Part shown: piece by piece, positions 1 to 64,000 of the stretch
Layout: every line of letters begins with the position of its first letter
Position numbering within the stretch: the stretch's first letter is position 1
Source: an uncultured delta proteobacterium
GTDB taxonomy: Bacteria; Desulfobacterota; Binatia; UBA9968
Direction: 5' to 3'
DNA: 64,000 bases
Assembly: GCA_963745835.1 (NCBI GenBank)
Contig: CAVUZH010000004.1
Span: forward strand, 1 to 64,000
Made by a program: the position numbers and the translations under genes
Notes under the pieces: model-generated
Told to the model about the DNA's origin: nothing
What the model saw: the letters and a program-made list of their open reading frames with translations, nothing else
Database searches by the model: none

Positions 1-185
1 CGCTGTGGGTAGAATTTACGGCTCTCCTTGTTCATCCTCGGCAGTGCCTGAGACAGGATACGTGATTACAGCAAGCATTCATATACATTCCGACCAATAC
101 CTCATAAAAGCGCTTCATACTCATGAGGTATGGACATACGCATCCAGCATTGGAGGGGAGGTAGGGGATGCCCGCCGGCGTCGTA

Positions 186-3100
186 TTACGCCAATGCCTC
201 TAGCAGCGCTTTGGCCTCCTGAAGGTTAGCGGTGTCAAAGCCCTCGGTGAACCAGCCGTAGAGTGGTGCTAACAGGCGTAGGCCTCAGCGCACCTGCCCT
301 GGTGCCGCCATAGATGCGCCAGGCTCATCGTCGCGCGCAGTTCGAGGGACTTGGCCTGTTGGGAGGGCCACGTCAAGGGCTTGGTGGAAACAGGTTTCGG
401 CTTCCTCAGAGCGCCTGTCAGAGCACGCAAGCAACAGCGTGCCTTTAAGCCAGCAGGGCTCGGCGTGATGCACATACTCGTCATTGGCCTGCATCACCTC
501 AAACGCTTCGGCAACCGTGCCAAGGCATCTTCCAGTGCGCCGATCTGCGCCAATGACTCGGCCAAATGTGCCAGCCAAGAAGGCGAGGAAGCTATCGCCT
601 CCGGAATTCCGAAACGTCTCGATACCCTGACGCAATTGCTTGACGCCGTCAGGATCACGGTCCCGGACTGCACGGTGCCATCCCAGCATGATGGCGGCGA
701 CACCTGCCATCTGCGGCAGGCCAGCCTCGGTCGCAGGTTTTTCCAGGCCGACAGATTGCTTATGGAGAGCCGTCCACTCACGGCGAAAAGCCAGGTAGAG
801 CAGGGAATGAAGTTGTGCCATCCCCTGGGTAAAGGCGTTCGGGCCGTTGGTGGCTAATGGTCAACGCCTCGTGACTCTGTTGCTGCGCTTGATCGGGATA
901 GCCGAGCAGCCACAGCGCGATGGACATATGCGAGCGACATGTCACATCGAGAGCCGCGGCGGTGGTCGGGATACGCTCCCAGGCCGGACAAGGCCTAGGT
1001 TGAAGTGATTCATCGCCTGATGCAACTGCCCCAGATAGAGGTAGGGTGCACCAGCGTTAAAATGCCCTTCCGCCATCAGCGTCGGGTCATCGGTTTGCTG
1101 CACCACGCGCAGGCCTTCCGCACCGATCTCAACAGCTCTGTGGTGCTCAGCACGACTAGTATAGAACGCCCGGAGACCCCGCAGGGCGGCAAAGCGCAGT
1201 GAACGATCTTCGCCGTGACCACAGAGTTGCCGCAAGCGAGCGTAGGTTTCGCCAACCTGCAGCGCCCCAACGCCGCTTGTGGCCGCAAGTGGTCGACCTA
1301 AAGCCAGGTGAAACCGTATCTCCTGGTCGACACGCGCGGCTGTTTCCGGTAGAGTTCCAAGCACCGTTAAGCCCTGAGTCACATGGGCAATCGCTTCGGG
1401 ATAAGCCGAGCGATGATTCGCCAAGTTGCTGGCTTGCTGCCAGTAGATAACCGCTGGCTCGCCAAGCCCGGCCTCCGTGTAGTGATGCGCCACGAGCTCA
1501 GGCTGGGTCGCGACGGTCTCTGGAAACTGGGCCTCTAAGACCTCGGCAATCTTCTGATGCATTTGCTGACGACGACCCCGCAACATGGACTGATAGGCCG
1601 TATCCTGGATTAAGGCATGTTTGAAGCTGTAGGTATTTTCCGGCGCCTGGCCACGTTGGGAAATGAGTTCCGCATCGAGCAGTTGACCGAGCGCTTTGTG
1701 AAGAGCCGTATCAGACAGAGGGGAAACCGCCCGCAAGACCGTATACGAGAATTCTCGACCAATGGTGGCACAAAGTTGCACCACCTCCTTCCCCTCGGCC
1801 AGACGATCGAGGCGGGCCATGAGCGAATCCTGCAAGGTTGCGGGGATTGCAAACGGGGGCAACGGTCTTTTGAGCTGATAGCTGTCGCCGGCATCCCTCA
1901 GCCACTCTGACTCCAAAATATGCTTGGTCAGCTCTTCGACAAAGAGGGGAATGCCGTCCGTTTTGGCTACGATCTGCTCGAGAACGTCAGCCGGTAGCGC
2001 TTTCCCTCCTGTCACGTGATGCACCAGGCTGACGGTCTGTCGGCGACTGAGACGATTCAGCGTATAGGTCGTCATCTGTCTCTCATCACCCCAGGTGGGC
2101 TTAAATTCCGGTCGAGAGGTGAGCACCACGAGCACCCGGGCATCTCGGACCTGATCGATGACATGATGGAGCACTTCTAAGCTGGTGGGATCGCTCCAGT
2201 GCACATCTTCAAAGAGAAACAAGACCGGTTCCTGCCGGGACAAGTTGACGAGACCCTGGGCAAAGAGCTCGAGGGTGCGCTCTTTCTGACGCTGTGGCGT
2301 CTGCGCAAGGGGTGGATAGTGGTCATCGGTCGGTATCGAGAGCATCACGGCAAATAACGGCACGGCCTCGTCCAGCGGGAGGCCGGTTTGCGTGACCAAC
2401 GCCTCGAGCCGCTCCAGCTTCACGCTCGAGGCGGCGTCAGGGGGAAGCTGCATCGCACGGGTCACTTGGGTGGCGATCGGATAGAGCACACTGTTCGTGT
2501 GATACGGGGAGCATTGATAATGTAGACGCACGTGAGATGCATCAGCGAGACGGGCACAAAGCGCTTGCAACAGACGCGACTTGCCAATACCAGGAGGGCC
2601 GTTCAGTAATACCACCTGCCCTTCGCCCTCCAGCACCTGTTCCCAGCACCGCATCAAGAGATCAACCTCCACTTTGCGGCCGACCATCGGCGTCAGCATG
2701 GTGGTCGTTGCGTCAAAGCGGCTGGCGGCGGCACTGAGGCCGCGCACGCGGAAGATCACTAGTGGATCGTTGACTCCCTTCAGGGCTGGCGTGCCAAGTG
2801 CGTCATAGTCGAACGTGCCCGCCACCAGGCGACGGGTCACGTCACTCATGACCACCGTGTTGGGTGCTGCCAATCCTTCTAGTCGAGCCGCAATGTTCGG
2901 TGTTTCACCCAAGGCTAAGTTCTCGTGTCGGTCACCGCCGCCCATTTCCCCGACTACCACTGGGCCCGTATGGATACCGAGCCGCACGGCGAGCTGGACG
3001 CCATAGGCCGGTTCCAACGTCGTATTGAGGTTGTCCATGGCTTCAACAATGCTTAGGCCGGTATGCACCGCCCGGTGTGCATCATCTTCGTGAGCGCGGG

Positions 3101-3601
3101 GCCAGCCAAAGTAGACCAGGAGCCCATCGCCCAGATACTGGGCGATATGGCCCTCATAGTGCTGGATCACTCTGGCCGCTCGCTCTGGTACGCGCGCACG
3201 ACCTCGCGCAGGTCTTCAGGATCAAGTTGCCCGGCGAGACGAGTGGAGTTGACCAAGTCACAGAACATGACGGTGAGCTGACGGCGTTCGGCGTCAGTGG
3301 GCCATGGGGCAGTCGAGGAGGAGACGGCATCCCTGGAGGTGTAGTCCGCCTGCGTCGAAGACGGGTGCACGGGCTCAGGAGGGGTTGAGGATGGCAGTGG
3401 CATCGCCCCAGCGACGCCAGTCCACACCAGCATCGTGCCCTCCTGATCAACGGCACACTGCTGGATCTCAATGATTTCCACCTTCAGATCGTCGAGATAC
3501 GCGTCGTCGAGATCGAACTGGCGCTTGAGTGCCCGGTACGACACCCGGCCGCGCTGGCATAGCAGCGCAAGGACCTGATCCAGCACAGCATAAAAGTCCA
3601 T
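186..3601 (-). pseudogene. Class III adenylate/guanylate cyclase - AAA/STAND ATPase - TPR protein, split by several frameshifts
   Basis: Pieces in different frames: [10 protein letters not shown] (ATG 3601), [37 protein letters not shown] (cyclase), GPPGIGKS (Walker A), LFEDVHW (Walker B), QQAKSLELRATMSLAHLW, and [29 protein letters not shown] ending at TAA 188-186. Breaks near 3180, 960, 560, 370 and 275. Could be sequencing error rather than real decay. Confidence 0.85.
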
Positions 3602-3769
3602 GATCGACGCTCTCCGGGTCTGTCGGGCAGTGACCAGACTGCATCGGCGTGATGCGCCGCGAACCTTCCTGCCTCCTCTCAAGGAGGAGACAGCGTCTCC
3701 TCCCAACAGTGCACGCATATCCCAGCAGATGAAGGAGCATACTATAAGCCGTATTAGACAATATCATAA

Positions 3770-4060
3770 AGGATAGACCAAAGCGAGACAGGGCCGGCAC
3801 CGCCGCTGAACGCCTCCAGCGCGATCACGCCCAGGCGCAGCGTGCTTACCGAGGTCCTCGAACAGGCCCTCCACAACGTGGGCCTACCTGACAATCTCGT
3901 CAAGGAGATCGAAGGCCGTCTCAGACGTCAGCAGACCTTGCTGGGCAAAATCTTTGGCCTCATGTTTCCGTCGCTCTTTGGCTGCCGCACGCTTTATGAA
4001 CTGAGCCACGTGCAGGGCTGGGATAAAAATCTGCCCTCGCGTGTGCTCGGCGCGCTGTCC
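3770..4060 (+). mobile_element. Truncated N-terminal fragment of a putative transposase
   Basis: RLQRDHAQAQRA..EVLEQALHNVGLPDNLVKEIEGRLRRQQTLLGKIFGLMFPSLFGCRT..GWDKNLPSRVLGAL resembles, from memory, the N-terminus of a repeated Tectomicrobia-type transposase. Similarity seems to stop near 4057. No DDE domain present. Confidence 0.45.
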
Positions 4061-4074
4061 TCTCTTATCGCTTC

Positions 4075-4198
4075 TTACCGACTTTGAGTAATTCTCGGTA
4101 AAATAGCCTGCTCGAGGCAGGCGATTTCCGTTAGCATCCCCCGCGCTTGGACATGATCACCTCGCCCCATTTACCGAGATGACAAGTGATCTCGGTAA
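4075..4198. repeat. Two related palindromes with TTACCGA...TCGGTAA arms
   Basis: 4171-4198 TTACCGAGATGAC-AA-GTGATCTCGGTAA (12/13 arm match). 4075-4101 TTACCGA-N13-TCGGTAA. Confidence 0.7.
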
Positions 4199-4369
4199 CA
4201 CGTCCTGGCGTTGCTTTCTGGCTGACCAGACAATGGGCGCCCAAATAGCTCATGTCAAAAAATGGACCTAGCCATGGCGCGGGTTTCCGCCCCATCCTCC
4301 CATCCCAACATTGGACAACATGGTGCATGATCGTAAACACCTGGTTTCTACGATATCTGGTGTACTGTG

Positions 4370-5336
4370 TTATCCGTAAATGCCATATTCACCCAATCCG
4401 TTTTTGAGAATTATATCCCCCGCAGCTGCTAGTCGCTTATACATCTCCTCCGCCTCCTGCCTCGAATCCGGCGCCAGCGCAATCCGCTCAAAGATAGACT
4501 CCAAGTCCTCTCCCCGTTTATACGCCCGCACCACATGCGTATGCCGCAACGTCTTCGGCGTCAATTCCTTCTCAATACCGGTTTCCCGTTTTAACTCCTC
4601 AAAAATCATCCGCAGAAACCGATCCGTAAAGGGAAATAATTTGTCTGTCAACCGGATATTTTTCAAGGTATTGGGTATACACGGCCGTAAATCTCGCCGG
4701 CAACGCAACTTTGCGATCCTTTGTCGTTTGTTTCCCGGTGTGTTTGATCCACAGTTCCGGATTATAGGGGTCTGAGATATCGACATGGGCTTTGGTGAGG
4801 AGGAATAACTCATTGCTTTTGATACCGGTATCCAGAAACAATAAAACCAACAGGTACAGCCGCGGGTCTGTACTCGCCGCTTTTGTCAGTATTTCAATTT
4901 CATTCTCATAGAGGTAATCCGGCAACGGCGACTGGATGCGGGCGTTGTTGAGAGATAGCGTAGGATCGCGCGTAATCGCCCCTAAGCCCCGTAACCAGAG
5001 AAAATAGGTAATGATCGCACTCACCTTCCGATTGACCGTCTTGCGCTCAATCCCCTTCCCGGCCGGCGATACCAGCGATCCGATCCACTGCTGTAAATCA
5101 TGCGAGGAGATGTCCTGTAATTTCTTGTTCTTCAGATAGATCGAAAGCTCCCGCACATCCCCAAAATACATTTTGGCAGTCTTCGGCGCGTATTTCTCAG
5201 CCACAAATGCCTGAAACGCCACCAACGTCTGCATGACACTACTCTCCCCTGTCGGCGTCACCGGCTTTAATATTTGTGCGGGTGGTTTCTTCTGGAATGT
5301 TCTTCGAAGGAATAATGGCAGTTGATCAATTTTCAT
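4370..5336 (-). CDS. XerC/XerD-like tyrosine recombinase with atypical catalytic residues (frameshift near 4650)
   Basis: SAM-like N-terminus (YAPKTAKMYFGDVREL, TVNRKVSAIITYFLWL), LPDYL, LLFLDTGIKSNEL; after the frameshift LFPFTDR, LTPKTLRHTHVV and EEMY. Likely start MKIDQLPLF at 5336. Confidence 0.8.
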
Positions 5337-5537
5337 ACATTTTAGCTTCAATTTTGACGGCCGGAATTGCCGTTCGAACTCCATTATATCACTTCCGAGA
5401 ATCAAGTACGATTCTCCCCCACCCCATTCCCTTTTTTACTGTTTAAGGACGCGCGCGGAGAATGCCTTGATTCTCGGAAGGAGAGAAGTTTATCATTATT
5501 GTTTATGAAAATAGTGTCTTCGAAGATGGAAGTATAA

Positions 5538-5619
5538 CAGCCTCATTTTCATGCCGCTTTTTCGATTCTCTTTTTTCAATTGCAAGACGCGGCGAGGGGC
5601 GGGTGGATTCTGCGAAGTA
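5538..5619 (+). repeat. Copy 1 of a diverged ~85-bp non-coding direct repeat
   Basis: Shares blocks CAGCCTCA(A)TTTTC, GCCGCTTTTTCGATTC, TTTTTTCA and TCTGCGAAGTA, in the same order, with 6424-6508. Confidence 0.8.
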
Positions 5620-5859
5620 CACCTGGTTGTCTCATTTACTCACCAATTTTTCGAAATTGAGAATTTAGTGAGTTTATGAGATGAAGAAAATACTCATTGG
5701 GGGTATCCACGTAAGGCGGGACACTCTGTAACATAAGGGCTTCAGGCTTTTGAAGCCGGAGCCGCCGGGGACGGGCTTTCCGGCACTTTAAGTCACGATG
5801 GCCGTCTTCCAACTGTCCCGCGTTAAACGGATACCCTTTACTGGTGAAAGGAACCTCCG

Positions 5860-6366
5860 ATGTGGCAGTGTCTTCCCGTACTCGATCCTCAGGCGCGCCC
5901 ATGCCTTATGCCCAGCTGGCGTTGGCTCGTCGTGGGGGGCTATGCCGCGGGCCTCTTCGCCCTCTCCTCGGCGCCTGGGAGCAGCCGCCTCTTGGCGGCC
6001 GAGAACCGCCTCGTCCGGCGGCAGCGCCGGACCCTGCCCCGCTGGCTGCCCAGTGACAAGGTTTTCCATGCGCTTGTCTTCGGGCTGGGAACAGTGTTGC
6101 TGTGCCGGGCACTCCACTCCCGGACGCCAGCACGTTCCCCACGGCAGATCGCCCTCAGCAGCGTCCTGGCCGCGCTCGGCTACGGCATCACCGATGAGCT
6201 CCACCAGGCCCGCGTGCCCCAGCGGACTGCAGAGGTTGCCGATGTCGTAGCCGATGGGCTGGGCGCCGCGCTGGCCGCATGGGGATGGCTGCATGGTGCA
6301 AACAGAGTCAAAACTTTCTTTACCTCAGCGCGGCCTGCCAAAATTAATGCTCCCAATTTCCGATAA
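5860..6366 (+). CDS. VanZ-family membrane protein
   Basis: SDKVFHALVFG and YGITDELHQARVPQRTAEVADVVADGLG are VanZ-family motifs. AAAGGA RBS upstream. Very GC-rich (45/60 GC in 5941-6000). Confidence 0.85.
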   Translation: MWQCLPVLDPQARPCLMPSWRWLVVGGYAAGLFALSSAPGSSRLLAAENRLVRRQRRTLPRWLPSDKVFHALVFGLGTVLLCRALHSRTPARSPRQIALSSVLAALGYGITDELHQARVPQRTAEVADVVADGLGAALAAWGWLHGANRVKTFFTSARPAKINAPNFR

Positions 6367-6384
6367 CCCGACGTTATCGGAAAT
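6356..6384. other. dif-like palindromic site (candidate tyrosine-recombinase site)
   Basis: ATTTCCGATAA-CCCGACG-TTATCGGAAAT: perfect 11-bp inverted arms with the ATAA/TTAT inner ends typical of Xer sites. Confidence 0.55.
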
Positions 6385-6423
6385 AGAAGGGCATGTAGAA
6401 TTCATAATTCCCCTCCCCCGTTT

Positions 6424-6508
6424 CAGCCTCAATTTTCCGGCCGCTTTTTCGATTCCTTTTTTTCAGTGGGAAGGGGCGGGGAGAGTACGGGACTGACTCT
6501 GCGAAGTA
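6424..6508 (+). repeat. Copy 2 of the diverged ~85-bp repeat
   Basis: Same conserved blocks as 5538-5619. Confidence 0.8.
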
Positions 6509-6954
6509 TGATCATTTGGGGATTTTTGCGTAGTATCTCGACTGATTTTCCGTTATTGGCCGATGACGAGCCTAGGAAAATAGCCATGTTGCTATCAGAC
6601 GACTGGCTATATGCGGGGGCATTCGGAGCAGATGCAAGGTGAAGTGGGGATTATCTTACCCTGGAGGTGTAAAACGAGAAAAAGAGCTGGAGGGGGAAGC
6701 CGCGTTTGTGGGCTGAGGATCGCTTCTTGGCATTTGTGGCGGGTTTATTGCTTCGTGTCGGTTTTGCTTTTTTCATCATAATTCTATTAAAGCAAATCCG
6801 ATTTGTGGGCTGTAAAGAGAGGCCGATTATTTCAGACTGGATCGAAATATATCGCAATATGATGATCGATTTTCTTCTCATTGAAATCTCATCAATTATT
6901 CATAATTACAATAAGTAAAAAAGTAATTATAGTATAGTTTCACTTTTGAGGTTA

Positions 6955-6985
6955 GACTTGACATTTTCAAGTCAACTCTTATACT
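6955..6985 (+). promoter_or_regulatory. Sigma70-type promoter overlapped by an operator-like palindrome
   Basis: TTGACA (6958-6963)-N16-TATACT (6980-6985). GACTTGA-N5-TCAAGTC covers the -35 box. Lies 25 nt upstream of ATG 7011. Confidence 0.6.
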
Positions 6986-7010
6986 AGTACTTAGAGAGTT
7001 ACGTTAAAGT

Positions 7011-7217
7011 ATGGAGGATACTATTGATTACAAACCATTTTTCGGATTACTAGAAGAACCTTTTAATACGGTCGCCTCTCCCCGCTTCTTTTTCCTCTCT
7101 CCTATTCACGCCATCGCTTTGAATAAATCCGTCTTCACGGTTGATAACCGCAAAGGCGTCTCGGTCGTGTGGGGCGATATCGGCACTGGCAAATCAACCC
7201 TTGCACGTATCATGCAC
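7011..7217 (+). pseudogene. N-terminal fragment of an ExeA/GspA-like AAA ATPase
   Basis: YKPFFGLLEEPFN..PRFFFLSPIH and Walker A GDIGTGKST. The sequence switches to a hydrolase gene right after ARIMH. Confidence 0.75.
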
Positions 7218-9007
7218 GATTACCGACATCGACCTGGCGCCGCGTAACTCTAGCGGCATGGTCGAATATTCGGCCGATGTGCACATTATTAAACCTATCG
7301 ACATGTCCAAGGGAAATCAAAGAATTTTCTACGATGTCGTAAACCGCGGCAACAAAGGGCACGGCGCCTTTAATGAAGTGGGCGGCAACAATCCGACGAC
7401 TGCGGCAGATGCAGGCACCGGTCTGCTTATGCGCCGCGGCTATACCCTGGTCTTTTCCGGTTGGGAAGATGAAGGGCTCGTGCCTCCAGGGAATAATCGC
7501 GCCCTTGCCAGGCTGCCGATCGCCCGAAATCCCGATGGCAGCTCGGTTGTAGAGCATACGATCACCGAGGTCATCTTCGACAATGCCAACGGAACCGATT
7601 TCGAATTGACTTATCGCGCGGCTAATCTTGACCAGAGTCAGGCCAAGATGCTCGTGCACAACCACACACATTTTATCGGAGGTCCCCTCGTTGACCGGGT
7701 CGAGGTACCGGCAAGCGTATGGTCCTACGTGGACGATACAACCGTCCGGATCAATCGCGCAGATCCGTTTTTGGCTCGGTACGATCAGGGGGCTGCCTAC
7801 GAATTTGTTTATCCGGCCAAGGACCCGCAGATCCTGGGGCTTGGGCTTGCAGCCACGCGCGATGTAGTTTCGTTTCTGCGTCACGATACTTCCGCGGAGA
7901 ATCCTCTACGTGGCGGGATTCAGTACGTCATCGCTCATGGATCGTCCCAGAGCGGCCGATACTTGAAGGGCTTCACCTACTGGGGCTTCAACGAGGACGA
8001 GGCCGGGCGCAAGGTCTTCGAAGGTATTCAACCTAAGATTTCCGGCGCGCACGCAATCGCCAGCAACGATAGGTTCGGCGATACAAACGCCACCGGCCGA
8101 AGTTATCAGAGACATTTGAGCGCTAAGCAGGAATTTCCCGTTTACATACGAAGTGCGGTTCGATCCCATCAGCGGCCTCACGGACGGCATTTTCGCACGC
8201 TGCCAAGTTACTGACACTTGTCCGAAGGTGATGCATACCGACAGCGCCAACGAGGCTTACCTCAAGCCCACCGCGCTCGTGACGACAGACAGCCTGGGTA
8301 ATGACATTCGGTTGCCGGACAATGTCCGCGTGTTCATGGTTGCAGGCACACAGCACGGCCCATCCGCCACCCCGCAAACCACCGCCACATGCCAGCAACT
8401 CAGCAATCCCAATCCGCACAATCCGACGGTTCGGGCGCTCTACATGGCGCTCGATGATTGGGCGACGAAGGGCATAAGGCCGCCTGGAAGTCGATATCCG
8501 AGAGTTAGCGATGGAACCCTCGTACCGTCTTTGCCGCAATCGGTTCAAGGCTTCCCGGCGATTCCAGGCGTGAACTACACGGGATGGTACAACCCGGTTG
8601 ATCTGTTGGATAAGAGCACACTTCCAAATATGCCGATTCCTGGAAAGAGCTATACCGTATTGGTGCCGAAGACAGATGTCGACGGCAACGATATCGCGGG
8701 CGTCCGGCACCCCAACATCGAAGTACCGATAGCAACGTACACCGGCTGGGCTCTTCGGCGTGCGCCCTTCGCTGAAGGAGAAGATTGCGCTCTGACAGGC
8801 CAGTACATACCTTTTGCGGCAACGAAAGCCGAGCGGCTCGCAGATGGCGACCCGAGACTCTCACTGGAAGAGCGCTATCGAAATCACGGTCACTATGTGA
8901 GTCAGGTCGCCCGCGCAGCAGATCGTCTCGTTCGCCAACGCCTACTTCTGGACGAAGATTCGGTGGACATCATCACAGCAGCCGCGGAAAGCGATGTCGG
9001 CAAGTGA
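7218..9007 (+). CDS. Alpha/beta-hydrolase-domain protein, 5'-truncated, frameshift near 8140; paralog of 11041-13110
   Basis: ITDIDLAPRN..VEYS, YDVVNRG, HGSSQSGRY nucleophile elbow, GFNEDE, AGTQHG, DVDGNDIAGVR, GDPRLSLEERY. Aligns by eye with the paralog from about its residue 78. Confidence 0.8.
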
Positions 9008-9072
9008 GCGCCGTAGAGCATTCGGGGTTTTGAGTCACTGTTGATTGAGTCGGCTAAGCAGAGGAATTTAAA

Positions 9073-10395
9073 ATGCCAAAAAAGATGTTCTGGCTATCAG
9101 CCGTTATGAGCCTGACACTCGTGGCCGTCGTTTCAACCTCGTTCGCCCAAACTACCCCGGTATTCGTTCAACTTGGCCAGGCGAAAGGGGCAGTTTACAA
9201 ACCGGATTCCGGGACGCAATTGCAAATCGGTATTCTAGTCATGCATCGCGAAGCGAATTACATGAACAACATCGCCTGCAGGGAATTCTCAAGCAGAGGC
9301 TTTGTGGTTCTCTGTATGAACTCGCGATTCGAAAACAATGAGGCTCTAGTGGACTGGGAGCTGATCCCCCTCGATGTGGCACAGGGAGTGAATCACCTCA
9401 AGAATGTTCAAAAAGTGAATAAGGTGATTCTCTACGGCAACAGTGGCGGTGGAGTAACGATGAGCTTCTATCAGGCTGTCGCCGAGAACGGGCCTTCAGT
9501 CTGCCAAGGCGCCAATAAGCTTGTCCAGTGCGGCAATAATCTCGCCGGGATTCCTCCCGCCGACGGCATCATACTCTCCGATGGACATCCCGGTAATCCG
9601 ATCCTGCGGCTTAGAAGCATCAATCCGGCAGTGAACAACGAGAAAAACCCGGACCGATTGAATCCTCGGCTCGATCCATTCGATCCCAAAAACGGCTATA
9701 ACCCGGCAGGACCGTCACACTATTCCGAGGAGTTCAAGGCAAGGTATTTCAAAGCTCAAGCTCAGCGGATGAACGGTCTGATCGATGACGCGCTGGAACT
9801 CCTGCAGAGAATCGAGGCGGGTAAGTACATTTATACCGACGACGCGCCGTTCAACATTCCAAAATTTGATGGAGCGCGACTGCTCTCGCTTGACCCGAGC
9901 ATCCGCCACACCACGTTATTTCCTGAGAAGCTACTCAAGAACGACGGCAGCATCGCCGTGCAGATAGTTGAGAGTCTCGCTCCATCGCGCCCGGAGCTTA
10001 AAGAAGCCAACCAGACATTCAGCGAGGGCTCTCGGGAAGGGTTGACGGTGAGGTCTTTTCTAAGCAGCAACGCGATCCGGGCAGCCAATTCCATGGACGA
10101 AACGCAAATTGACCTTTGCTCAAGCAATAATTCGACCCCCTGCATGCTTCAGCAGGTCTCGGTCCCATTGCTGGCCGCTGCCAATCAGGCGTCCTTTCAA
10201 AACCTCATTCAAGAAGTCGAGATCAATTACTTATATGGTAAGAGCACGGATAAGGACTTTATCGTCGTGGAAGGAGCGACCACCGGCGTCACTCCCTGCA
10301 CGAACTGTCCGCTCCCCGCTTCGGCCTATTCCAACGTCACAAACAATTTTTTCAACTACGCCGCGAAATGGATCAACGACCGGTTCCTTGAGTAA
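9073..10395 (+). CDS. Secreted alpha/beta-fold hydrolase
   Basis: Signal peptide (..SFA/Q), GNSGG nucleophile motif, GAGGA RBS. Confidence 0.75.
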   Translation: MPKKMFWLSAVMSLTLVAVVSTSFAQTTPVFVQLGQAKGAVYKPDSGTQLQIGILVMHREANYMNNIACREFSSRGFVVLCMNSRFENNEALVDWELIPLDVAQGVNHLKNVQKVNKVILYGNSGGGVTMSFYQAVAENGPSVCQGANKLVQCGNNLAGIPPADGIILSDGHPGNPILRLRSINPAVNNEKNPDRLNPRLDPFDPKNGYNPAGPSHYSEEFKARYFKAQAQRMNGLIDDALELLQRIEAGKYIYTDDAPFNIPKFDGARLLSLDPSIRHTTLFPEKLLKNDGSIAVQIVESLAPSRPELKEANQTFSEGSREGLTVRSFLSSNAIRAANSMDETQIDLCSSNNSTPCMLQQVSVPLLAAANQASFQNLIQEVEINYLYGKSTDKDFIVVEGATTGVTPCTNCPLPASAYSNVTNNFFNYAAKWINDRFLE

Positions 10396-11040
10396 TATCC
10401 ACAGTTCCATTGTAAAATGCTTGATGCCCAATCATGTACAAATTGTTCAACAGCTAAACGAGTCGAGGAAGATCGATCGTCTGAGATAAGGAAAAGTTTA
10501 GTCCTGCCCATAACAACAATAAGGCCATTGAGACGTAACTAAGATGTAGACTGAGGTCGGGGGTGGGTCGCAGACTCTAATTGCGCAAGAAGCGGCAGCG
10601 CCGGCCAACAAGTTGCCAACTTAGTAAAATGCTGTGCCCGGTTGTAACGGGGGATTTTCGATTGACAGCCAGCGCCCGGTCCTCACATGGAGCGCTAATC
10701 TTTTGCTCTTTGGGCTGCCATAAGAAAACTTATGGCGGCCATTCAATAAAGTGATTGGTCAACCGCCTAGTTTTCAGATAACTGCTCTAGAGCCAGGATG
10801 AGAGGACTAGTGTGAGTCGGTCCTTAAATCTTATCTGAGCAACCCCGAGCTTTCAAAGACGCGGCAGGCTCGGCCCTGAGTGGAAATGGAGAACTGAATG
10901 TTCTCGAATCATGTGCCCGACGTGAAGCTCTTGCGCTTTGTGGGCGATGATATTTCCACTCGGGGCTTTCGGTAAGGTTGCGACCAATCATTGGCTCCTT
11001 CAGTTCCTAAGAGGAAATCTCCAAACAGGAGGACAAAAAG

Positions 11041-13110
11041 ATGATTCCCACAGCTCGGGTTACAAAACGAACCGCGATTATCTGGTTACTCATCGCGCTG
11101 TTGCTGATTCCTGCGTTTAGCGAAGCGCGTATAACGAAGATCGTCATCGACCCCGCTCGGTCGCAGTCACCCACGTTCGATGGCGTCTCCTTCGGAGCGG
11201 TCGGTCAATACGAGAAGCTTCGTGGCACAGCCTACGGTGAGCTTGACCCCTTGGATGCACGAAATGCTCTGATCACCGACATTGAGAACGCGCCCCGAAA
11301 TGCCAGCAGCAAGGTCGAGTACTCAATGGACATCTTCATCCTCAAACCGATCCATTTGGGCAGCGGCAACCATCGGATCCTGTTGGACTTCAACAACCGT
11401 GGCGAGATGCGGTTAGGCAGGCTCAACGAAGTCGAGTTAACCAACAATCCGACCACGGCCGCTCACGCGGGCAACGGTTTTATCATGAAGCTAGGCTATT
11501 CCGTTGTAGGCAATGGGTGGGATTTCGGTGCGACGAGCGACGACGACGGGTTAACCATATCTGTTCCAGTAGCGAAAAACCCGGTTGGATCGGCCAACCC
11601 CGACATCACCGGTCCGTCGTACGAGTACATCGTGTTCGACAACGCCACGACGATGCAGAGCGCGCTCGCCTATGCGGCGGCGACTTTGGACAAGTCTCAG
11701 GCGACGCTCACCGTGCGCGCGCGCCTGGATGACCCGCCAGTAATAGTGCCCGAAAGCGGCTGGGAATACACCTCGGCTGCGGGTACGGCCATTCGCTTGC
11801 TGCCGACCGGAACGGCGTTCCAGCAAAGCCACATCTACGAGTTCACGTACACGGCGAAGAATCCCGTCGTGGCGGCGATCGGTTTGGCGGCGACGCGCGA
11901 TTTCGTGTCCTTTCTGCGCCATGCGGTGAGCGACGATTTCGGCAGTCCCAATCCGCTCGCTGGTGATGTGCAGCACACCTTCAGCTATTCCATCTCGCAG
12001 CCCTCGCGTACTTTGAACGACTTCCAGGCGCTCGGGTTCAACGAAGACGAGCAGGGCAGGCGTGTCATCGACGGAATACTCAGCCATACCGGCGGCGGCA
12101 GCGGCGACCAAATCAACTATCGGTTCGGGCAGACCGGAAGAACCGAGCGCAACCGCCAGAACCACTTGTACCCGGAAGGCGTGTTCCCGTTCGCCCATCA
12201 GGTGTTGAAAGATCATCTCAGCGGCAAAACCGGCGGGCGTAGTGAGCTCTGCCGGGCGAGTCATACTTGTCCAAAGCGCTTCGAAGTCAATACCGCCAAC
12301 GAATATTGGGTCAAGGCAGGTTCACTGCTGCACACTGACACGCGAGGCAGGGATTTGAAGGATCCGGAAAACGTGCGCTTTTATCTGATCTCTGGCTTAT
12401 CGCATGGCGTCGGCAATGTAACCACTAGGGGAACGTGCCAGCAGTTTCTCAACCCAACCAGCCCCTATCCTGCACATCGTGCGCTATTGGTCGCGCTTGA
12501 CGAATGGGTGAGCCACGGGACCATGCCGCCAAAGAGTGAGGTGCCGCGGGTTTTCGATAACACGGCCGTCTTCGCAGTGCCGCAGGCTGGTTCTCAGACC
12601 GGTATCGTGCCGCAATCCGCCCTTGGCTGGCCCACGCTTCCCGGTGTGACGTATAACGGGCTGATCACAACTCGGTACTTTCTCGATTTTGGGCCGTTGT
12701 TAGATAATGGCATTGTCTCGAACTACCCGCCCTCAATCGTAGGACGTCCTACGTACCCGATCTTTGTCTCCAAGGTGGATGAGGATGGCAACGAAGTGGC
12801 CGGCATCCGCATGCCCCCGGTCGAGGCGCCGATTGCGACCACCACCGGGTGGGCATTGCGCCGCGCCGGCTTCAGCGAAAACGAAGGTTGTGAGGCGAAT
12901 GGTCAACACATCGCCCTCAAGACCACCCAAATGGAGCGAATGGCCGTCGGTGATCCGCGTCAGTCGCTCGAAGAACGCTACAAGAATCACGATGGCTACG
13001 TAAAGGCTGTGACCAAGGCTGCTGACAAATTGCAGAAGCAGCGGTTCCTTCTTCCAGATGATGTGCAGCAATATATCGATGAAGCAGAGGCAAGTAACGT
13101 GCTTCAGTAA
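11041..13110 (+). CDS. Secreted alpha/beta-hydrolase-domain protein (689 aa)
   Basis: Signal peptide (SEA/RIT), FGAVGQYE, NNRG, SISQPSR, GFNEDE, DEDGNEVAGIR, GDPRQSLEERY. GGAGG RBS. Confidence 0.85.
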   Translation: MIPTARVTKRTAIIWLLIALLLIPAFSEARITKIVIDPARSQSPTFDGVSFGAVGQYEKLRGTAYGELDPLDARNALITDIENAPRNASSKVEYSMDIFILKPIHLGSGNHRILLDFNNRGEMRLGRLNEVELTNNPTTAAHAGNGFIMKLGYSVVGNGWDFGATSDDDGLTISVPVAKNPVGSANPDITGPSYEYIVFDNATTMQSALAYAAATLDKSQATLTVRARLDDPPVIVPESGWEYTSAAGTAIRLLPTGTAFQQSHIYEFTYTAKNPVVAAIGLAATRDFVSFLRHAVSDDFGSPNPLAGDVQHTFSYSISQPSRTLNDFQALGFNEDEQGRRVIDGILSHTGGGSGDQINYRFGQTGRTERNRQNHLYPEGVFPFAHQVLKDHLSGKTGGRSELCRASHTCPKRFEVNTANEYWVKAGSLLHTDTRGRDLKDPENVRFYLISGLSHGVGNVTTRGTCQQFLNPTSPYPAHRALLVALDEWVSHGTMPPKSEVPRVFDNTAVFAVPQAGSQTGIVPQSALGWPTLPGVTYNGLITTRYFLDFGPLLDNGIVSNYPPSIVGRPTYPIFVSKVDEDGNEVAGIRMPPVEAPIATTTGWALRRAGFSENEGCEANGQHIALKTTQMERMAVGDPRQSLEERYKNHDGYVKAVTKAADKLQKQRFLLPDDVQQYIDEAEASNVLQ

Positions 13111-13155
13111 GTGCGGAAATTCAGTCTGTCGCTTCCGCGGAGGCGTGGCATAAGG

Positions 13156-13193
13156 GAACGCCCGATCCCGTATAGGTTCGGGCGTTTTTCTTT
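13156..13193 (+). terminator. Rho-independent terminator
   Basis: AACGCCCGA...TCGGGCGTT followed by a T-rich tract, 45 nt after the stop. Confidence 0.8.
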
Positions 13194-13408
13194 CAAGGCA
13201 ACAGCGCGTCAGGGCAGATGCGGCGGCCAAGCCCGCTGTATGTACACAATCGGCAGTGCGTCAACTATCGATTGATGATGACAGACGTGGCTCGAGCACC
13301 GATAGTATTTGGTCGTGGTGAATGGTGCTACCCAGGGGGGACGCCCTGCACGAATTGTGCTAATCCTCCGGCGTAGTGATGCGAATGCGAGGATCCTAAA
13401 TCGGCGAG

Positions 13409-13627
13409 CTAGGGATTCGCGTCAATCCAGCTCTTAGCAAAATTAACCACGAACCGTTCCGCTTCTTCAGCGGTTTTGAAACGATCCGGGAGCCCGTCAA
13501 TTGTGTGCGAGTACCGCTGGCCATCAATCTTCCAAGTGATTTCTGCGCCCGCACTCCAGAGTTTGGTGCTTTGCTGCAAAGATGCATACGCGATAATGAG
13601 TCGGTCGTTGTAAAACAGGTTTGCCAT
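13409..13627 (-). CDS. Small hypothetical protein (72 aa)
   Basis: MANLFYNDRLII...FKTAEEAERFVVNFAKSWID; protein-like composition. Confidence 0.6.
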   Translation of the reverse strand: MANLFYNDRLIIAYASLQQSTKLWSAGAEITWKIDGQRYSHTIDGLPDRFKTAEEAERFVVNFAKSWIDANP

Positions 13628-13704
13628 ACTTATCTTTTTATAAATACGAGGCAAAGATCTTATAGGCTTCTTTGCACGAATTGAGTTTTCGTTCTCGTCA
13701 CATC

Positions 13705-14154
13705 TCACGTCAAATTCGCCATTATTTCCTCGTCACTAGCTGCTAGATCTACCGGTTTGCCGAACGGCTGGGGCCAATCAATTCCTGTGGGCCAGTAAAC
13801 TTCAAGTTGATTGCCGTCCGGGTCTTCAAAGTACAAACCGACGGCATTGCCGTGGCTAACGGTGCGAATGATCGGCACCTTGCGCTCCAGGAACAGACGG
13901 TAGAATTCTTTAACGTCGGCCAGACTGGAGCACCGGAAAGAAATCTGCTGCACCACCTTGCCATCTTCACGGCCTGGGATCAGCAGCAATTCGTGATGCT
14001 CATCGAGCCTGTCCTTAGCAGTCATGAATGCGCTGCCGGTTTTCGGATTCTCATCACTGATCTTGAGACCAATAATGTCCCTGTAGAACGCCTTCGATCG
14101 CTCAATATCGCGCACGTAGAGACCCACATGACCCAAAGAAGCCACTTTAGGCAT
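13705..14154 (-). CDS. VOC/glyoxalase family protein
   Basis: LGHVGLYVRDIERSKAFY, HHEL, LYFEDPDGNQLEVY. GGAGG RBS. Confidence 0.9.
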   Translation of the reverse strand: MPKVASLGHVGLYVRDIERSKAFYRDIIGLKISDENPKTGSAFMTAKDRLDEHHELLLIPGREDGKVVQQISFRCSSLADVKEFYRLFLERKVPIIRTVSHGNAVGLYFEDPDGNQLEVYWPTGIDWPQPFGKPVDLAASDEEIMANLT

Positions 14155-14265
14155 ACTGCCTCCGTTCAGTTCTCTTCTAATTAAGGAGAAAAACTTTGAT
14201 CAGACCCGTAATCTTGATTCCACTACGCCATCGGGCATTCGAACTTTAGTATCGCACGCCCAAGA

Positions 14266-14400
14266 TCAGGATTTTTTTTCGTCCTGGCTTCCTGCCTGCG
14301 GCGCCTTGCCGATCTGCTCGCCTCGTGGCAGCCGCTCGTACTTCAAAATAATCCTCTCGTCCATCGCCGCGTATGCTTTTGCCCAATCGGTTTGGCTCAT
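14266..14400 (-). CDS. 44-aa ORF missing from the ORF track
   Basis: GGAGG-N4-ATG; MSQTDWAKAYAAMDERIILKYERLPRGEQIGKAPQAGSQDEKKS*. Starts 22 nt after the upstream gene's stop. Confidence 0.6.
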   Translation of the reverse strand: MSQTDWAKAYAAMDERIILKYERLPRGEQIGKAPQAGSQDEKKS

Positions 14401-14422
14401 AAGACCTCCAGTAGAAACTTCT

Positions 14423-15184
14423 CTAGAGCGCGGGCGCATAGTTGCCGCTCAGCAACATACCGCCGTGCGGCACCGGATTTTCGATTTTGAGCACGTGATA
14501 GGTGAACCACATTTCGGCCGCCAACGCCCAGACTACTTTTATCTTCAAATCACGCTCGAGAAACTCGATTGCCGGCGCCGCGTCCCACCCGCCGCCATTG
14601 ATGTAAACCGCATCGACTGGACGCATGTCCTGCAACGCCTTTCTGCAGTGGCGGTAGACGTCCGTATGAGATACTTCATCCAGAGCCCGCAGCGAAGTGG
14701 TGTAAAGTCCGGTGCTCTCGCCGGTCACACTCAGCCCCGGCATCAGTTCCGATTCGAAGCCGAAGCGGGAAAAGTAATTCACGATCGCCTGATTGAGCTC
14801 CTGGCCATAGTAGGTCGCAACCACTACAGTGCGCGCGCCGAGAGCCTGTAAGGCAAGCGCATGCGGCTCCATCGGAGTGACTACCGGTAGACCTATTTTG
14901 GCCGAGAGATCCGCCGCCCATTGCCTCTCAAAATCCAAGCCTTTGAGCAAAAACGGCGGCGTCCCGCTAACCGCGATGATATCGCAACCAACCTCTTTCA
15001 GTTGAATCGCGATCTCTTCGGCTTTCTTGAATCCCTCAAGAAAACTCTCACGTTTCTCGCTGCGGAAGCCGATAAACGTCGGCACGATCTCAACGCCCTC
15101 CGGCGCATTGTTGTACCAATAGGCGAAGGACTTACCGCGATGCGTGGGCTTGATCAGCCCGATCCGCGCGCGCCATGCGACCAT
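14423..15184 (-). CDS. Maleate isomerase/arylmalonate decarboxylase-like protein (Asp/Glu racemase fold)
   Basis: WRARIGLIKP, LPVVT..ALQALGARTVVVATYY, AIEFLERDL..VV. AGGAGG RBS. Confidence 0.75.
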   Translation of the reverse strand: MVAWRARIGLIKPTHRGKSFAYWYNNAPEGVEIVPTFIGFRSEKRESFLEGFKKAEEIAIQLKEVGCDIIAVSGTPPFLLKGLDFERQWAADLSAKIGLPVVTPMEPHALALQALGARTVVVATYYGQELNQAIVNYFSRFGFESELMPGLSVTGESTGLYTTSLRALDEVSHTDVYRHCRKALQDMRPVDAVYINGGGWDAAPAIEFLERDLKIKVVWALAAEMWFTYHVLKIENPVPHGGMLLSGNYAPAL

Positions 15185-15840
15185 CTAAATGTTCCTCCTA
15201 TTCGGCTTGCTTCTAGTCACGATCATTTATTTGCGGCTATCACCGGCGGCCATCGATGTCAAAGGATCATCGAGCGCACATGGTTAATCGGTCATCACTG
15301 CACATATGCTCGAGATCAATGTCTGGAGGCATAATCCAACCAAATCTAAGGCTCAAAAACGCTGCCTCACCGTATGACAGCATTCCTCTTCATGGCAAAG
15401 CAGACAGTTATCGCAGAGACTCACCCCGCAGAAAGGGCAATTGAACTCCTCACCATGAAGAATTTCGTTCCGGCATTCGCCGCATTCGATAGTTCCATTG
15501 ATCAGCTGAAACATCCGATGTTCATTCCTACGGTACTAGTGATTAACACATCAGGGTACCGGCAGGCGCTAAGGGATGACTTCTTGAATGCTCTTCATCC
15601 CACGCGGGCTTACCATGATTCCGTCAACTCGAGCAATGAAAAAACCGGCCTGAGGTTTAGAAGTTAGCGATTGGTTGAGCAACTCGAATCTTTTACGCTG
15701 GCAGAATCAATCCAGGTATCCGGATCACTTGTTCATCCGCGTTCAACCAGCCCGATCGCCTAACCGTCAGTCAAAATTGCTTTAAAGGATCGCCAACAAG
15801 ACTCCGCCTTGGTCGGACGGCATCCGATCGGGACTAGGCG

Positions 15841-17130
15841 CTAGTTTTGCAATTTTTCCTGGAGAAAGCGGATGTGCAGCCGCAGGTGGTACAACTCCGC
15901 GGCATAAGAGAGAGGAACTGAAACAGAAGCCACTTGGCGGTCAAGCTCGCTTAATCGATTGATCAGCGATGCCGAATCGCCGGAAATCTTTTGTTCTTGA
16001 ATTGACGATTCGACTTCCCGGACCGCTGCGTACCACTTATAAATCTTCGATCGAATTCGCCAGGTATAAAGCGGCGGGGCGATCTTAAACAAGGGCAGGA
16101 GCAAAGCGAGGAGCGGTAAAACAAGTATTTTAAGACGGTCCAGGAGAACGGCCGTGCCATAGGGCAGCCATCTAAACAAAAAAGATGGGCCGTTGATTAG
16201 ATAACGACGAGCATCTTCATTTAGCGGAAGGTCAGCGAAATCTACCGACGGAAACTGGCGCTTGTGCTCCAGCACGCCGCCGGCTTGATGAACTCTCGCG
16301 ACGGCATTTAAGACGGCAGGAATGAGGCTAGGGTTTAAATCGCGGCGCGCAGCCAAGTTGGCCGAGGCGGCAACCAGTGGAGTGTCATGGGCCGGAATAT
16401 TTTGCTGTAAATCTATTACGCCTTCACTGAGAGTCACCGGGGTCAGAAAGGGAAACCGTCGGCCGTAAGCAGCGGCGCGGTCAAAATTGAGAAGTTCAAC
16501 AGCGGGCGCGGCAAAGAGTTTACGAATGATCGGCGCCTCAGGCGAAGCGACAAAAAAGGCGGCATCGATTTTTCCGTTCGACAACGAATCGATCGCCTGC
16601 GTGGTCTCCTCGCGGATTAGTCGCGTATTGGTTTCCGTAATGCCGGCAGCAGATAACAGCTGGGTTGCCAGAAGATGAGTGCCGCTTCCGGCGATCCCCA
16701 CCGACACACGGTTACCTTTCAATTCCAGAAATCGTTTTACGGCGCTCTGCCTGCGGACAAAAATCCAGACAGGTTCGAGAAATAAGCTGCCTAGCGACTG
16801 CAAACGTTTTTTATCGTCTCCAGTTGCGCTGCCGCCCTGGATAAGCGCCAGCGACACTTCTCCACTCTTCAGCAGCTCCAGGTTCTCTACAGATCCTGCC
16901 GTGGGAACAACCTCAAGGGTGATACCGTCGCTGGCCAGTAAACGCGCATACTCCTGGGCGAAGGTATAGTAGGCCCCGTTGTTCGCTCCCGTTGCAATCC
17001 GAACGACTTTTGGCGGCGGCGCGCCGACGTACTGGTAGGTGATTAAGAAGCCCACCAAAACGATCACTGCTAATAGGCCCCAAACCTTGAGGAACTCCAC
17101 AACGGCTGCTGATATGCGTCTACTCATCAT
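15841..17130 (-). CDS. TAXI-family TRAP solute-binding protein with C-terminal membrane extension
   Basis: IATGANNGAYY, TAGSVENL, GIAGSGT, GPSFLFRWLPY. Confidence 0.85.
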   Translation of the reverse strand: MMSRRISAAVVEFLKVWGLLAVIVLVGFLITYQYVGAPPPKVVRIATGANNGAYYTFAQEYARLLASDGITLEVVPTAGSVENLELLKSGEVSLALIQGGSATGDDKKRLQSLGSLFLEPVWIFVRRQSAVKRFLELKGNRVSVGIAGSGTHLLATQLLSAAGITETNTRLIREETTQAIDSLSNGKIDAAFFVASPEAPIIRKLFAAPAVELLNFDRAAAYGRRFPFLTPVTLSEGVIDLQQNIPAHDTPLVAASANLAARRDLNPSLIPAVLNAVARVHQAGGVLEHKRQFPSVDFADLPLNEDARRYLINGPSFLFRWLPYGTAVLLDRLKILVLPLLALLLPLFKIAPPLYTWRIRSKIYKWYAAVREVESSIQEQKISGDSASLINRLSELDRQVASVSVPLSYAAELYHLRLHIRFLQEKLQN

Positions 17131-17362
17131 TCGTTGGCGTTCTTGGGTGTATACGCCTGCGGCTTTGACGCCCTAATGTTTGTTCGGGCGATTTCGCGGC
17201 AAAGCTAATTCTACCTGATCTTCTGAGCGTATGTATCGGAATCAAATCCTGCAATAGCAAGCATCGTTAGTCTGTAGCACGGCGCTAACCAGCCACGCAC
17301 CCTGCCGATCTGTTGGAATGGATGCATGTGCATCAGCGACCGAGCATGCTAGTGTAAGCCAC

Positions 17363-18718
17363 ATGGCAGCGGAAGTTAAGATTATCCCGGGTCGCTTGCC
17401 ACCGTTCTGGGACCGCAACGTTCTGTTCTTCTGCAACATGCATTCAATTTTTTACGATAATCAGGAAGAAGCTAACGACCTCATCAGTCAAATTTACGGC
17501 GCCCATTCCTACGGCAGCAGAGTCATTTCCATCCTAAACTTACTGTTTAGACGAGGGCCTAACAAGATCTTTTTAGAAGCCCCTCCCGAACCCAACCTAT
17601 TGGATTACCTTTCGGGCGATCTGCGATTGTCTCTGCCTAGCTTTGCCGTGTTGGATCACCGCGGCTATAAAGATCTCGTCACATGTGTAAAAGATTCCGA
17701 ATTCGAGCCAGCGGCCGAAGATTTGAAAGCGCATGCGGCAACATGGGTGGATGGTTTTGTCACGGACCGCCTTCTCGTCGAAGTTGCAACGGGTTTGAAT
17801 AAGCGGACCATCAGTACGTATGAAGGGAGCAAAAACGGCAATAACAAATATCTTCTGTACCGCCATCAGTTGGAACGAGGATTGCCCGTCTTCGAAACTC
17901 TTCTTGCGGCGACTCCCCGAGAAGTACCAGCCGCGCTCGCTCGCTTGCGACAGTTGGGTTACGCAACGGCAGTGGTTAAAGCCCAGATCGGCGCTTCCGG
18001 CTATGGGATGATCAAGCTCAATACCCAAAATCCGGGGCTGGATAGCATGCCTAACTATCTCTTCTTCGAAGGGCCGTGCATGGTGCAAGGCTGGCTCGAT
18101 GAAGAAAGACCTGGAGTCCGTCGCATCGGCTCTCCCAGCATCCAGATGTTTTTAGATGATCACACTGTTTCCCTGTTCGATTGGACCGAACAGATTCTCA
18201 GCGAGGCCAGCGTTCATGAGGGCAACATGTCGCCGCCACCCTACATTCGAGAACATCCTGAGCTCAAGGACGAGCTTTTCCGACAAGGCGCAATCGCTGG
18301 AGAATGGCTGCACGCTCAAGGCTACCGCGGCACCGCCAGCACCGACTTTGTGGTGATAGAACAAGACGGACGCAATCAGGTCATTATCTGCGAGATCAAT
18401 GCACGGGTGACGGGGGCAACGTATCCCGCAGTGCTGGCCCGACACTTTACGCCTGACGGTTGTTGGAAGATGCGCAACATTCAATTTCGCAAATCACTGG
18501 ACGGCGATCAGCTTCTCTCCCTCATTGATCACGCACAAGTGCTCTACCGGCCGGGCAAGGACGAAGGAATCATTCCTTTTAATTTTAACACTGACGACCA
18601 AGGCAAAGTCATCAAAGGTCAGTTTCTCTGCCTGGGAAAAGACCACGAACAATGCAGCGTGGTTTTGGCGAAAGCCTGGACCGACTTGCCGGTCGAATGG
18701 GGTTATGACCGAGACTAG
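17363..18718 (+). CDS. ATP-grasp-fold protein (putative amide/peptide ligase)
   Basis: NNKY, VVKAQIGASGYG, MVQGW, SPSIQ, GYRGTASTDF, CEINARVTGATY. Confidence 0.7.
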   Translation: MAAEVKIIPGRLPPFWDRNVLFFCNMHSIFYDNQEEANDLISQIYGAHSYGSRVISILNLLFRRGPNKIFLEAPPEPNLLDYLSGDLRLSLPSFAVLDHRGYKDLVTCVKDSEFEPAAEDLKAHAATWVDGFVTDRLLVEVATGLNKRTISTYEGSKNGNNKYLLYRHQLERGLPVFETLLAATPREVPAALARLRQLGYATAVVKAQIGASGYGMIKLNTQNPGLDSMPNYLFFEGPCMVQGWLDEERPGVRRIGSPSIQMFLDDHTVSLFDWTEQILSEASVHEGNMSPPPYIREHPELKDELFRQGAIAGEWLHAQGYRGTASTDFVVIEQDGRNQVIICEINARVTGATYPAVLARHFTPDGCWKMRNIQFRKSLDGDQLLSLIDHAQVLYRPGKDEGIIPFNFNTDDQGKVIKGQFLCLGKDHEQCSVVLAKAWTDLPVEWGYDRD

Positions 18719-19844
18719 CCGAAAAGACGAATCTCTGCGCCGGCGGCTGATCGAGCTCACTCGCGATTTGATCATCATTCCGAGCACGCGCGATCGTCCG
18801 GAGGATATCCAGCGTTGCATGGAATTCGTCGTCAATCACGTGGAACTGCCCAACGAACTGACGGTTCGCCGGTTTTGTGAAAACGGCAGTCCATCTACGG
18901 TAATCCTGCCGCGCGATGTTTCGGCGCCTGAGGTTCTGCTGCTTGCCCATCTGGACGTTGTTGCACGGCCCCAAGGCGCGGAGTACCACTCGTCCGTTAA
19001 TGACGGGAGAATTTACGGGCCCGGCAGCGGCGACATGAAAGGCGAGTTAGCAATACTGTTAGAAGTCTTCCGTGACTTCCATGAGCGCTGCCCGGGAATT
19101 TCACTCGGCCTCGCGGTAACCTCGGACGAAGAAAACGGCGGTAATCATGGCACACGCTTTCTGTTCGAAAAAGCCGGGCTCCGGTGCGGCGTTGCCATCA
19201 TCCCTGACTCCGGCTCTCTCAACGAAATAGCCGTCGAAGAAAAGGGCATTCTTCACTTGAAGCTGAAGGCGCATGGCTCTTCGGGCCATGCATCGCGGCC
19301 GTGGCTCGCTGAAAACCCGTTGGAAAAATTAATTCTCAAATTGAATGAAGTGCGAAACTACTTTGAAACCCTCAAAAACGGCGACACACATTGGCATCCG
19401 ACAATTGCCGTCACTGTGATGCAGACCGAGAATTGTGTATCGAACCGCATTCCATCGTTCGCCGAAGCGGTCTGTGACGTTCGCTTCCCGCCTCCCTACA
19501 ATTCGAACCAGGTAATTTCTCAGTTAAAAGGATTCATGGAGCATAAAATGGATCTCGAAGTGCTTGTCAGAGCCGAGCCGACTAAGGTTTCGCCTGATCC
19601 GCTCTTTCTTACGGCGACCGAAGAAATCACGCAAAAACCGGTAACACTGATCCGCGAGCACGGCGGCAGTGATGCCCGCTTCATTTGCGGCTACGGAATA
19701 CCGGTGATCATGTCCAGACCCTATGTCGGCAATCTGCACGCCGAGAACGAATGGATCGACATCGCTTCAATGGAAACACTCTACCGTATCTACGAACGTT
19801 ATTTGGAAAAGAAGCTCGGCTTGATCGGCATCACCAGAGGATGA
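18705..19844 (+). CDS. M20 family metallopeptidase/deacylase (ArgE/DapE-like)
   Basis: AHLDVV, GRIYGPGSGDMKG, SDEENGG, GGSDAR, HAENEWI. Overlaps the end of the ATP-grasp gene. Confidence 0.9.
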   Translation: MTETSRKDESLRRRLIELTRDLIIIPSTRDRPEDIQRCMEFVVNHVELPNELTVRRFCENGSPSTVILPRDVSAPEVLLLAHLDVVARPQGAEYHSSVNDGRIYGPGSGDMKGELAILLEVFRDFHERCPGISLGLAVTSDEENGGNHGTRFLFEKAGLRCGVAIIPDSGSLNEIAVEEKGILHLKLKAHGSSGHASRPWLAENPLEKLILKLNEVRNYFETLKNGDTHWHPTIAVTVMQTENCVSNRIPSFAEAVCDVRFPPPYNSNQVISQLKGFMEHKMDLEVLVRAEPTKVSPDPLFLTATEEITQKPVTLIREHGGSDARFICGYGIPVIMSRPYVGNLHAENEWIDIASMETLYRIYERYLEKKLGLIGITRG

Positions 19845-19939
19845 TCAAAAGAGACAGGGCAAACGGCACTTCGCGATTCTTCCATTCACGGGATGGAGAT
19901 TCCCGGTTTCATCATGAGCAGTACGGGCGTTTTTTTCGC

Positions 19940-20173
19940 TTATTGAGCAAAGTTCGGCGGCGCAATCGCCGATGAGACGACTAATGCAAAGCTGATGATC
20001 ACGGCCGCCATGACGAGCGCCATAGCCAGGTTGCCTTTTTTGAGCTCCTCCCATTCATCAACAGGCGTTAGCCATGTGAAAACCAATAACACAATCCATA
20101 GAGACAGAACCATTGTTAAAATACCGACGATGCCCCAACCGATTAATTTCAAATATTCGCCAAGAATTTCCAT
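19940..20173 (-). CDS. DUF350-family small membrane protein
   Basis: Two hydrophobic helices around LTPVDEWEELKKGNLAMA. GAGGAG RBS. Confidence 0.8.
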   Translation of the reverse strand: MEILGEYLKLIGWGIVGILTMVLSLWIVLLVFTWLTPVDEWEELKKGNLAMALVMAAVIISFALVVSSAIAPPNFAQ

Positions 20174-20539
20174 GCTTCAGTCTCCTCAAGTTGTGCGCCG
20201 CAGCCACAGGGCCAACTCCGTGCTTGACTGTTTTGCAATCTGTAATCTTTAACCTGCATGAGTGATTTCGCTTCACATCGTACTTTTGCCCTGATCATCC
20301 TTAGCACCATGACCCCGGCGGATGAATGGCGTGCATCTCTTTAGCGAACATCGACACGCCTGTTTAACAATCTCGGATGGTCAATTTGGGCGACCCTAAA
20401 CGCGCAGTGGGTTTATTGTCAAGCTAAATTCGGCAACCACCCGTACGCCAAGTTCGATTTGGCTAGCAAATGGTTCTCCATCACTTGACCGGTTAGGATC
20501 GTTAACGTAACGTCGCCGCTGTATCATTCTCTGACGATC

Positions 20540-21853
20540 ATGAGCTTCAATGTTTTCTCCAAGTTTCGATCGAATATCTTTTACGGTTGGCGTATGGTCG
20601 GATTGGTTTCGATCATTCGCATCGTCGGCGGCGGCCTGCATCAGTTTGGTTTCACAGTTTTCTTCCTTCCGATTAGCCAGGATTTAGGAATCAGCCGGGC
20701 GGCAACGTCGCTGGCGTTTTCGCTTTCGCGGGCGCAGGGCGCCATCGAAGCGCCGCTCGTCGGTTACCTCATTGACCGTTATGGCCCGCGTCCTATCATG
20801 GTCACTGCGGTCTTTCTCGCCGGACTCGGTTACATCCTTCTGTCCTGGGCCGATAGCTATGCAAGCTTCATGATCGTCTACCTCGGCGTGATCTCTCTTG
20901 CGTTCGTTGCCGGGTTCGTCCACTCGCCGATGGTAGTCGCCAACAGCTGGTTCATTCATCAGCGAGCGCGCGCGATGACAGTAGTCAGCGCCGCAGTACC
21001 TATCGGCGGCGCGCTGATATCTCCGCTGTTGGCGATCGGAGTATCGTCGATAGGTTGGCGCTGGGCAGCTTTTCTCTCTGGCTGTGTTTTTCTACTAGTC
21101 TGCTTGCCTCTTAGCTTTCAGTTGAAGCGTTCCCCCGAAAGCATGGGATTGCTCCCGGATGGAAAGGCCACGGCACTGAATGAGGGCGCAGATTCGTCGA
21201 TAAGCTCGGCAGACGGAAATGCCAACGGCGATCTCACCAGCAGGCAAGCGATGAAGACATGGATGTTCTGGGTGCTGGTAACTGCGATGACTGCTCGAGT
21301 GACTTGTTACAGCGCAGCCACGGTCCACTTTATCCCGCTGATGGTTTGGAAGGGGATGTCAGAGAGCGCCGCCGCTTCCCTGCTTGGCATCTTTGCGGTG
21401 GTCAATCTAGTGGCGCACTTTGTTCTCGGCTGGATCGCAGATCGGGTAAACAAGCCCAAGCTTCTAGCCGTCTGCCACTTGCTCCCTGCAGTCTCGGTGG
21501 TGCCGCTTCTATTCGATTCGGCTCATTATCAACTTTGGTTATTTGCTATCGGCTTTACTCTACTCGATGCCTCATTTCCCATCGTCTGGGCAACTGTCGG
21601 AGATTTTTTCGGCCGCCGCCACTTCGCTACAATCAGGGGAATGATGAGTTTTTTCTACATGTGGGGAAGCTTTGCCGGTCCGGTCCTCGCGGGCGTGGTC
21701 TACGACAAGACTCAGACGTACTGGATTGTCTTATGGATTTTTCTGACTCTGTTGATCGTTGCGACACTGTTGGTTTTTTCGTTAATCCGGGCATGGACAA
21801 TTCGCATGATCGCGACCGGATCTCCAGTCGCGTCAAGTGCAACGACTGCTTAG
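20540..21853 (+). CDS. MFS transporter
   Basis: FYGW, GYLIDRYGPR motif A, GWIADRV, DFFGRRHFATIRG. Confidence 0.9.
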   Translation: MSFNVFSKFRSNIFYGWRMVGLVSIIRIVGGGLHQFGFTVFFLPISQDLGISRAATSLAFSLSRAQGAIEAPLVGYLIDRYGPRPIMVTAVFLAGLGYILLSWADSYASFMIVYLGVISLAFVAGFVHSPMVVANSWFIHQRARAMTVVSAAVPIGGALISPLLAIGVSSIGWRWAAFLSGCVFLLVCLPLSFQLKRSPESMGLLPDGKATALNEGADSSISSADGNANGDLTSRQAMKTWMFWVLVTAMTARVTCYSAATVHFIPLMVWKGMSESAAASLLGIFAVVNLVAHFVLGWIADRVNKPKLLAVCHLLPAVSVVPLLFDSAHYQLWLFAIGFTLLDASFPIVWATVGDFFGRRHFATIRGMMSFFYMWGSFAGPVLAGVVYDKTQTYWIVLWIFLTLLIVATLLVFSLIRAWTIRMIATGSPVASSATTA

Positions 21854-22054
21854 CGTCCCGCTATCAAAAGTCCTCTGCTGGACTTCGTTTACCTCGCCAA
21901 CGTGAAAATTACATCGTGGAGCTTAGTTTAACGATTTTAATCGCCGACGGCGTAATCGGTTATTTCGCGCTTGACCTAAATTGTGAATCCGCCTATGCCT
22001 GTCAAATCGCGCCATGTAATCTTTGATACGAACTTATGGACTGAAGGAGTCATT

Positions 22055-23131
22055 ATGCGCCGCTTTGGATCCCACTATGCTCCCGCGCTCGGTCTCTTTT
22101 TTGTTGTGTCCGTTATGTTGACGACAATTGGTGCCGAACCAGTTTTTTCACAGGCGCCCTTCTATCAGGGAAAGGCCATCACTCTCATCATCGGCGCCGG
22201 TCCCGGCGGAATGGGTGACTTGCGCGCTAGAGCCCTGGCATCAGTTCTTGTCAAACACATTCCGGGGAATCCAACCATCACATTTCAGTATATGGCGGGG
22301 GCAGGTGGGCGAAAGGCGGCCAATCATCTTTACAATACCGCTCGGCCCGACGGTCTCACGCTCTTCCGGATCTCCAGCAGCATCATACCTTACGCGGTTT
22401 TAGGGGAGTCCGGTGTTCAGTACGATATCGATAAGCTCATATACCTGGGAACGACGGAACATATCCTTTACTATTTGTTCAATACGCGTAAGCAAGCAGG
22501 TCTGGATACTCTGGCTAAACTCCGCGCGGCTTCGGGAGTCCGCATCGGCAGCGCTCCTGTAGGCCATACCGGCTATATCCAGAGCCGCGTGAGCGCCTAC
22601 CTCCTGGATATGAAAGACCCTCGGTTCATTCCAGGATATGAAAATGAAGATCTGGACGTTGCTTTCGCGCGTGGGGAGGTGGACGCGCAGGTCGCTTCAA
22701 CAAGTACGGTCATTGAGCATGATTTGGTAAACAAAAAATTGGTTGACTTTCACGCCGCCATCGAAGTGCCCAAAGGACGTAAAGACTCTCGTTTTGCGAA
22801 TCTGAATCTCCCGGACATCGAAGAGTTCGCCAAGGCCGATAAAGAGAAAAAGCTTTTGGACATGATGCGGGGCTTCCGATCTATCGGCACCGCTCTGCTT
22901 CTACCGCCGGCGACTCCAAAAGATCGTGTCGACATTCTCAAGGAGGCCGTGCGAAAGACCCATTTAGATCCGGCATTCATCACCGAGTACCGGAAACTCA
23001 CCGGCGGCGATGAACCGACCCCGCTCATGCCTGATGAGCAAGCGAAAGTTGTTAAAGAGATTCCGCGCGACGCTGAAACGATAGAGCTGTTCAAAAAGTT
23101 CGCCGGAACCGGACCTATACCGCCGCGTTAA
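22055..23131 (+). CDS. Bug/TctC tripartite tricarboxylate transporter substrate-binding protein
   Basis: PFYQGKAITLIIGAGPGG, HIPGNP, MAGAGG..AANHLY..PDGLT, RGEVD. AAGGAG RBS. Confidence 0.85.
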   Translation: MRRFGSHYAPALGLFFVVSVMLTTIGAEPVFSQAPFYQGKAITLIIGAGPGGMGDLRARALASVLVKHIPGNPTITFQYMAGAGGRKAANHLYNTARPDGLTLFRISSSIIPYAVLGESGVQYDIDKLIYLGTTEHILYYLFNTRKQAGLDTLAKLRAASGVRIGSAPVGHTGYIQSRVSAYLLDMKDPRFIPGYENEDLDVAFARGEVDAQVASTSTVIEHDLVNKKLVDFHAAIEVPKGRKDSRFANLNLPDIEEFAKADKEKKLLDMMRGFRSIGTALLLPPATPKDRVDILKEAVRKTHLDPAFITEYRKLTGGDEPTPLMPDEQAKVVKEIPRDAETIELFKKFAGTGPIPPR

Positions 23132-23430
23132 GTCAGCCTGGGCTCGTTGCCGTGCTCACCATGTCCGGGACTCTGATGGACTTCGGTAGCTACACCCGGT
23201 AGATGCTAAGCCGCTTATTAACTTCTCGGCTCCGCCCTCTCTATGAAGGATCCTAACGCTACAGGAGCTGGGATTTCGAAAGATTATATTGTCAGTTCTG
23301 CTGTCTGCGCCGGCCTGCGGCAGCGGTTTCATGGGCTGCCAGGTATTCCCGGGCCTCAAGAAAGTGGCAGGGGAAGTCCTCGCGGACGGTAAGCTGAATG
23401 CGAATTTGGCGGGCTAAAGTAGCTGATCGC

Positions 23431-23616
23431 TTAAAGGTCTTCGGAAGGCTCAATTTTACTTGGTTTAGACTCTGCAGCAATCGGCTTTTGCGGCGAAGGA
23501 TGCTTTTGCCGGGCCGCCTCTTCCTGCGCTTTGATGGCGTTGAGACGCTTCTGGAACCAAGTTGACTGTGGCCAACTCCAGTTCTGATCCGTATAGCTTG
23601 AAGTGGACTGTTTCAT
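23431..23616 (-). CDS. Small hypothetical protein (61 aa)
   Basis: GGGAG RBS and an upstream sigma54-type promoter. Confidence 0.55.
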   Translation of the reverse strand: MKQSTSSYTDQNWSWPQSTWFQKRLNAIKAQEEAARQKHPSPQKPIAAESKPSKIEPSEDL

Positions 23617-23642
23617 TGAGTTACTCCCGTAGCGGCGTCACC

Positions 23643-23658
23643 AGCAAGCGATATGCCA
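23643..23658 (-). promoter_or_regulatory. Sigma54 (-24/-12) promoter
   Basis: Minus strand TGGCATATCGCTTGCT matches TGGCA-N6-TTGCW with exact GG-N10-GC spacing. Confidence 0.65.
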
Positions 23659-23967
23659 GCAGCCAACGCGGGATTTTCGAGCAGAATCATGACGCAGAAC
23701 CACTCTGCCATGACAGGACTCAGCCAGTTTCGCTCAAATTCGAACAGTCGAATTTGCCGCAAGAGGGGGGTAGGCAGATAGCGCCTGCATGGCGCAGATC
23801 TCTCGATCTGGTCCGATCACTGTCAGCTGTTGACGGTCCGAACAAGCTGCTTCTATCCGGCGAATGGCGATCACTGCGCTTACCATCTTCAATGTCGTCG
23901 CTGCCACCGATCGGCCTCTACACAAACGCGAAATTAATCGATAAACTTCTCCGGTAAATATTTGCCC

Positions 23968-24636
23968 ATGAATACTAACAAGTACCGATTTATACTATTA
24001 GGATTGATGGTTGCCGCAATGGGCATCGTCATCGGCACGCTCCTCTGGATCAAGCTGGCCCCGCAGCCCCGCTTCGGCGCTAACCAACGGAGTTCTCTGG
24101 AAGGAATGAGCCAGTACGGTTCTGTGCCCGAGTTCTCATTAACAGAAAGAAGCGGAAAGACCATTGGGTCGGATCAACTGCGCGGCACAATCTGGATTGC
24201 CGATTTTATCTATACCGATTGCCAGGATACGTGTCCGCTTCAGAGCGCAGAGATGGCCAGGCTACAAGACGAACTGTCGGGGCAAGAAGTCGTCAAGCTA
24301 ATGTCTTTTTCCGTCAATCCCGACAAGGACACGCCATCAGTTCTTTCCCAGTATGCAGATCGATTTAAAGCCAGCACAGATCGTTGGCTATTTCTAACCG
24401 GCAGGCAAGAAGAGATAAGAAACCTGGTCCAGAACGGTTTCCGCTTGAGCGTCGCCACTGCTTCGAGCGATCCTGGAGTGATTTTGCATAGCCCGAGATT
24501 GGTATTGATCGACCGGCAAGCGCAAATTCGCGGTTATTACGATAGCCGGGATAACGAAGCGCTACGGCGTCTCCGCAGAGATGTGGCCACCTTAGTGAAG
24601 GTTGAGGAGTTTATAAAAAATGGCAAAGACAAGTAA
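23968..24636 (+). CDS. SCO1/SenC family protein
   Basis: N-terminal TM, FIYTDCQDTCP (CxxxC), SFSVNPDKDTP, ILHS, GYYD. Confidence 0.9.
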   Translation: MNTNKYRFILLGLMVAAMGIVIGTLLWIKLAPQPRFGANQRSSLEGMSQYGSVPEFSLTERSGKTIGSDQLRGTIWIADFIYTDCQDTCPLQSAEMARLQDELSGQEVVKLMSFSVNPDKDTPSVLSQYADRFKASTDRWLFLTGRQEEIRNLVQNGFRLSVATASSDPGVILHSPRLVLIDRQAQIRGYYDSRDNEALRRLRRDVATLVKVEEFIKNGKDK

Positions 24637-25502
24637 GAACAGGTCAACCTCCAACATCCAAACAGCTGCGCCGAGCACAGCCAAACACGCAACCGAACTG
24701 GCCGATATTCGCTTTGGCGATCTCCGGTATGCTCCTGTCCGGTTATCTGACCTATTCGGCTTGGCAGGGCCAGTCAGTAGCTGGATGCACGGTCGGCAGC
24801 GCCTGCGACATCGTACTCAATAGCCGCTGGTCGAAACTGTTGGGCATGCCGATTTCGTTTTGGGGCTTTTTGACCTACGCTCTTTTAGCCGCCATTGCCT
24901 GGAACAAAACGACGCCTAGTCAGTGGAAGATGGCTTGGACCGTCACCATTATCGGATTGCTTTATAGCCTCTACCTTACCGGTGTTTCACTGATCGTTTT
25001 GGACGCCGCTTGTCCTTATTGCTTGACTTCACTTGGATTGATGACGGCGATTTTTGCCGTGCTCCTCACGCGCCGGCCTGCTAAAATGCCGGGCTTTTCG
25101 TGGGGACCATGGTTCGGGAAAACCGCGGGAGCGGCGGTTCTGATCATCATCGTCCTCCATCTTCATTACTCAGGTTACATGGGAAAAACCGCCGGCCCGG
25201 AGGATCCATGGATTCGCGGACTGGTTGAACATCTAGCTAAGAGCGATGCCAAATTTTACGGCGCATCGTGGTGCCCTCACTGCGCCGAGCAGAAGGAGCT
25301 TTTTGGCCCCTCATCGGCGCGAGTGCCATACATCGAATGCAGCCCGGGCGGGCCGCGCGCGCCGCAAGCGCAAGCATGCAACGAGGCGGGCATCAAGAGT
25401 TATCCGACTTGGATTATCAATGGGCAACGCTATTCCGGCATTCAGTCATTGGACAGCTTGGCTCAGTACAGCAACTACAAGTCGGCAGGAGCAAAGAAAT
25501 GA
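24620..25502 (+). CDS. VKOR-thioredoxin-like fusion (frameshift near 24690)
   Basis: MAKTSK.. then PNWPIFALAISGMLLSGYLT, C..C VLNSRWS, CPYC, and C-terminal FYGASWCPHC, CxxAGIKSYPTW. Confidence 0.85.
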
Positions 25503-25963
25503 AAACATTGAATCTACGGAAGATTCTCTTGCTGACACTTTCGATCCTATCACTGCTGGCGTATCATCAGACGGCAAGCGCCGACCCTTCTAAGTACCCT
25601 CAGTTTGCCCAACAATCACTGCCTGTCGACGTGCCGCTGGCACTTACATCCATTGATGAGTTAGTTGCTGAGGTGAAAGCGGGCAAAAAGCCATTGATTA
25701 TCGACGTGCGTACGACGGCGGAATACAATGAAGTTCATATCCTCGGCGCCATCTCAGCCCCGCTGGCTCAATTTAGAGAATACATAAAGAGTATTCCCAG
25801 GGACCGGCCAGTTGTTCTCTATTGAGCCTGCCCACATCACCTGGCCAGTTTGGCCTATGGCATTCTCTATGAAAATGGCTATCGCAATATGAAGGTTCTT
25901 AACGAAGGCTTGATCGGCTGGCACGAGAGACGTTATCCGATGGAAGGAACCAAGGTTCCTTGA
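25499..25963 (+). CDS. Probably exported rhodanese-domain selenoprotein (Sec at codon 109, TGA 25823-25825)
   Basis: Signal peptide, IIDVR..EYNEVHILGAIS, VVLY-TGA-ACPHH, then in-frame LAYGILYENGYRNMKVLNEGLIGW to TGA 25961-25963, completing the rhodanese fold. Hairpin just after the UGA. Confidence 0.8.
25826..25862 (+). promoter_or_regulatory. Candidate bacterial SECIS element
   Basis: GGCCA-GTT-TGGCC (25843-25855), G at the first loop position, loop about 22 nt after the UGA. Possible lower pairing TGCC/GGCA. Confidence 0.55.
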
Positions 25964-25973
25964 ATCAGGGCCC

Positions 25974-26675
25974 ATGGCGCGACAAAAAGCTGTTATTCTA
26001 CTTAGCGGTGGAATCGACTCGACCACCGCGGCAGCGATTGCCCGGCGCAATCAGTTCGATCTTCACGCCCTCACCTTCCGCTATGGCCAGCGTCACGAAC
26101 GTGAGATCGAAGCCGCTAAAAAGGTCACGGCTTGGTTACAAGTCGAGGAGCACCTCATAATTGAGTCCGGCCTCGGCGCGATTGGCGGTTCGGCTCTGAC
26201 TGATGGCATAGAGGTTCCCAAAGGCCGCTCCAAATCGGAAATTGAGCACGGCGTACCGGTAACTTACGTGCCGGCGCGCAATACCATCTTCCTAGCATAC
26301 GGCTTGGCACTGGCTGAAAAGATTGAAGCGTCGGACATTTTTTTTGGCGCCAATCAGCTTGACTACAGCGGCTACCCCGATTGCCGCGACGAATACGTTC
26401 GCGCCTTTGAAAGAATGGCCAATCTGGCGACCAAAGCCGCCGTCGAAGGCAAAGTGCAGTTGAAGATTCACACCCCGTTAATTCAAATGACGAAAGCAGA
26501 AATCATTAAGCAAGGGAGCGAACTGGGACTCGACTACAGTCTTACCTGGAGTTGCTATGATCCAACAGTGGACGGCAAAGCTTGCGCTCTGTGCGACAGC
26601 TGTCAGCTGAGGCTAAAAGGCTTCAAAGAGGCAGGCCTTAACGATCCGATCCCTTACGCAACCACCGCGGGTTAG
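25974..26675 (+). CDS. queC: 7-cyano-7-deazaguanine synthase
   Basis: LLSGGIDS, YGQRH, TYVPARN, YSGYPDCR, TWSCY..CALCDSC. Confidence 0.95.
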   Translation: MARQKAVILLSGGIDSTTAAAIARRNQFDLHALTFRYGQRHEREIEAAKKVTAWLQVEEHLIIESGLGAIGGSALTDGIEVPKGRSKSEIEHGVPVTYVPARNTIFLAYGLALAEKIEASDIFFGANQLDYSGYPDCRDEYVRAFERMANLATKAAVEGKVQLKIHTPLIQMTKAEIIKQGSELGLDYSLTWSCYDPTVDGKACALCDSCQLRLKGFKEAGLNDPIPYATTAG

Positions 26676-26683
26676 ATCTTTCG

Positions 26684-27577
26684 ATGCTCCCCGAACCGTT
26701 TACGCCGGAATTCCTGACACAGTTGGAAACGCTTCGTTTACGCACTAGGAAAGAGTTTCTCGGCAGCCACACCGGCAGTTATTCATCGCCTCGACGCGGC
26801 ACAAGTTTGGAGTTTGCCGACTACCGGCGTTATTCCCCCGGAGATGATCTGCGCTACCTGGATTGGGGGATCTACGCGCGCACCGATCGGCTTTATATAA
26901 AGGTGTTCCGGGAAGAGGTTGATCTGTTCGCCTATGTTTTTATCGATGCCAGCGCGTCGATGGCATTTCCGTCGAGCCCAGAGAAATTCTTACCAGCCGC
27001 GCATATCGGGTTGGCGCTCTCCTATGTCATTTTGGCTAACCATGATCATGTCAAGCTCCATTTATTACACGGCGAGTCCATGAGCCCGGCATCGCCATTT
27101 TTTCGCGGTCGCCGCCGCATGGCGGACTGCGTGCGCTTCGCTACGTCGTTAGAGCCGCGCGGCCTCCTCGATTTAGCGGGGTCGTTAGGCGAGCACCTTA
27201 AGAAACTCCGGCGACCAGGCAAAGCAATCTTAATCTCCGATTTTTTGATGCCGGCGCAGTCCTACCAGCGCGGACTAAATTTGCTACGAGCCCTCAATCT
27301 CGATATCGCAGTCATCCAGGTCTTGAGCCGGACAGAAATAGATCCGCCGTTTACCGATGGTGGCTTAAATCTGGTGGACAGTGAAACCCAAGGTGAAATT
27401 CGGCTACGATGGAGCGCTCGCGCGCGGCAAGAGTACCGGACCAAACTGGCGCAGCATAACTCAGAACTGCGCAGCTTTTGCCATCAAAGCGGTATTCATT
27501 ACTCCCTCTATGTTAATGACCGGGATTTGGGCGATTTCGTTTTCGCGACCTTACCCGCGATCGGTCTGTTCAAATAA
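26684..27577 (+). CDS. DUF58 domain protein
   Basis: GTSLEFADYRRYSPGDDLRYLDW, DASASM, ILISDF. Confidence 0.9.
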   Translation: MLPEPFTPEFLTQLETLRLRTRKEFLGSHTGSYSSPRRGTSLEFADYRRYSPGDDLRYLDWGIYARTDRLYIKVFREEVDLFAYVFIDASASMAFPSSPEKFLPAAHIGLALSYVILANHDHVKLHLLHGESMSPASPFFRGRRRMADCVRFATSLEPRGLLDLAGSLGEHLKKLRRPGKAILISDFLMPAQSYQRGLNLLRALNLDIAVIQVLSRTEIDPPFTDGGLNLVDSETQGEIRLRWSARARQEYRTKLAQHNSELRSFCHQSGIHYSLYVNDRDLGDFVFATLPAIGLFK

Positions 27578-27586
27578 GATTGCATC

Positions 27587-29410
27587 ATGGAGTTTCTCAA
27601 TCCCGCAGCCCTTTACGGACTTTTTGCGCTACCCTTGCTCCTGGTGCCTTATCTCGTCCGGCGCAAACCACGCCGTGTGGTCTTTTCCAGCCTGCTGTTG
27701 TTTATGGGGCATGGTCCGCAAGCAACTGCCAAACCGTGGGGCCAGCTGCGTCTTCCGCCCGTCTTCTTTCTTCAGTTGCTCCTGCTTACCTTGTTGATTT
27801 TGGCGCTTGCCGAGCCGGTATTCTCTGTCCGGTTATCCAATATCGCCATTGTGATGGACAACTCGGCTAGCATGCAGGCGCACGAGGATGGCACAGCTCG
27901 TATCGCACTCGCCCGGGATCAGGCCAGGAGAGTGCTCGGTGATCTCAGTGCAAACGGTAAAGTAGATATTTTCACACTCGTGCCGCAGCTTCAGAAAGTT
28001 AACAGAGCACCCATTTCGCCGTCTGATGCTGTAGGATTGCTGGTCGGCTTGGAGCCCTACGACCTGGCTGATGCCCCGACGAATTATGCCGACCTTTTTA
28101 ACCAGCTAACCTCCAATCACAAGTATGAGCGCGTCTACTTCATCACCGATCGACCGGTACGAGGCCAATCGGGCGCCGTTCGGGTTCTTACCGTGGGAAA
28201 ACCGCGAGACAATCTGGCGATAACCGCATTTAGCGTTTCGCCCTCTTCTCTGGTGAACAGACGTTTAGAGGCGTCCGTCGAAGTTGCTAATTATTCCGCC
28301 CAAGATCAACGGGTCAGAGTAACGGTAACGGACAATGGCAGTGGAAGTGCCATAGCCAATCGGGAACTCAAGGTTCCGGCGCGACGAACTGCTTCCGCGA
28401 CCTTCCAGGGTCTCCCCGAGAAGCCATATTATGTTGCTGAAATTGACGACAATGACGCATTGAGTCTCGATAATCGGCAATTTGCCATTGCCGCAAACGC
28501 CCGTAGCTTGAAGATCCTGGCGGTTTCGCCTCGTCCTCAAGCGCTGAACAGTTTGCGCGCAATCTCCGGCGTTAGTCTGACCATCGTTGCCCCCGAAGAC
28601 TACCAGCAGACCGATCGTTCAGGTTTCGGCTTGGAGATTTTTCACTACTCAGCACCAGCCTTATTGCCGCTCAATCCATCTCTGCTCGTGTTGCCGCCCG
28701 ACAGCAATGCCGTTGTCAAATTGGGCAAGCCGGTTACACGGCCGGTCGCATCGGGCTGGCGCGAATCGCATCCACTGAACCGATATCTCAATATGGCCCT
28801 GTTCCGTCCAACGTATGCCCGGCCGTTAATTCCGCAAACAGCCGGCGAAACAATCATCGAAACCGTCCAAGGACCACTTGCCTTCACGATGGAGCATCGG
28901 GGCCAAAGACTCCTGGTGCTCGGGTTCGATCCTTTTCCGTATCTAGGACGAGAGAATTTGCCAATGTCGATCTTCACCCTCAATCTTCTTGATTGGTTTA
29001 TATCGGCCAGCGCCGCTAAAGGGCGAGCGACAGGGGAGCCAGTTGCCCTGAGGGCCGCGCAACACGAATCAACATTGACTACCCCGCGAGGCGAAAAACA
29101 TGTAGTCAAACCGACCTCAACTAGCTTCACCAACACCTTTTATCAGGGCATTTACCAGCTCAATCAAGGTGGCGACGGTCAGCTCTTGGCGATCAACTAT
29201 CAATCCGCCAGTGAGTCGGATCTGCGCGACAGTAAGCCTATGGAGATAAAACCAACCGAGAGCGCCATCAACAGCGGTTCGACACTCTTCTCCTTCTGGC
29301 CTTATCTGGTTATGGCGTCATTGCTGCTTTTCATTGTCGAGTGGTTCTTTGTCCCGCCAGCCGAGCGCAGGCAATTGCCGCCGGCAGCGCCCCGGCCAAA
29401 GCTTTCATGA
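27587..29410 (+). CDS. BatA N-terminal/vWA membrane protein
   Basis: MEFLNPAALYGL..P, VVFSSLL, LALAEP, DNSASM, FITD, C-terminal TM. Confidence 0.85.
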   Translation: MEFLNPAALYGLFALPLLLVPYLVRRKPRRVVFSSLLLFMGHGPQATAKPWGQLRLPPVFFLQLLLLTLLILALAEPVFSVRLSNIAIVMDNSASMQAHEDGTARIALARDQARRVLGDLSANGKVDIFTLVPQLQKVNRAPISPSDAVGLLVGLEPYDLADAPTNYADLFNQLTSNHKYERVYFITDRPVRGQSGAVRVLTVGKPRDNLAITAFSVSPSSLVNRRLEASVEVANYSAQDQRVRVTVTDNGSGSAIANRELKVPARRTASATFQGLPEKPYYVAEIDDNDALSLDNRQFAIAANARSLKILAVSPRPQALNSLRAISGVSLTIVAPEDYQQTDRSGFGLEIFHYSAPALLPLNPSLLVLPPDSNAVVKLGKPVTRPVASGWRESHPLNRYLNMALFRPTYARPLIPQTAGETIIETVQGPLAFTMEHRGQRLLVLGFDPFPYLGRENLPMSIFTLNLLDWFISASAAKGRATGEPVALRAAQHESTLTTPRGEKHVVKPTSTSFTNTFYQGIYQLNQGGDGQLLAINYQSASESDLRDSKPMEIKPTESAINSGSTLFSFWPYLVMASLLLFIVEWFFVPPAERRQLPPAAPRPKLS

Positions 29411-31968
29411 AGACTCTGCTAGCCGATGTACAGTTCGCCAAGCCATTGTTTTTGTGGCTACTGATCGGACTGCCGGTGCTTTGGTTCTGGTTCGCCGACC
29501 GCAGATGGTTCGTCCTAGTTTGGCGCACGCTGATTCTGGCTGTTCTAATCATCGCCTTGGCCGATCCGCAATTCGTCACCAAACAGACCAAACGTGAAAG
29601 CGAAGAGCGCATCTTCGCCTTCGATGTTTCGAAGAGTATTTCCGCAAGTATGCGCCAATGGATGGACAGCTCGGCACAGGGTGCGCTTGCTCCCAATGGC
29701 TCTGACCGCACATTGATTTTCGCTGCCGAGGCAAAGGACAGCGCAAACTGGCGCGAATCGATAAAAGCCGGACCTGCGGTGCAGAACACCGTGAAGCCGG
29801 AGAATACAAACCTTCAGCAGCTTTTTGAAAATTTGCTATCGCTCCCGCCGGCGCCTCGCAGTGTCTACTTATTCACCGATGGCTGGGAAAACCAGGGCAA
29901 GTTAGAGTTAATGTTGCCCGCCATCGCCGCCGCCGGTTTGAAGGTTTTCCCGATTGTGCCGGCGCAGCGGATGAGCCTTGCCAACATAACCGTAGCCAAA
30001 CTCGTCGCTCCGACCCATGGGGACGCGGGCGAAGCGGTGAACATCAAAGTCATACTGGAAAATCACAATAGCCGAGACGTGGATGGAACGTTGGTTCTCA
30101 CTCGCAACGGCGTGACATTCAAAACCGATCCAGTCAAGCTTAAACCCGGCAGTCAGATTCTGTCTTATCCGAGCACGCTTGCGGACGGACCTCTAAATTC
30201 ATATCGCGCCAGCTTCACAGCCCGTCAGGACGAGTTCGATCAGTTCGAACCGGACAACCACGCGCTGGCCTGGACTAGCGTGCGCAGTAAGGGAAAAATT
30301 CTCATCGTCAGCGGTCGCATTGAGGGCGGAAGGTACATCGAAGAGATCCTGCGCCGCCAAGGGTTCGAAGTGACCTCACGTATAGCCGACTCGGCGCCGG
30401 CTCCAAACGGCTTCAATGTAGTCATTTTTAATAATATCGAACGCGAAAAGTTGACCGCAAGCTATCTCAGCGCGGTCGAAAGGCACGTTGATGGCGGCAA
30501 TGGCTTCATTATGCTGGGCAGTGAGTGGAGTTTCGGACCGGGGGGTTATCGCCGCACTCCTATCGAGACGCTTTTGCCGGTTGAGTTTAAAGATCCACCC
30601 AAGCAGGAAGAAAAAAATCGAGCCATCCTACTGGTCATCGATAAATCCGGCAGCATGCGAGAAGATAATCGGATCTTATACGCTCAAGAGGCGGCTAAAG
30701 CTGTCGCCCGGCAGCTGAAGGACAATGATTTGCTCGGCGTCATTGGCTTTGACGTTGATCCATTCGTAATCGTGCCGCTTGCCAGGGTCGGCAATCTCAG
30801 GGGATCATTCAATAGTCAGATCGATCGGTTAAAACCCGGCGGCCGAACTGTAATGCTACCGGCGATCATCGAAGCTAAGCGACAGCTTGAAAGACAAAAT
30901 GCCGGCCACAAGCACGTGATAATCCTGAGCGATGGTGAAACCGGCGGAAGCGGCGGCGACTTCATCGATCTGGTTAACGTCATGAAGGCCGAGCAGCAGA
31001 TTACCGTGTCGGCGGTGGCTATCGGCGCAGAAGCAAACATCCCGCTTTTAAAAAGAATCACCCAATACGGCGGCGGCTTTTTTCACCACATTTACGATCC
31101 GACGACTCTTCCGCAGATCGTTTTGCAACGGGTTCAGGAGAAGCCGAAGGACGAACCGCCACCGCCGGAACGCGATTTTATACCTGTCCATGAAAGAGGC
31201 TCGGAACTGCTGGCCGGCTTCTCCGGCAAGGGGTATCCGCCGCTGCGCGGTTTCATAGAAACCGAACTCAAGCGTGGCGCTCAGCTGGACCTCTCAATCA
31301 CCAAAGAGGGACGAAAAGCGCCACTGCTCGCCTCCTGGCGCTATGGCCGGGGCAAAACAGTGGCGTTAACCACTGACCTGGAAGGGCGATGGAGCCGCGC
31401 TTGGATTCAATGGGCGAGTCTGCCGGAGTTTTGGGAAAAAGTTTTGGAGTGGATTCGCCCCACCAGCGATACCCCCATACCGGTTCACGAGGCGAGGGTT
31501 AGCTTGTCCGGCACTCAGCCGATCTTGGATCTTTATATATTTGAGGAGACCGCTTCGGAGAGTCAGTTTCGCTTCGCAGCAAGCGGGAACGGCACCAAAA
31601 CCGAAGGGATACTCAAAAGGACCGCTGCCGGACATTTCCAGGTTGCCCTGCCGATCTTACCTCCCGGCGAATACCGCATTGATCTTTTGGAAGAGCGAAA
31701 GGGCCGCCAGATCGCGTACCCTCCGGTGGGTTTTACCGCCACCTACGATCCAAAACGTGAGTTATCGCGTCCCGATGTTAACTTAGCGCTGCTTACGAGG
31801 TTAGCGGAGATCAGCGGCGGCGAGATAAACCCAAAATTCATCGAAAAAGTGGAAAGGCAACATACTACGGCCACCCATCAACCTATCCGCGGGCCGCTGC
31901 TGGCCCTTGCGTTTGCGCTTTTTATCGTTGAAGTCGCTGTGAGAAGGCTGTTTTTAGGCGAGTCCTGA
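29407..31968 (+). CDS. Double vWA domain membrane protein
   Basis: DVSKSI, FTDGWEN, SFGPGGY..LLPV, DKSGSM, ILSDG, PLLASWRYGRG, C-terminal TM. ATGA overlap with the previous gene. Confidence 0.85.
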   Translation: MKTLLADVQFAKPLFLWLLIGLPVLWFWFADRRWFVLVWRTLILAVLIIALADPQFVTKQTKRESEERIFAFDVSKSISASMRQWMDSSAQGALAPNGSDRTLIFAAEAKDSANWRESIKAGPAVQNTVKPENTNLQQLFENLLSLPPAPRSVYLFTDGWENQGKLELMLPAIAAAGLKVFPIVPAQRMSLANITVAKLVAPTHGDAGEAVNIKVILENHNSRDVDGTLVLTRNGVTFKTDPVKLKPGSQILSYPSTLADGPLNSYRASFTARQDEFDQFEPDNHALAWTSVRSKGKILIVSGRIEGGRYIEEILRRQGFEVTSRIADSAPAPNGFNVVIFNNIEREKLTASYLSAVERHVDGGNGFIMLGSEWSFGPGGYRRTPIETLLPVEFKDPPKQEEKNRAILLVIDKSGSMREDNRILYAQEAAKAVARQLKDNDLLGVIGFDVDPFVIVPLARVGNLRGSFNSQIDRLKPGGRTVMLPAIIEAKRQLERQNAGHKHVIILSDGETGGSGGDFIDLVNVMKAEQQITVSAVAIGAEANIPLLKRITQYGGGFFHHIYDPTTLPQIVLQRVQEKPKDEPPPPERDFIPVHERGSELLAGFSGKGYPPLRGFIETELKRGAQLDLSITKEGRKAPLLASWRYGRGKTVALTTDLEGRWSRAWIQWASLPEFWEKVLEWIRPTSDTPIPVHEARVSLSGTQPILDLYIFEETASESQFRFAASGNGTKTEGILKRTAAGHFQVALPILPPGEYRIDLLEERKGRQIAYPPVGFTATYDPKRELSRPDVNLALLTRLAEISGGEINPKFIEKVERQHTTATHQPIRGPLLALAFALFIVEVAVRRLFLGES

Positions 31969-32033
31969 GACGTCCAGCCAACCTTTGTGGATTGACAGAC
32001 CCGGCTAAACGGTTTATTCAATGTAAAGTTTGT

Positions 32034-33417
32034 ATGCAACTTGGATTCCCATACGTGGACCCTGGACAGCAAACCCGTCAGGTGCTGCAGTTCAAAGGTT
32101 TTCAATCTGTTTATAGCCTGCTGATCTGGTTGTCCGTACTTGTCGCGACTGGAGCCGCGAAACCGGCAGAGGCCGACCCCACCAGACAAGCGGGGGTGCG
32201 CAAAGGAGTCGCCAAAGGCAAGATACCAGCCCCTACTCCACCGGTTGGCCGGCTTACCAATAACACCTTGCTCCCTGCTCGGCAGGCAACCGCCTTGGAT
32301 TTTTGGCATAGGCGGGAATACTTGTTCATCGGTCCGTTCCGGAGATACCTTACCCAGAATCCTTGACCGATTTAACCTGACCGCCAGCGACAAGGAGCTC
32401 TGGGACCGTTCGATTCGCCAACACTTCCGGTCGGGGAAGCTGGCTCCCGGAAGACAAGTCCATTTCTACTTCGCTAAGCCGGATATCGATGCTAATCGGC
32501 CTACCGAGTCGTTGGTGGCAGTAGAGGTCGACTTCGACGACTCGATGGATCTGACGTGGGAAAAAACCGGCCGGAGTGTCTTTTTCGCGCGACGGGAAAA
32601 GCCGGTCAATGTTGAGTTGAGAACCGCCACCGCAACTATCGAAGACTCTCTATTCACGTCCGGTATGAAGGCCGGTATTCACACCAGCCTACTTTCACAA
32701 TTGGCCGATATTTTTACCTGGGATGTTGATCTTGAGAACATCTATCAAGGCGACAGCTTCAAGATCTTATACGAGCAGCGCAGCACAAGGGGCCAACCGG
32801 ACAAGCCCCAACTGCGAATCCTGGCCGCAGAGTTGATCAATGCCGGCCAGAAAAAGACTGCGATTTACTTCGAGAAGCAGAAAGGCATGGGCGGGTATTA
32901 CAACATCGAGGGCAGAAGCTTAGCCCGTTCATTTCTTCGCTTCCCGTTGGAATTTGCCAACATTACCTCAACGTTCAGCGAGTCTCGGTTTCATCCGGTT
33001 TTGAAGACCAGCCTGCCGCACACCGGGGTGGATTTTGCCGCGGAACGGGGTACGCCTGTTCGAGCTGTCGGCGATGGCATCATTAACCAGGCTGCTTGGA
33101 GCGGCAGTTACGGCAAATTAGTTGAAATCCAACATGATGCCGGCTTTGCCACCCGCTACGCACATCTTTCGGGCTACGGGAATGGTATCCGGAAGGGTGG
33201 TGTGGTGAAAAAAGGCCAGGTAATTGGGTTTGTCGGTTCAACCGGCAGAACCACCGGTCCCCACCTCCATTTCGAGCTCTATAAAGACCAACAATACATC
33301 AACCCGCTCAGCCTCGACTTTCCTGCCGAAGACACCATCGAACCCGCACTGCTAACCGTATTTGAAGACCAAAAAAATACCTTCCTAGTCGAATTGACTT
33401 CCTTGCCTCAGTCCTAG
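32034..33417 (+). CDS. M23 family peptidoglycan endopeptidase (frameshift near 32330)
   Basis: IFTWDVD, FLRFP, HTGVD, TRYAHLS, STGRTTGPHLHF. N-terminal hydrophobic segment lies in another frame. Confidence 0.85.
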
Positions 33418-33698
33418 TTCGGCTCTTTTAACCGATCAGCAGTATCACACCGCGCCATCATCAGTGGTTTTCTGAATGCGCATCCAGCTTTTTATCGGCT
33501 CCAGCAAACAACCAACAATACGTTTTCGGTGACTGATCCTACGGGCCTCCTTCCGGTTGTCGAAACACGCTGCCGCCTGATCTCTGTTCAACTCTTGAGA
33601 ACACTCTCCGCAAATAAAGCTGCTTCTGGACGATAGCATGGCCGGGTTGTACACTCTGATCATCCTACAGCTATTAATCCCAACGGTTGGGCACTGAT

Positions 33699-34940
33699 AT
33701 GATCCAGAAGGCCGTGATCTTGAGCACCGGCGACGAACTCACCACCGGACGAGTCATCGATACGAACTCGGCAGCGATCGCGGAGCGCCTTTTCGCCATC
33801 GGAGTGGAGGTAGCGGCGATTCTGAAGGTTGGCGACAATAAAGATCAGCTCCTGTGGGCGCTGCGGCAGGCGCAGGCGCTGGCAGATATTGTGATCGGCA
33901 CCGGCGGCCTCGGACCAACCAGTGATGATCTCACAACCGAAGTCGTGGCGGAATTTCTCGGGCATAAACTTCGGCAAAATGAGGAAGTCGCGAGAGGACT
34001 TGAGCAGCGCTTTAAAGAGCGCGATATCAGTTGGTCGTCCAATACCTTGAAGCAGGCGATGTTTCCGGACGGATCAACGATCATTTCTAATCCGGTGGGG
34101 ACGGCTCCCGGCTTTCACGTGCCAATTAGGCCGGACAAGACGCTCCTGTGGCTTTCCGGAGTGCCGCAAGAAATGGTTGCTATGCTGGATCAAACGGTTT
34201 TACCGTGGATCGAGCGACAGCAGAGCGAAACGGGACGTGTTTTTGCCTGCACGTTTAAGATTCACGGAATCACTGAAGGCAAGCTTGATGAGATGTTAAG
34301 TCCGCTACATCTGAAAAATCATGCGAGATTGTCGTTTCGCGTGCATTATCCCGATCTTTCTTTGCGACTGACGGTTAGAACTAAGAGCCCGGATGCATTC
34401 GTTCTTTTTGAATTGATCAAAAAGGAAATTAGAGCAATTCTCGGGAAGCACATCTATGCCGAGGGGGATACAACTCTGGAAGAGGTGATCGGCAGTATAC
34501 TTATGGAAAAGCAGCAAACTCTCGCTCTCGCTGAGTCTTGTACTGGCGGTTACATCAGCCACCGGGTGACCCGGGTCGCCGGCAGCTCAGGTTACTACTA
34601 TGGCGGTGCGGTAACGTATTCCAACGAAGCGAAGATACGCTTTCTGGACGTCCGCCCAGAAACTTTGGAAGAACACGGCGCCGTCAGTCGCGAAACGGCC
34701 TTAGAAATGTCGGCAGGCATCAAACAACGCACCGGTGCGGATGTTGGGCTGAGCGTCACGGGTGTGGCGGGTCCTGCGGGTGGCAGCGCGGCGAAGCCGG
34801 TTGGCACGGTTTGGGTCAGCATCGCTCAAACGGGAAGCCATGAAGCAAAACATTTTAGGTTCGCTGGCGATCGCGAGCGCATTATTCTCGGTACGTCGCA
34901 GGTCGCTCTGAATTGGCTGCGTACCAGCCTTCTGCGATGA
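33699..34940 (+). CDS. cinA: Competence/damage-inducible protein A (CinA/NMN deamidase)
   Basis: GDELTTG..DTN, GGLGPT.DD, AESCTGG, GAVS, GVAGP.GG..KPVG. Confidence 0.95.
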   Translation: MIQKAVILSTGDELTTGRVIDTNSAAIAERLFAIGVEVAAILKVGDNKDQLLWALRQAQALADIVIGTGGLGPTSDDLTTEVVAEFLGHKLRQNEEVARGLEQRFKERDISWSSNTLKQAMFPDGSTIISNPVGTAPGFHVPIRPDKTLLWLSGVPQEMVAMLDQTVLPWIERQQSETGRVFACTFKIHGITEGKLDEMLSPLHLKNHARLSFRVHYPDLSLRLTVRTKSPDAFVLFELIKKEIRAILGKHIYAEGDTTLEEVIGSILMEKQQTLALAESCTGGYISHRVTRVAGSSGYYYGGAVTYSNEAKIRFLDVRPETLEEHGAVSRETALEMSAGIKQRTGADVGLSVTGVAGPAGGSAAKPVGTVWVSIAQTGSHEAKHFRFAGDRERIILGTSQVALNWLRTSLLR

Positions 34941-34954
34941 GGTAATCGTTAGCA

Positions 34955-35518
34955 GTGATTCGCGCGTTCATCGGGGTGGAGATCGCTACTGAGGTCCGCG
35001 GTCGAATTTCCGAAGCGATAGCGCAGCTGGCGCCGGAAATTTCCGGGATTCGCTGGGTCCGGGAAGAAAACTTTCATTTCACGCTGAAGTTTCTAGGTCT
35101 TATAGAAGAGCCGCAAATCGAGCTTATCAGCAACGCGCTTGCTCAAGCCATCCACCCCTTTCGGCGGTTTACTATTAATGCTAAATGTTTCGGAGTATTC
35201 CCCGATATCAAAAGGGCTCGCGTTTTATGGGTCGGTCTAGAAGGAAGTGACATGCCGGCCCTGGCAAAGAGTGTCGAATCTGTGTTAGAACCCTTCGGCT
35301 TTCCCAGCGAAAACAGAATCTTTCGGCCCCACTTAACAGTCGGCCGATGGCGCCATCCGATGGGATCGCAGCAACAGCTCGAGGGCAAGCTCAAGCTCTG
35401 GAATAATTTCGAATTCGGCGAGTCAGCTGTCGATGAGGTGGTTTTATTTCAAAGCGTGCTCAAACGGGAGGGCGCGGTGTATCGATCCCTTAAAGCGGTC
35501 CCGCTCGCCGGCGATTGA
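34955..35518 (+). CDS. thpR: RNA 2',3'-cyclic phosphodiesterase (2H family)
   Basis: Two HxT motifs (HFTLKFLG, PHLTVGR); position between cinA and recA. Confidence 0.9.
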   Translation: MIRAFIGVEIATEVRGRISEAIAQLAPEISGIRWVREENFHFTLKFLGLIEEPQIELISNALAQAIHPFRRFTINAKCFGVFPDIKRARVLWVGLEGSDMPALAKSVESVLEPFGFPSENRIFRPHLTVGRWRHPMGSQQQLEGKLKLWNNFEFGESAVDEVVLFQSVLKREGAVYRSLKAVPLAGD

Positions 35519-35557
35519 ATGATTTCATGACCGATCAATACTAAGGAGACAAAGTTC

Positions 35558-36610
35558 ATGGATGTAAACCGGGAGAAAGCCCTTGATTTAGCGGTAAGCC
35601 AAATCGAAAAGCAATTCGGCAAAGGCGCGATCATGAAGCTCGGCGAGGGAGGTGTGGTAAAAGACGTTCCGGTGGTCTCGACCGGCTCTCTTGGGCTCGA
35701 TATTGCTCTCGGTATCGGCGGCGTACCGCGCGGCCGCGTAATCGAGATATACGGTCCTGAATCTTCGGGTAAGACGACCCTGGCGTTGCAAATTGTTGCC
35801 GAAGCGCAGAAGCAAGGCGGCATGGGAGCGTACGTCGATGCCGAGCATGCCTTGGATTTGGGTTATGCAAATAAGCTCGGGGTGAAGACGGATGATTTGT
35901 TAGTCTCACAACCGGACCACGGCGAACAAGCCTTGGAAATCGCCGAGACTCTAGTCCGTAGCGGCGCCATCGATGTCCTAGTGATTGACTCAGTTGCCGC
36001 ACTCGTACCCAAAGCGGAAATTGAAGGTGAGATGGGTGATTCGCACATGGGATTGCAAGCGCGGCTTATGTCCCAGGCTTTACGCAAACTCACCGGAACT
36101 ATCGCGCGCTCCCACACTGTCGTCATCTTTATCAATCAGATTCGTATGAAGATTGGTGTGATGTTCGGCAATCCTGAAACCACTACCGGTGGCAACGCTT
36201 TGAAATTTTATGCGTCTGTGCGGATGGATATCCGCCGGATCGGCGCATTGAAGGATGGTGACAATATTGTTGGTGGGCGGACCCGGGTAAAAGTAGTCAA
36301 AAACAAGATGGCTCCGCCATTCAAAGAAGCCGAGTTCGATGTGCTTTACGGCACTGGCATTTCTCGCGATGGGGAGATCGTCGATCTCGGCAGCGAAATG
36401 GGTATCGTCGAGAAAAGCGGCGCCTGGTACTCGTTTGGCGGCGATAGAATCGGCCAGGGACGCGAAGCGGCGAAAAATTTTCTAAAAGAACATCCCGAGA
36501 TCGCGCAGCAAATCATGTCAAGAGTGATGGAGCGTGTCGGCTTGAAGCGAGAGGAAGCCCCTGTTATGGCCGGGAACGCCGATAGGAAAGAAAAAGCAAA
36601 AGTAAAGTAA
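35558..36610 (+). CDS. recA: Recombinase RecA
   Basis: [34 protein letters not shown]. Confidence 0.99.
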
Positions 36611-36629
36611 CAAAAGGTTAGTCTCGGAT

Positions 36630-37133
36630 CTGAACCGAACGAGTCACAGACCTAAATCGCCTGATTCGGAGGAGGAGGCGCTTCAATCCGCCCTTCGATA
36701 TCTCAGCTATCGTGCCCGCAGTGAACGGGAGCTACTCACCCATCTATCCCGTAAAGGCTATTCAGCCGCCGCCCGAGAGAAGGCTCTGGGAAAACTCCGC
36801 TCTCTCAATTACATTAATGATGAGTCCTTCGCGCGGAGTTGGGCTTGGTCCAGAGCCGCCGGCCGAAACTACGGACCAAAGAGAATTGAACGGGAACTAA
36901 GGGCCAAGGGCGTTGGGCAGCCATTGATCCGAGACGTAATCGGCACGACCTTCGCTCAGGGCGACGAGGAAAAGAACGCTAAAAACTTGTTGGACAAAAA
37001 ATTTAAAGGAGTCAATCTTCGAGATCCCAAAGTCCTTCGCCGAGCGAGCGCGTTTCTCGCGCGCCGTGGTTACAGCAGTCAGGTGATTTATAGTCTGATG
37101 GGACGCCGCGGGGAGGACGATGTAGAACCATGA
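36630..37133 (+). CDS. recX: Regulatory protein RecX (probable CTG start)
   Basis: One uninterrupted frame: ALRYLSYRARSEREL..YINDESFA..YGPKRIERELRAKG..FLARRGYS. No ATG/GTG/TTG before 36924. Sits between recA and alaS. Confidence 0.85.
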   Translation: MNRTSHRPKSPDSEEEALQSALRYLSYRARSERELLTHLSRKGYSAAAREKALGKLRSLNYINDESFARSWAWSRAAGRNYGPKRIERELRAKGVGQPLIRDVIGTTFAQGDEEKNAKNLLDKKFKGVNLRDPKVLRRASAFLARRGYSSQVIYSLMGRRGEDDVEP

Positions 37134-39781
37134 TGACTGGAAACGACATTCGCAGATCCTTCTTGGATTATTTCACGAGGCAATCTCATACGATTGTGAA
37201 GAGTTCTTCGCTGGTGCCGGACAAAGACCCGACCTTGCTCTTCACCAACGCCGGCATGGTGCAATTTAAGAACGTTTTTCTTGGCCAGGAACGGCTGCCC
37301 TACTCGCGCGCCGCAAGCTCTCAGAAGTGTTTGCGCATCAGCGGCAAACACAACGATCTGGAGGCGGTCGGCAGGGATACCTACCATCACACGTTCTTTG
37401 AGATGTTGGGCAACTGGTCCTTCGGCGACTATTACAAAGCCGAAGCGATTGAGTGGGCCTGGGAGCTGCTCACCCGAGAGTGGAGTTTGCCCAAAGAGAA
37501 GCTCTGGGCGACGGTATATCTCGACGACGATGAAGCTGAGCGGCTGTGGGCCAGAATCAGCGGGCTGCCGGCGGAGCGCATTCGGCGCTTCGGGGCGAAG
37601 GAAAACTTTTGGGAGATGGGCGAGACCGGGCCCTGCGGGCCCTGTAGCGAGATCCACCTCGACCGCGGACCTGAAGCGTGCGACAGGAAGGGCCTGGTAG
37701 GCCACGTCTGCCAAGTCAATGGCGATTGCGCCCGGTACATCGAGCTCTGGAATCTTGTTTTTATTCAGTACAACCGCAAAGACAACCGCGAGCTGGAAGA
37801 GCTGCCGTCAAAACACGTTGATACCGGCATGGGCTTGGAACGCATTACGGCGGTGCTGCAAAACGTGCTGTCGAATTACGATATCGACTACATGCGCGAG
37901 CTAACGGCGGCGGTCGAAAGCCTGACCGGGAAACGATATGGCGACGATGCCGCGGCCGATATTTCCTTCCGTGTAATCGACGATCACGCCAGAGCTGTCA
38001 GCTTTCTCATTGCCGATGGTGTGATGCCCAGCAACGAGGGGCGTGGCTACGTCTTACGACGATTGCTTAGAAGGGCGGCGCGTCACGGCCGTCTGATCGG
38101 ATTGAAGGAACCGTTTCTTTACCAGGTCGCGGGCACCGTCGGAAAAGTGATGGGCGAGGCCTATGCTGAGCTTCGAACTGAAGCACAGCGTATCCGTGAG
38201 ATTATCCGCAATGAGGAAGAGCGGTTCAGTGAAACCTTGGAGAAGGGACTGGTGATTCTCGAAGACGCCGCCGCAAAACTGAAACAGCAAAACCAGAAGA
38301 CGCTGCCAGGCGACGTTGCATTTCGGCTGTACGACACTTACGGTTTTCCGCTGGACCTGACCGAAGACATTCTTCGCACCGAGAATATTTCCGTCGATCA
38401 GCAAGGTTTCGAGAATCTCATGGAGACACAGCGTTCCCGCGGTCGCGAAGCGCGGGCGATTGCGATGGACGTTTTTGACCAGGTTGCGGTCGCGGATGCG
38501 GTGACAGCGACTAAGTTCATCGGCTACGATCATCTCGAGGCAGAGTCGACCGTCGTCGCCCTCTATGCTAACGGAGCAAGTAGAACGGAAGCTGTGGAAG
38601 GCGATGTGATCGATCTACTCACGGCTGTGACGCCTTTCTATGGAGAATCGGGCGGTCAGGTTGGTGACCGGGGTACCATTACCAGCGCGCGAGGCGATGT
38701 CATACAGGTGATGGATACCCAGCATCCAACGCCGCAACTCACAGTACATCGGGGTCAAGTAAAGAGAGGCCGCATTCAACTCGGTGATAAAGTGCATTTG
38801 GAAGTCGATCAAAAAAATCGCCAGAAGACCAGATTGAACCACTCGGCGACTCATATCCTTCATGCGGTGATGCGAGAGCAACTAGGCAGCCATGTGCGAC
38901 AAGCCGGTTCTCTAGTGACGCCGGATCGGCTGCGTTTCGATTTTAACCACACCGGTACAATATCCGATGAGAAACTTGCCGATATCGAAACCACTGTCAA
39001 CGACCGAATCCGGCAAGATGCGGCCGTCTCGATCGAGGAAACAAGTTTTGATGACGCGTTGCGAAAAGGCGCGTTAGCATTCTTTGGCGATAAGTACGGT
39101 GATCGGGTGCGGCTGGTAAAGATCGGCGATTTTTCCACCGAGTTATGCGGCGGCACGCACGTTCATCATTCCGGCCAAATAGGCATTTTCAAGCTTCACG
39201 CCGAGGCAGGTGTGGCTGCGGGGGTACGACGAGTCGAAGCAGTCACCGGCGAAGGGGCGCTCGGGTTGATCCGACGCTACGAGGACGACTTAAAGCAAAT
39301 CGGCCACATGCTGCGCGCCGGCGAAGACAGCGCCGTCGAGCGCGTCAGGAAACTATTGCAGCAGCAAAAGGAGCTGGAAAAGGAGATCGATCGCCTACGC
39401 GCTCAACTTGGCAAGAACCAGATTCCGGACATTTTGGCTAGAAAAGAAAAAATTAATGGCATCGACGTCTTAATCAGCTGCGTTGACGGAGTCGATCCCA
39501 AGCAATTGCGGGAGCTTGCCGATCAACTCAAAGAACAGATGCCCGCCGGTTTTATATTTCTCGCCAGCCAAGGAGACAATGGAGTAAATCTTGTGGCGAG
39601 CGCGAGCACCGATCTTGCCAAGCGGATCCATGCGGGAAACATAATCAAAGAAGTCGCGCCCATCGTCGGTGGTGGCGGCGGCGGCCGGCCTGATTTCGCT
39701 CAAGCTGGCGGCAAGAATCCAGCGCGAACAGACGAAGCCTTGGCTGAGGTTAAGAAAATCGTCAGCGCAAAGCTGTCTTGA
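37130..39781 (+). CDS. alaS: Alanine--tRNA ligase
   Basis: DPTLLFTNAGM, HHTFFEMLGNWSFGDY, NHSATH, ELCGGTH, GGGGRPDFAQAGG. Confidence 0.99.
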   Translation: MMTGNDIRRSFLDYFTRQSHTIVKSSSLVPDKDPTLLFTNAGMVQFKNVFLGQERLPYSRAASSQKCLRISGKHNDLEAVGRDTYHHTFFEMLGNWSFGDYYKAEAIEWAWELLTREWSLPKEKLWATVYLDDDEAERLWARISGLPAERIRRFGAKENFWEMGETGPCGPCSEIHLDRGPEACDRKGLVGHVCQVNGDCARYIELWNLVFIQYNRKDNRELEELPSKHVDTGMGLERITAVLQNVLSNYDIDYMRELTAAVESLTGKRYGDDAAADISFRVIDDHARAVSFLIADGVMPSNEGRGYVLRRLLRRAARHGRLIGLKEPFLYQVAGTVGKVMGEAYAELRTEAQRIREIIRNEEERFSETLEKGLVILEDAAAKLKQQNQKTLPGDVAFRLYDTYGFPLDLTEDILRTENISVDQQGFENLMETQRSRGREARAIAMDVFDQVAVADAVTATKFIGYDHLEAESTVVALYANGASRTEAVEGDVIDLLTAVTPFYGESGGQVGDRGTITSARGDVIQVMDTQHPTPQLTVHRGQVKRGRIQLGDKVHLEVDQKNRQKTRLNHSATHILHAVMREQLGSHVRQAGSLVTPDRLRFDFNHTGTISDEKLADIETTVNDRIRQDAAVSIEETSFDDALRKGALAFFGDKYGDRVRLVKIGDFSTELCGGTHVHHSGQIGIFKLHAEAGVAAGVRRVEAVTGEGALGLIRRYEDDLKQIGHMLRAGEDSAVERVRKLLQQQKELEKEIDRLRAQLGKNQIPDILARKEKINGIDVLISCVDGVDPKQLRELADQLKEQMPAGFIFLASQGDNGVNLVASASTDLAKRIHAGNIIKEVAPIVGGGGGGRPDFAQAGGKNPARTDEALAEVKKIVSAKLS

Positions 39782-40206
39782 TGAAAGTAAACACCTCAAA
39801 GCTAACCGAGACCACCCAGGGTTTTTGCGACATCATCGATATTACCGCCAAAGTGGCAGCGCAAGTCCGGGACGCCGAGATCAAGGACGGCTTAGTTGCT
39901 CTTTTCGTCACCGGCTCGACTGCTGCTCTCACTACCATCGAACATGAGCCAGGACTCGTTCAAGACCTCAAAGAGCTCATCGAAAAATTGATTCCTTCTG
40001 ACAGACGCTATCATCATGACGATCGATGGGGCGACGATAATGGATTTTCTCATCTGAGAGCGTCACTGTTTGGACCCTCACTGCAGATTCCCGTCGCACA
40101 TGGCCGCCTAGCTCTCGGCACGTGGCAACAAATCATTCTTCTCGATTTCGATAACCGGCCACGAACCAGGGAGATCGTCGTCCAGCTCATAGGAGGTAGG
40201 GAGTGA
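39778..40206 (+). CDS. yjbQ: YjbQ/UPF0047 family protein
   Basis: GSTAALTTIE, DNGFSHLRASL, LGTWQQI..DFD. Confidence 0.85.
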   Translation: MMKVNTSKLTETTQGFCDIIDITAKVAAQVRDAEIKDGLVALFVTGSTAALTTIEHEPGLVQDLKELIEKLIPSDRRYHHDDRWGDDNGFSHLRASLFGPSLQIPVAHGRLALGTWQQIILLDFDNRPRTREIVVQLIGGRE

Positions 40207-41228
40207 AAGACGAGAAGAACAGATCGCTGACGAGTGCGCTACCAAAAGAAAACGCACACTTGGAACTTAACGATCCACGCCTGTTCCGCGATCTCTTAGG
40301 CCAACACGATCAGCATATCAAAATTCTGCAGCAGGCTTTGGATGTGAGAATTCGGGTGCGCGGCTCGTCCCTCGAAATCGAAGGCGACCCTCTCCAAGTG
40401 GAGCTTGCCGGTCAGATTATCCGTCAGCTTTACGGGCTATTGGAAAAAGGCTATCCGGTCTATCCCAGCGATGTCGACTATGCCATTCGCATTCTGAGCG
40501 GCGACAGCAGGGCTAAACTACAGGATATCTTTCTCGACACCATCTATATCTCAGCGCACAAGCGGACGATCACTCCGAAAAGCATCGCGCAAAAGGCTTA
40601 CATCGATGCTATTCGCCGCTATGACATCGTATTCGGGATCGGACCGGCAGGTACTGGCAAAACTTATTTAGCCATGGCCATGGCGGTTGCCGAGCTGATG
40701 AAAAACAATTTTGTGCGCATCATTCTCACTCGCCCGGCAGTGGAGGCCGGCGAGAAGTTAGGTTTTCTGCCCGGCGATTTAGCTGAGAAGGTCAATCCGT
40801 ATCTGCGACCGCTGTATGATGCGCTGCATGACATGGTGGATTTCGATCGCGCGCGGAAATTGGTCGAGCGCGGCACCATCGAGGTTGCGCCGCTCGCCTT
40901 CATGCGAGGACGAACATTGAACGATTCCTTCGTAATCCTCGATGAAGCGCAGAACACAACCCCCGAACAGATGAAGATGTTCCTCACCCGCCTGGGCTAT
41001 GGCTCAAAGGCGGTCATCACCGGCGATGCGACGCAAATCGATCTACCTGCGGGAAAGGCTTCGGGACTGAAGGAGGCTTTTCGCATTCTCAGGGGGGTAC
41101 ACGGCATCCGCTTCGTCAACTTCACCGAAAAGGATGTTGCCCGTCATCATTTGGTGCAAGAGATCATCACCGCCTATGAGCGCGATGAGAACCAGATTGC
41201 CTCGGCAGAGCTTGCTGATAAGAGATAA
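40203..41228 (+). CDS. phoH: PhoH-family ATPase (YbeZ-like)
   Basis: GPAGTGKT, RPAVEAGEKLGFLPG, FMRGRT, DEAQN. Confidence 0.93.
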   Translation: MKDEKNRSLTSALPKENAHLELNDPRLFRDLLGQHDQHIKILQQALDVRIRVRGSSLEIEGDPLQVELAGQIIRQLYGLLEKGYPVYPSDVDYAIRILSGDSRAKLQDIFLDTIYISAHKRTITPKSIAQKAYIDAIRRYDIVFGIGPAGTGKTYLAMAMAVAELMKNNFVRIILTRPAVEAGEKLGFLPGDLAEKVNPYLRPLYDALHDMVDFDRARKLVERGTIEVAPLAFMRGRTLNDSFVILDEAQNTTPEQMKMFLTRLGYGSKAVITGDATQIDLPAGKASGLKEAFRILRGVHGIRFVNFTEKDVARHHLVQEIITAYERDENQIASAELADKR

Positions 41229-41269
41229 CGCCAAGCTGCTGCATGATTGCGGCAAACATAGGAGTTGCA

Positions 41270-42396
41270 CTACTGAACTGCTTCGAGTGTTACTTTCGTC
41301 TGGACGGTTTTACCATCGCGCAGCAGCGCCACAGTCACGGTATCGCCGACCTGGTGATTTTCCAGAATCAGAAAAAGGTCATTGGGTGACTCCACCTTTT
41401 TACCTTCGATAGCAGTAATCACATCGCCGAGAATCAGCCGTCCCGAGCTCTCACGCCGGGTCGGTCGAATTCCTGCTTTGGCCGGACCGCCGCGCATCAC
41501 ATCCATGATCAAAACTCCGTTGACTCCTATTTCTTGGCGATTTGTTCTTCGGCCAATTCGACTCCCAGGCCCGGCCTGATTATCTTTCCGCTGCGAATCA
41601 ACTCCGGCACAATTCGATTAACCGCGTCGAGTGGAATGGCAAAGCCGATACCCGCCGAAGCTCCCGTTGGGCTATAAATGTTGACCCCGATCAAACGTCC
41701 CGCGCTGTCGAGCAAGGGACCGCCGGAGTTTCCCGGATTGATCGCTGCGTCAGTTTGAATGACCCCCTTGTATGGGACGGCGGGTCACCGAATCGATTTC
41801 GCGGCCAAGCGCGCTGATCACGCCCGTGGTCAATGATTGGTCAAGACCGAAAGGGTTGCCGATGGCAAAGACGCTCTGGCCAACTTGTAATTCCTTGGAT
41901 GTTCCCAGTGGAATCGGGCGCAGCCGATTAGCCGGCGCATCGATTCGCAGGACTGCTAGATCCTTATCAGCAGCAACGCCGACGACCTGTGCCTTCCAAT
42001 TGGATTAATCACCTAAAGTCACTTGGGTGGTAGCGGCATTCTGAATAACGTGAAAATTGGTGATGATGTTGCCTTTGGTATCCCAAACAAATCCGGAACC
42101 GGTCCCTTGCGTATCTGGTAAAGATTCAACGTAAACAGATCCCGTTGAACTCCGATAGCGGGGATGTTGACCACCGCGCGTGATGCTTGTCTAATAGCCC
42201 AATGGTCGACCTTTCATCGGACCAAAGCTCCCCGCGTGGCGAGACTGCACGCGGGGGCGGCCTTGGGATCATTTAAGGTGGCGCTATCAAGCCACGGTTG
42301 TTGACCCAATACAAACGTCACTAACGCAATCGAAATCGTGGCCGCAATGGCCGCCCAATGGGACAGCCCGGCCTTAGGAGAATTATTATTGTCCAT
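41270..42396 (-). pseudogene. HtrA/DegP-type serine protease with PDZ domain, inactivated
   Basis: [43 protein letters not shown] in several frames. In-frame TAA near 42007 (LGD*SNW) and short deletions. Confidence 0.85.
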
Positions 42397-42457
42397 CTGC
42401 AGTCCTTTTGAGCTGTGGAACTTCGATATTATCTGTGTAGTTTTCGACCAACCGCTA

Positions 42458-42519
42458 AACCTAGGGACGGGTGAAGTTATTGTCAAGCAATTGACTCGTC
42501 GATGCCCGATGCTTAGGTT
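42458..42519. promoter_or_regulatory. Back-to-back divergent promoters for the htrA-like gene and hsp20
   Basis: Minus strand TTGACA-N17-TAGGTT (42486-42458). Plus strand TTGACT-N17-TAGGTT (42491-42519). Confidence 0.65.
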
Positions 42520-42559
42520 TCCGTCAGAAAATCTAACGCCGCCTGGAAGGAGGGCAATC

Positions 42560-43006
42560 ATGGAATCGACGAGATGGGAACCTTATGATGGACTGAACCG
42601 ATTACAAGCTCGGATTCACGATCTATTTGATGAGAGTCTTAATCGGGCTCGGTCATACCCGAACGCAGCTGGAGGATCGTGGCTACCCCCGGTGGATATC
42701 CTGGAGAGCAAGGAGGCCTACCTCATTCGGGCCGAACTTCCGGGGATGAAAAAAGAGAACTTCAACCTGGAATTCAATGATGGGACTTTGACCCTTAGCG
42801 GGGAGAGGAAATTCGACGAACCCGCTAACGGCGTAGAGTACCATCGCGTCGAAAGAGTTTCCGGAAAGTTTTCGCGATCCTTCCACCTACCGCAAACCGT
42901 GAAGCCGGATGCGATTAGCGCCAATTATCGCGATGGCATACTTGAAATACAGGTGCCTAAAGCGGATGAGGCAAAACCCCGCCAGATCGCCATCAATGTA
43001 AGCTGA
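42560..43006 (+). CDS. Hsp20/alpha-crystallin small heat-shock protein
   Basis: WLPPVDILE, AELPG, LTLSGER, ERVSGKFSRSF.LP, ANYRDGILEI. AAGGAGG RBS. Confidence 0.95.
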   Translation: MESTRWEPYDGLNRLQARIHDLFDESLNRARSYPNAAGGSWLPPVDILESKEAYLIRAELPGMKKENFNLEFNDGTLTLSGERKFDEPANGVEYHRVERVSGKFSRSFHLPQTVKPDAISANYRDGILEIQVPKADEAKPRQIAINVS

Positions 43007-43017
43007 AACCACCGCAG

Positions 43018-43051
43018 AGACCTGGGGGAAAAGACAAGCTCCCCCAGGTCT
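43018..43051 (+). terminator. Stem-loop after hsp20
   Basis: AGACCTGGGGGA-N10-TCCCCCAGGTCT, perfect 12-bp stem with a weak T tract. Confidence 0.6.
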
Positions 43052-43187
43052 TCCCTATTGTACCTGTCGCGCGAGCTTGCGGCTCCGCGACGCAGCATCT
43101 CGACAACCTTGATCACCGTCCAAGAACTTTCTTTTTCCTGACACACTGCCGATTCCGCCCCCATGAATGTGTTCTCGATACAACATT

Positions 43188-43225
43188 AAAAAAGGGGCGT
43201 CCCGAATTCGGGGCGCCCCTTTTTT
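43188..43225. terminator. Bidirectional rho-independent terminator after groEL
   Basis: AAAAAAGGGGCGTCCCG-AATT-CGGGGCGCCCCTTTTTT. Confidence 0.9.
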
Positions 43226-43252
43226 CACTTGACGCTATTCGTTTAGTCGCTG

Positions 43253-44891
<1,639 letters not shown>

Positions 44892-45182
44892 TTATTCAAT
44901 TACACCGAGGATGTCATCTTCGCGCATGATCAGATGCTCCTCGCCATCAAGCTTGATTTCCGTGCCAGAGTATTTGCCAAAAAGAATCTTATCGCCTGCC
45001 TTCACTCCCAGGGGTATAACCTTACCGTCATCCTGTCTACCGGGACCGGCGGCGACGACCTTACCTTCCTGTGGCTTTTCTTTAGCCGTGTCGGGAATGA
45101 TGATACCTCCCTTGGATTTCTCTTCCTCCTCAATGCGCTTCACTATCACCCTATCGTGTAGGGGACGAATCTTCGTTGCCAT
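44892..45182 (-). CDS. groES: Co-chaperonin GroES
   Basis: [33 protein letters not shown]. Confidence 0.98.
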
Positions 45183-45286
45183 TTTTCCTCCTGAAATACC
45201 TGAATTTACATGTCCCGAAGGACAGGTTGGGTTGGCCTCAATTTAATCTCGCTTAGCTAATCGTCAAGGGGGTGAGAAGAAAATTT

Positions 45287-45669
45287 CTACTTACCGGATG
45301 CCTTTGGCGGACTCGCGATGCTCCTCAAGTAGGCAAGTAAATCCTGCAGCTGATTCTCTTTCAAAACGCCACCCCAGCCAGGCATAAAAGAAGACTTACC
45401 GACCGCGGCACCACCTTTGGAAATGATATTTATAAGGAATTCGTCGGAAAATGAGCTCATTAGTTTGCCGTCGGTGTGGTCCGCAGGCTTTACAGGAAGC
45501 GCTTTTCCCGCTGCCCCATCGCCTCGTCCTTTATCTCCATGACAGCTCGAACAGTAGGTCGTATAAAGCTTTTGCCCCTCTGCCGCGCTCTGAGCCCGGC
45601 CCAAGCCGGGAGCGCCGCAAGAGTGAGAGCGACAAAAGTCAGACCTAAGATACTGATTCGCTGCAACAT
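45287..45669 (-). CDS. Monoheme c-type cytochrome (frameshift near 45600, after the signal peptide)
   Basis: MLQRISILGLTFVALTLAALPAWA then QSAAEGQKLY..CSSCH..MPGW. Confidence 0.85.
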
Positions 45670-45884
45670 GACGTCAAGACTCTTCGACAAAATTAAACTT
45701 CTCTCATGTAGCAGATATGTAATTCGAAACGGTAGAGATTGGCAGACAAGTATGGACAAATCGCTATCGGTAGTGACAACATAATCCGTATCCGCATCAC
45801 GATATTTTCGGCTGATTTAGTTGTCGCTATGGCCGAAATAGTGATAAGAGACTGAACTGAATACAGCGAAAAGCGGAGGTATTT

Positions 45885-46505
45885 ATGCTCAAGATTTGGG
45901 GCCGCACAGACTCATCGAATGTGCAAAAAGTGCTCTGGTGCTGCGGCGAGATTGGTTTGGAATTTAATCGGGTAGACTGGGGCGGAAAATTTGGCGGTAA
46001 TAAAGACAAAGCTTATCGAGATATGAACCCGAACGGCTTAGTGCCGACCATTCAAGACGGCGACTTTGTTCTTTGGGAGTCCAACTCGATCATGCGCTAT
46101 CTAGTCGAAAAATACGGTCACGGAAGACTCCTGCCGTCGACACCGGAAGGCCGCGCCAATGCCAATCGATGGATGGACTGGCAGCTTTCCACATTCAATC
46201 CGATCATCGTACCGCTTTTTTTTGCGACCATTCGAACGCCGGCAGACAAACGCGACCCTAAAGCAATTGAATCTGCCTTAGACAAGAGCTCTCAAGCATG
46301 GCAGATCGTTGAGAACCATTTGGAGGGAAATAAATATTTAGCCGGCGACGAATTCTCGATCGGTGATATCCCCCTAGGGGTTTGGGCGCATCGTTGGTTC
46401 AACCTGCCGATTGAACGGCCCAAACAGAAAAATCTCAGCGCTTGGTATGAACGATTAACCCAGCGCAAACCATACCAAACTCATATCATGATTCCGGTCA
46501 CGTGA
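45885..46505 (+). CDS. Glutathione S-transferase (GstB-like)
   Basis: IWGR..SSNVQKVLW, NPNGLVP, LWESNSI.RY, RWMDWQ. Confidence 0.9.
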   Translation: MLKIWGRTDSSNVQKVLWCCGEIGLEFNRVDWGGKFGGNKDKAYRDMNPNGLVPTIQDGDFVLWESNSIMRYLVEKYGHGRLLPSTPEGRANANRWMDWQLSTFNPIIVPLFFATIRTPADKRDPKAIESALDKSSQAWQIVENHLEGNKYLAGDEFSIGDIPLGVWAHRWFNLPIERPKQKNLSAWYERLTQRKPYQTHIMIPVT

Positions 46506-46557
46506 TGCGTCCCGCCACGTAGTTAGGTGGAGTAAAGGGCGCACAGGGCGTCTATGT

Positions 46558-48042
46558 TTATTTGATAAAAAAACGCAGTGATTGCGTGGTGTATTGGCTT
46601 AACGGCGAGAAATAGATTCCCAAAATAACGGTTAGAACCGCCAACGGCACCATTAAGGTGAAGTTGTGCCCGGCAATGGCGACCGCTTTATCGCCCGGAT
46701 CGGGAGTATCCAAAAACATCACCTTGACAACCTTGGCATAGTAATAGAGGGAGATGACGCTGTTCGCTACCGCGACCAACGCCAGAATGATAAAGGCTCC
46801 GCCTTCTTTCAAAACCGCGGCAAAGAGAAAAAATTTGCCGATGAATCCGGCGAAAGGAGGCAAGCCGGTCAGCGAAAACAGGAAAATGGAAAAGCAAACT
46901 GCCGGCACAACCGCGCCGCGCCAAGCTAGCCCGCGATAGCCATCGATGTCTTCGCTGCCGGTATGATTAGCCACCATGGCAACCACTAGGAACGCGCCGA
47001 CATTCATAATCAAATAGACGACGATGTAAAACAGGATGGCGCTGAGGCCGTCATTAGTCAGTATTGCCAATCCCATGAGCATGTAGCCGGCATGAGCGAT
47101 GCCTGAATAAGCCAGCATGCGCTTTAAGTTTCTTTGATTGAGAGCGCACAGATTGCCCACGGTCATGGTGATCATGCTGGCGAACAACAGGATTTGAGGC
47201 CACTCAACACCCGGTACAAACGACCAATCGCCAGCGGCTGTAACGCTCGAGATGCCGGGATAAAAAAAACGAATCAAGATCGCCAGGCCGGCAGCATTAG
47301 AGGCCACTGAAAGAAACGCCGTGAACGGTGTCGGCGCTCCCTGATAAACGTCCGGTGACCACATATGAAACGGGACGAAGACAATTTTGTATCCGAAGCC
47401 GGCAAATACGAACATAAAGGCCATAAACAAACCTGCTTTGTTTATCTCGGTCTTTGCCAGCGTCTGTTGAATCGCCGCATAGTCGAGGCTGCCGGTCATG
47501 CCGAAGATCCAGCTCATGCCGTAAATCATCGTTCCTGAAGCGACGCCGCCGTAAATCAGGTATTTCAGCGCGGCCTCGCTCGAGCGCCGGTTTCGCGGCA
47601 AAAAGCCGGTGAGAACATAAGAGGTTAAACTCACCAGCTCGAGCGATAGATAGGCGGTCAGAAGATTACTCGACGAGGCCATGAAAAAAATGCCCAGAGC
47701 GCATGTCAATAGAAGGGTATAATATTCACCCTGATAAACCTGCTTGATCTCAGCGCTTCCGAGCGACATCCAGATCGCGCAAATCGCCGCCAGCAGAGTG
47801 ATTATTTTGAAAAAAAGGCTGAAATTGTCGAGCACAACCATGCGATGGAAGAGCCAGCCCTGCTGCGCGCTATAAAGATCAAAGGCAGACAACAACGACG
47901 CTACACACCCGATAATCGCCACTACCGCTAGATTACGCTTGTTGCGAATAAACAAGTCCAGAACGATAAGCAGTATGATAGTTCCCGTTAGGATTAGCTC
48001 CGGGCCAGAAAAACTCAAACTCTCTAAGTTGTTCAGATCCAT
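46558..48042 (-). CDS. nuoN: NADH-quinone oxidoreductase subunit N
   Basis: EAALKY, PFHMWSPDVYQGAP, KRMLAYS; operon position. Confidence 0.95.
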   Translation of the reverse strand: MDLNNLESLSFSGPELILTGTIILLIVLDLFIRNKRNLAVVAIIGCVASLLSAFDLYSAQQGWLFHRMVVLDNFSLFFKIITLLAAICAIWMSLGSAEIKQVYQGEYYTLLLTCALGIFFMASSSNLLTAYLSLELVSLTSYVLTGFLPRNRRSSEAALKYLIYGGVASGTMIYGMSWIFGMTGSLDYAAIQQTLAKTEINKAGLFMAFMFVFAGFGYKIVFVPFHMWSPDVYQGAPTPFTAFLSVASNAAGLAILIRFFYPGISSVTAAGDWSFVPGVEWPQILLFASMITMTVGNLCALNQRNLKRMLAYSGIAHAGYMLMGLAILTNDGLSAILFYIVVYLIMNVGAFLVVAMVANHTGSEDIDGYRGLAWRGAVVPAVCFSIFLFSLTGLPPFAGFIGKFFLFAAVLKEGGAFIILALVAVANSVISLYYYAKVVKVMFLDTPDPGDKAVAIAGHNFTLMVPLAVLTVILGIYFSPLSQYTTQSLRFFIK

Positions 48043-48048
48043 GGTCCG

Positions 48049-49572
48049 CTAAGAAGGCAGATGCGGAACGACAATCTGGTTGATGTTGTCGAGCGAGGCG
48101 CGCAATAGATCCAGAACCACGCTCGGGTAAACTCCAACCAGAATAACGATGGCTCCAAGAGGGATTAAGGTGAATAATTCCCGGCTATTGATCTCCGGGA
48201 GCGCTATGTATTTTTCATTGACCGGGCCGAGATAAACACGCTGTATGGTCCATAGTAAATATCCCGCCGTAAGAATCACACCGGTAGCGCCAAGGATCGC
48301 CAGGATGGGATATTTCTGCCATGTGCCGAGCAAAACCAATACCTCCGAGATAAATCCGGAAAGCCCGGGCAAACCCATCGAGGCAAAAACCGCCAGCGCG
48401 GTAACGCCTGTATACAGAGGCATCACCGCGGCCAGGCCACCAAAACCTTCGATGTCGCGATGGTGCGCCCGATCATAGATGACTCCAACCAGGAGAAAGA
48501 GCATGGCAGTGATCGTGCCGTGATTGAACATCTGCAACACCGCGCCATTGATTCCTTGAGTGGTAAAACTCGCCATGCCGAGCATCACGTATCCCATATG
48601 GCTGACGCTGGAATAGGCGACCAATTTCTTGAGATCGGTCTGCGCCATCGCGCACAGCGCGCCATATATGATATTCCACGCGCCGAGCGCGCCCAGGAGC
48701 CAATAAGCCATATCGGCGGTTGCTACCGGCATCATCGGATAGTTGATTCGGAGAATCCCATAGGTGCCCATTTTGAGAAGCACGCCTGCGAGAATGACCG
48801 ATATCGCCGTCGGTGCCTCGACGTGCGCGTCAGGAAGCCAGGTGTGAAATGGAAAAGCCGGAATCTTGATGGCAAAGCCGATAAACAAAGCAATCCAAAC
48901 TACGTGCTGGAAGCCCCAACGCAAATCAGTGAACGGCCAAAAGGGAAGAATTTGCGTGCTGTAGGTGTTGGCCTGCGCCATCATCACCGTCATATCGAAA
49001 GTGTTCGGATTGGTATTGAAATAGAGCGCCAACATCGCCAGCAGCATCAGCACGCTGCCAAAAAGGGTGTAAAGAAAAAACTTGATGGCGGCATACTCAC
49101 GCCGCGGCCCGCCCCATATGCCGATCAGGAAGTACATAGGTAGCAACATGACTTCCCAGAAAATATAGAAAAGAAAAAAGTCCAGAGCAGCGAAAACGCC
49201 CATCATTCCCGCTTCGAGCATGAGGAAAAGCGCGAAGTATCCCTTCACGCCTCGATCGATGCCGAACGAAGCAAAGATACACAGGAAGCTCAGCAGAGCC
49301 GTCAGCAGAATCATAGAAATGCTGAGACCATCGACACCGACGAAGTATTGGATGTTGTAAGCCGGAATCCATGGCAGCTTCTGAACAAACTGAAATCCGC
49401 TTTGGGTGGTGTCAAAGTTGGCGTAAAGCCAGCAGCCCATCAGTACGGGCGGCACAGTCGCTGCCGCCGAAACCCAGCGAATCAAATTGTATCCCTTGCT
49501 CGGCAGCAACAGCACGACGACCGCTCCGGCGAGAGGAATAAAAATCATGTACGTGAGAACGCTCTGTTCCAT
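48049..49572 (-). CDS. nuoM: NADH-quinone oxidoreductase subunit M
   Basis: FWEVMLLPMY, PFHTWLPDAHVEAP, KKLVAYSSVSHMG. Confidence 0.95.
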   Translation of the reverse strand: MEQSVLTYMIFIPLAGAVVVLLLPSKGYNLIRWVSAAATVPPVLMGCWLYANFDTTQSGFQFVQKLPWIPAYNIQYFVGVDGLSISMILLTALLSFLCIFASFGIDRGVKGYFALFLMLEAGMMGVFAALDFFLFYIFWEVMLLPMYFLIGIWGGPRREYAAIKFFLYTLFGSVLMLLAMLALYFNTNPNTFDMTVMMAQANTYSTQILPFWPFTDLRWGFQHVVWIALFIGFAIKIPAFPFHTWLPDAHVEAPTAISVILAGVLLKMGTYGILRINYPMMPVATADMAYWLLGALGAWNIIYGALCAMAQTDLKKLVAYSSVSHMGYVMLGMASFTTQGINGAVLQMFNHGTITAMLFLLVGVIYDRAHHRDIEGFGGLAAVMPLYTGVTALAVFASMGLPGLSGFISEVLVLLGTWQKYPILAILGATGVILTAGYLLWTIQRVYLGPVNEKYIALPEINSRELFTLIPLGAIVILVGVYPSVVLDLLRASLDNINQIVVPHLPS

Positions 49573-49595
49573 CTTCTACATTCTCCAGTTAAAAC

Positions 49596-51629
49596 TCAGC
49601 TCCAGTAACGTAACTTGATGATGATGGCGAGCACCACTGCGATGAGAATTCCATAGAGATAACTGTTGATGTTACCGGTTTGAACTCTGCGGAATTTATT
49701 GCCCGCCCAGAAGGTGAAATTAGCAACGGCATTGACCAAAGCATCGACGACATAGTTATCGAATAGCCCGTTCAGCCATGAGACGAAACGAGTCAAGCTC
49801 GCCGTGCCGTTGACGATCCCATCCACCACATACTTATCGAACGCGGAAAAGAGCTGCGCGAGCAGTAAGGTGACGTTGACGAAAACGGCCTGGTAGATTT
49901 CATCCAAGTACCATTTGTTATGGAACAAACGATAAAAGGCTCCACCCGCAAGAGTCGCGAAGCGATCGGGTGAAAGCGCGCCGCGGTAATACATTAGATA
50001 ACCGAGCAATGCTCCGGTAGCAGCAACCGCAATAGAGATCCCCATCAAGCCTAGTTCGAGCGCATGCGAGCCATGATGCTCACCATGCGCAATCACCGGT
50101 TCGAGCCACTCGGCAAATTGGCTGCCGCCAAAAACCGCTGGCAAGCCAATCCAGCCGGCTAACAACGCGCCGCCGGCTAAAATGACCAGTGGCAGGGTCA
50201 TCACCTTGGGCGACTCATGCAGATGTTCCTGGGTGTGATGATCGGCCCGGCACTCGCCGAAGAAGACCATAAAAAGTTGGCGAAACATATAAAAAGCCGT
50301 CATGCCGGCGCCGATGACCGCTAGGGCCCATATCACCGGATGGTGGTTCGAGAAGGCCAGCCAAAGAATTTCGTCTTTAGAGAAAAATCCAGCGGTTCCC
50401 GGCGTCCCCGAGATTGCCAATACCGAAATCAAGAAAGTGAAAAACGTTAGCGGCATGTAATCTTTGAGGCCGCCCATCTTGCGCATGTCTTGTTCGTGAT
50501 GCATGGCGTGAATGACGCTGCCGGCGCCGAGAAACAAACAAGCTTTGAAGAACGCATGAGTCATCAAGTGGAATACCGCGGCGGCATAACCACCGACACC
50601 GATTCCGATGAACATGTAGCCCAGCTGGCTTACCGTCGAATAAGCCAGTACTTTCTTGATGTCGTTTTGGGTCAGTGCAATTGTCGCGGCTAAAAGAGCC
50701 GTCATCACGCCGATTACCGCAATGAGCTGCAAAGTAAACGGCGCCATGGAGAAAAAGACATTCAGCCGGGCAGTCATGTAAACGCCGGCAGTGACCATCG
50801 TGGCGGCATGGATCAAGGCGCTGACTGGAGTTGGCCCGGCCATGGCATCAGGAAGCCAAACGTAAAGAGGTATCTGCGCGGACTTACCTGTTGCTCCGAT
50901 GAATAAGAAGAGGGTTGCGACCGTTGCGACGCTGAAACCCCAGATCGTCTGTCCTTCCAGACTCGATGCCCATCTTGCCATTTCGCGGAAAGTCAGGGTC
51001 CCATGCCCCTGGGCATCGAGAGTCCAGAATAGCAAAAACATTCCGAGGACAAAGCCAAAATCGCCGACCCGGTTGACGATGAACGCCTTATTTCCAGCCC
51101 GGGCATTGGCGTGATCTTGGTACCAAAAACCGATCAATGCATAGGAGCACAAGCCCACGCCCTCCCAACCGACAAACATGAGCAACAAACTGTCGCCAAG
51201 CACCAAAGTCAGCATCGCGGCAGTAAACAGATTCAGATAGGCGAAGAAACGCCAAAACCCTTCATCGTCGTGCATGTAACCGGTGGCGTAGATGTGAATC
51301 AATCCGCCGATGCCGGTCACAATCAGAATCATCACCGCGGAAAGTGGATCCACCAAAAAAGCCATATCCACTTTGAGCGAGCCGAGATCGATCCACCTAT
51401 AAAGATTATCGATTAGAAACCGCTGCTCGGGAGGAAGCGCCTTGAGTTGAAGAAAAGCGATCACCGATAGCGCAAAGGCGATGATCACGGGCGCACAAGC
51501 GATGACCGCGATCGCGCCCTTGCCCATCCGCTTTTGGATCTTGAAGCCCAACAGACCATTGATGATCGCGCCAATCAAAGGCAGGAATATAATCCAACGC
51601 AGGAAATCAGTCTGTATGGGTTGATCCAT
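49596..51629 (-). CDS. nuoL: NADH-quinone oxidoreductase subunit L
   Basis: GWEGVG, KSAQIPLYVWLPDAMAGPTPVSALIHAATMV, HAFFKA. Confidence 0.96.
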   Translation of the reverse strand: MDQPIQTDFLRWIIFLPLIGAIINGLLGFKIQKRMGKGAIAVIACAPVIIAFALSVIAFLQLKALPPEQRFLIDNLYRWIDLGSLKVDMAFLVDPLSAVMILIVTGIGGLIHIYATGYMHDDEGFWRFFAYLNLFTAAMLTLVLGDSLLLMFVGWEGVGLCSYALIGFWYQDHANARAGNKAFIVNRVGDFGFVLGMFLLFWTLDAQGHGTLTFREMARWASSLEGQTIWGFSVATVATLFLFIGATGKSAQIPLYVWLPDAMAGPTPVSALIHAATMVTAGVYMTARLNVFFSMAPFTLQLIAVIGVMTALLAATIALTQNDIKKVLAYSTVSQLGYMFIGIGVGGYAAAVFHLMTHAFFKACLFLGAGSVIHAMHHEQDMRKMGGLKDYMPLTFFTFLISVLAISGTPGTAGFFSKDEILWLAFSNHHPVIWALAVIGAGMTAFYMFRQLFMVFFGECRADHHTQEHLHESPKVMTLPLVILAGGALLAGWIGLPAVFGGSQFAEWLEPVIAHGEHHGSHALELGLMGISIAVAATGALLGYLMYYRGALSPDRFATLAGGAFYRLFHNKWYLDEIYQAVFVNVTLLLAQLFSAFDKYVVDGIVNGTASLTRFVSWLNGLFDNYVVDALVNAVANFTFWAGNKFRRVQTGNINSYLYGILIAVVLAIIIKLRYWS

Positions 51630-51657
51630 GGAGCTCTTCTATCCTACAACATGCACG

Positions 51658-51975
51658 CTATTCTTTGAGAGTTTGCGCGGCTTCGACATCGATCGTGTGG
51701 AAAAGCTGGAAGATCGCCAAGACGATGGCTAAGCCAACCGCCGCTTCGGCCGCGGCAAGCATGATCACGAACATGGCATAGATCTGGCCGTCCAGATTTC
51801 CGCTGCCGAAATGAGAAAAAGCAACGTAGTTGATGTTGGCGCTATTGAGAATCAACTCGACACCCATCAAAACACTGATCGCATTGCGCCGCGTAAGAAC
51901 GCAGAGCAGGCCAAGCGAGAAGAGAACCGCGCCGATGATAAGGTAGGAGGTCAGCTCGTTGGGTGAAAAGACCAT
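51658..51975 (-). CDS. nuoK: NADH-quinone oxidoreductase subunit K
   Basis: RRN..LMGVELILN, AAAEAAVGLAI. Confidence 0.95.
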   Translation of the reverse strand: MVFSPNELTSYLIIGAVLFSLGLLCVLTRRNAISVLMGVELILNSANINYVAFSHFGSGNLDGQIYAMFVIMLAAAEAAVGLAIVLAIFQLFHTIDVEAAQTLKE

Positions 51976-51977
51976 GG

Positions 51978-52478
51978 CTATTCTTTGATCTCCTTGCGGG
52001 AAAGAACCACCGCGCCGATCATCGCGGCGAGCAGCACCAAAGAAGCCAGTTCAAAAGGCAGCAAATAGTTCTCCAGGAACAAGTCACCAATTTTGGCAGT
52101 GGTCGGTTGATGGGCAACTTCCTTTACCCTCACCCAAGGAGTTTCGCGAATGGTTTGGATCAAAATGACCAAGAAGACGCCGACGATCAGCAAACCGGGA
52201 ACTCGACCGGCGGCGCGGTTGGTGATCTCAACGTCGGTAATGCGATGCGTCAGCATCACCGCAAACAGGATGAGGACTAAGATACCGCCGACATAGATAA
52301 GCACCTGCACGCCTGCGACGAAATCGGCGCCAAGAAAAACATACAGGCCGGCAACTCCGGCAAAAGTTCCAAGCAGCGAAAAGGCCGAATAAATAATATT
52401 TCGTGAAAACGCCACCACCGCGGCGGAACCCACGGTAATGATCGCGATCAGATAAAAAACCGCCGTTGAGATATCCAT
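51978..52478 (-). CDS. nuoJ: NADH-quinone oxidoreductase subunit J
   Basis: QVLIYVGGILVL.LFAVML, LPFELAS. Confidence 0.95.
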   Translation of the reverse strand: MDISTAVFYLIAIITVGSAAVVAFSRNIIYSAFSLLGTFAGVAGLYVFLGADFVAGVQVLIYVGGILVLILFAVMLTHRITDVEITNRAAGRVPGLLIVGVFLVILIQTIRETPWVRVKEVAHQPTTAKIGDLFLENYLLPFELASLVLLAAMIGAVVLSRKEIKE

Positions 52479-52591
52479 GCTTGGTTAAATTTTGGAACTG
52501 AAAGGCAGAAGACTTTTGGCTGAAATACAGGAAGATTGATTTGGTATCAAGGGGTATCGGGGAACGACCAGCTTCCGCCCCACGTCAACAA

Positions 52592-53149
52592 CTATTTGTC
52601 ATCTGCCGCAGCTCCGCCATCGGGCGTGGCAAATTCATCTAAATACTTTTGTCCGATGTCCACCTTGACAACCAGCGTAGGATCCGTTTCCCCGCCCTTC
52701 TTGGGTTTGTAAAGCGACGAGGGCTCGGGCGCGAAGTGACGCACCAGTCCGGCGGGATTATAACTGGCTCCTTCGAATTCCTGCGAGTGACGAATCGACC
52801 CGGTGGGACAAACTTCCGAGCACAAACCGCAATACATGCATTTGCAGATGTCGATGTCGAAGTGCGTGAACTGGCGCTGCTTGGTCTCCTTGTTCATGTC
52901 GATGCCGATGGTGATACAAGTGATCGGACAGACGCGCTCGCAAGCCAAGCAGCCGGTGCAAATATCAAGATCGACTTCCAGAATTCCACGGTAACGGAGC
53001 GGCAACGTCTCCTGAATTGGTACCGGGATCTTATCCGGGTACTGGATCGTCATCGGACGTCGCACCAGGTGTGAGAACGTAATTGACAGCCCCTCGAAAA
53101 CCGACTTTACCGTGTCCTTGACGTCCCTTATGTAACTGACAACTCCCAT
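52592..53149 (-). CDS. nuoI: NADH-quinone oxidoreductase subunit I
   Basis: TIQYP and two CxxCxxCxxxCP motifs. Confidence 0.93.
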   Translation of the reverse strand: MGVVSYIRDVKDTVKSVFEGLSITFSHLVRRPMTIQYPDKIPVPIQETLPLRYRGILEVDLDICTGCLACERVCPITCITIGIDMNKETKQRQFTHFDIDICKCMYCGLCSEVCPTGSIRHSQEFEGASYNPAGLVRHFAPEPSSLYKPKKGGETDPTLVVKVDIGQKYLDEFATPDGGAAADDK

Positions 53150-53160
53150 AACCCCCCAAA

Positions 53161-54357
53161 TTAAATGTGCGGCTTGAAATAAAGCTCCGGCTTGGCCTGG
53201 CGGATTTGGAAGCTTACCCGGAGTAAGAAAATGATGATGATTGCAACGCCCAGTCCAAACATGGCAGCGCTGATGATCCGTTGCAGATTAGCAGGCACAA
53301 ACATGAAGGCGACTGTTCCCAACAAGCAGATGAAGGAGAGCGGAACCATGTACTTCCAGCACATCGACATCAATTGATCTACGCGGACCCGCGGTAGGGT
53401 CGCCCGGATCCACATCGCAACAAACACCCAAAGATAAGCCTTCAGAAAAAACGTGGTGAACTGGGCCAGAGCCAACAGGACCGGGCTATTCTCAAAGATT
53501 CCCAGTGGCGGGACCTGCCACCCGCCCAAAAACAAGGTCGTGGCCACTGCGCCGATTACATAAAGGTTGCCCCATTCCGCGAAAAAGAAAAAAAGAAAGC
53601 GCATGCCGCTATATTCGGTGACGTATCCCGCCACCAGTTCCGATTCGGCTTCCGGTATATCGAAGGGGGTGCGGTTTCCTTCAGCTAAAGCCGCAGTGAA
53701 GTAAAGAAAGAATCCAGCGAAAGTAAATGGATTATGAAACAGATACCAGTCCCATGGCGCCCAGCCTTGTCCTTGTATGATACCCTGCATACTCAGAGTG
53801 CCGGCCAAAAAAACGATCATCAGCACCGACAGTCCGGCAGGAATTTCGTAGCTGACAATTTGCGCTGCGGAGCGCATCCCGCCAAGCAGAGACCATTTGT
53901 TATTGGAGGCCCAACCCGCCATCAGAATGCCGACAACCACCAGCGAAGTCACAGCCAAAAGATAGAGAATACCGATGTTTAAATCCGCAACGATGAGTTG
54001 CCCACCGAATGGAATGACCACGAAACTGCAAAGAAATCCCATGAAGACGATGTAAGGCGCAAGCGAAAAAAGCTTCGAGTCGGCCGCTGTCGGAATGATA
54101 TCTTCTTTCAAAAGATTTTTGATGCCGTCGGCCAACCACTGCAATATCCCCTGCGGCCCTACACGGTTGGGCCCGACACGGGACTGCATCCTGGCCCAGA
54201 CTCGCCGTTCCAGCCAGCTGGTCACACCGGCTAGCGGCGCTACGAAAACCGACAAGACTACAAACGCTGCCAGCAGCATGCCGATGGTATAAACCACCTC
54301 TTTGGGGATTCCGGCAAAGGCGCCGTCGCGCATCAATTGGTCAAGGTAAGCTTGCAT
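53161..54357 (-). CDS. nuoH: NADH-quinone oxidoreductase subunit H
   Basis: ERR..ARMQSRVGP, SYE, NRTPFDIPEAESELV.GY.TEYSG, TLPR.R.DQLM. Confidence 0.96.
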   Translation of the reverse strand: MQAYLDQLMRDGAFAGIPKEVVYTIGMLLAAFVVLSVFVAPLAGVTSWLERRVWARMQSRVGPNRVGPQGILQWLADGIKNLLKEDIIPTAADSKLFSLAPYIVFMGFLCSFVVIPFGGQLIVADLNIGILYLLAVTSLVVVGILMAGWASNNKWSLLGGMRSAAQIVSYEIPAGLSVLMIVFLAGTLSMQGIIQGQGWAPWDWYLFHNPFTFAGFFLYFTAALAEGNRTPFDIPEAESELVAGYVTEYSGMRFLFFFFAEWGNLYVIGAVATTLFLGGWQVPPLGIFENSPVLLALAQFTTFFLKAYLWVFVAMWIRATLPRVRVDQLMSMCWKYMVPLSFICLLGTVAFMFVPANLQRIISAAMFGLGVAIIIIFLLRVSFQIRQAKPELYFKPHI

Positions 54358-54374
54358 GATCTTCGAATTTAGAT

Positions 54375-55517
54375 TTACCGGTCAATTTCTGGCGCGTCCA
54401 CGTCAAGACTGCCAATCAAGACGATCAGATCGGCCAACATAATCCCCTTGCTCAATTTATCGATGATACTCATCGCGGTGTAAGAACCGGTCCGAATCCG
54501 CACCCTATAGGGATATTCGCTGCCATCACTGATGACATAAAAGCCCATATCGCCGCGGGGCGCTTCAACGCGCACATAGCACTCGCCCGCCGGTGGTCTA
54601 AATTTTCGCGGCACTTTCGAGATTGCCGGCCCGGGGGGAAGCATCTTCAGACATTGCCGGACGATTTTGCAGCTCTCCTGCAGTTCACGGATACGGACCC
54701 AGTAACGGTCAAAGCTATCCCCCAGGATGCCGATATGACCTGTGCCTACTGGAATATCGAACTCCAGTTCCGGGTAAACGGAATAGGGAATGTCACGCCG
54801 GATGTCCCACTTCAACCCGGAGCCGCGTAGATTCGGACCAACCAGATTGTATTGCAGCGCGTCTTCCTTCGAGACTACGGATACACCGGCCAATCGCTCG
54901 ATAAAGATTTTGTTTTCCGAAAGCAGGCGATTAAACTCTTCGACAATCGGCTCGAAGTGATCGAGAAACGCAGCAATACGCGCGCAGGTTTCCGGTAAAA
55001 TATCGTAACCGACACCGCCGATGCGGATGTAATTGTAGGTAAGCCGAGCGCCGCAGATCTCCTCCATCAAGTTATTGATGGTTTCGCGCTCGCGCAGGGC
55101 GTGAACAAACGGTGTCATCGCGCCGATGTCCTGCCCGAAAGTTCCGACTGAAATCAGATGGCTGGCCAGGCGATTGAGCTCGCAGGCAATCACCCGGCAG
55201 AACTCTCCCCGGCGAGTGACCGGCGTTCCTGAAAGTTTTTCCGCCGCCATGCAGAAAACCTGATTAGCAAACATGGCCGCCAAGTAGTCGGCGCGGTCGG
55301 TATAAGGCACGTAGCCGTGCCAGGTTACCTTCTCGCCTATTTTTTCAATAGAACGATGCAAATAACCCACATCCGGAATCGCTTCACCGATAACTTCGCC
55401 ATCGGTTTTCACGACGAAACGCAAGACCCCATGTGTGCTCGGATGTTGCGGGCCGACGCTGATGGTCATGTCCTCGGTGTAAAATCCGGTATCTTGGTTC
55501 TGAGCAATCTCGTTCAT
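54375..55517 (-). CDS. nuoD: NADH-quinone oxidoreductase subunit D
   Basis: GPQHPSTHGVLR, GYLHR, DRADY, EIDR. No NiFe CxxC motifs. Confidence 0.96.
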   Translation of the reverse strand: MNEIAQNQDTGFYTEDMTISVGPQHPSTHGVLRFVVKTDGEVIGEAIPDVGYLHRSIEKIGEKVTWHGYVPYTDRADYLAAMFANQVFCMAAEKLSGTPVTRRGEFCRVIACELNRLASHLISVGTFGQDIGAMTPFVHALRERETINNLMEEICGARLTYNYIRIGGVGYDILPETCARIAAFLDHFEPIVEEFNRLLSENKIFIERLAGVSVVSKEDALQYNLVGPNLRGSGLKWDIRRDIPYSVYPELEFDIPVGTGHIGILGDSFDRYWVRIRELQESCKIVRQCLKMLPPGPAISKVPRKFRPPAGECYVRVEAPRGDMGFYVISDGSEYPYRVRIRTGSYTAMSIIDKLSKGIMLADLIVLIGSLDVDAPEIDR

Positions 55518-55524
55518 CGAAATC

Positions 55525-56031
55525 CTATCGCAGCAGCTTTTCTACCAAAGGAGCGCGTTGCGTGCTGATGCCGTCGTATTCTTCCTGCTCGATATAGTCC
55601 TTGCGCAGGGGATATCCCTCCCAATCTTCAGGCAAGAGAATCCGGCGCAGATCGCTATGGCCTTCGAAGATAACCCCAAACAGATCGAAAATCTCGCGCT
55701 CGAACCAATTGGCAACCTTCCAAATATTCTCAACAGTCGCGATTTTCGGATTATCTCGAGGCAGGTCGACTTTGAGGATAATTTGGTGCTTGCCGCTGTA
55801 AGAATAAAGATGATAAACGAGCTGGATTTTTTCTTCCTTAGGCCAGTCCACTGCCGTTTGATCCGACAGCACCTCGAACTTCAAGTCGGCATCATCACGT
55901 AGAAAGCGGCAAACCTCGACGATCTCTTCGGCCCCGACGAATAGATAAGGTTCCGGCACATCGCCCTTGAAACCGCTGACTTTTCCCGAAAATTGCTTTT
56001 CGAGTCGCGAAAAAATTTCAGCTGGTTGCAT
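55525..56031 (-). CDS. nuoC: NADH-quinone oxidoreductase subunit C
   Basis: ANWFEREIFDLFG..F.GH.DLRRILLP..GYPLRKDY. Confidence 0.95.
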   Translation of the reverse strand: MQPAEIFSRLEKQFSGKVSGFKGDVPEPYLFVGAEEIVEVCRFLRDDADLKFEVLSDQTAVDWPKEEKIQLVYHLYSYSGKHQIILKVDLPRDNPKIATVENIWKVANWFEREIFDLFGVIFEGHSDLRRILLPEDWEGYPLRKDYIEQEEYDGISTQRAPLVEKLLR

Positions 56032-56033
56032 AC

Positions 56034-56546
56034 TTAGGCCTGAGCCGCAGACTCCGGCTCACTATTTGACTTCACCAGCCAGCGCTCACGCATCATCTTA
56101 TCTTGAATCCGCAACAAACCTTCGGTCAGCGCCTCTGGCCGCGGCGGGCATCCAGGCACATAGACATCGACAGGAACGATCTTATCGACACCCTTGCACA
56201 CCGAGTAGGCCAGCTGGAAAAGGCCGCCACAGTTTGAGCAGCTACCCATCGAAATCACATACTTTGGATCCGGCATCTGATCGTAAAGAAGTTTGGTCCG
56301 CTTGGCCATTTTATAAGTCAGTGTTCCGGCAACGATCATCAGATCGGATTGCCTTGGAGTCGCCCGGGGAACGGCGCCGAACCGATCCAAATCGGCCCTC
56401 GGCCCGCCGGTTTGCATCAATTCGATGGCGCAACACGCTAAGCCGAATAGCATATACCACTGTGAAGATGCCCGCCCCCAGTTAAGTAGGTCATCCACTT
56501 TGGTGGTAAAAACCGTTTCCGGCAGCGAATTAATTAGTGGTTTCAT
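56034..56546 (-). CDS. nuoB: NADH-quinone oxidoreductase subunit B
   Basis: [34 protein letters not shown]. Confidence 0.96.
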
Positions 56547-56567
56547 CGAACCCTCCGAAGATCGGCG

Positions 56568-56954
56568 CTATGCCCTAACCTTCTTGATCCAGTCGAGATC
56601 ACCTTTAACCCACGAATAAATCAGACCCAGGAATAAGATCCCGACAAATATGAATATTTTGATAAACGCGAATAGTCCCTCGCCGCTTTCGATAAGATTC
56701 CGAAAGACCACGGCAACGGGGAAAATAAAGGCAATTTCCACCTCAAAGATAATAAAAATGAGTGCTACGAGATAAAAACGAATATTGAAATTGACCCAAG
56801 CACTTCCCGTGGAGGGCTCGCCACACTCATAGGTCGACAGTTTACGAGCCTGAGGATTTGCCGGCCGAAGCAGACGCCCGATCAACAGGTTCACGCCGAC
56901 GAATCCAAGCCCTAATGCCGTAAACACCAGGACATTAGCAAAATCAAAAAGCAT
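56568..56954 (-). CDS. nuoA: NADH-quinone oxidoreductase subunit A
   Basis: YECG, FYLVAL.FIIFEVE, KG.LDW. Likely start MLFDF at 56954. Confidence 0.95.
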
Positions 56955-57162
56955 TGTAGGTTTCTGCGGTAAATACTTAAAGAAAGGTAACGTTTCCTTA
57001 TAACCATAAAAGCCATTGAGAATCAACCTTCGAGAACGCCGGTTCGGCCTCATGTATTTGCCATTGCTAGCTTTTTTGAATAGAGTCGTGCCGATCTCAA
57101 GCTTAACAGCTTGATACAAACAAACATTCCACCAGCGAAGGCAGACCGCGCCAAGACCTTCC

Positions 57163-58128
57163 ATGAAACCCACCATAAACTGGAACATCAGCGTAATCGT
57201 CCTGCTCGTTTTCCTGATGTTCGGGGCCGGAGAGTCGCGAAGTCAAACTAAACCCACCCCTGTGCGTGTTGCCTATAGCGCGCTATCAGCCGGGATTGGG
57301 GTCCTCTGGCTGACCCACGAGCAAGGGATTTTCCGCAAACATGGCTTGGAATCGAATCTGGTATATATGCGCAGCGGCACTACTGCGGCACAAGCGTTAC
57401 TAGCGGGTGAGATCCAGTTTGGCCATCTTTCACCGGCGCCCATGATGACGGCGTGGGCTCAGGGCGCCGATATCGCTTGGGTGGGAACGACCATCCATCA
57501 AATGGTCTTTACTCTCATCACGGATGCAACCATCACCAAAGCAGCTGATCTCAAGGGAAAGAAACTCGGCATTACTCGCATCGGTTCGGCAAGTGATCTC
57601 GCCTTGCGCACGGCTTTGGAACATCTTGGGCTGGGCATCAAAGATGTTGCCGTGATCTCGATGGGAGGTATCCCGGATATCCTTGCCGGGATGCGAGCCG
57701 GAGCCATAAATGGAGGAATTCTATCCCCGCCCACTTCAACGGCTGCCCGCGAGCTGAGCTATCGCCCGCTTGTTCACATCCCCGATCTGGGCAAGGAATT
57801 TACTTTTTCAGGCATTGCGGCAAAAAGGACGTTTGTTCAAGGCCAGCCCAATATCGTCAGAGGCTTTATGGCAGCGCTTACCGACGGCGCGAAAATCTAC
57901 AAAGAAGACAACCGTGCGGCGGTCAGGGTTTTACGAAAATACCTGCGCGCCGAAGACCGGACACTCGAAGCGGGCTACAAAGAATACGACGCAGCCATTT
58001 CCAGTCCGCCCTATCCGGGTCTTAAAGCGTTGGAAGCTGTGCGCGACAGCTTGGTCGATTCAACGCCGCAACTCAATAAAATTGATTTGAAAATGTTCAT
58101 CGACGATCGTTTCGTAATGCCGCGTTGA
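57163..58128 (+). CDS. ABC transporter substrate-binding protein (NMT1/SsuA-like)
   Basis: Signal peptide, [29 protein letters not shown]. Confidence 0.85.
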
Positions 58129-58219
58129 ACAACTGCGCAAGCAAGTCCGGCCAACGGAGAGAATCGGGACCCTTGTATATTTCATTTTGAACCTTTTCTT
58201 GCCGCCTCGGGAGGGCCGC

Positions 58220-59431
58220 ATGAGAATCGAAACAGAACGAAAAATGAAACGCTGGCGCGATCAGCGCTGGATATTGGATCAGGTCATCCAAGCGCGGGGG
58301 ATCGACTGGGACCAGGGACGGACGGGTAAAATTCTACGTAACTGCGGCCCGGGGGTTCAAAGCGATCTTCAAGAAGTTTGCCGAAGAATCCAGAAGTTCG
58401 TTGACATCTCGCGCGAATTCGCGCGCGCCGCAACCCGCCGGGAACAGCAAGCACGTGAAGCCGAAGCCGCAGGACACCTGCCGGAAGCGCGCGAACATTT
58501 CTATATTGCGGCGTGCTTCTACACCAATGCGATGTGGGCGGTGTATGAAGACAGAAATCCCCAGAGGATTAGCTGGCAAGAGAAAAAACGCGCCTGTTAT
58601 GACAAATTCATTCGCTACGCCGGCCGTCCCATCGAGCGGGTAGAACTTCCCTGCCAAGGCAAACTCATCCATGCACTCCTGCACTTGCCTTCCGGCATCA
58701 AAGCTGGCGAGGAAGTGCCGTGCGTCATGTACATCCCAGGAATGGATGGTGTCAAAGAGGACAATCCCGCAACCGGTGATCCATTTCTTGAACGCGGCAT
58801 CGCCGTCTTCGCCATTGATGGCCCGGGTCAGGGCGAGACGCGTGAAGGCGGGCTCACCTGCACTGCATCGAATTACGCCGATGCCGGCAAGCTTGCATGT
58901 GATTACCTGGTCAAAAGACCGGAAATTGACTCCAGCCGGCTTGCGATCCTGGCTTCAAGCATGGGCTCCTACTGGGCGCCGCGAGTGGTGGCCGAAGAAA
59001 AACGTTTCAAGGCCTGCGCGGTGAGCGGCGTTTGCATGGAGCCGGGGCAGTACGCCATTTTCAACATGTCATCACCGACATTTAAGCTTAACTACATGTA
59101 CATGTCCGGATATGACGACGAAGCTGCGTTCGATGAGTTTGCCAAGTCCCTGACTTTGAAAGGCGTTACAGCCAAGATAACTTGCCCATATATGGTCGTT
59201 GCTGGCGAAGACGACGAGCATTGCGATATGAAGTTTGTCTATGAACTCATCGGTGAAATTCCCGCTCCAAAACTTTTATACGTATTCCAAGGAGAGCGGC
59301 ACTCGATCCGCAATCCCCGTGCGCGATCCCTGTTGATCAATTGGCTGGTCGATCGGTTGCTAGATAAACCGTTTAAGTCGGAGAAGATCTTTGTCGATAC
59401 CAGTGGCAAAGAGATCCATTCAGATTGGTAG
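58220..59431 (+). CDS. Alpha/beta hydrolase (FrsA/dihydroxypseudooxynicotine hydrolase-like)
   Basis: PIERVELP, PGMDGVKE, DGPGQGE, ASSMGSY, GEDD, ERH. Confidence 0.8.
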   Translation: MRIETERKMKRWRDQRWILDQVIQARGIDWDQGRTGKILRNCGPGVQSDLQEVCRRIQKFVDISREFARAATRREQQAREAEAAGHLPEAREHFYIAACFYTNAMWAVYEDRNPQRISWQEKKRACYDKFIRYAGRPIERVELPCQGKLIHALLHLPSGIKAGEEVPCVMYIPGMDGVKEDNPATGDPFLERGIAVFAIDGPGQGETREGGLTCTASNYADAGKLACDYLVKRPEIDSSRLAILASSMGSYWAPRVVAEEKRFKACAVSGVCMEPGQYAIFNMSSPTFKLNYMYMSGYDDEAAFDEFAKSLTLKGVTAKITCPYMVVAGEDDEHCDMKFVYELIGEIPAPKLLYVFQGERHSIRNPRARSLLINWLVDRLLDKPFKSEKIFVDTSGKEIHSDW

Positions 59432-59507
59432 CCCGAATCAGTCCTCATGGCCATAAGGAAATCTTCCATACCATTAACACAATGACCGGCTTATCTCAGG
59501 TAAATTG

Positions 59508-60668
59508 ATGCGCATTGCATATGGGGATCTGATCGGCGGGATCAGTGGCGACATGTTCGTCGCCGCGCCCCTGGACCTGGGGCTGTCTTTTGATGTTCTC
59601 AATCGGGAATTGCGAAAAATCCCCACACTGAAATTCGAACTCGATGTTGTAAAGAAAACCGTCCACTCAATCGCTGCGACCGGTTTTCAGGTAAAGCCGC
59701 CGAGCAATGAAGCGCCGCGCTCCTGGAAACAGATTCGCCAGCTCCTGGAGACAAGCGAATTGGCCCAAGAGGTCAAAGAAACCAGCGTCAAGATCTTCCA
59801 CCGTTTGGCCGAGGCCGAGGGAAAAATCCACGGCGTAACTACGGAAGAAGTTCATTTTCATGAAGTCGGCGCAACCGATTCGATCGTCGACATCGTCGCA
59901 GCTGCAGTGGGCTTTCACGAGCTGAAGATCGACGCTGTACATTTTTCCAAAGTACCGCTGGGACGCGGTCTGACGCACAGCGGCCATGGTCCGTTGCCGG
60001 TCCCGGGTCCTGCGACTCTAGAGCTGCTCAAAGGCATTCCGGTTCAGTGGACTGCGCTCGAAGGCGAAACCGTCACTCCCACGGGAGCCGCGATCATGTC
60101 CGTGTTAGGGACCAGCTTTGGCGAACAACCCAGCATGACGGTGGAAAAGATCGGTTACGGCGCCGGACAAAAAGAATGGCCCGATCGTCCGAATCTGTTT
60201 CGGCTTGTCCTCGGCGCCAGCATCGGCTGGCGGCAAGAAGAAATGCTCGTCATCGAAACCAACATCGACGACATGAACCCGCAGTTTTTCGAACATGTCA
60301 TGGATCGGCTATTCGAGGCCGGCGCTCGAGATGTCTTTTTCTCGCCGATTCAAATGAAGAAAAACCGTCCCGCCGTGCTGGTGCGAGTTATCGGTGAGCC
60401 GCGCGATCGGGACAGGCTGGCAAGGATACTATTCGAGGAAACAACCACCATTGGCCTGCGCTATCATTCCGTGGGCCGCATAATCCTCAACAGAACCGAG
60501 GCAACGATCAAAACACGCTTTGGCGATGTGAAGGTAAAAATCTTTCAGGAACCCGGCGGCGAAAGGCGCATCAGCCCTGAATACGACGATTTAAAACGGA
60601 TCGCCATCGAGAAAAAAATCCCGCTCAACGTTCTGCGGGACGAGATCGTCAAAGGCTTCAAGGATTAA
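59508..60668 (+). CDS. larC: Nickel pincer cofactor biosynthesis protein LarC
   Basis: GISGDM, VHFHEVGATDSIVD, PVPGPAT, TPTGAA, ETNIDD, MKKNRP, ETTTIG.R, PEYDD. Confidence 0.92.
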   Translation: MRIAYGDLIGGISGDMFVAAPLDLGLSFDVLNRELRKIPTLKFELDVVKKTVHSIAATGFQVKPPSNEAPRSWKQIRQLLETSELAQEVKETSVKIFHRLAEAEGKIHGVTTEEVHFHEVGATDSIVDIVAAAVGFHELKIDAVHFSKVPLGRGLTHSGHGPLPVPGPATLELLKGIPVQWTALEGETVTPTGAAIMSVLGTSFGEQPSMTVEKIGYGAGQKEWPDRPNLFRLVLGASIGWRQEEMLVIETNIDDMNPQFFEHVMDRLFEAGARDVFFSPIQMKKNRPAVLVRVIGEPRDRDRLARILFEETTTIGLRYHSVGRIILNRTEATIKTRFGDVKVKIFQEPGGERRISPEYDDLKRIAIEKKIPLNVLRDEIVKGFKD

Positions 60669-60845
60669 CGATGCCGTGCGTATGGCCAAATGCGACGGCG
60701 TGCTCGACTCGTCCTCGGGAAGGTCCTCGCTTGGGCATCGGATAGTACCATCAAGAGGCTGTTCTCTATCGTGGAATCAAGAGAGGGAATGAGAAGAAGG
60801 CCACTTCATCCATCCGAGCTTCCCGCCCGTTTGGAAAATAGGCGA

Positions 60846-61571
60846 TCACCTAAGTGGTCGCTCACATAACACCGAATCTATGATCCGAAGATCAAATTGC
60901 TCCGCAAAAGAGTACGCGGCTTTATTGTAAGGATCTTCAGATGCGGCTACGAACGGCAATTCTCCAGCACATCTTACTGCAGTGAGTGTCGAAAGAGCTT
61001 CACGGTTGGTCTCCGCCGCCAGCGGGACGCCGCTTTCGAGCCGGTTCAAAACATAACCAAGAACGCGCAGACCTTTGCAGCGGGCGTGTTCGAGCGTCAG
61101 CAACAGATGATTGATCATACCGAGACGATTGGCGGCAATTACGATAACCGGAAGTTTGAGAACTCTGGCCAAGTCGGCGTAGGTATAGCTGGGTAATAGT
61201 GGCACCATCAGTCCGCCAGCGCCTTCAACAAGAGTGACGTCGTGACCTGAACTGATCTCGTCATAAACATCCATCAATCTATTGACTTCCAGTGTGATGC
61301 CTTGGCGTTGTGCCGCCACACTGGGCGCCAGCGGTTCACGCAATTGATAAGGACATATTTTGTCCAGCGGATCTTGAGAGGCGGAGGCCTCTTTCAAAAG
61401 AATGGCGTCTTCGGGATATAGTCGACCCTGTCGTTCGGCGCAGCCGCTTTCCGCCGGCTTCATCACGCCGACCCGATATCCGGACTCACGCAGAAGAGCC
61501 GCCAGCTTGCACGCGAAGAAGGTTTTGCCGACGCCGGTGTCTGTGCCGGTGATGAAAACTCCCTGTCCCAT
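60846..61571 (-). CDS. bioD: Dethiobiotin synthase
   Basis: FITGTDTGVGKT, MKP, VEGAGG, LGMINH. Confidence 0.95.
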   Translation of the reverse strand: MGQGVFITGTDTGVGKTFFACKLAALLRESGYRVGVMKPAESGCAERQGRLYPEDAILLKEASASQDPLDKICPYQLREPLAPSVAAQRQGITLEVNRLMDVYDEISSGHDVTLVEGAGGLMVPLLPSYTYADLARVLKLPVIVIAANRLGMINHLLLTLEHARCKGLRVLGYVLNRLESGVPLAAETNREALSTLTAVRCAGELPFVAASEDPYNKAAYSFAEQFDLRIIDSVLCERPLR

Positions 61572-62929
61572 CAGTTTTCCGTCACGGCGTGGATAGACTC
61601 GTAAACCGTATCCAAAAGTAAAGCGAGCTCGGCATCCGTAACCGATAGCGGTGGCATCAATATGATGATGTCTGCCAGGGGTCGGATCATGACATTGCGT
61701 TTGCGCGCTTCGATAATCACTTTGTGACCAATGCGCTTTTCAGCGGGATAACTTTTGCGGCTGGCCTTATCCTCGACCAGCTCGATGCCGACCATGAAAC
61801 CCCATTGGCGCACATCGCTGATGTGCGCCAATGGCAGAAACTCTTCTCCGAGCCGCTGGTTTAGATACGAGATTCTCGGCTGCATGTTGTCGACGATGTT
61901 TTCTCTCTGGAATAACTCGAGATTCGCAAGCGCCGTCGCACAACCGAGCGGATTGCCCGTGTAAGTATGGCCGTGAAAAAAGGTTTTATAGTCTTTGTAG
62001 TCACCTAAGAAGGCGGCAAAGACTTGTTCGCTGGTTAATGTCGCTGCCAGTGGCAGGTAGCCGCCGGTGATTCCTTTGGCCAGACAGACAATATCGGGCC
62101 TTACTCCAGCGTGATCGCATGCAAACATCTTTCCGGTGCGACCAAAACCCGTCGCTACTTCATCAAGAACCAACAGAATTCCATAGCGCCGGCAGATTTC
62201 ATCGAGCGCTTTCAGATATTCCACGGGTTGGGCCCACATCCCCGCGGCTCCCTGCATAAGCGGCTCCACGACCAGAGCGGCCAGTGTATTTCTATTCTCG
62301 CTAATTTTTTTCTCCGCTTCATCGACAGCCGCATTAAGCGCCTCATCTCCGCTCAATTTCTGGTAGTAGCGAAAGACATGCGGCGGCGTGATTCGCACCA
62401 CCGGAAACAGCAGGCTCTTGTGATAACGATGAAAGGTTTCAGAATAGCCCATGCTCATGGAGCCGATGGTATCGCCGTGGTACGACTCCGCCAGCGTCGC
62501 AATCAGGGTGCGCTTGGCTTGTCCTTTTAATTGCCAGTACTGGACCGCCATTTTGAGAGCCACTTCGACTGCCGTGGCGCCACTGTCGGAATAGAAAACC
62601 CGCTGCAGTCCTGGAGGAGCCACTTCGATGAGCTTTTGCGCCAACTCAATGCCGGGCACATGGCTCAGGCCGAGAAATGTCGAATGGGAAATGCGGTCGA
62701 GCTGGCCGCGTATGGCATCGTCGAGCTCTTTTTTGCGATGCCCGTGAACGTTGCACCAAAGTGATGAAACTCCATCGAAATACCTGCGGCCGTTAATGTC
62801 GATCAGGTAATGCCCTTCGCCTTGGCTGATAATGCAGGGCTCCTCACGGATCCATTCCTGCATTTGCGTGAACGGATGCCAGAGGTGGCTATGATCCAGC
62901 TGCTTGAGGTTGTCGTAGTATTGAGTCAT
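61571..62929 (-). CDS. bioA: Adenosylmethionine-8-amino-7-oxononanoate aminotransferase
   Basis: WHPFTQM, SSLWCNVHGH, YHGDT, DEVATGFGRTG, KGITGGY. Confidence 0.96.
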   Translation of the reverse strand: MTQYYDNLKQLDHSHLWHPFTQMQEWIREEPCIISQGEGHYLIDINGRRYFDGVSSLWCNVHGHRKKELDDAIRGQLDRISHSTFLGLSHVPGIELAQKLIEVAPPGLQRVFYSDSGATAVEVALKMAVQYWQLKGQAKRTLIATLAESYHGDTIGSMSMGYSETFHRYHKSLLFPVVRITPPHVFRYYQKLSGDEALNAAVDEAEKKISENRNTLAALVVEPLMQGAAGMWAQPVEYLKALDEICRRYGILLVLDEVATGFGRTGKMFACDHAGVRPDIVCLAKGITGGYLPLAATLTSEQVFAAFLGDYKDYKTFFHGHTYTGNPLGCATALANLELFQRENIVDNMQPRISYLNQRLGEEFLPLAHISDVRQWGFMVGIELVEDKASRKSYPAEKRIGHKVIIEARKRNVMIRPLADIIILMPPLSVTDAELALLLDTVYESIHAVTEN

Positions 62930-62942
62930 TGCGACGTGATCG

Positions 62943-64000
62943 CTAATGAACCGCTGCGAATGCCTCGAGCGCTCGATCTATTTGATCCGATGTGTGTGTC
63001 GCCATAAGCGTGATCCGCAACCGCGACGTTCCTGGCGGCACTGTCGGTGGACGAATGCCCTGAGCAAAAATACCGCGATCGAGCAATCGATCCGAAAGGC
63101 GCATACACTCATCGGCATCGCCGATCATCAACGGCAAGATCTGACTTCGGCTGTCACCCAGCGAATATCCTAATCTCGCCAATCCATCTCGCACTCGCGC
63201 GCAATTATCGCGCAACACACGCCGTCTCTCGGGCTCGTGCTTGATCAATTCAAGAGCGGCAATGCCCATTGCCATGACAACAGGCGGCAGCGATGTTGTA
63301 AATATAAAACTGCGGCAACGATTAATCAGCAGCTCACGCAGCGCCACGCTACCCGCGACGTATGCGCCAAACCCTCCCAGCGCTTTGCCGAGGGTTCCCA
63401 TCTGCACGAGTACGCGCTCGCCTAGACGCAATTGCGAAACGAGGCCGGCGCCGTCCGGTTCGTACACCCCCGTGGCATGCGCCTCATCGACCATGGTCAT
63501 GGCATCGTATCTTTCCGACAGCTCGACAATCTCGTTTCAGCGGCGCTTCGTCTCCGTCCATGCTGAAAAGGGATTCGGTAACGATCAACTTACGCGAGCT
63601 GCGCGGCGCGTGTTTCAGGCCATCTTCCAGTTGATCGACATCGCAATGCCTGTATACGACGATTTTCGCTCGCGATAGGCGGCAACCGTCGATGATGCTG
63701 GCATGATTGAGCGCATCGCTGAAAACCACATCGCCATCGCCGACCAGAGTCGGGATGATCCCTGTGTTGGCCTGGAAGCCGGAATTGAAGACTAATGCCG
63801 ACTCGGTTCCCTTCAATTGAGCAAGCTTGATTTCAAGCTCTTCATGCAGAGTCATGTTCCCGGAAATCAGACGCGACGCGCCCGACCCGCAGCCGTAACG
63901 GCCGATCGCATCCGTTGCGGCTTTTCTCAGGGCCGGGTGATTGGCCAATCCCAGATAGTTGTTTGACGAGAAGTTTAACACTTCGCGCCCATCGACCATC
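62943..64000 (-). CDS. bioF: 8-amino-7-oxononanoate synthase (5' end outside the window; frameshift near 63535)
   Basis: [25 protein letters not shown] / VDEAH, GTLGKA, IRPPTVP. Confidence 0.93.

Follow-up and report, generated by a model that had tools for sequence, protein, structure and literature searches.

The segment at ~4060-7217 of the window (by which we mean the whole stretch of 64,000 nucleotides that was analysed) is best explained as the remnant of a horizontally acquired, now decayed recombinase-and-site module, in which a vanZ gene would have been put between two direct repeats, B and C, by site-specific recombination. We give this explanation, taken as a whole, a probability of roughly one half. 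The parts of the segment and its immediate neighbours are the following.

~4060..7217, foreign lower-GC mosaic segment (left limit approximate, right limit exact at 7217/7218)
4054..4307, module downstream of the recombinase, with small palindromes at 4171-4198 and 4075-4101 (inverted repeat I8, direct repeat D8)
4411..5336, minus strand, XerA-like tyrosine recombinase pseudogene, from ORFs, homologue alignment, and Pfam and PDB matches
5383..5391, minus strand, extended -10-like box TGATATAAT directly after the proximal arm of site A, read from the sequence
5392..5480, site A, a perfect 15-nt inverted-repeat pair (arms 5392-5406 and 5466-5480) bounding a 59-nt segment
5536..5619, plus strand, repeat B, a degenerate direct copy of site A with the end GGATTCTGCGAAGT (nhmmer E = 4e-20)
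5701..5836, plus strand, 136-nt element with 23-nt terminal inverted arms (I1), 24 nt upstream of vanZ
5860..6366, plus strand, VanZ-family gene (the cargo) of 168 aa, GC 0.66, above Pfam and NCBIfam cut-offs
6356..6384, perfect palindrome ATTTCCGATAAC-N5-GTTATCGGAAAT with 12-nt arms and a 5-nt loop (I13), at the far end of the cargo slot
6425..6508, plus strand, repeat C, a second degenerate direct copy of site A with the end TGACTCTGCGAAGT (nhmmer E = 3e-24)
6509..6656, variable filler of 148 nt, replaced in related elements by 3-20 other bases
6657..6746, plus strand, stretch common to locus L081 (75% identity over 91 nt), directly after the single repeat of that locus
6958..6985, plus strand, promoter-like site TTGACA-16-TATACT ahead of the ATPase stump (11/12, a consensus match only)
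7011..7217, plus strand, 5' stump of an ExeA/AAA_22-type ATPase, ~70 codons including Walker A, from profile matches below cut-off
7219..9007, plus strand, host Abhydrolase_10 gene, first ~77 codons missing, with a frameshift near 8153-8214

A foreign segment in decay

The GC content is 0.42-0.50 throughout 4061-7217 except in vanZ, against 0.60 in the left flank and 0.54 in the right one, and the segment is present in one copy in this genome. In two genomes of the same genus (G004 and G005), homology begins precisely at 7218; window 1-7217 is missing from G005 at the orthologous place, and the DNA flanking the hydrolase gene in G005 is found here at the start of another contig (C1:1-5499). 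The foreign origin of the segment is thus shown at the level of sequence.

Both the recombinase gene and the genes at the right border are damaged. The recombinase is divided between two overlapping ORFs (4599-5405 and 4370-4813), and alignment to 307-aa homologues (58-92% identity) places a first frameshift near 4646-4648 and a second one near 4417-4424, which brings the family stop codon (4411-4413) out of frame. One-base differences in this gene are seen in related metagenome contigs. An earlier note on this DNA had described a tyrosine recombinase gene divergent from a GC-foreign vanZ; the layout and the composition hold, but the recombinase is broken. The same note had placed an ExeA-like ATPase on the element, of which only the 5' stump was retrieved, scoring 17.3 bits for AAA_22 (cut-off 27) and 41.6 for TIGR03015 (cut-off 324.5). 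This fragment was matched by none of 81 related loci, and one locus group carries a 33%-identical AAA_22 ATPase at the equivalent place. The connection of the ATPase with the module is weak. The stump ends at 7217/7218, where the 5'-truncated hydrolase gene of the host starts, and related metagenome contigs run on differently past 7219. The hydrolase aligns to its intact paralogue (11041-13110) from residue 78; its orthologues are 96% identical over the last 284 residues of the protein and have open frames of 680 aa in G004 and 803 aa in G005. Broken genes are restricted to the first 9 kb of the window. The module is dead in this genome, with a recombinase frameshifted twice and neighbouring ATPase and host hydrolase genes truncated.

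The module downstream of the recombinase is abundant by itself in soil metagenomes: run X1 gives it summed depths of 2247 and 1324, and adjacent bins 103 and 486. Positions 4240-4461 are common to locus L026 at 80% identity. We consider it very improbable that low-GC pieces, vanZ and host flanks were misjoined in a metagenome-style assembly with 9.3% contamination. Both ends of the segment adjoin truncated genes, the window begins a contig, and every piece of the segment other than vanZ is high-copy in soil metagenomes, all of which a chimera could produce. However, 4240-5491 is collinear with L026 and 4411-5618 with six other loci (L027, L029, L030, L031, L068 and L038), the module at 6356-6507 is intact in L038, independent data break at 6508 and 7218 too, and damage confined to this end of the window is expected of a decaying island.

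The recombinase family and its invertible site

Full-length homologues pass PF00589 (cut-off 27.1 bits) with 59.0 bits for L051 and 55.5 for L019, which places the family in the tyrosine recombinase superfamily. The two fragments of the window reach 18.7 and 19.8 bits, below this cut-off because the gene is split, and the window recombinase passes PF02899 (32.4 against 22.3 bits). Its best solved relative is XerA (5hxy, E = 3e-17), and the recombinase stays below the NCBIfam equivalog cut-offs of XerA_Arch (97.2 against 220 bits), XerC (72.2 against 335), XerD (69.5 against 330) and the IntI profile TIGR02249 (33.8 against 265).

Profile alignment to XerA indicates an incomplete catalytic set, with Lys at Arg-I, Lys at His-II and Leu at His-III; Arg-II and a C-terminal Tyr are retained. 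Across 47 full-length representatives of the family, the Arg-I position is occupied by Lys in 38, Arg in 6 and other residues in 3, and Arg-II is Arg in 46. A study on Cre reports that R173K is active in vivo, that Lys at Arg-I abolishes activity in vitro and that the two His positions accept Gln, Leu and Met (PMC2943603). Similarly, IntDOT is described as having no Arg at the canonical Arg-I position and recruiting one from elsewhere in the protein (PMC8138268). By analogy, an intact recombinase of this family would plausibly be active. The extended -10-like box at 5383..5391 is likely the promoter of the gene; its plus-strand ATTATATCAC is kept in 21 of 23 aligned sequences (L023 and L077 differ), and it was not listed by a promoter scan.

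This uncharacterised clade is very abundant in soil metagenomes, with 3809 contigs of the family in one run, and nearly absent from binned genomes, plasmids and phages. The family was found in none of 40 relatives and in none of 400 genomes sampled across the phylum (E<=1e-40), and the recombinase had no match in 72,556 plasmid records. Homologues 40-63% identical occur in metagenome-assembled genomes of Patescibacteria and Saccharibacteria. Wherever a count was possible, genomes have a single copy of the gene, and all three carrier genomes hold other canonical, Xer-like genes of the integrase family (PF00589, 100-154 bits). A housekeeping Xer/dif dimer resolvase was considered as a candidate and rejected in view of these other PF00589 genes, of an inverted pair accompanied by direct copies, and of the absence from all 40 and all 400 genomes.

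Site A lies between the recombinase gene and repeat B. Missing from the earlier note, it is the best conserved site of all, with 100% complementary arms (I3) and DNA folding scores of z = -4.6 and -6.0. Such a pair, with perfect arms and an interior of 59-120 bp, precedes the recombinase gene in 51 of 82 records, including those of the 40-63%-identical Patescibacteria and Saccharibacteria homologues. The arm sequence shifts between recombinase clades, yet complementarity is kept (...CCGAGAATCA, ...CGGGGAATCA, ...CGCAGAGTCA). In 406,929 nt of loci, the arm motif was counted 124 times where 5.2 occurrences would be expected, and the 64-kb window holds five matches, four of them within 5391-6507. 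This linkage and co-variation mark the sites as cognate to the adjacent recombinase.

The interior of site A is exactly reverse-complemented in two of the 51 records (L033 and L064), in two sequence backgrounds and with both flanks collinear, and recombination therefore acts at the site. Alignment of these loci demonstrates a natural inversion, the difference in orientation lying between loci and not inside one clone or population. With inverted repeats around a segment that occurs in both orientations, site A answers to the description of an inverton. A promoter scan listed no promoter-like site inside the segment; a promoter-like TTGATT-18-TATCAT at 5467-5496 begins in the distal arm and ends beyond the invertible segment. 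In L046, a GC-rich insert of 1.5 kb is located within site A, and not at repeats B or C.

The earlier note had named pdif modules and IMEX elements as precedents; an element of that kind, moved by the host XerC/XerD at dif-like sites, now seems a very remote prospect. The palindrome at 6356-6384 can be read as 11-7-11, near the geometry of dif, and the nearest named families of the recombinase are XerA, XerC and XerD, but it falls far below all three cut-offs. Moreover, the arm sequence follows the clade of the neighbouring recombinase from host to host and is therefore not a host dif, the three carrier genomes have their separate canonical integrase-family genes, and the flanking repeats are direct, whereas pdif modules, found on plasmids, are bounded by inverted pairs of 28-bp XerC/XerD sites. 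Two of the five Xer arms that had been proposed are without comparative support. The XerD-arm-like CTGTAACATAA (5726-5736) is present but within the 136-nt element, which occurs elsewhere unlinked to sites, and the half-site GTTATCCGTAAAT (4369-4381) is present but not conserved in L026, the one locus read there.

Repeats, palindrome and variable cargo

The two diverged direct repeats of ~85 bp that had been pointed out earlier were recovered as B and C, with 66 of 87 aligned columns identical and a common ending ...CTGCGAAGTA. Repeat B has a motif score of 11/12, and a third site copy stands at its position also in the distant homologues L042 and L044. Both repeats also have similarity to 5340-5368, located between site A and the start codon (D9), so that they look like internally deleted copies of the whole 5' region of the gene. 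They fold no better than shuffles (z from -0.2 to +1.3). A second arm is not evident beyond ...GAAGT, and for this reason a complete core site cannot be drawn at the cargo junctions.

The palindrome holding the vanZ stop codon was confirmed as a perfect 12-5-12 structure, which as DNA folds into a simple 12-bp stem (z = -5.4). By chance, 64 kb should contain about 0.03 such palindromes; the window has one at only one other position. Its arms, like the ends of the repeats, are variants of the 11-mer of the site-A arm. It recurs in L038, L043, L061-63 and L087, and 6356-6507 as a whole is 84% identical to L038 191-37, where it is found intact.

The cargo ORF is assigned to the VanZ family by PF04892 (36.2 against 30.1 bits) and NF037970 (vanZ_1, 50.5 against 20), and its best match in the 40 relatives and the rest of the same genome is at most 41% identical. 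No second context with this vanZ segment came to light, and metagenome contigs with a ~90%-identical vanZ continue differently. The 136-nt element in front of it folds as RNA with z = -4.0 and has no Rfam match. A copy 88% identical lies in L074, immediately before the start of a DUF1349 ORF, and the summed depth in run X1 is 7736, against 134-406 in the flanking bins. A structured leader RNA is one possible identity of the element, a small mobile repeat another.

Other loci carry other cargo. In L038, a ferritin/Dps-like ORF comes after a repeat and is itself followed by the same palindrome, then by the same ~120 nt and a repeat, and in L043 an ORF of 141 aa of unknown function is followed by the same palindrome. 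The cargo ORFs of these two loci and vanZ all face away from the recombinase, and cargo GC exceeds recombinase GC in all four cases, the L046 insert included. Platforms lacking vanZ were found in L081, in the L027 group and in contigs from three metagenome runs; in L081 and the L027 group, a single repeat is directly followed by the 6657 region. Comparison of the loci thus documents platforms with other cargo in this slot as well as empty ones, and the test suggested in the earlier note, a comparison of homologues for variable cargo between conserved sites, came out largely in its favour. That note had seen a single cargo gene and no array; likewise, no locus has more than one cargo ORF between sites (the window, L038 and L043 have at most one each), and about 3.7 kb of the longer loci, L029 for example, hold no further site copies.

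The joints between shared and variable DNA are precise. Contigs from three of four metagenome runs depart from the window exactly at 6508 and rejoin it at 6648-6666 (joints 6508->6657, 6508->6666 and 6508->6648 in runs X1, X2 and X3), and L081 has 13 nt where the window has the 6509-6656 filler. No conserved ORF was seen in the stretch 6657..6746. In the L027 group, a similar-looking stretch follows the single unit, as judged by eye only; no alignment tool reported a match. Close loci part ways immediately past the distal arm, past GATGGAAAT or past repeat B, so that across the aligned loci the breakpoints coincide with sites. Upstream, 15 sequence classes were distinguished among 23 close loci at +141 to +440 beyond the distal arm; past the recombinase stop codon, there are 13 among 18 loci, and in a second clade homology is limited to the span from distal arm to stop codon. 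Chimeric joins can occur in metagenome contigs, and neither a circular junction nor an excision product turned up in the loci and contigs compared.

The DNA past the stop codon is equally variable, a pattern that one would not expect of a one-sided, integron-like platform, and the recombinase module itself may be what moves. A unit of ~1.1-1.25 kb, recombinase plus site A, would then be a minimal integrative element landing in many places, vanZ and the other neighbours would be chance landing-place DNA, and B and C would be relics of earlier copies left by tandem accretion and deletion. This account is rather unlikely in our estimate. It fits the variation on both flanks (15 of 23 classes upstream, 13 of 18 downstream), the sharp stop of homology at distal arm and stop codon in two clades, the resemblance of B and C to internally deleted 5' regions, and a family hugely abundant and diverse in soil metagenomes. 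On the contrary, one copy per genome wherever checkable and the lack of a shared core or target duplication at either end speak against it. Chance neighbours do not predict three loci with one outward-facing ORF and the same palindrome, and L025, L045, L070 and L072 have one conserved neighbourhood on the HU side in common (in L070, where it was read, HU, Ros/MucR and ParA), which bears no mark of independent insertion.

Another alternative is a plasmid backbone, in which repeats and palindromes would be a promoter, operator, multimer-resolution site or terminator, the mosaic would result from homologous or illegitimate recombination, and the recombinase would merely resolve multimers or flip its own switch. 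Close homologues do lie among ParA, HU, UmuDC, Ros/MucR, toxin-antitoxin and resolvase genes, a site directly upstream of its recombinase is a layout of plasmid and XerS/XerH-type resolution systems, and promoter-like sites overlap the distal arm (5467-5496). We nevertheless find this improbable, as the divergence points are site edges in many independent loci and runs, palindrome arms and repeat ends share the arm 11-mer linked to the recombinase, resolution needs one core and not an inverted pair with direct copies, and none of the 72,556 plasmid records matched.

In the preferred explanation, the core of the module would be the XerA-like recombinase gene, with Lys at the first catalytic Arg, and its cognate site cluster directly upstream. 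Site A would consist of two core-like sites in inverted orientation, with ~60 bp between them that the recombinase can invert, and B and C would be degenerate direct copies of it, having vanZ, its 136-nt leader and the terminal palindrome between them. The vanZ segment would have been inserted through such sites, either by integration of a circle or by exchange between two platforms, with the logic of cassette insertion in integrons or of IMEX accretion at dif, but by means of the element's own recombinase and sites. We infer the crossover position, that the recombinase would catalyse these inversion and insertion events, and that cargo segments would move as units. Cassette capture by a recombinase and sites of the element, and not by host Xer/dif or an integron, is partly supported, because loci diverge at sites, the cargo in the slot differs and vanZ-less platforms exist. 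The non-IntI cassette system proposed earlier survives to the extent of its shared recombinase and sites, divergence at sites and other cargo, but DNA varies on both sides of the recombinase.

Relation to known systems and meaning

To our knowledge, integrons are the only well-established platform that joins a recombinase gene, an adjacent site and captured single-gene cargo. As in integrons, recombinase gene and cargo are divergent, the recombinase has its site directly upstream, the cargo is one promoter-distal ORF, foreign in composition, that stands between repeated sites with its stop codon inside a site, and both filled and empty platforms are known. The differences from integrons are that the protein is no IntI, that attC-type hairpin folding is missing from repeats B and C, that an array of several cassettes is not seen, that the DNA on the other side of the recombinase varies too, and that an invertible inverted-repeat pair serves as the primary site. 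IMEX and Acinetobacter pdif modules similarly have cargo bracketed by short recombinase sites of dif-like arm-spacer-arm geometry and material that appears to pile up beside a fixed site; however, the sites here go with an element-encoded recombinase, not host XerCD, and the flanking copies are direct ~85-bp repeats, not 28-bp sites.

In XerS/difSL and XerH/difH, the site lies beside the recombinase gene. The module shares this arrangement with them, and archaeal XerA is the closest solved and named relative, but the protein is under every equivalog cut-off, has Lys at Arg-I and both His replaced, coexists with other canonical Xer-like genes in its carrier genomes, and is served by an inverted pair 59-120 bp apart instead of one 28-31-bp site. 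Invertons such as FimB/FimE-fimS, RecV switches and Bacteroides invertible promoters resemble site A in their perfect inverted repeats, short segment, adjacent tyrosine recombinase gene and occurrence of both orientations in nature. They differ in that the segment here is merely 59-120 bp, extra direct site copies bracket cargo, and orientation differs between loci and not within one population. Finally, IntDOT is a natural tyrosine recombinase that likewise lacks Arg at the canonical Arg-I position (PMC8138268), although it belongs to a different subgroup, with an arm-binding domain and a conjugative-transposon context, and the position here is a conserved Lys.

The recombinase module, with its own invertible switch and repeated recognition sites, is of an undescribed, soil-wide kind. 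More tentatively, it might represent a soil-common, non-IntI platform for capture and switching, characterised by a XerA-like clade with Lys for Arg-I, an invertible site, slotted foreign cargo and travel between lineages. Cargo would then slot between direct site copies and the cognate palindrome, and the platform would travel between soil bacteria with large genomes and lineages that are uncultured (Patescibacteria and others).

For this genome the meaning is modest, the module being a dead remnant and vanZ an isolated passenger. If a second capture platform unrelated to integrons does exist beside them, it would broaden what is known of how genes flow in soil, also between the tiny-genome bacteria of candidate phyla and ordinary bacteria. 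Current surveys would miss the family, because it is nearly invisible in genome bins and in plasmid and phage collections. The conserved Lys for Arg, together with the sequence evidence of recombination at cognate sites, also bears on which residues tyrosine recombinases need.

The GC-poor segment and its genomic setting

The GC content is 0.42-0.50 throughout 4061-7217 except in a VanZ-family gene, and rises to 0.60 in the left flank and 0.54 in the right one. The features of this segment are as follows.

4411-5336, minus strand: tyrosine-recombinase gene, read as two overlapping ORFs (4599-5405 and 4370-4813)
5392-5406 and 5466-5480: site A, two perfect inverted repeats of 15 nt, placed after the 5' end of the recombinase gene and ahead of repeat B
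5536-5619: repeat B, a direct repeat ending in ...CTGCGAAGTA
5701-5836: 136-nt element with 23-nt terminal inverted arms and a multi-stem RNA fold (z = -4.0)
5860-6366, plus strand: VanZ-family ORF, GC 0.66
6356-6384: perfect palindrome (12-nt arms, 5-nt loop) with the vanZ stop codon inside
6425-6508: repeat C, a direct repeat ending in ...CTGCGAAGTA
7011-7217: ATPase stump of ~70 codons, scoring below every family cut-off

The core observation of the earlier note, a recombinase gene divergent from a GC-rich vanZ accompanied by repeats and a palindrome, is real, since the ORFs, repeats and composition of the window confirm it. Site A had been overlooked, the recombinase gene is broken, and the ExeA-like ATPase credited to the element is reduced to the stump. 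Repeats B and C are identical in 66 of 87 aligned columns. Palindromes like that of 6356-6384 are expected ~0.03 times per 64 kb and occur at one other place in the window (61802-61836), which is its only other perfect palindrome with arms of at least 12 nt and probably a terminator. An Rfam scan of 4000-7500 at E<=1 returned zero matches.

The region 4100-7400 is single copy in the 7.28-Mb, 25-contig genome. Two genomes of the same genus (G004 and G005) align to the window at 89-93% identity, starting exactly at 7218. The window copy of the hydrolase gene found there is frameshifted and lacks its first ~77 codons; the orthologues of G004 and G005, 96% identical at the protein level over the last 284 residues, have open frames of 680 and 803 aa. 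The G004 contig stops 387 nt upstream of the boundary, and the hydrolase-adjacent DNA of G005 matches, at 84% identity, the first 5.5 kb of another contig of the source genome (C1:1-5499). Together, the G005 alignments from 7218 and the location of its hydrolase flank on C1 indicate that 1-7217 is missing from the orthologous place in G005, and that it abuts a truncated host gene with an assembly gap on the other side. As that flank is the start of C1, the first 7.2 kb of the contig appear to be an insertion or a rearrangement with the assembly gap behind it.

One metagenome contig, 97% identical to 7218-7600, has a different sequence upstream of 7218, and ATPase-like metagenome contigs have a different sequence after 7219; the 7217/7218 join thus appears to be a real difference from related sequences. 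That the segment as a whole is an assembly chimera is very improbable, most of its joins being collinear with independent loci.

Three genes are broken in the first 9 kb, namely the regulator, the recombinase and the hydrolase. The large regulator gene (942-3718) consists of two ORFs in different frames (942-3170 and 3167-3718, overlapping at 3167-3170), which suggests a frameshift, its domain content being judged from sequence alone. Further right, ~3 kb (10386-13400) containing an intact hydrolase paralogue (11041-13110) are missing from the otherwise collinear G004 and G005 contigs. To the left of the recombinase, 4054-4307 contains the small palindrome TTACCGAGATGAC..GTGATCTCGGTAA (4171-4198) and another, less pronounced, at 4075-4101; this stretch is abundant in soil metagenomes independently of the recombinase, and its arms loosely resemble the recombinase-site arms.

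The recombinase and where its family occurs

Compared with its 307-aa homologues, the recombinase is frameshifted near 4646-4648, and a second shift near 4417-4424 puts the family's stop codon (4411-4413) out of frame. Related metagenome contigs have a one-base difference from the window at both places. A word-indexed search retained 323 proteins at E<=1e-3 from 827 candidates; the best 120 of these 323 matches have 58-92% identity, are typically 307 aa long and are nearly all metagenomic, often on 1-3-kb contigs. With E-value thresholds of 1e-30, 1e-10 and 1e-3, a full HMMER scan of 1.84 billion cluster representatives gave 67, 832 and 9042 matches, respectively.

The closest solved structure is that of the archaeal XerA (5hxy, E = 3e-17), and NCBIfam scores lie well under the cut-offs for XerA (97 bits against 220), XerC (72 against 335), XerD (70 against 330) and the integron integrase (34 against 265). 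The nearest ESM Atlas clusters, taken as a lead only, are generic integrases, most commonly of Chloroflexota. When the protein is aligned to XerA, the first catalytic arginine (Arg-I) is replaced by lysine (TGxKSNE), the first histidine by lysine and the second histidine by leucine, and the second arginine is retained; the C-terminal tyrosine is invariant in 13/13 close homologues. At the Arg-I position, 38 of 47 full-length representatives (identity as low as 22%) have lysine, six have arginine, including the three clearly canonical sequences of the set, and three have another residue. According to a study of Cre, the R173K mutant recombines in vivo and not in vitro, and glutamine, leucine or methionine are tolerated at the two His/Trp positions (PMC2943603). 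Another article describes that in IntDOT the function of Arg-I is provided by an arginine elsewhere in the protein, and defines a 'Cand' subgroup of Xer-related recombinases of candidate phyla (PMC8138268). A limited full-text literature search found no description of the present family or of its site architecture.

The best recombinase matches in 40 relatives of the source genome have 22-30% identity only, and the VanZ-like genes of the source genome and these relatives reach at most 41% identity to the window VanZ, both tallies taking in two unpublished genomes (G012 and G018), on which no individual conclusion depends. The family was found at E<=1e-40 in 0/400 genomes sampled across the phylum, a count at odds with the ESM Atlas lead if this phylum is Chloroflexota, and had no match at E<=1e-15 in 72,556 plasmid and 50,697 phage records and no relative among viral contigs. 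A pattern-based scan of 185,579 species genomes yielded three loci, all metagenome-assembled (Patescibacteria, Saccharibacteria and 'Gammaproteobacteria'). A role as the housekeeping Xer of candidate-phyla bacteria was considered and rejected, because canonical genes of the integrase family, with scores of 100-154 bits, are present as well in every one of these carrier genomes. Related contigs are abundant in soil, rhizosphere and winery metagenomes, where four runs each contain 486 to 3809 of them across the stretch compared, with a summed depth over the recombinase gene in the thousands in two runs (X1 and X2). Parts of the stretch occur in 20 runs from ten studies, none holding more than one third of its sampled words; these runs are other than the source sample, and gaps in their coverage are uninformative.

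Close homologues neighbour genes for ParA, HU, UmuDC, Ros/MucR, toxin-antitoxin systems and resolvases, and more distant ones neighbour defence genes (TIR, Mrr, type I restriction-modification, Cap15/SMODS, KwaB, AAA_15/21), contexts that are plasmid-like and island-like. It is rather unlikely that the repeats are simply plasmid-backbone signals in a mosaic assembled by general recombination. A HU-type DNA-bending gene adjoins the module in several loci (L033, L070 and the L025/L045/L072 group), and it may be speculated that it helps to loop so short an invertible segment. Two homologues are interrupted, one by ~600 nt between the site and codon ~25 (L057, 7393-8070) and one by ~440 nt within the gene (L074, 2757-3196).

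Recombination sites and the 136-nt element

Sites were compared in 78 metagenome loci and three genome loci, that is 82 records with the window. In 51 of them, the recombinase is immediately preceded by a pair of the form of site A, ...TTCnnnnA(A/G)TCA / TGA(T/C)Tnnnn GAA..., with an interior of 59-120 nt; records devoid of the pair are mostly cut contigs or relatives of 23-35% identity. A 12-position arm motif occurs 124 times in the 406,929 nt of these loci compared with 5.2 expected from shuffles, and has five matches in the window, four of them at 5391, 5468, 5605 and 6494. The arms stay complementary while their sequence shifts with the recombinase clade: they are of type ...CCGAGAATCA or ...CGGAGAATCA at 79% or more identity to the window recombinase gene, ...CGGGGAATCA at 56-63% recombinase identity and ...CGCAGAGTCA in a 40%-identical Saccharibacteria locus. 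The earlier note had taken other sequences of the segment, among them the ends of the direct repeats, as Xer-like arms and the palindrome as dif-like. That the host XerCD/dif system moves the segment is now scarcely probable, since the arms co-vary with the adjacent recombinase.

A small palindrome, GAGAAT(C)-N6-(G)ATTCTC, makes up either end of site A, which can therefore be read as an inverted pair of core-like sites. Two loci of different sequence backgrounds (L033 and L064) have the entire interior exactly reverse-complemented relative to the other 49, between collinear flanks. This inversion is direct sequence evidence that recombination occurs between the arms. Repeats B and C match site A as degenerate direct copies in nhmmer searches, and they bear a resemblance to the stretch separating site A from the start codon (5340-5368) as well; folding revealed no hairpin in either. 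The arms of the palindrome (ATTTCCGATAA) differ from the site A arm (ACTTCCGAGAA) at 2/11 positions, and recombinase homologues in L038, L043, L061-63 (61% identical to the query) and L087 (32%) are preceded by the same palindrome. At one locus (L046, 6305-7935), 1.6 kb instead of the normal ~70 nt separate the two arms of the recombinase-linked inverted repeat: site A contains a 1.5-kb insert (GC 0.66) that is flanked by a 10-nt direct repeat and has two ORFs, neither belonging to a known family.

The 136-nt element is a separate entity and not a site of the recombinase system. The XerD-like arm of the earlier note, CTGTAACATAA (5726-5736), lies inside it, and the half-site GTTATCCGTAAAT (4369-4381) is not conserved in the one locus read for it, L026. 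The element is single copy in the source genome, and a second copy of 88% identity was found at 6957-7092 of L074, just upstream of the start of a DUF1349 ORF; both copies thus precede the start of an ORF, and two of their differences keep a stem paired through G-U on the plus strand only. Its depth exceeds that of neighbouring bins ~20-60-fold in X1 and 7-110-fold or more across four runs, and its borders coincide exactly with the end of at least one metagenome contig. The element may be either a small mobile repeat or a leader RNA. It has no match in Rfam, and only short matches (24-42 nt) in 400 genomes of the phylum. An unrelated repeat family of one genome (G384) has ~23 nt in common with its 5' arm; in these repeats, which lie in L113 (1500-1620) and L117 (100-340) of that genome, the ~23-nt stretch is followed by tandem ~45-nt units with a GC-rich hairpin. 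The element and the palindrome were both rejected as classical, integron-type attC sites on inspection of their sequence.

Cargo variation and the nature of the module

Several observations favour capture. Loci of at least 79% identity part from each other at three places, each of which ends in GAAGT or GAAAT: directly behind the distal arm, at the end of GATGGAAAT in the linker and after repeat B. Beyond the arm, 23 loci comprise 9 sequence classes over the initial 140 nt and 15 at +141 to +440. L038 shares the architecture of the window but has other cargo: its first repeat precedes a ferritin/Dps-like ORF of 203 aa (90 bits with Pfam Ferritin), after which come the palindrome, ~120 nt as in the window and again a repeat; its identity is 84% to window 6356-6507 and 79% in the recombinase gene. 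L043 has a 141-aa ORF of unknown family followed by the palindrome. The cargo ORFs of the window, L038 and L043 are all directed away from the recombinase (3/3), and these ORFs and the 1.5-kb L046 insert have a higher GC than the recombinase. Platforms devoid of vanZ also exist. L081 and the near-identical group of L027, L029, L030, L031 and L068 have a single C-type repeat, followed in L081 by 13 nt and then by the sequence of window 6657-6746, and contigs from three of four runs depart from the window exactly at 6508 and rejoin it at 6648-6666, with 3-20 other bases between.

Other observations count against capture. In the 300 nt past the recombinase stop codon, 18 loci represent 13 different classes, and the L046 insert sits inside site A rather than at a B-type site. 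Members of a second clade (L047, L048, L050, L051, L054 and L057) are homologous only between the distal arm, or a point ~155 nt ahead of it, and the stop codon. The recombinase-plus-site unit is thus an island in DNA that is mosaic on both sides. A possible, less favoured explanation is that this unit itself is the mobile thing and its neighbours are incidental; no shared core or target duplication was evident at its two ends. No locus showed two cargo ORFs separated by sites, longer loci had no extra site copies, and looking for more arm pairs in the long loci at low stringency gave noisy output and zero arrays. A complete core site could not be drawn at the cargo junctions, and the position of the crossover stayed ambiguous when the single repeat of L027 and L081 was set against B and C. 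Metagenome relatives of vanZ (~90% identity) continue differently at both ends, so that no second context was found for the same vanZ segment; ESM Atlas matches to VanZ, all scoring at most 0.85, gave no pointer to its origin. Two joints (5355->5550 on opposite strands and 5745->4392), each on one contig with short sides, were not used as evidence.

A tblastn search of 81 loci with the ATPase stump, VanZ and three small ORFs gave one weak small-ORF match only, which leaves a conserved ATPase partner unsupported. L029 encodes a 287-aa AAA_22 ATPase (GC 0.45) divergent from the recombinase, with ~2.9 kb of DNA of GC 0.6, CBS-domain genes included, between them; it matches the window stump at only 18/54 aligned residues and is one weak parallel rather than a conserved partner.

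The cassette-capture proposal of the earlier note hence stands in part: cargo varies between conserved sites and platforms without vanZ occur, with no array and with variation on both flanks of the recombinase. We give a probability of about one half to the reading that the window copy is a dead, horizontally acquired recombinase-and-site module, whose recombinase would act on its own inverted and direct site copies and in which vanZ would have entered between two such copies through site-specific recombination. Inversion and cargo capture by a recombinase are of a known kind, of which the window module would be a variant, and its interest is due to the recombinase family rather than to the broken copy of the window.

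Follow-up and report, generated by a model that had tools for sequence, protein, structure and literature searches.

The 64,000-nt stretch of Binatia DNA analysed here (hereafter, the window) carries, between the gene for a vitamin K epoxide reductase-like (VKOR)–thioredoxin fusion and queC, a reading frame with an internal TGA codon at 25823–25825. This raises the question of whether the codon ends a short gene or is decoded as selenocysteine (Sec) within the active site of a rhodanese. An earlier note on this DNA had claimed that the frame runs for 45 codons past the TGA, that it ends 10 nt before queC and that the TGA is embedded in the motif VVLY-U-ACPHH. All of this is borne out by the sequence: the TGA is residue 109 of a 154-residue frame (25499–25963), which is closed by a second TGA (Table 1). 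The ATG of this frame overlaps the stop codon of the VKOR–thioredoxin gene as ATGA. The source genome is a MAG of 25 contigs with 9.3% contamination.

Table 1 Features of the rhodanese locus, in coordinates of the window
Feature	Position	Strand	Details
SCO1/SenC-family gene	23962–24636	+	Opens the conserved cluster; Pfam SCO1-SenC, 4.9e-27
VKOR–thioredoxin fusion gene	24714–25502	+	Pfam VKOR, 4.1e-22; weak Thioredoxin_4 match; stop TGA 25500–25502
Ribosome-binding site AGGAG	25487–25491	+	7 nt 5′ of the ATG; seen in the sequence
Putative Sec rhodanese gene	25499–25963	+	154 codons including one predicted Sec codon, then terminating TGA 25961–25963
Predicted Sec-type signal peptide	25499–25582	+	Residues 1–28; cleavage predicted after A-S-A, before conserved DPSKYPQ
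Rhodanese homology domain	25655–25927	+	Residues 53–143, across the TGA; Pfam PF00581, 6.3e-15, 55.9 bits versus a cut-off of 22.2
UGA, predicted U109	25823–25825	+	Catalytic Cys position; conserved TGA, Cys in distant homologs
Cys111	25829–25831	+	Second residue of the UxC pair; candidate resolving cysteine
bSECIS-like stem–loop	25840–25860	+	Core 25843–25847 / loop GUU 25848–25850 / 25851–25855; outer C–G pairs, 25840–25841 with 25859–25860
queC	25974–26675	+	10 nt 3′ of the rhodanese gene; Pfam QueC, 8.6e-74

We first asked where the TGA falls within the encoded protein. The alignment generated with HMMER placed residue 109 on the catalytic Cys of 6mxv, 3tp9 and 1yt8 (domain 2), in agreement with the earlier assignment of the TGA to the active-site Cys. 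The AF2 model (mean pLDDT 87.9) found its best PDB fold matches among rhodanese domains (2kl3, 6mxv and 3nhv), with a Foldseek probability of 1.00, TM values of about 0.6–0.7 and an rmsd of about 1.8–2.1. Two codons downstream of the TGA, Cys was present in all 62 distinct Sec-form segments and was replaced only in the L049/L113 form, which has also lost Sec. Further along the loop, H114 is invariant, and position 113 is occupied by His or Arg.

Comparison across genomes revealed that the TGA is conserved. The ortholog search covered 41 genomes (the window's own and 40 relatives) and gave an ortholog-level match in 27, of which 26 had exactly one in-frame TGA; this TGA occupied the same alignment column at 26 of the 27 orthologous loci. 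A species-wide scan of 62 loci, in which identity to the query was as low as 42%, found TGA at the residue-109 codon in 56 loci, TGC in 5 and GGA in 1. The 27-locus and 62-locus collections overlap (60 distinct Sec-form sequences) and the compared sequences are kin, so that the counts are not independent; nevertheless, a TGA shared in one column at 26/27 and 56/62 loci is more than expected by chance. Relatives of the window's bacterium therefore do carry TGA here, and the Cys/TGA pairing that the earlier note had suggested looking for was also found: the TGC codons belong to distant homologs (L114, L117, L118, L119 and L123), and Cys stands at this position in a set of proteins with a YCxCPHH-type loop (P0101, P0170, P0203, P0207, P0258 and P0261). 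In the lone non-Sec ortholog form (L049/L113), G-N-R replaces U-x-C, with the loss of both Sec and Cys.

The earlier note had also pointed to a GGCCA-GTT-TGGCC hairpin at SECIS distance, and the 22-nt spacing after the UGA indeed fits the published model. As set out in the legend to Fig. 2 of PMC13188914, the bacterial SECIS model has a loop of 3–9 nt, an upper stem of 4–16 bp, a G in the first two loop positions, a UGA spacing of 16–37 nt and a minimum free energy of −7.5 kcal/mol or lower. The hairpin has the loop GUU, a stem of 5 (+2) bp and an energy of −8.3 kcal/mol over 26 nt (25838–25863). This energy is borderline, as the 5-bp core alone reaches −7.4 kcal/mol, just short of the −7.5 kcal/mol of the model. 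Compared with shuffled sequences, neither the 60 nt that follow the UGA (z = 0.16) nor a 40-nt stretch (z = −0.14) shows any gain in folding; the 15-nt core alone stands out (z = −3.35).

Conservation of the hairpin was evident in the alignment. Pairing was kept in 299 of 300 pair cells (60 distinct sequences), and compensatory changes occurred at two of the five pairs (G–C to C–G once, A–U to C–G three times), giving a covariation score that was reached by none of 500 shuffles. These changes appeared with the wider set of sequences, an earlier alignment of 25 having contained none. Codon entropy was 0.16 in the hairpin versus 0.67 elsewhere, and synonymous sites were frozen (GCC for Ala+7 in 61/61, AGT for Ser+8 in 57/57), whereas Ala+1 used four codons (9, 17, 19 and 14 times). 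Three Rokubacteria-type Sec forms retain the hairpin (GGCCC-GGG/GUG-GGGCC) even though the peptide changes from LASLAY to LARGAN, and in the non-Sec G-N-R ortholog it is broken. Because three of the five pairs are dictated by the peptide A-S(AGY)-L-A, and because the Cys form L114 retains four of five pairs using other codons (read by eye), the RNA-level evidence rests on the synonymous sites and the four compensatory cells.

The presence of Sec machinery in the genome, which the earlier note had named as a check, was confirmed: selA (609 bits), selB (394 bits), selD (383 bits, itself with an in-frame TGA) and tRNA-Sec (74.2 bits; anticodon TCA according to ARAGORN) all score over curated cut-offs. 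These genes are located on contigs C13 and C22, not on the contig of the window. Within the group, selB was above the cut-off in 36 of 41 genomes, and same-genus relatives have selB together with the TGA form of the rhodanese.

The N terminus suggests that the rhodanese is likely to be exported. Of 57 distinct ortholog N-termini, 54 combine a basic n-region with a hydrophobic core and a small residue (A/G/S) at −1, as counted by our own script and not by a trained predictor; Ala occupied −1 in 52 and −3 in 42, and the sequence ahead of the conserved, predicted mature N terminus is variable. In the AF2 model, residues 4–21 form a lone helix and residues 22–27 have a pLDDT below 50. The signal peptide described in the earlier note is thus supported by the ortholog N-termini, but it is not unusual, as had been claimed, because Cys-type relatives also have hydrophobic N-termini.

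We next compared the protein with known rhodanese families. Five catalogued forms of Sec rhodanese are known, none of them listed with a UxC motif. The best NCBIfam match was to form 3, the CxU rhodanese_LYCAU (NF041203), at 58.8 bits versus a cut-off of 115 (52 bits in a DNA search). Like form 3, the protein has a single rhodanese domain and, in the active-site loop, a redox pair with one residue in between; unlike form 3, in which the order is Cys-x-Sec according to the family name and the table in PMC13188914, it would have Sec first, at the catalytic position, and Cys third. The genome also codes for a related CxU protein, VVLYCS-U-PNE with a fused membrane domain (G000:C15:23184-23501), and this paralog is only 29% identical to the UxC protein. 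Forms 1, 2 and 4 (PF00581; UxxS, UxxG and UxxG in the table of PMC13188914) have, judging by these motifs, Sec in place of the catalytic Cys, and are set apart by the listed motif only, which here is U-A-C-P, with Cys at +2 and Pro at +3. The UxU rhodanese-related sulfurtransferase of Olavius symbionts shows that Sec can occupy the first position of the pair in rhodaneses of this kind, but there both positions are Sec, and PMC1976440 describes this form as derived from the CxU family.

The Cys-type YCxCPHH rhodaneses are 37–50% identical to the UxC protein and resemble it in the loop (YC[ASG]CPHH/E), in the helix that follows and in their hydrophobic N-termini. They differ in having Cys instead of Sec, the L114 and L118 loci lack a VKOR neighbor, and the proteins are uncharacterized; as judged from their sequences, these exported rhodaneses are the Cys counterparts of the UxC protein. 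Multi-rhodanese repeat proteins dominated the representative search, which was useful only for choosing single-domain Cys forms. A search for longer homologs did not find a domain fusion, which is weak evidence of absence; one candidate for a fused form, P0122, was rejected as a spurious 415-residue frame that crosses the VKOR gene in the wrong frame and terminates at ...VVLY. Scores for TsoB (NF045694, 24.2 bits versus 805) and for PspE (NF007627, 28.8 bits versus 102; TIGR02981, 27.5 versus 126.3) were far below the cut-offs for membership. PspE of E. coli is also a small, exported, periplasmic single-domain rhodanese, but it lacks Sec and, having only one Cys, also the Cys at +2. Overexpressed PspE can reportedly feed the periplasmic disulfide-forming system, in work from 2012 attributed to Chng et al., and this would provide a precedent for a rhodanese in periplasmic thiol oxidation. 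Our literature searches did not turn up a UxC rhodanese selenoprotein, any selenoprotein from Binatia or a relevant paper on VKOR together with a rhodanese, although the supplementary tables of survey papers may list a UxC form.

The gene neighbourhood is conserved among close relatives. The rhodanese gene is immediately preceded by a VKOR match at 25 of 27 loci and at 48 of 56 TGA loci, an SCO1 match precedes VKOR in most relatives' loci, and queC follows the rhodanese gene in most close relatives. The VKOR–thioredoxin protein combines a membrane VKOR domain with a C-terminal thioredoxin-like domain containing WCPHC. Of the earlier claim that the operon context is unusual, the pairing of the two genes stands, but a dedicated partnership does not: the VKOR–thioredoxin gene is single-copy and general to the lineage, being present also in 11 of 14 searched relatives without the rhodanese. 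Since, in addition, the two genes lie on separate contigs in G011 and G022, and non-Binatia Sec and Cys forms have other gene contexts with no SCO1 neighbor, the partnership is not obligate. The queC gene is probably co-transcribed with the rhodanese gene, and we claim no functional link between them; a scan found no terminator-like site between the two genes, and overall the promoter/terminator scan gave fewer sites than in shuffles. One RNA-library contig (X16 record 9; 1151 nt, 50 differences) covers 25233–26100, although an RNA library may hold DNA, and another (X15 record 3) covers 25718–25967, a contig across genes being no proof of a single transcript. The ORFs at 21983–23131 and 23562–23957 had no NCBIfam or Pfam match.

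Were the TGA a true stop, the gene would encode a 108-residue truncated fragment or be a pseudogene, and the 45 downstream codons would be untranslated. Public gene calls treat the codon in this way, with lengths of 105–111 residues in 117 of the best 120 homologs listed and termination at ...VVLY in the three calls examined (P0002, P0016 and P0094), and the hairpin is small and thermodynamically unexceptional. However, such a fragment would end before the active-site loop, without the catalytic residue and the last helix–strand–helix, whereas the Pfam rhodanese match and the AF2 fold both continue across the UGA. Of 63 distinct sequences, 62 have a frame after the TGA that remains open for 44–50 codons; a stop occurs within 43 codons in 1/63 in frame, as against 61/63 in the +1 and 27/63 in the +2 frame, and pairwise differences in this region fall at codon positions 1, 2 and 3 in 30%, 13% and 57% of cases, respectively. 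Together with the retention of TGA down to 42% identity and the presence of Cys there in distant homologs, this makes a true stop very improbable. A misassembled or misread TGC or TGT is practically excluded by the comparative data, as the same TGA recurs across dozens of species whose genomes were assembled independently. This conclusion does not depend on the remark in the earlier note that errors here are mostly indels. Soil and rhizosphere runs contain the stretch. The earlier note would have taken TGC or TGT in reads as a refutation; in the runs compared, all of them in the form of contigs, no other letter occurred at 25823–25825 among the rows listed (a DNA run and two RNA-library runs).

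Reading of the UGA as a residue other than Sec, either by near-cognate Trp or Cys incorporation or by a lineage-specific reassignment, appears just as improbable as a true stop. One public call (P0018) does give W at this codon, presumably from a gene caller using a table with TGA as Trp. However, more of the long frames in the window end in TGA (14 of 33) than in any other stop codon, TGA also ends 24 of 63 orthologs of the rhodanese gene itself, homologs pair the codon with Cys and not with Trp or Gly, and the full Sec machinery is accompanied by a SECIS-type hairpin conserved at the expected distance. A different alternative accepts the selenoprotein but assigns it to metal handling, the U-x-C-P-H-H loop binding Cu(I) or reducing Cu(II) for an SCO1-type chaperone. 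CxC-type copper sites exist, for example in Cox11, but rhodanese domains are not known to act as metal chaperones. The location of SCO1/SenC at the head of the conserved cluster and the selenol, thiol and invariant H114 (with H or R at 113) supplied by the loop would suit a copper role, as would the table of a 2026 review, which assigns a UxC motif to a family of Cu/Zn efflux selenoproteins. Nevertheless, the His/Arg alternation at position 113 fits anion binding better than metal ligation, and relatives outside Binatia lack the SCO1 neighbor, so that we consider a copper role unlikely.

We conclude from the comparative evidence that the locus almost certainly encodes a genuine selenoprotein, and that 25499–25963 is very likely a single gene whose product is an exported rhodanese of one domain with the Sec nucleophile U109. 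There is strong support for recoding of the UGA at 25823–25825 as Sec through the stem–loop GGCCA-GUU-UGGCC together with SelA, SelB, SelD and tRNA-Sec, and for a mature protein, with the loop U-A-C-P-H-H, that begins at D29 after removal of the Sec-pathway signal peptide. In the periplasm, U109 may attack a sulfur, selenium or disulfide substrate, and C111 could resolve the adduct to form a selenenylsulfide. The thioredoxin-like domain of the VKOR protein, whose gene lies just upstream, might then return the U109/C111 pair to its starting state; this VKOR protein may represent the DsbB/DsbA-type, quinone-linked thiol oxidase of the lineage. Whether the rhodanese has a redox or sulfur-transfer role linked to VKOR–thioredoxin is a close call that we would answer slightly in the negative. 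We further suggest, as a speculation that is more probably wrong than right by a wide measure, a relay from quinone through the VKOR membrane domain and its thioredoxin domain to Sec109/Cys111, with the UxC selenorhodanese as the catalytic end. If this relay were true, it would allow flavin-free oxidation or reduction of small sulfur or selenium compounds (sulfide, thiosulfate, polysulfide or selenite) against the quinone pool in Binatia or, alternatively, provide a selenium-boosted oxidant for periplasmic thiols; it would then be more than another sulfurtransferase, namely a selenoenzyme system of a new type that serves respiration or detoxification.

Hundreds of public entries for the UxC rhodanese gene end at the UGA and, because no NCBIfam model reaches its cut-off, automatic pipelines keep missing the protein; a subfamily model would mend the annotation across Binatia, which are common in soils. 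UxC is the missing arrangement in the series CxC, CxU and UxU of one rhodanese loop, and the occurrence of UxC and CxU rhodaneses in one genome invites a comparison of the two to learn which residue gains from selenium. The tight, translationally coupled pairing with VKOR–thioredoxin provides a testable link from selenium to periplasmic thiol oxidation.

Judged from its sequence, the rhodanese gene at 25499..25963 (+) very probably encodes a genuine, mis-annotated selenoprotein, in agreement with the earlier note, which had proposed a hidden one: the conserved TGA, a coding downstream frame, a hairpin and sel genes were all found. The frame opens on an ATG that follows an AGGAG and overlaps the stop codon of the gene before it, a VKOR–thioredoxin fusion (VKOR-Trx), and reading through codon 109 adds 45 further codons, giving a 154-residue product with the local sequence VVLY-U-ACPHHLASLAY. 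The TGA, the extension and the position of queC match the coordinates described in that note, as does its claim that the extension completes the rhodanese domain: the domain is complete only with the TGA read, because the Pfam Rhodanese match (55.9 bits) covers residues 53–143, across the TGA. The genome also encodes the Sec machinery, on contigs C22 and C13, and its SelD is probably itself Sec-containing, since selD has an in-frame TGA. Of the group's 41 genomes, 36 have selB above its cut-off; none turned up in G001, G007, G016 and G033, relatives that carry the TGA form and are 81–96% complete.

Coordinates of the features discussed (G000, the window's own genome; G013 and G019, relatives)
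Feature	Location	Strand	Detail
tRNA-Sec, anticodon TCA	G000 C13:203502-203592		74.2 bits; anticodon by ARAGORN
selA	G000 C22		609 bits
selB	G000 C22		394 bits
selD	G000 C22		383 bits; own in-frame TGA
selA, selB, selD, adjacent	G000:C22:65479-70161
AGGAG	window 25487-25491
ATGA overlap	window 25499-25502		ATG at 25499
UGA codon	window 25823-25825		codon 109 (U109)
SECIS-like stem-loop	window 25843-25847 with 25851-25855	+	GGCCA/UGGCC, loop GUU; 22 nt after UGA
Tyr-UGA to hairpin end	window 25820-25857		38 nt
Terminal TGA	window 25961-25963
queC start	window 25974		10 nt past end of rhodanese frame
CxU rhodanese (L055)	G000:C15:23184-23501	-	~380-codon frame
Short CxU-domain copy	G000:C20:52985-53161	-	includes TGA
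Short CxU-domain copy	G000:C15:31966-32157	-	includes TGA
Short CxU-domain copy	G000:C15:20633-20743	-	includes TGA
Sec-less orthologue (L049)	G013:C39:14927-15964		G-N-R for U-A-C
VKOR-Trx orthologue	G019:C70:22806-23576		one in-frame TGA
Overlapping long ORFs	window 17318-19844		17318-18718 with 18525-19844
Overlapping long ORFs	window 20540-23131		20540-21853 with 21259-22026 and 21983-23131

With the rhodanese protein as query, a six-frame search of 40 relatives and of the genome that holds the window gave orthologue-level matches (E of 3e-29 or better) in 27 of the 41 genomes and only weak rhodanese matches in 14; exactly one in-frame TGA was present in 26 of the 27, and none in G013. The TGA fell in the same column in 26 of the 27 fetched loci, L049 being the exception (25 of 26 without L042, from the unpublished genome G018, which leaves the conclusions unaltered). 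A wider scan, in which each prokaryote species was represented by a single genome, yielded 62 loci, labelled mostly as Candidatus Binatia or 'Deltaproteobacteria' MAGs and in a minority as Rokubacteria/Methylomirabilota, WOR-3 or Caldipriscus, with TGA in 56, TGC in 5 and GGA in 1 at the Sec position. Database homologues that share the loop but carry Cys include P0101 (LYCACPHHLASLAY) and, with YC[ASG]CPH..., P0170, P0203, P0207, P0258 and P0261, so that both the TGA in close relatives and the Cys/TGA pairing that the earlier note wanted checked are present. Because the two collections overlap, identical sequences were counted once, leaving 60 distinct Sec-form 60-nt segments. One orthologue (loci L049 and L113) reads Y-G-N-R-P in place of Y-U-A-C-P; it retains the signal peptide and is still flanked by VKOR and queC, its hairpin is lost, selB is present in its genome, and it is apparently a copy that has lost catalysis or been repurposed.

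Past the TGA, the reading frame remains open over 44–50 codons in 62 of 63 distinct sequences, the exception (L032) diverging abruptly 19 codons on; within 43 codons, the +1 frame meets a stop in 61/63 sequences and the +2 frame in 27/63. Pairwise differences over codons +11 to +36 after the UGA split into 30%, 13% and 57% at codon positions 1, 2 and 3, as expected of coding sequence. Reassignment of TGA does not apply here: 24 of the 63 orthologues end on it, as do 14 of the window's 33 long frames.

The bacterial SECIS model, as given in a 2026 review (PMC13188914), is a stem-loop with a 3–9-nt apical loop, a 4–16-bp stem, G at loop position 1 or 2, a UGA-to-loop spacing of 16–37 nt and an MFE of -7.5 kcal/mol or lower. 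The hairpin here has an energy of -8.3 kcal/mol as a 26-nt element including two outer C-G pairs, and -7.4 for the 5-bp core alone; the longer region after the UGA is thermodynamically ordinary against shuffles (z = 0.16). Standard pairs fill 299 of 300 pair cells in the 60 distinct Sec-form sequences, with compensatory changes in one pair from G-C to C-G (L102) and in another from A-U to C-G (L116, L120, L122). The covariation score and the percentage paired were reached by 0 of 500 shuffles and the number of double-change pairs by 1 of 500, in a test where kin sequences can outscore shuffles without any structure. Three of the five pairs are dictated by the peptide A-S(AGY)-L-A, and the Cys form L114 retains four of five using other codons. 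Suppression of synonymous sites is stronger evidence for a SECIS than pair covariation: normalised codon entropy averages 0.16 over the five hairpin codons versus 0.67 over 18 other conserved codons, with Ala+7 frozen as GCC (61/61) and Ser+8 as AGT (57/57), compared with GCC 9, GCG 17, GCT 19 and GCA 14 at Ala+1. Three Rokubacteria-type Sec forms have LARGAN for LASLAY, with the hairpin GGCCC-GGG/GUG-GGGCC still in register. The segment from Tyr-UGA to the hairpin end is the most conserved DNA of this gene family; it is the sole match of several otherwise dissimilar contigs in two soil RNA libraries, whose unmatched flanks on both sides code for related rhodaneses.

The same review catalogues five rhodanese selenoprotein forms (UxxS; UxxG; CxU, NF041203; UxxG; UxxxxU, TsoB), and a UxU variant was reported in 2007 (PMC1976440); compared by listed motif, none has UxC. 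The window protein scores 58.8 bits against NF041203 (cut-off 115, reached by no match in the 41 genomes) and far under the TsoB and PspE cut-offs. Since the motif differs, the UxC rhodanese is a further form under the field's rule, by which one domain carrying another Sec site or motif counts as a separate subfamily; the literature searched, supplements lying outside its scope, held no description of it or of Binatia selenoproteins. G000 encodes a second rhodanese selenoprotein (L055), in which an N-terminal part with several membrane passes precedes a C-terminal rhodanese domain reading VVLYCS-U-PNEATSARVA. This CxU arrangement mirrors UxC, and the two thus coexist in one organism; 8 of the 40 relatives have comparable matches that contain a TGA. 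Three short, near-identical duplicates of the CxU domain's C-terminal part, in broken frames, may be fragments of genes, repeats or a product of MAG redundancy.

HMMER alignments place residue 109 on the active-site Cys of 6mxv domain 2 (LYCGSGFR), 3tp9 and 1yt8 domain 2, where the earlier note had put it. An AlphaFold2 model (62-row alignment; mean pLDDT 87.9, blocks of 95–98 across most of the rhodanese domain) best matched the single rhodanese domains 2kl3, 6mxv and 3nhv (TM 0.6–0.7). The active-site loop reads U-[A/Q/E]-C-P-[H/R]-H, with Cys111 and His114 kept in at least 90% of rows and Pro112 invariant. By a custom script's feature count, 54 of 57 distinct orthologue N-termini begin with basic residues, continue into a hydrophobic core and carry a small residue at -1, with Ala at -1 in 52 and at -3 in 42, directly before a conserved D-P-S-K-Y-P-Q; this looks like a Sec-pathway signal peptide.

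SCO1/SenC, VKOR-Trx, rhodanese and queC form a recurrent cluster. In 25 of 27 relatives' loci the rhodanese is immediately preceded by a VKOR match, and such a match also lies upstream in 48 of 56 TGA loci of the wider scan; of the other eight, two begin within the gene, three are Binatia-type lacking VKOR and three Rokubacteria-type. The latter (L116, L120, L122, labelled Rokubacteria/Methylomirabilota; matches ~2501-2818; loop Y-U-ACPH[TA]LARGAN, all-G/C hairpin) adjoin TldD/PmbA-type peptidase genes in place of VKOR. In G011 and G022 rhodanese and VKOR-Trx lie on separate contigs. VKOR-Trx, a single-copy gene, was found in 36 of 41 genomes, among them 11 of the 14 that have no rhodanese orthologue. 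It is thus the general thiol oxidase of this lineage's periplasm, with the rhodanese a predicted accessory gene, usually co-expressed with it; bacterial VKOR is a functional equivalent of DsbB, according to a review (PMC5403849). The in-frame TGA of the G019 orthologue may reflect an error, a pseudogene or a further Sec site. Elsewhere in the window, the overlapping long ORFs, two without a family match, may be assembly frameshift errors, as suspected earlier, or spurious frames.

The recoding signals, fold, Sec position and export signals are established. The mechanism is put forward tentatively, at somewhat below even confidence for its steps taken jointly: Sec109 would act as nucleophile, Cys111 would resolve the adduct to a selenenylsulfide, and the pair would exchange electrons with the VKOR thioredoxin domain. 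A copper-related role together with SCO1, whose gene recurs in the cluster, is unlikely. What probability these two readings leave, a substantial share, falls to a periplasmic sulfurtransferase of the ordinary kind, not specially tied to its neighbours.
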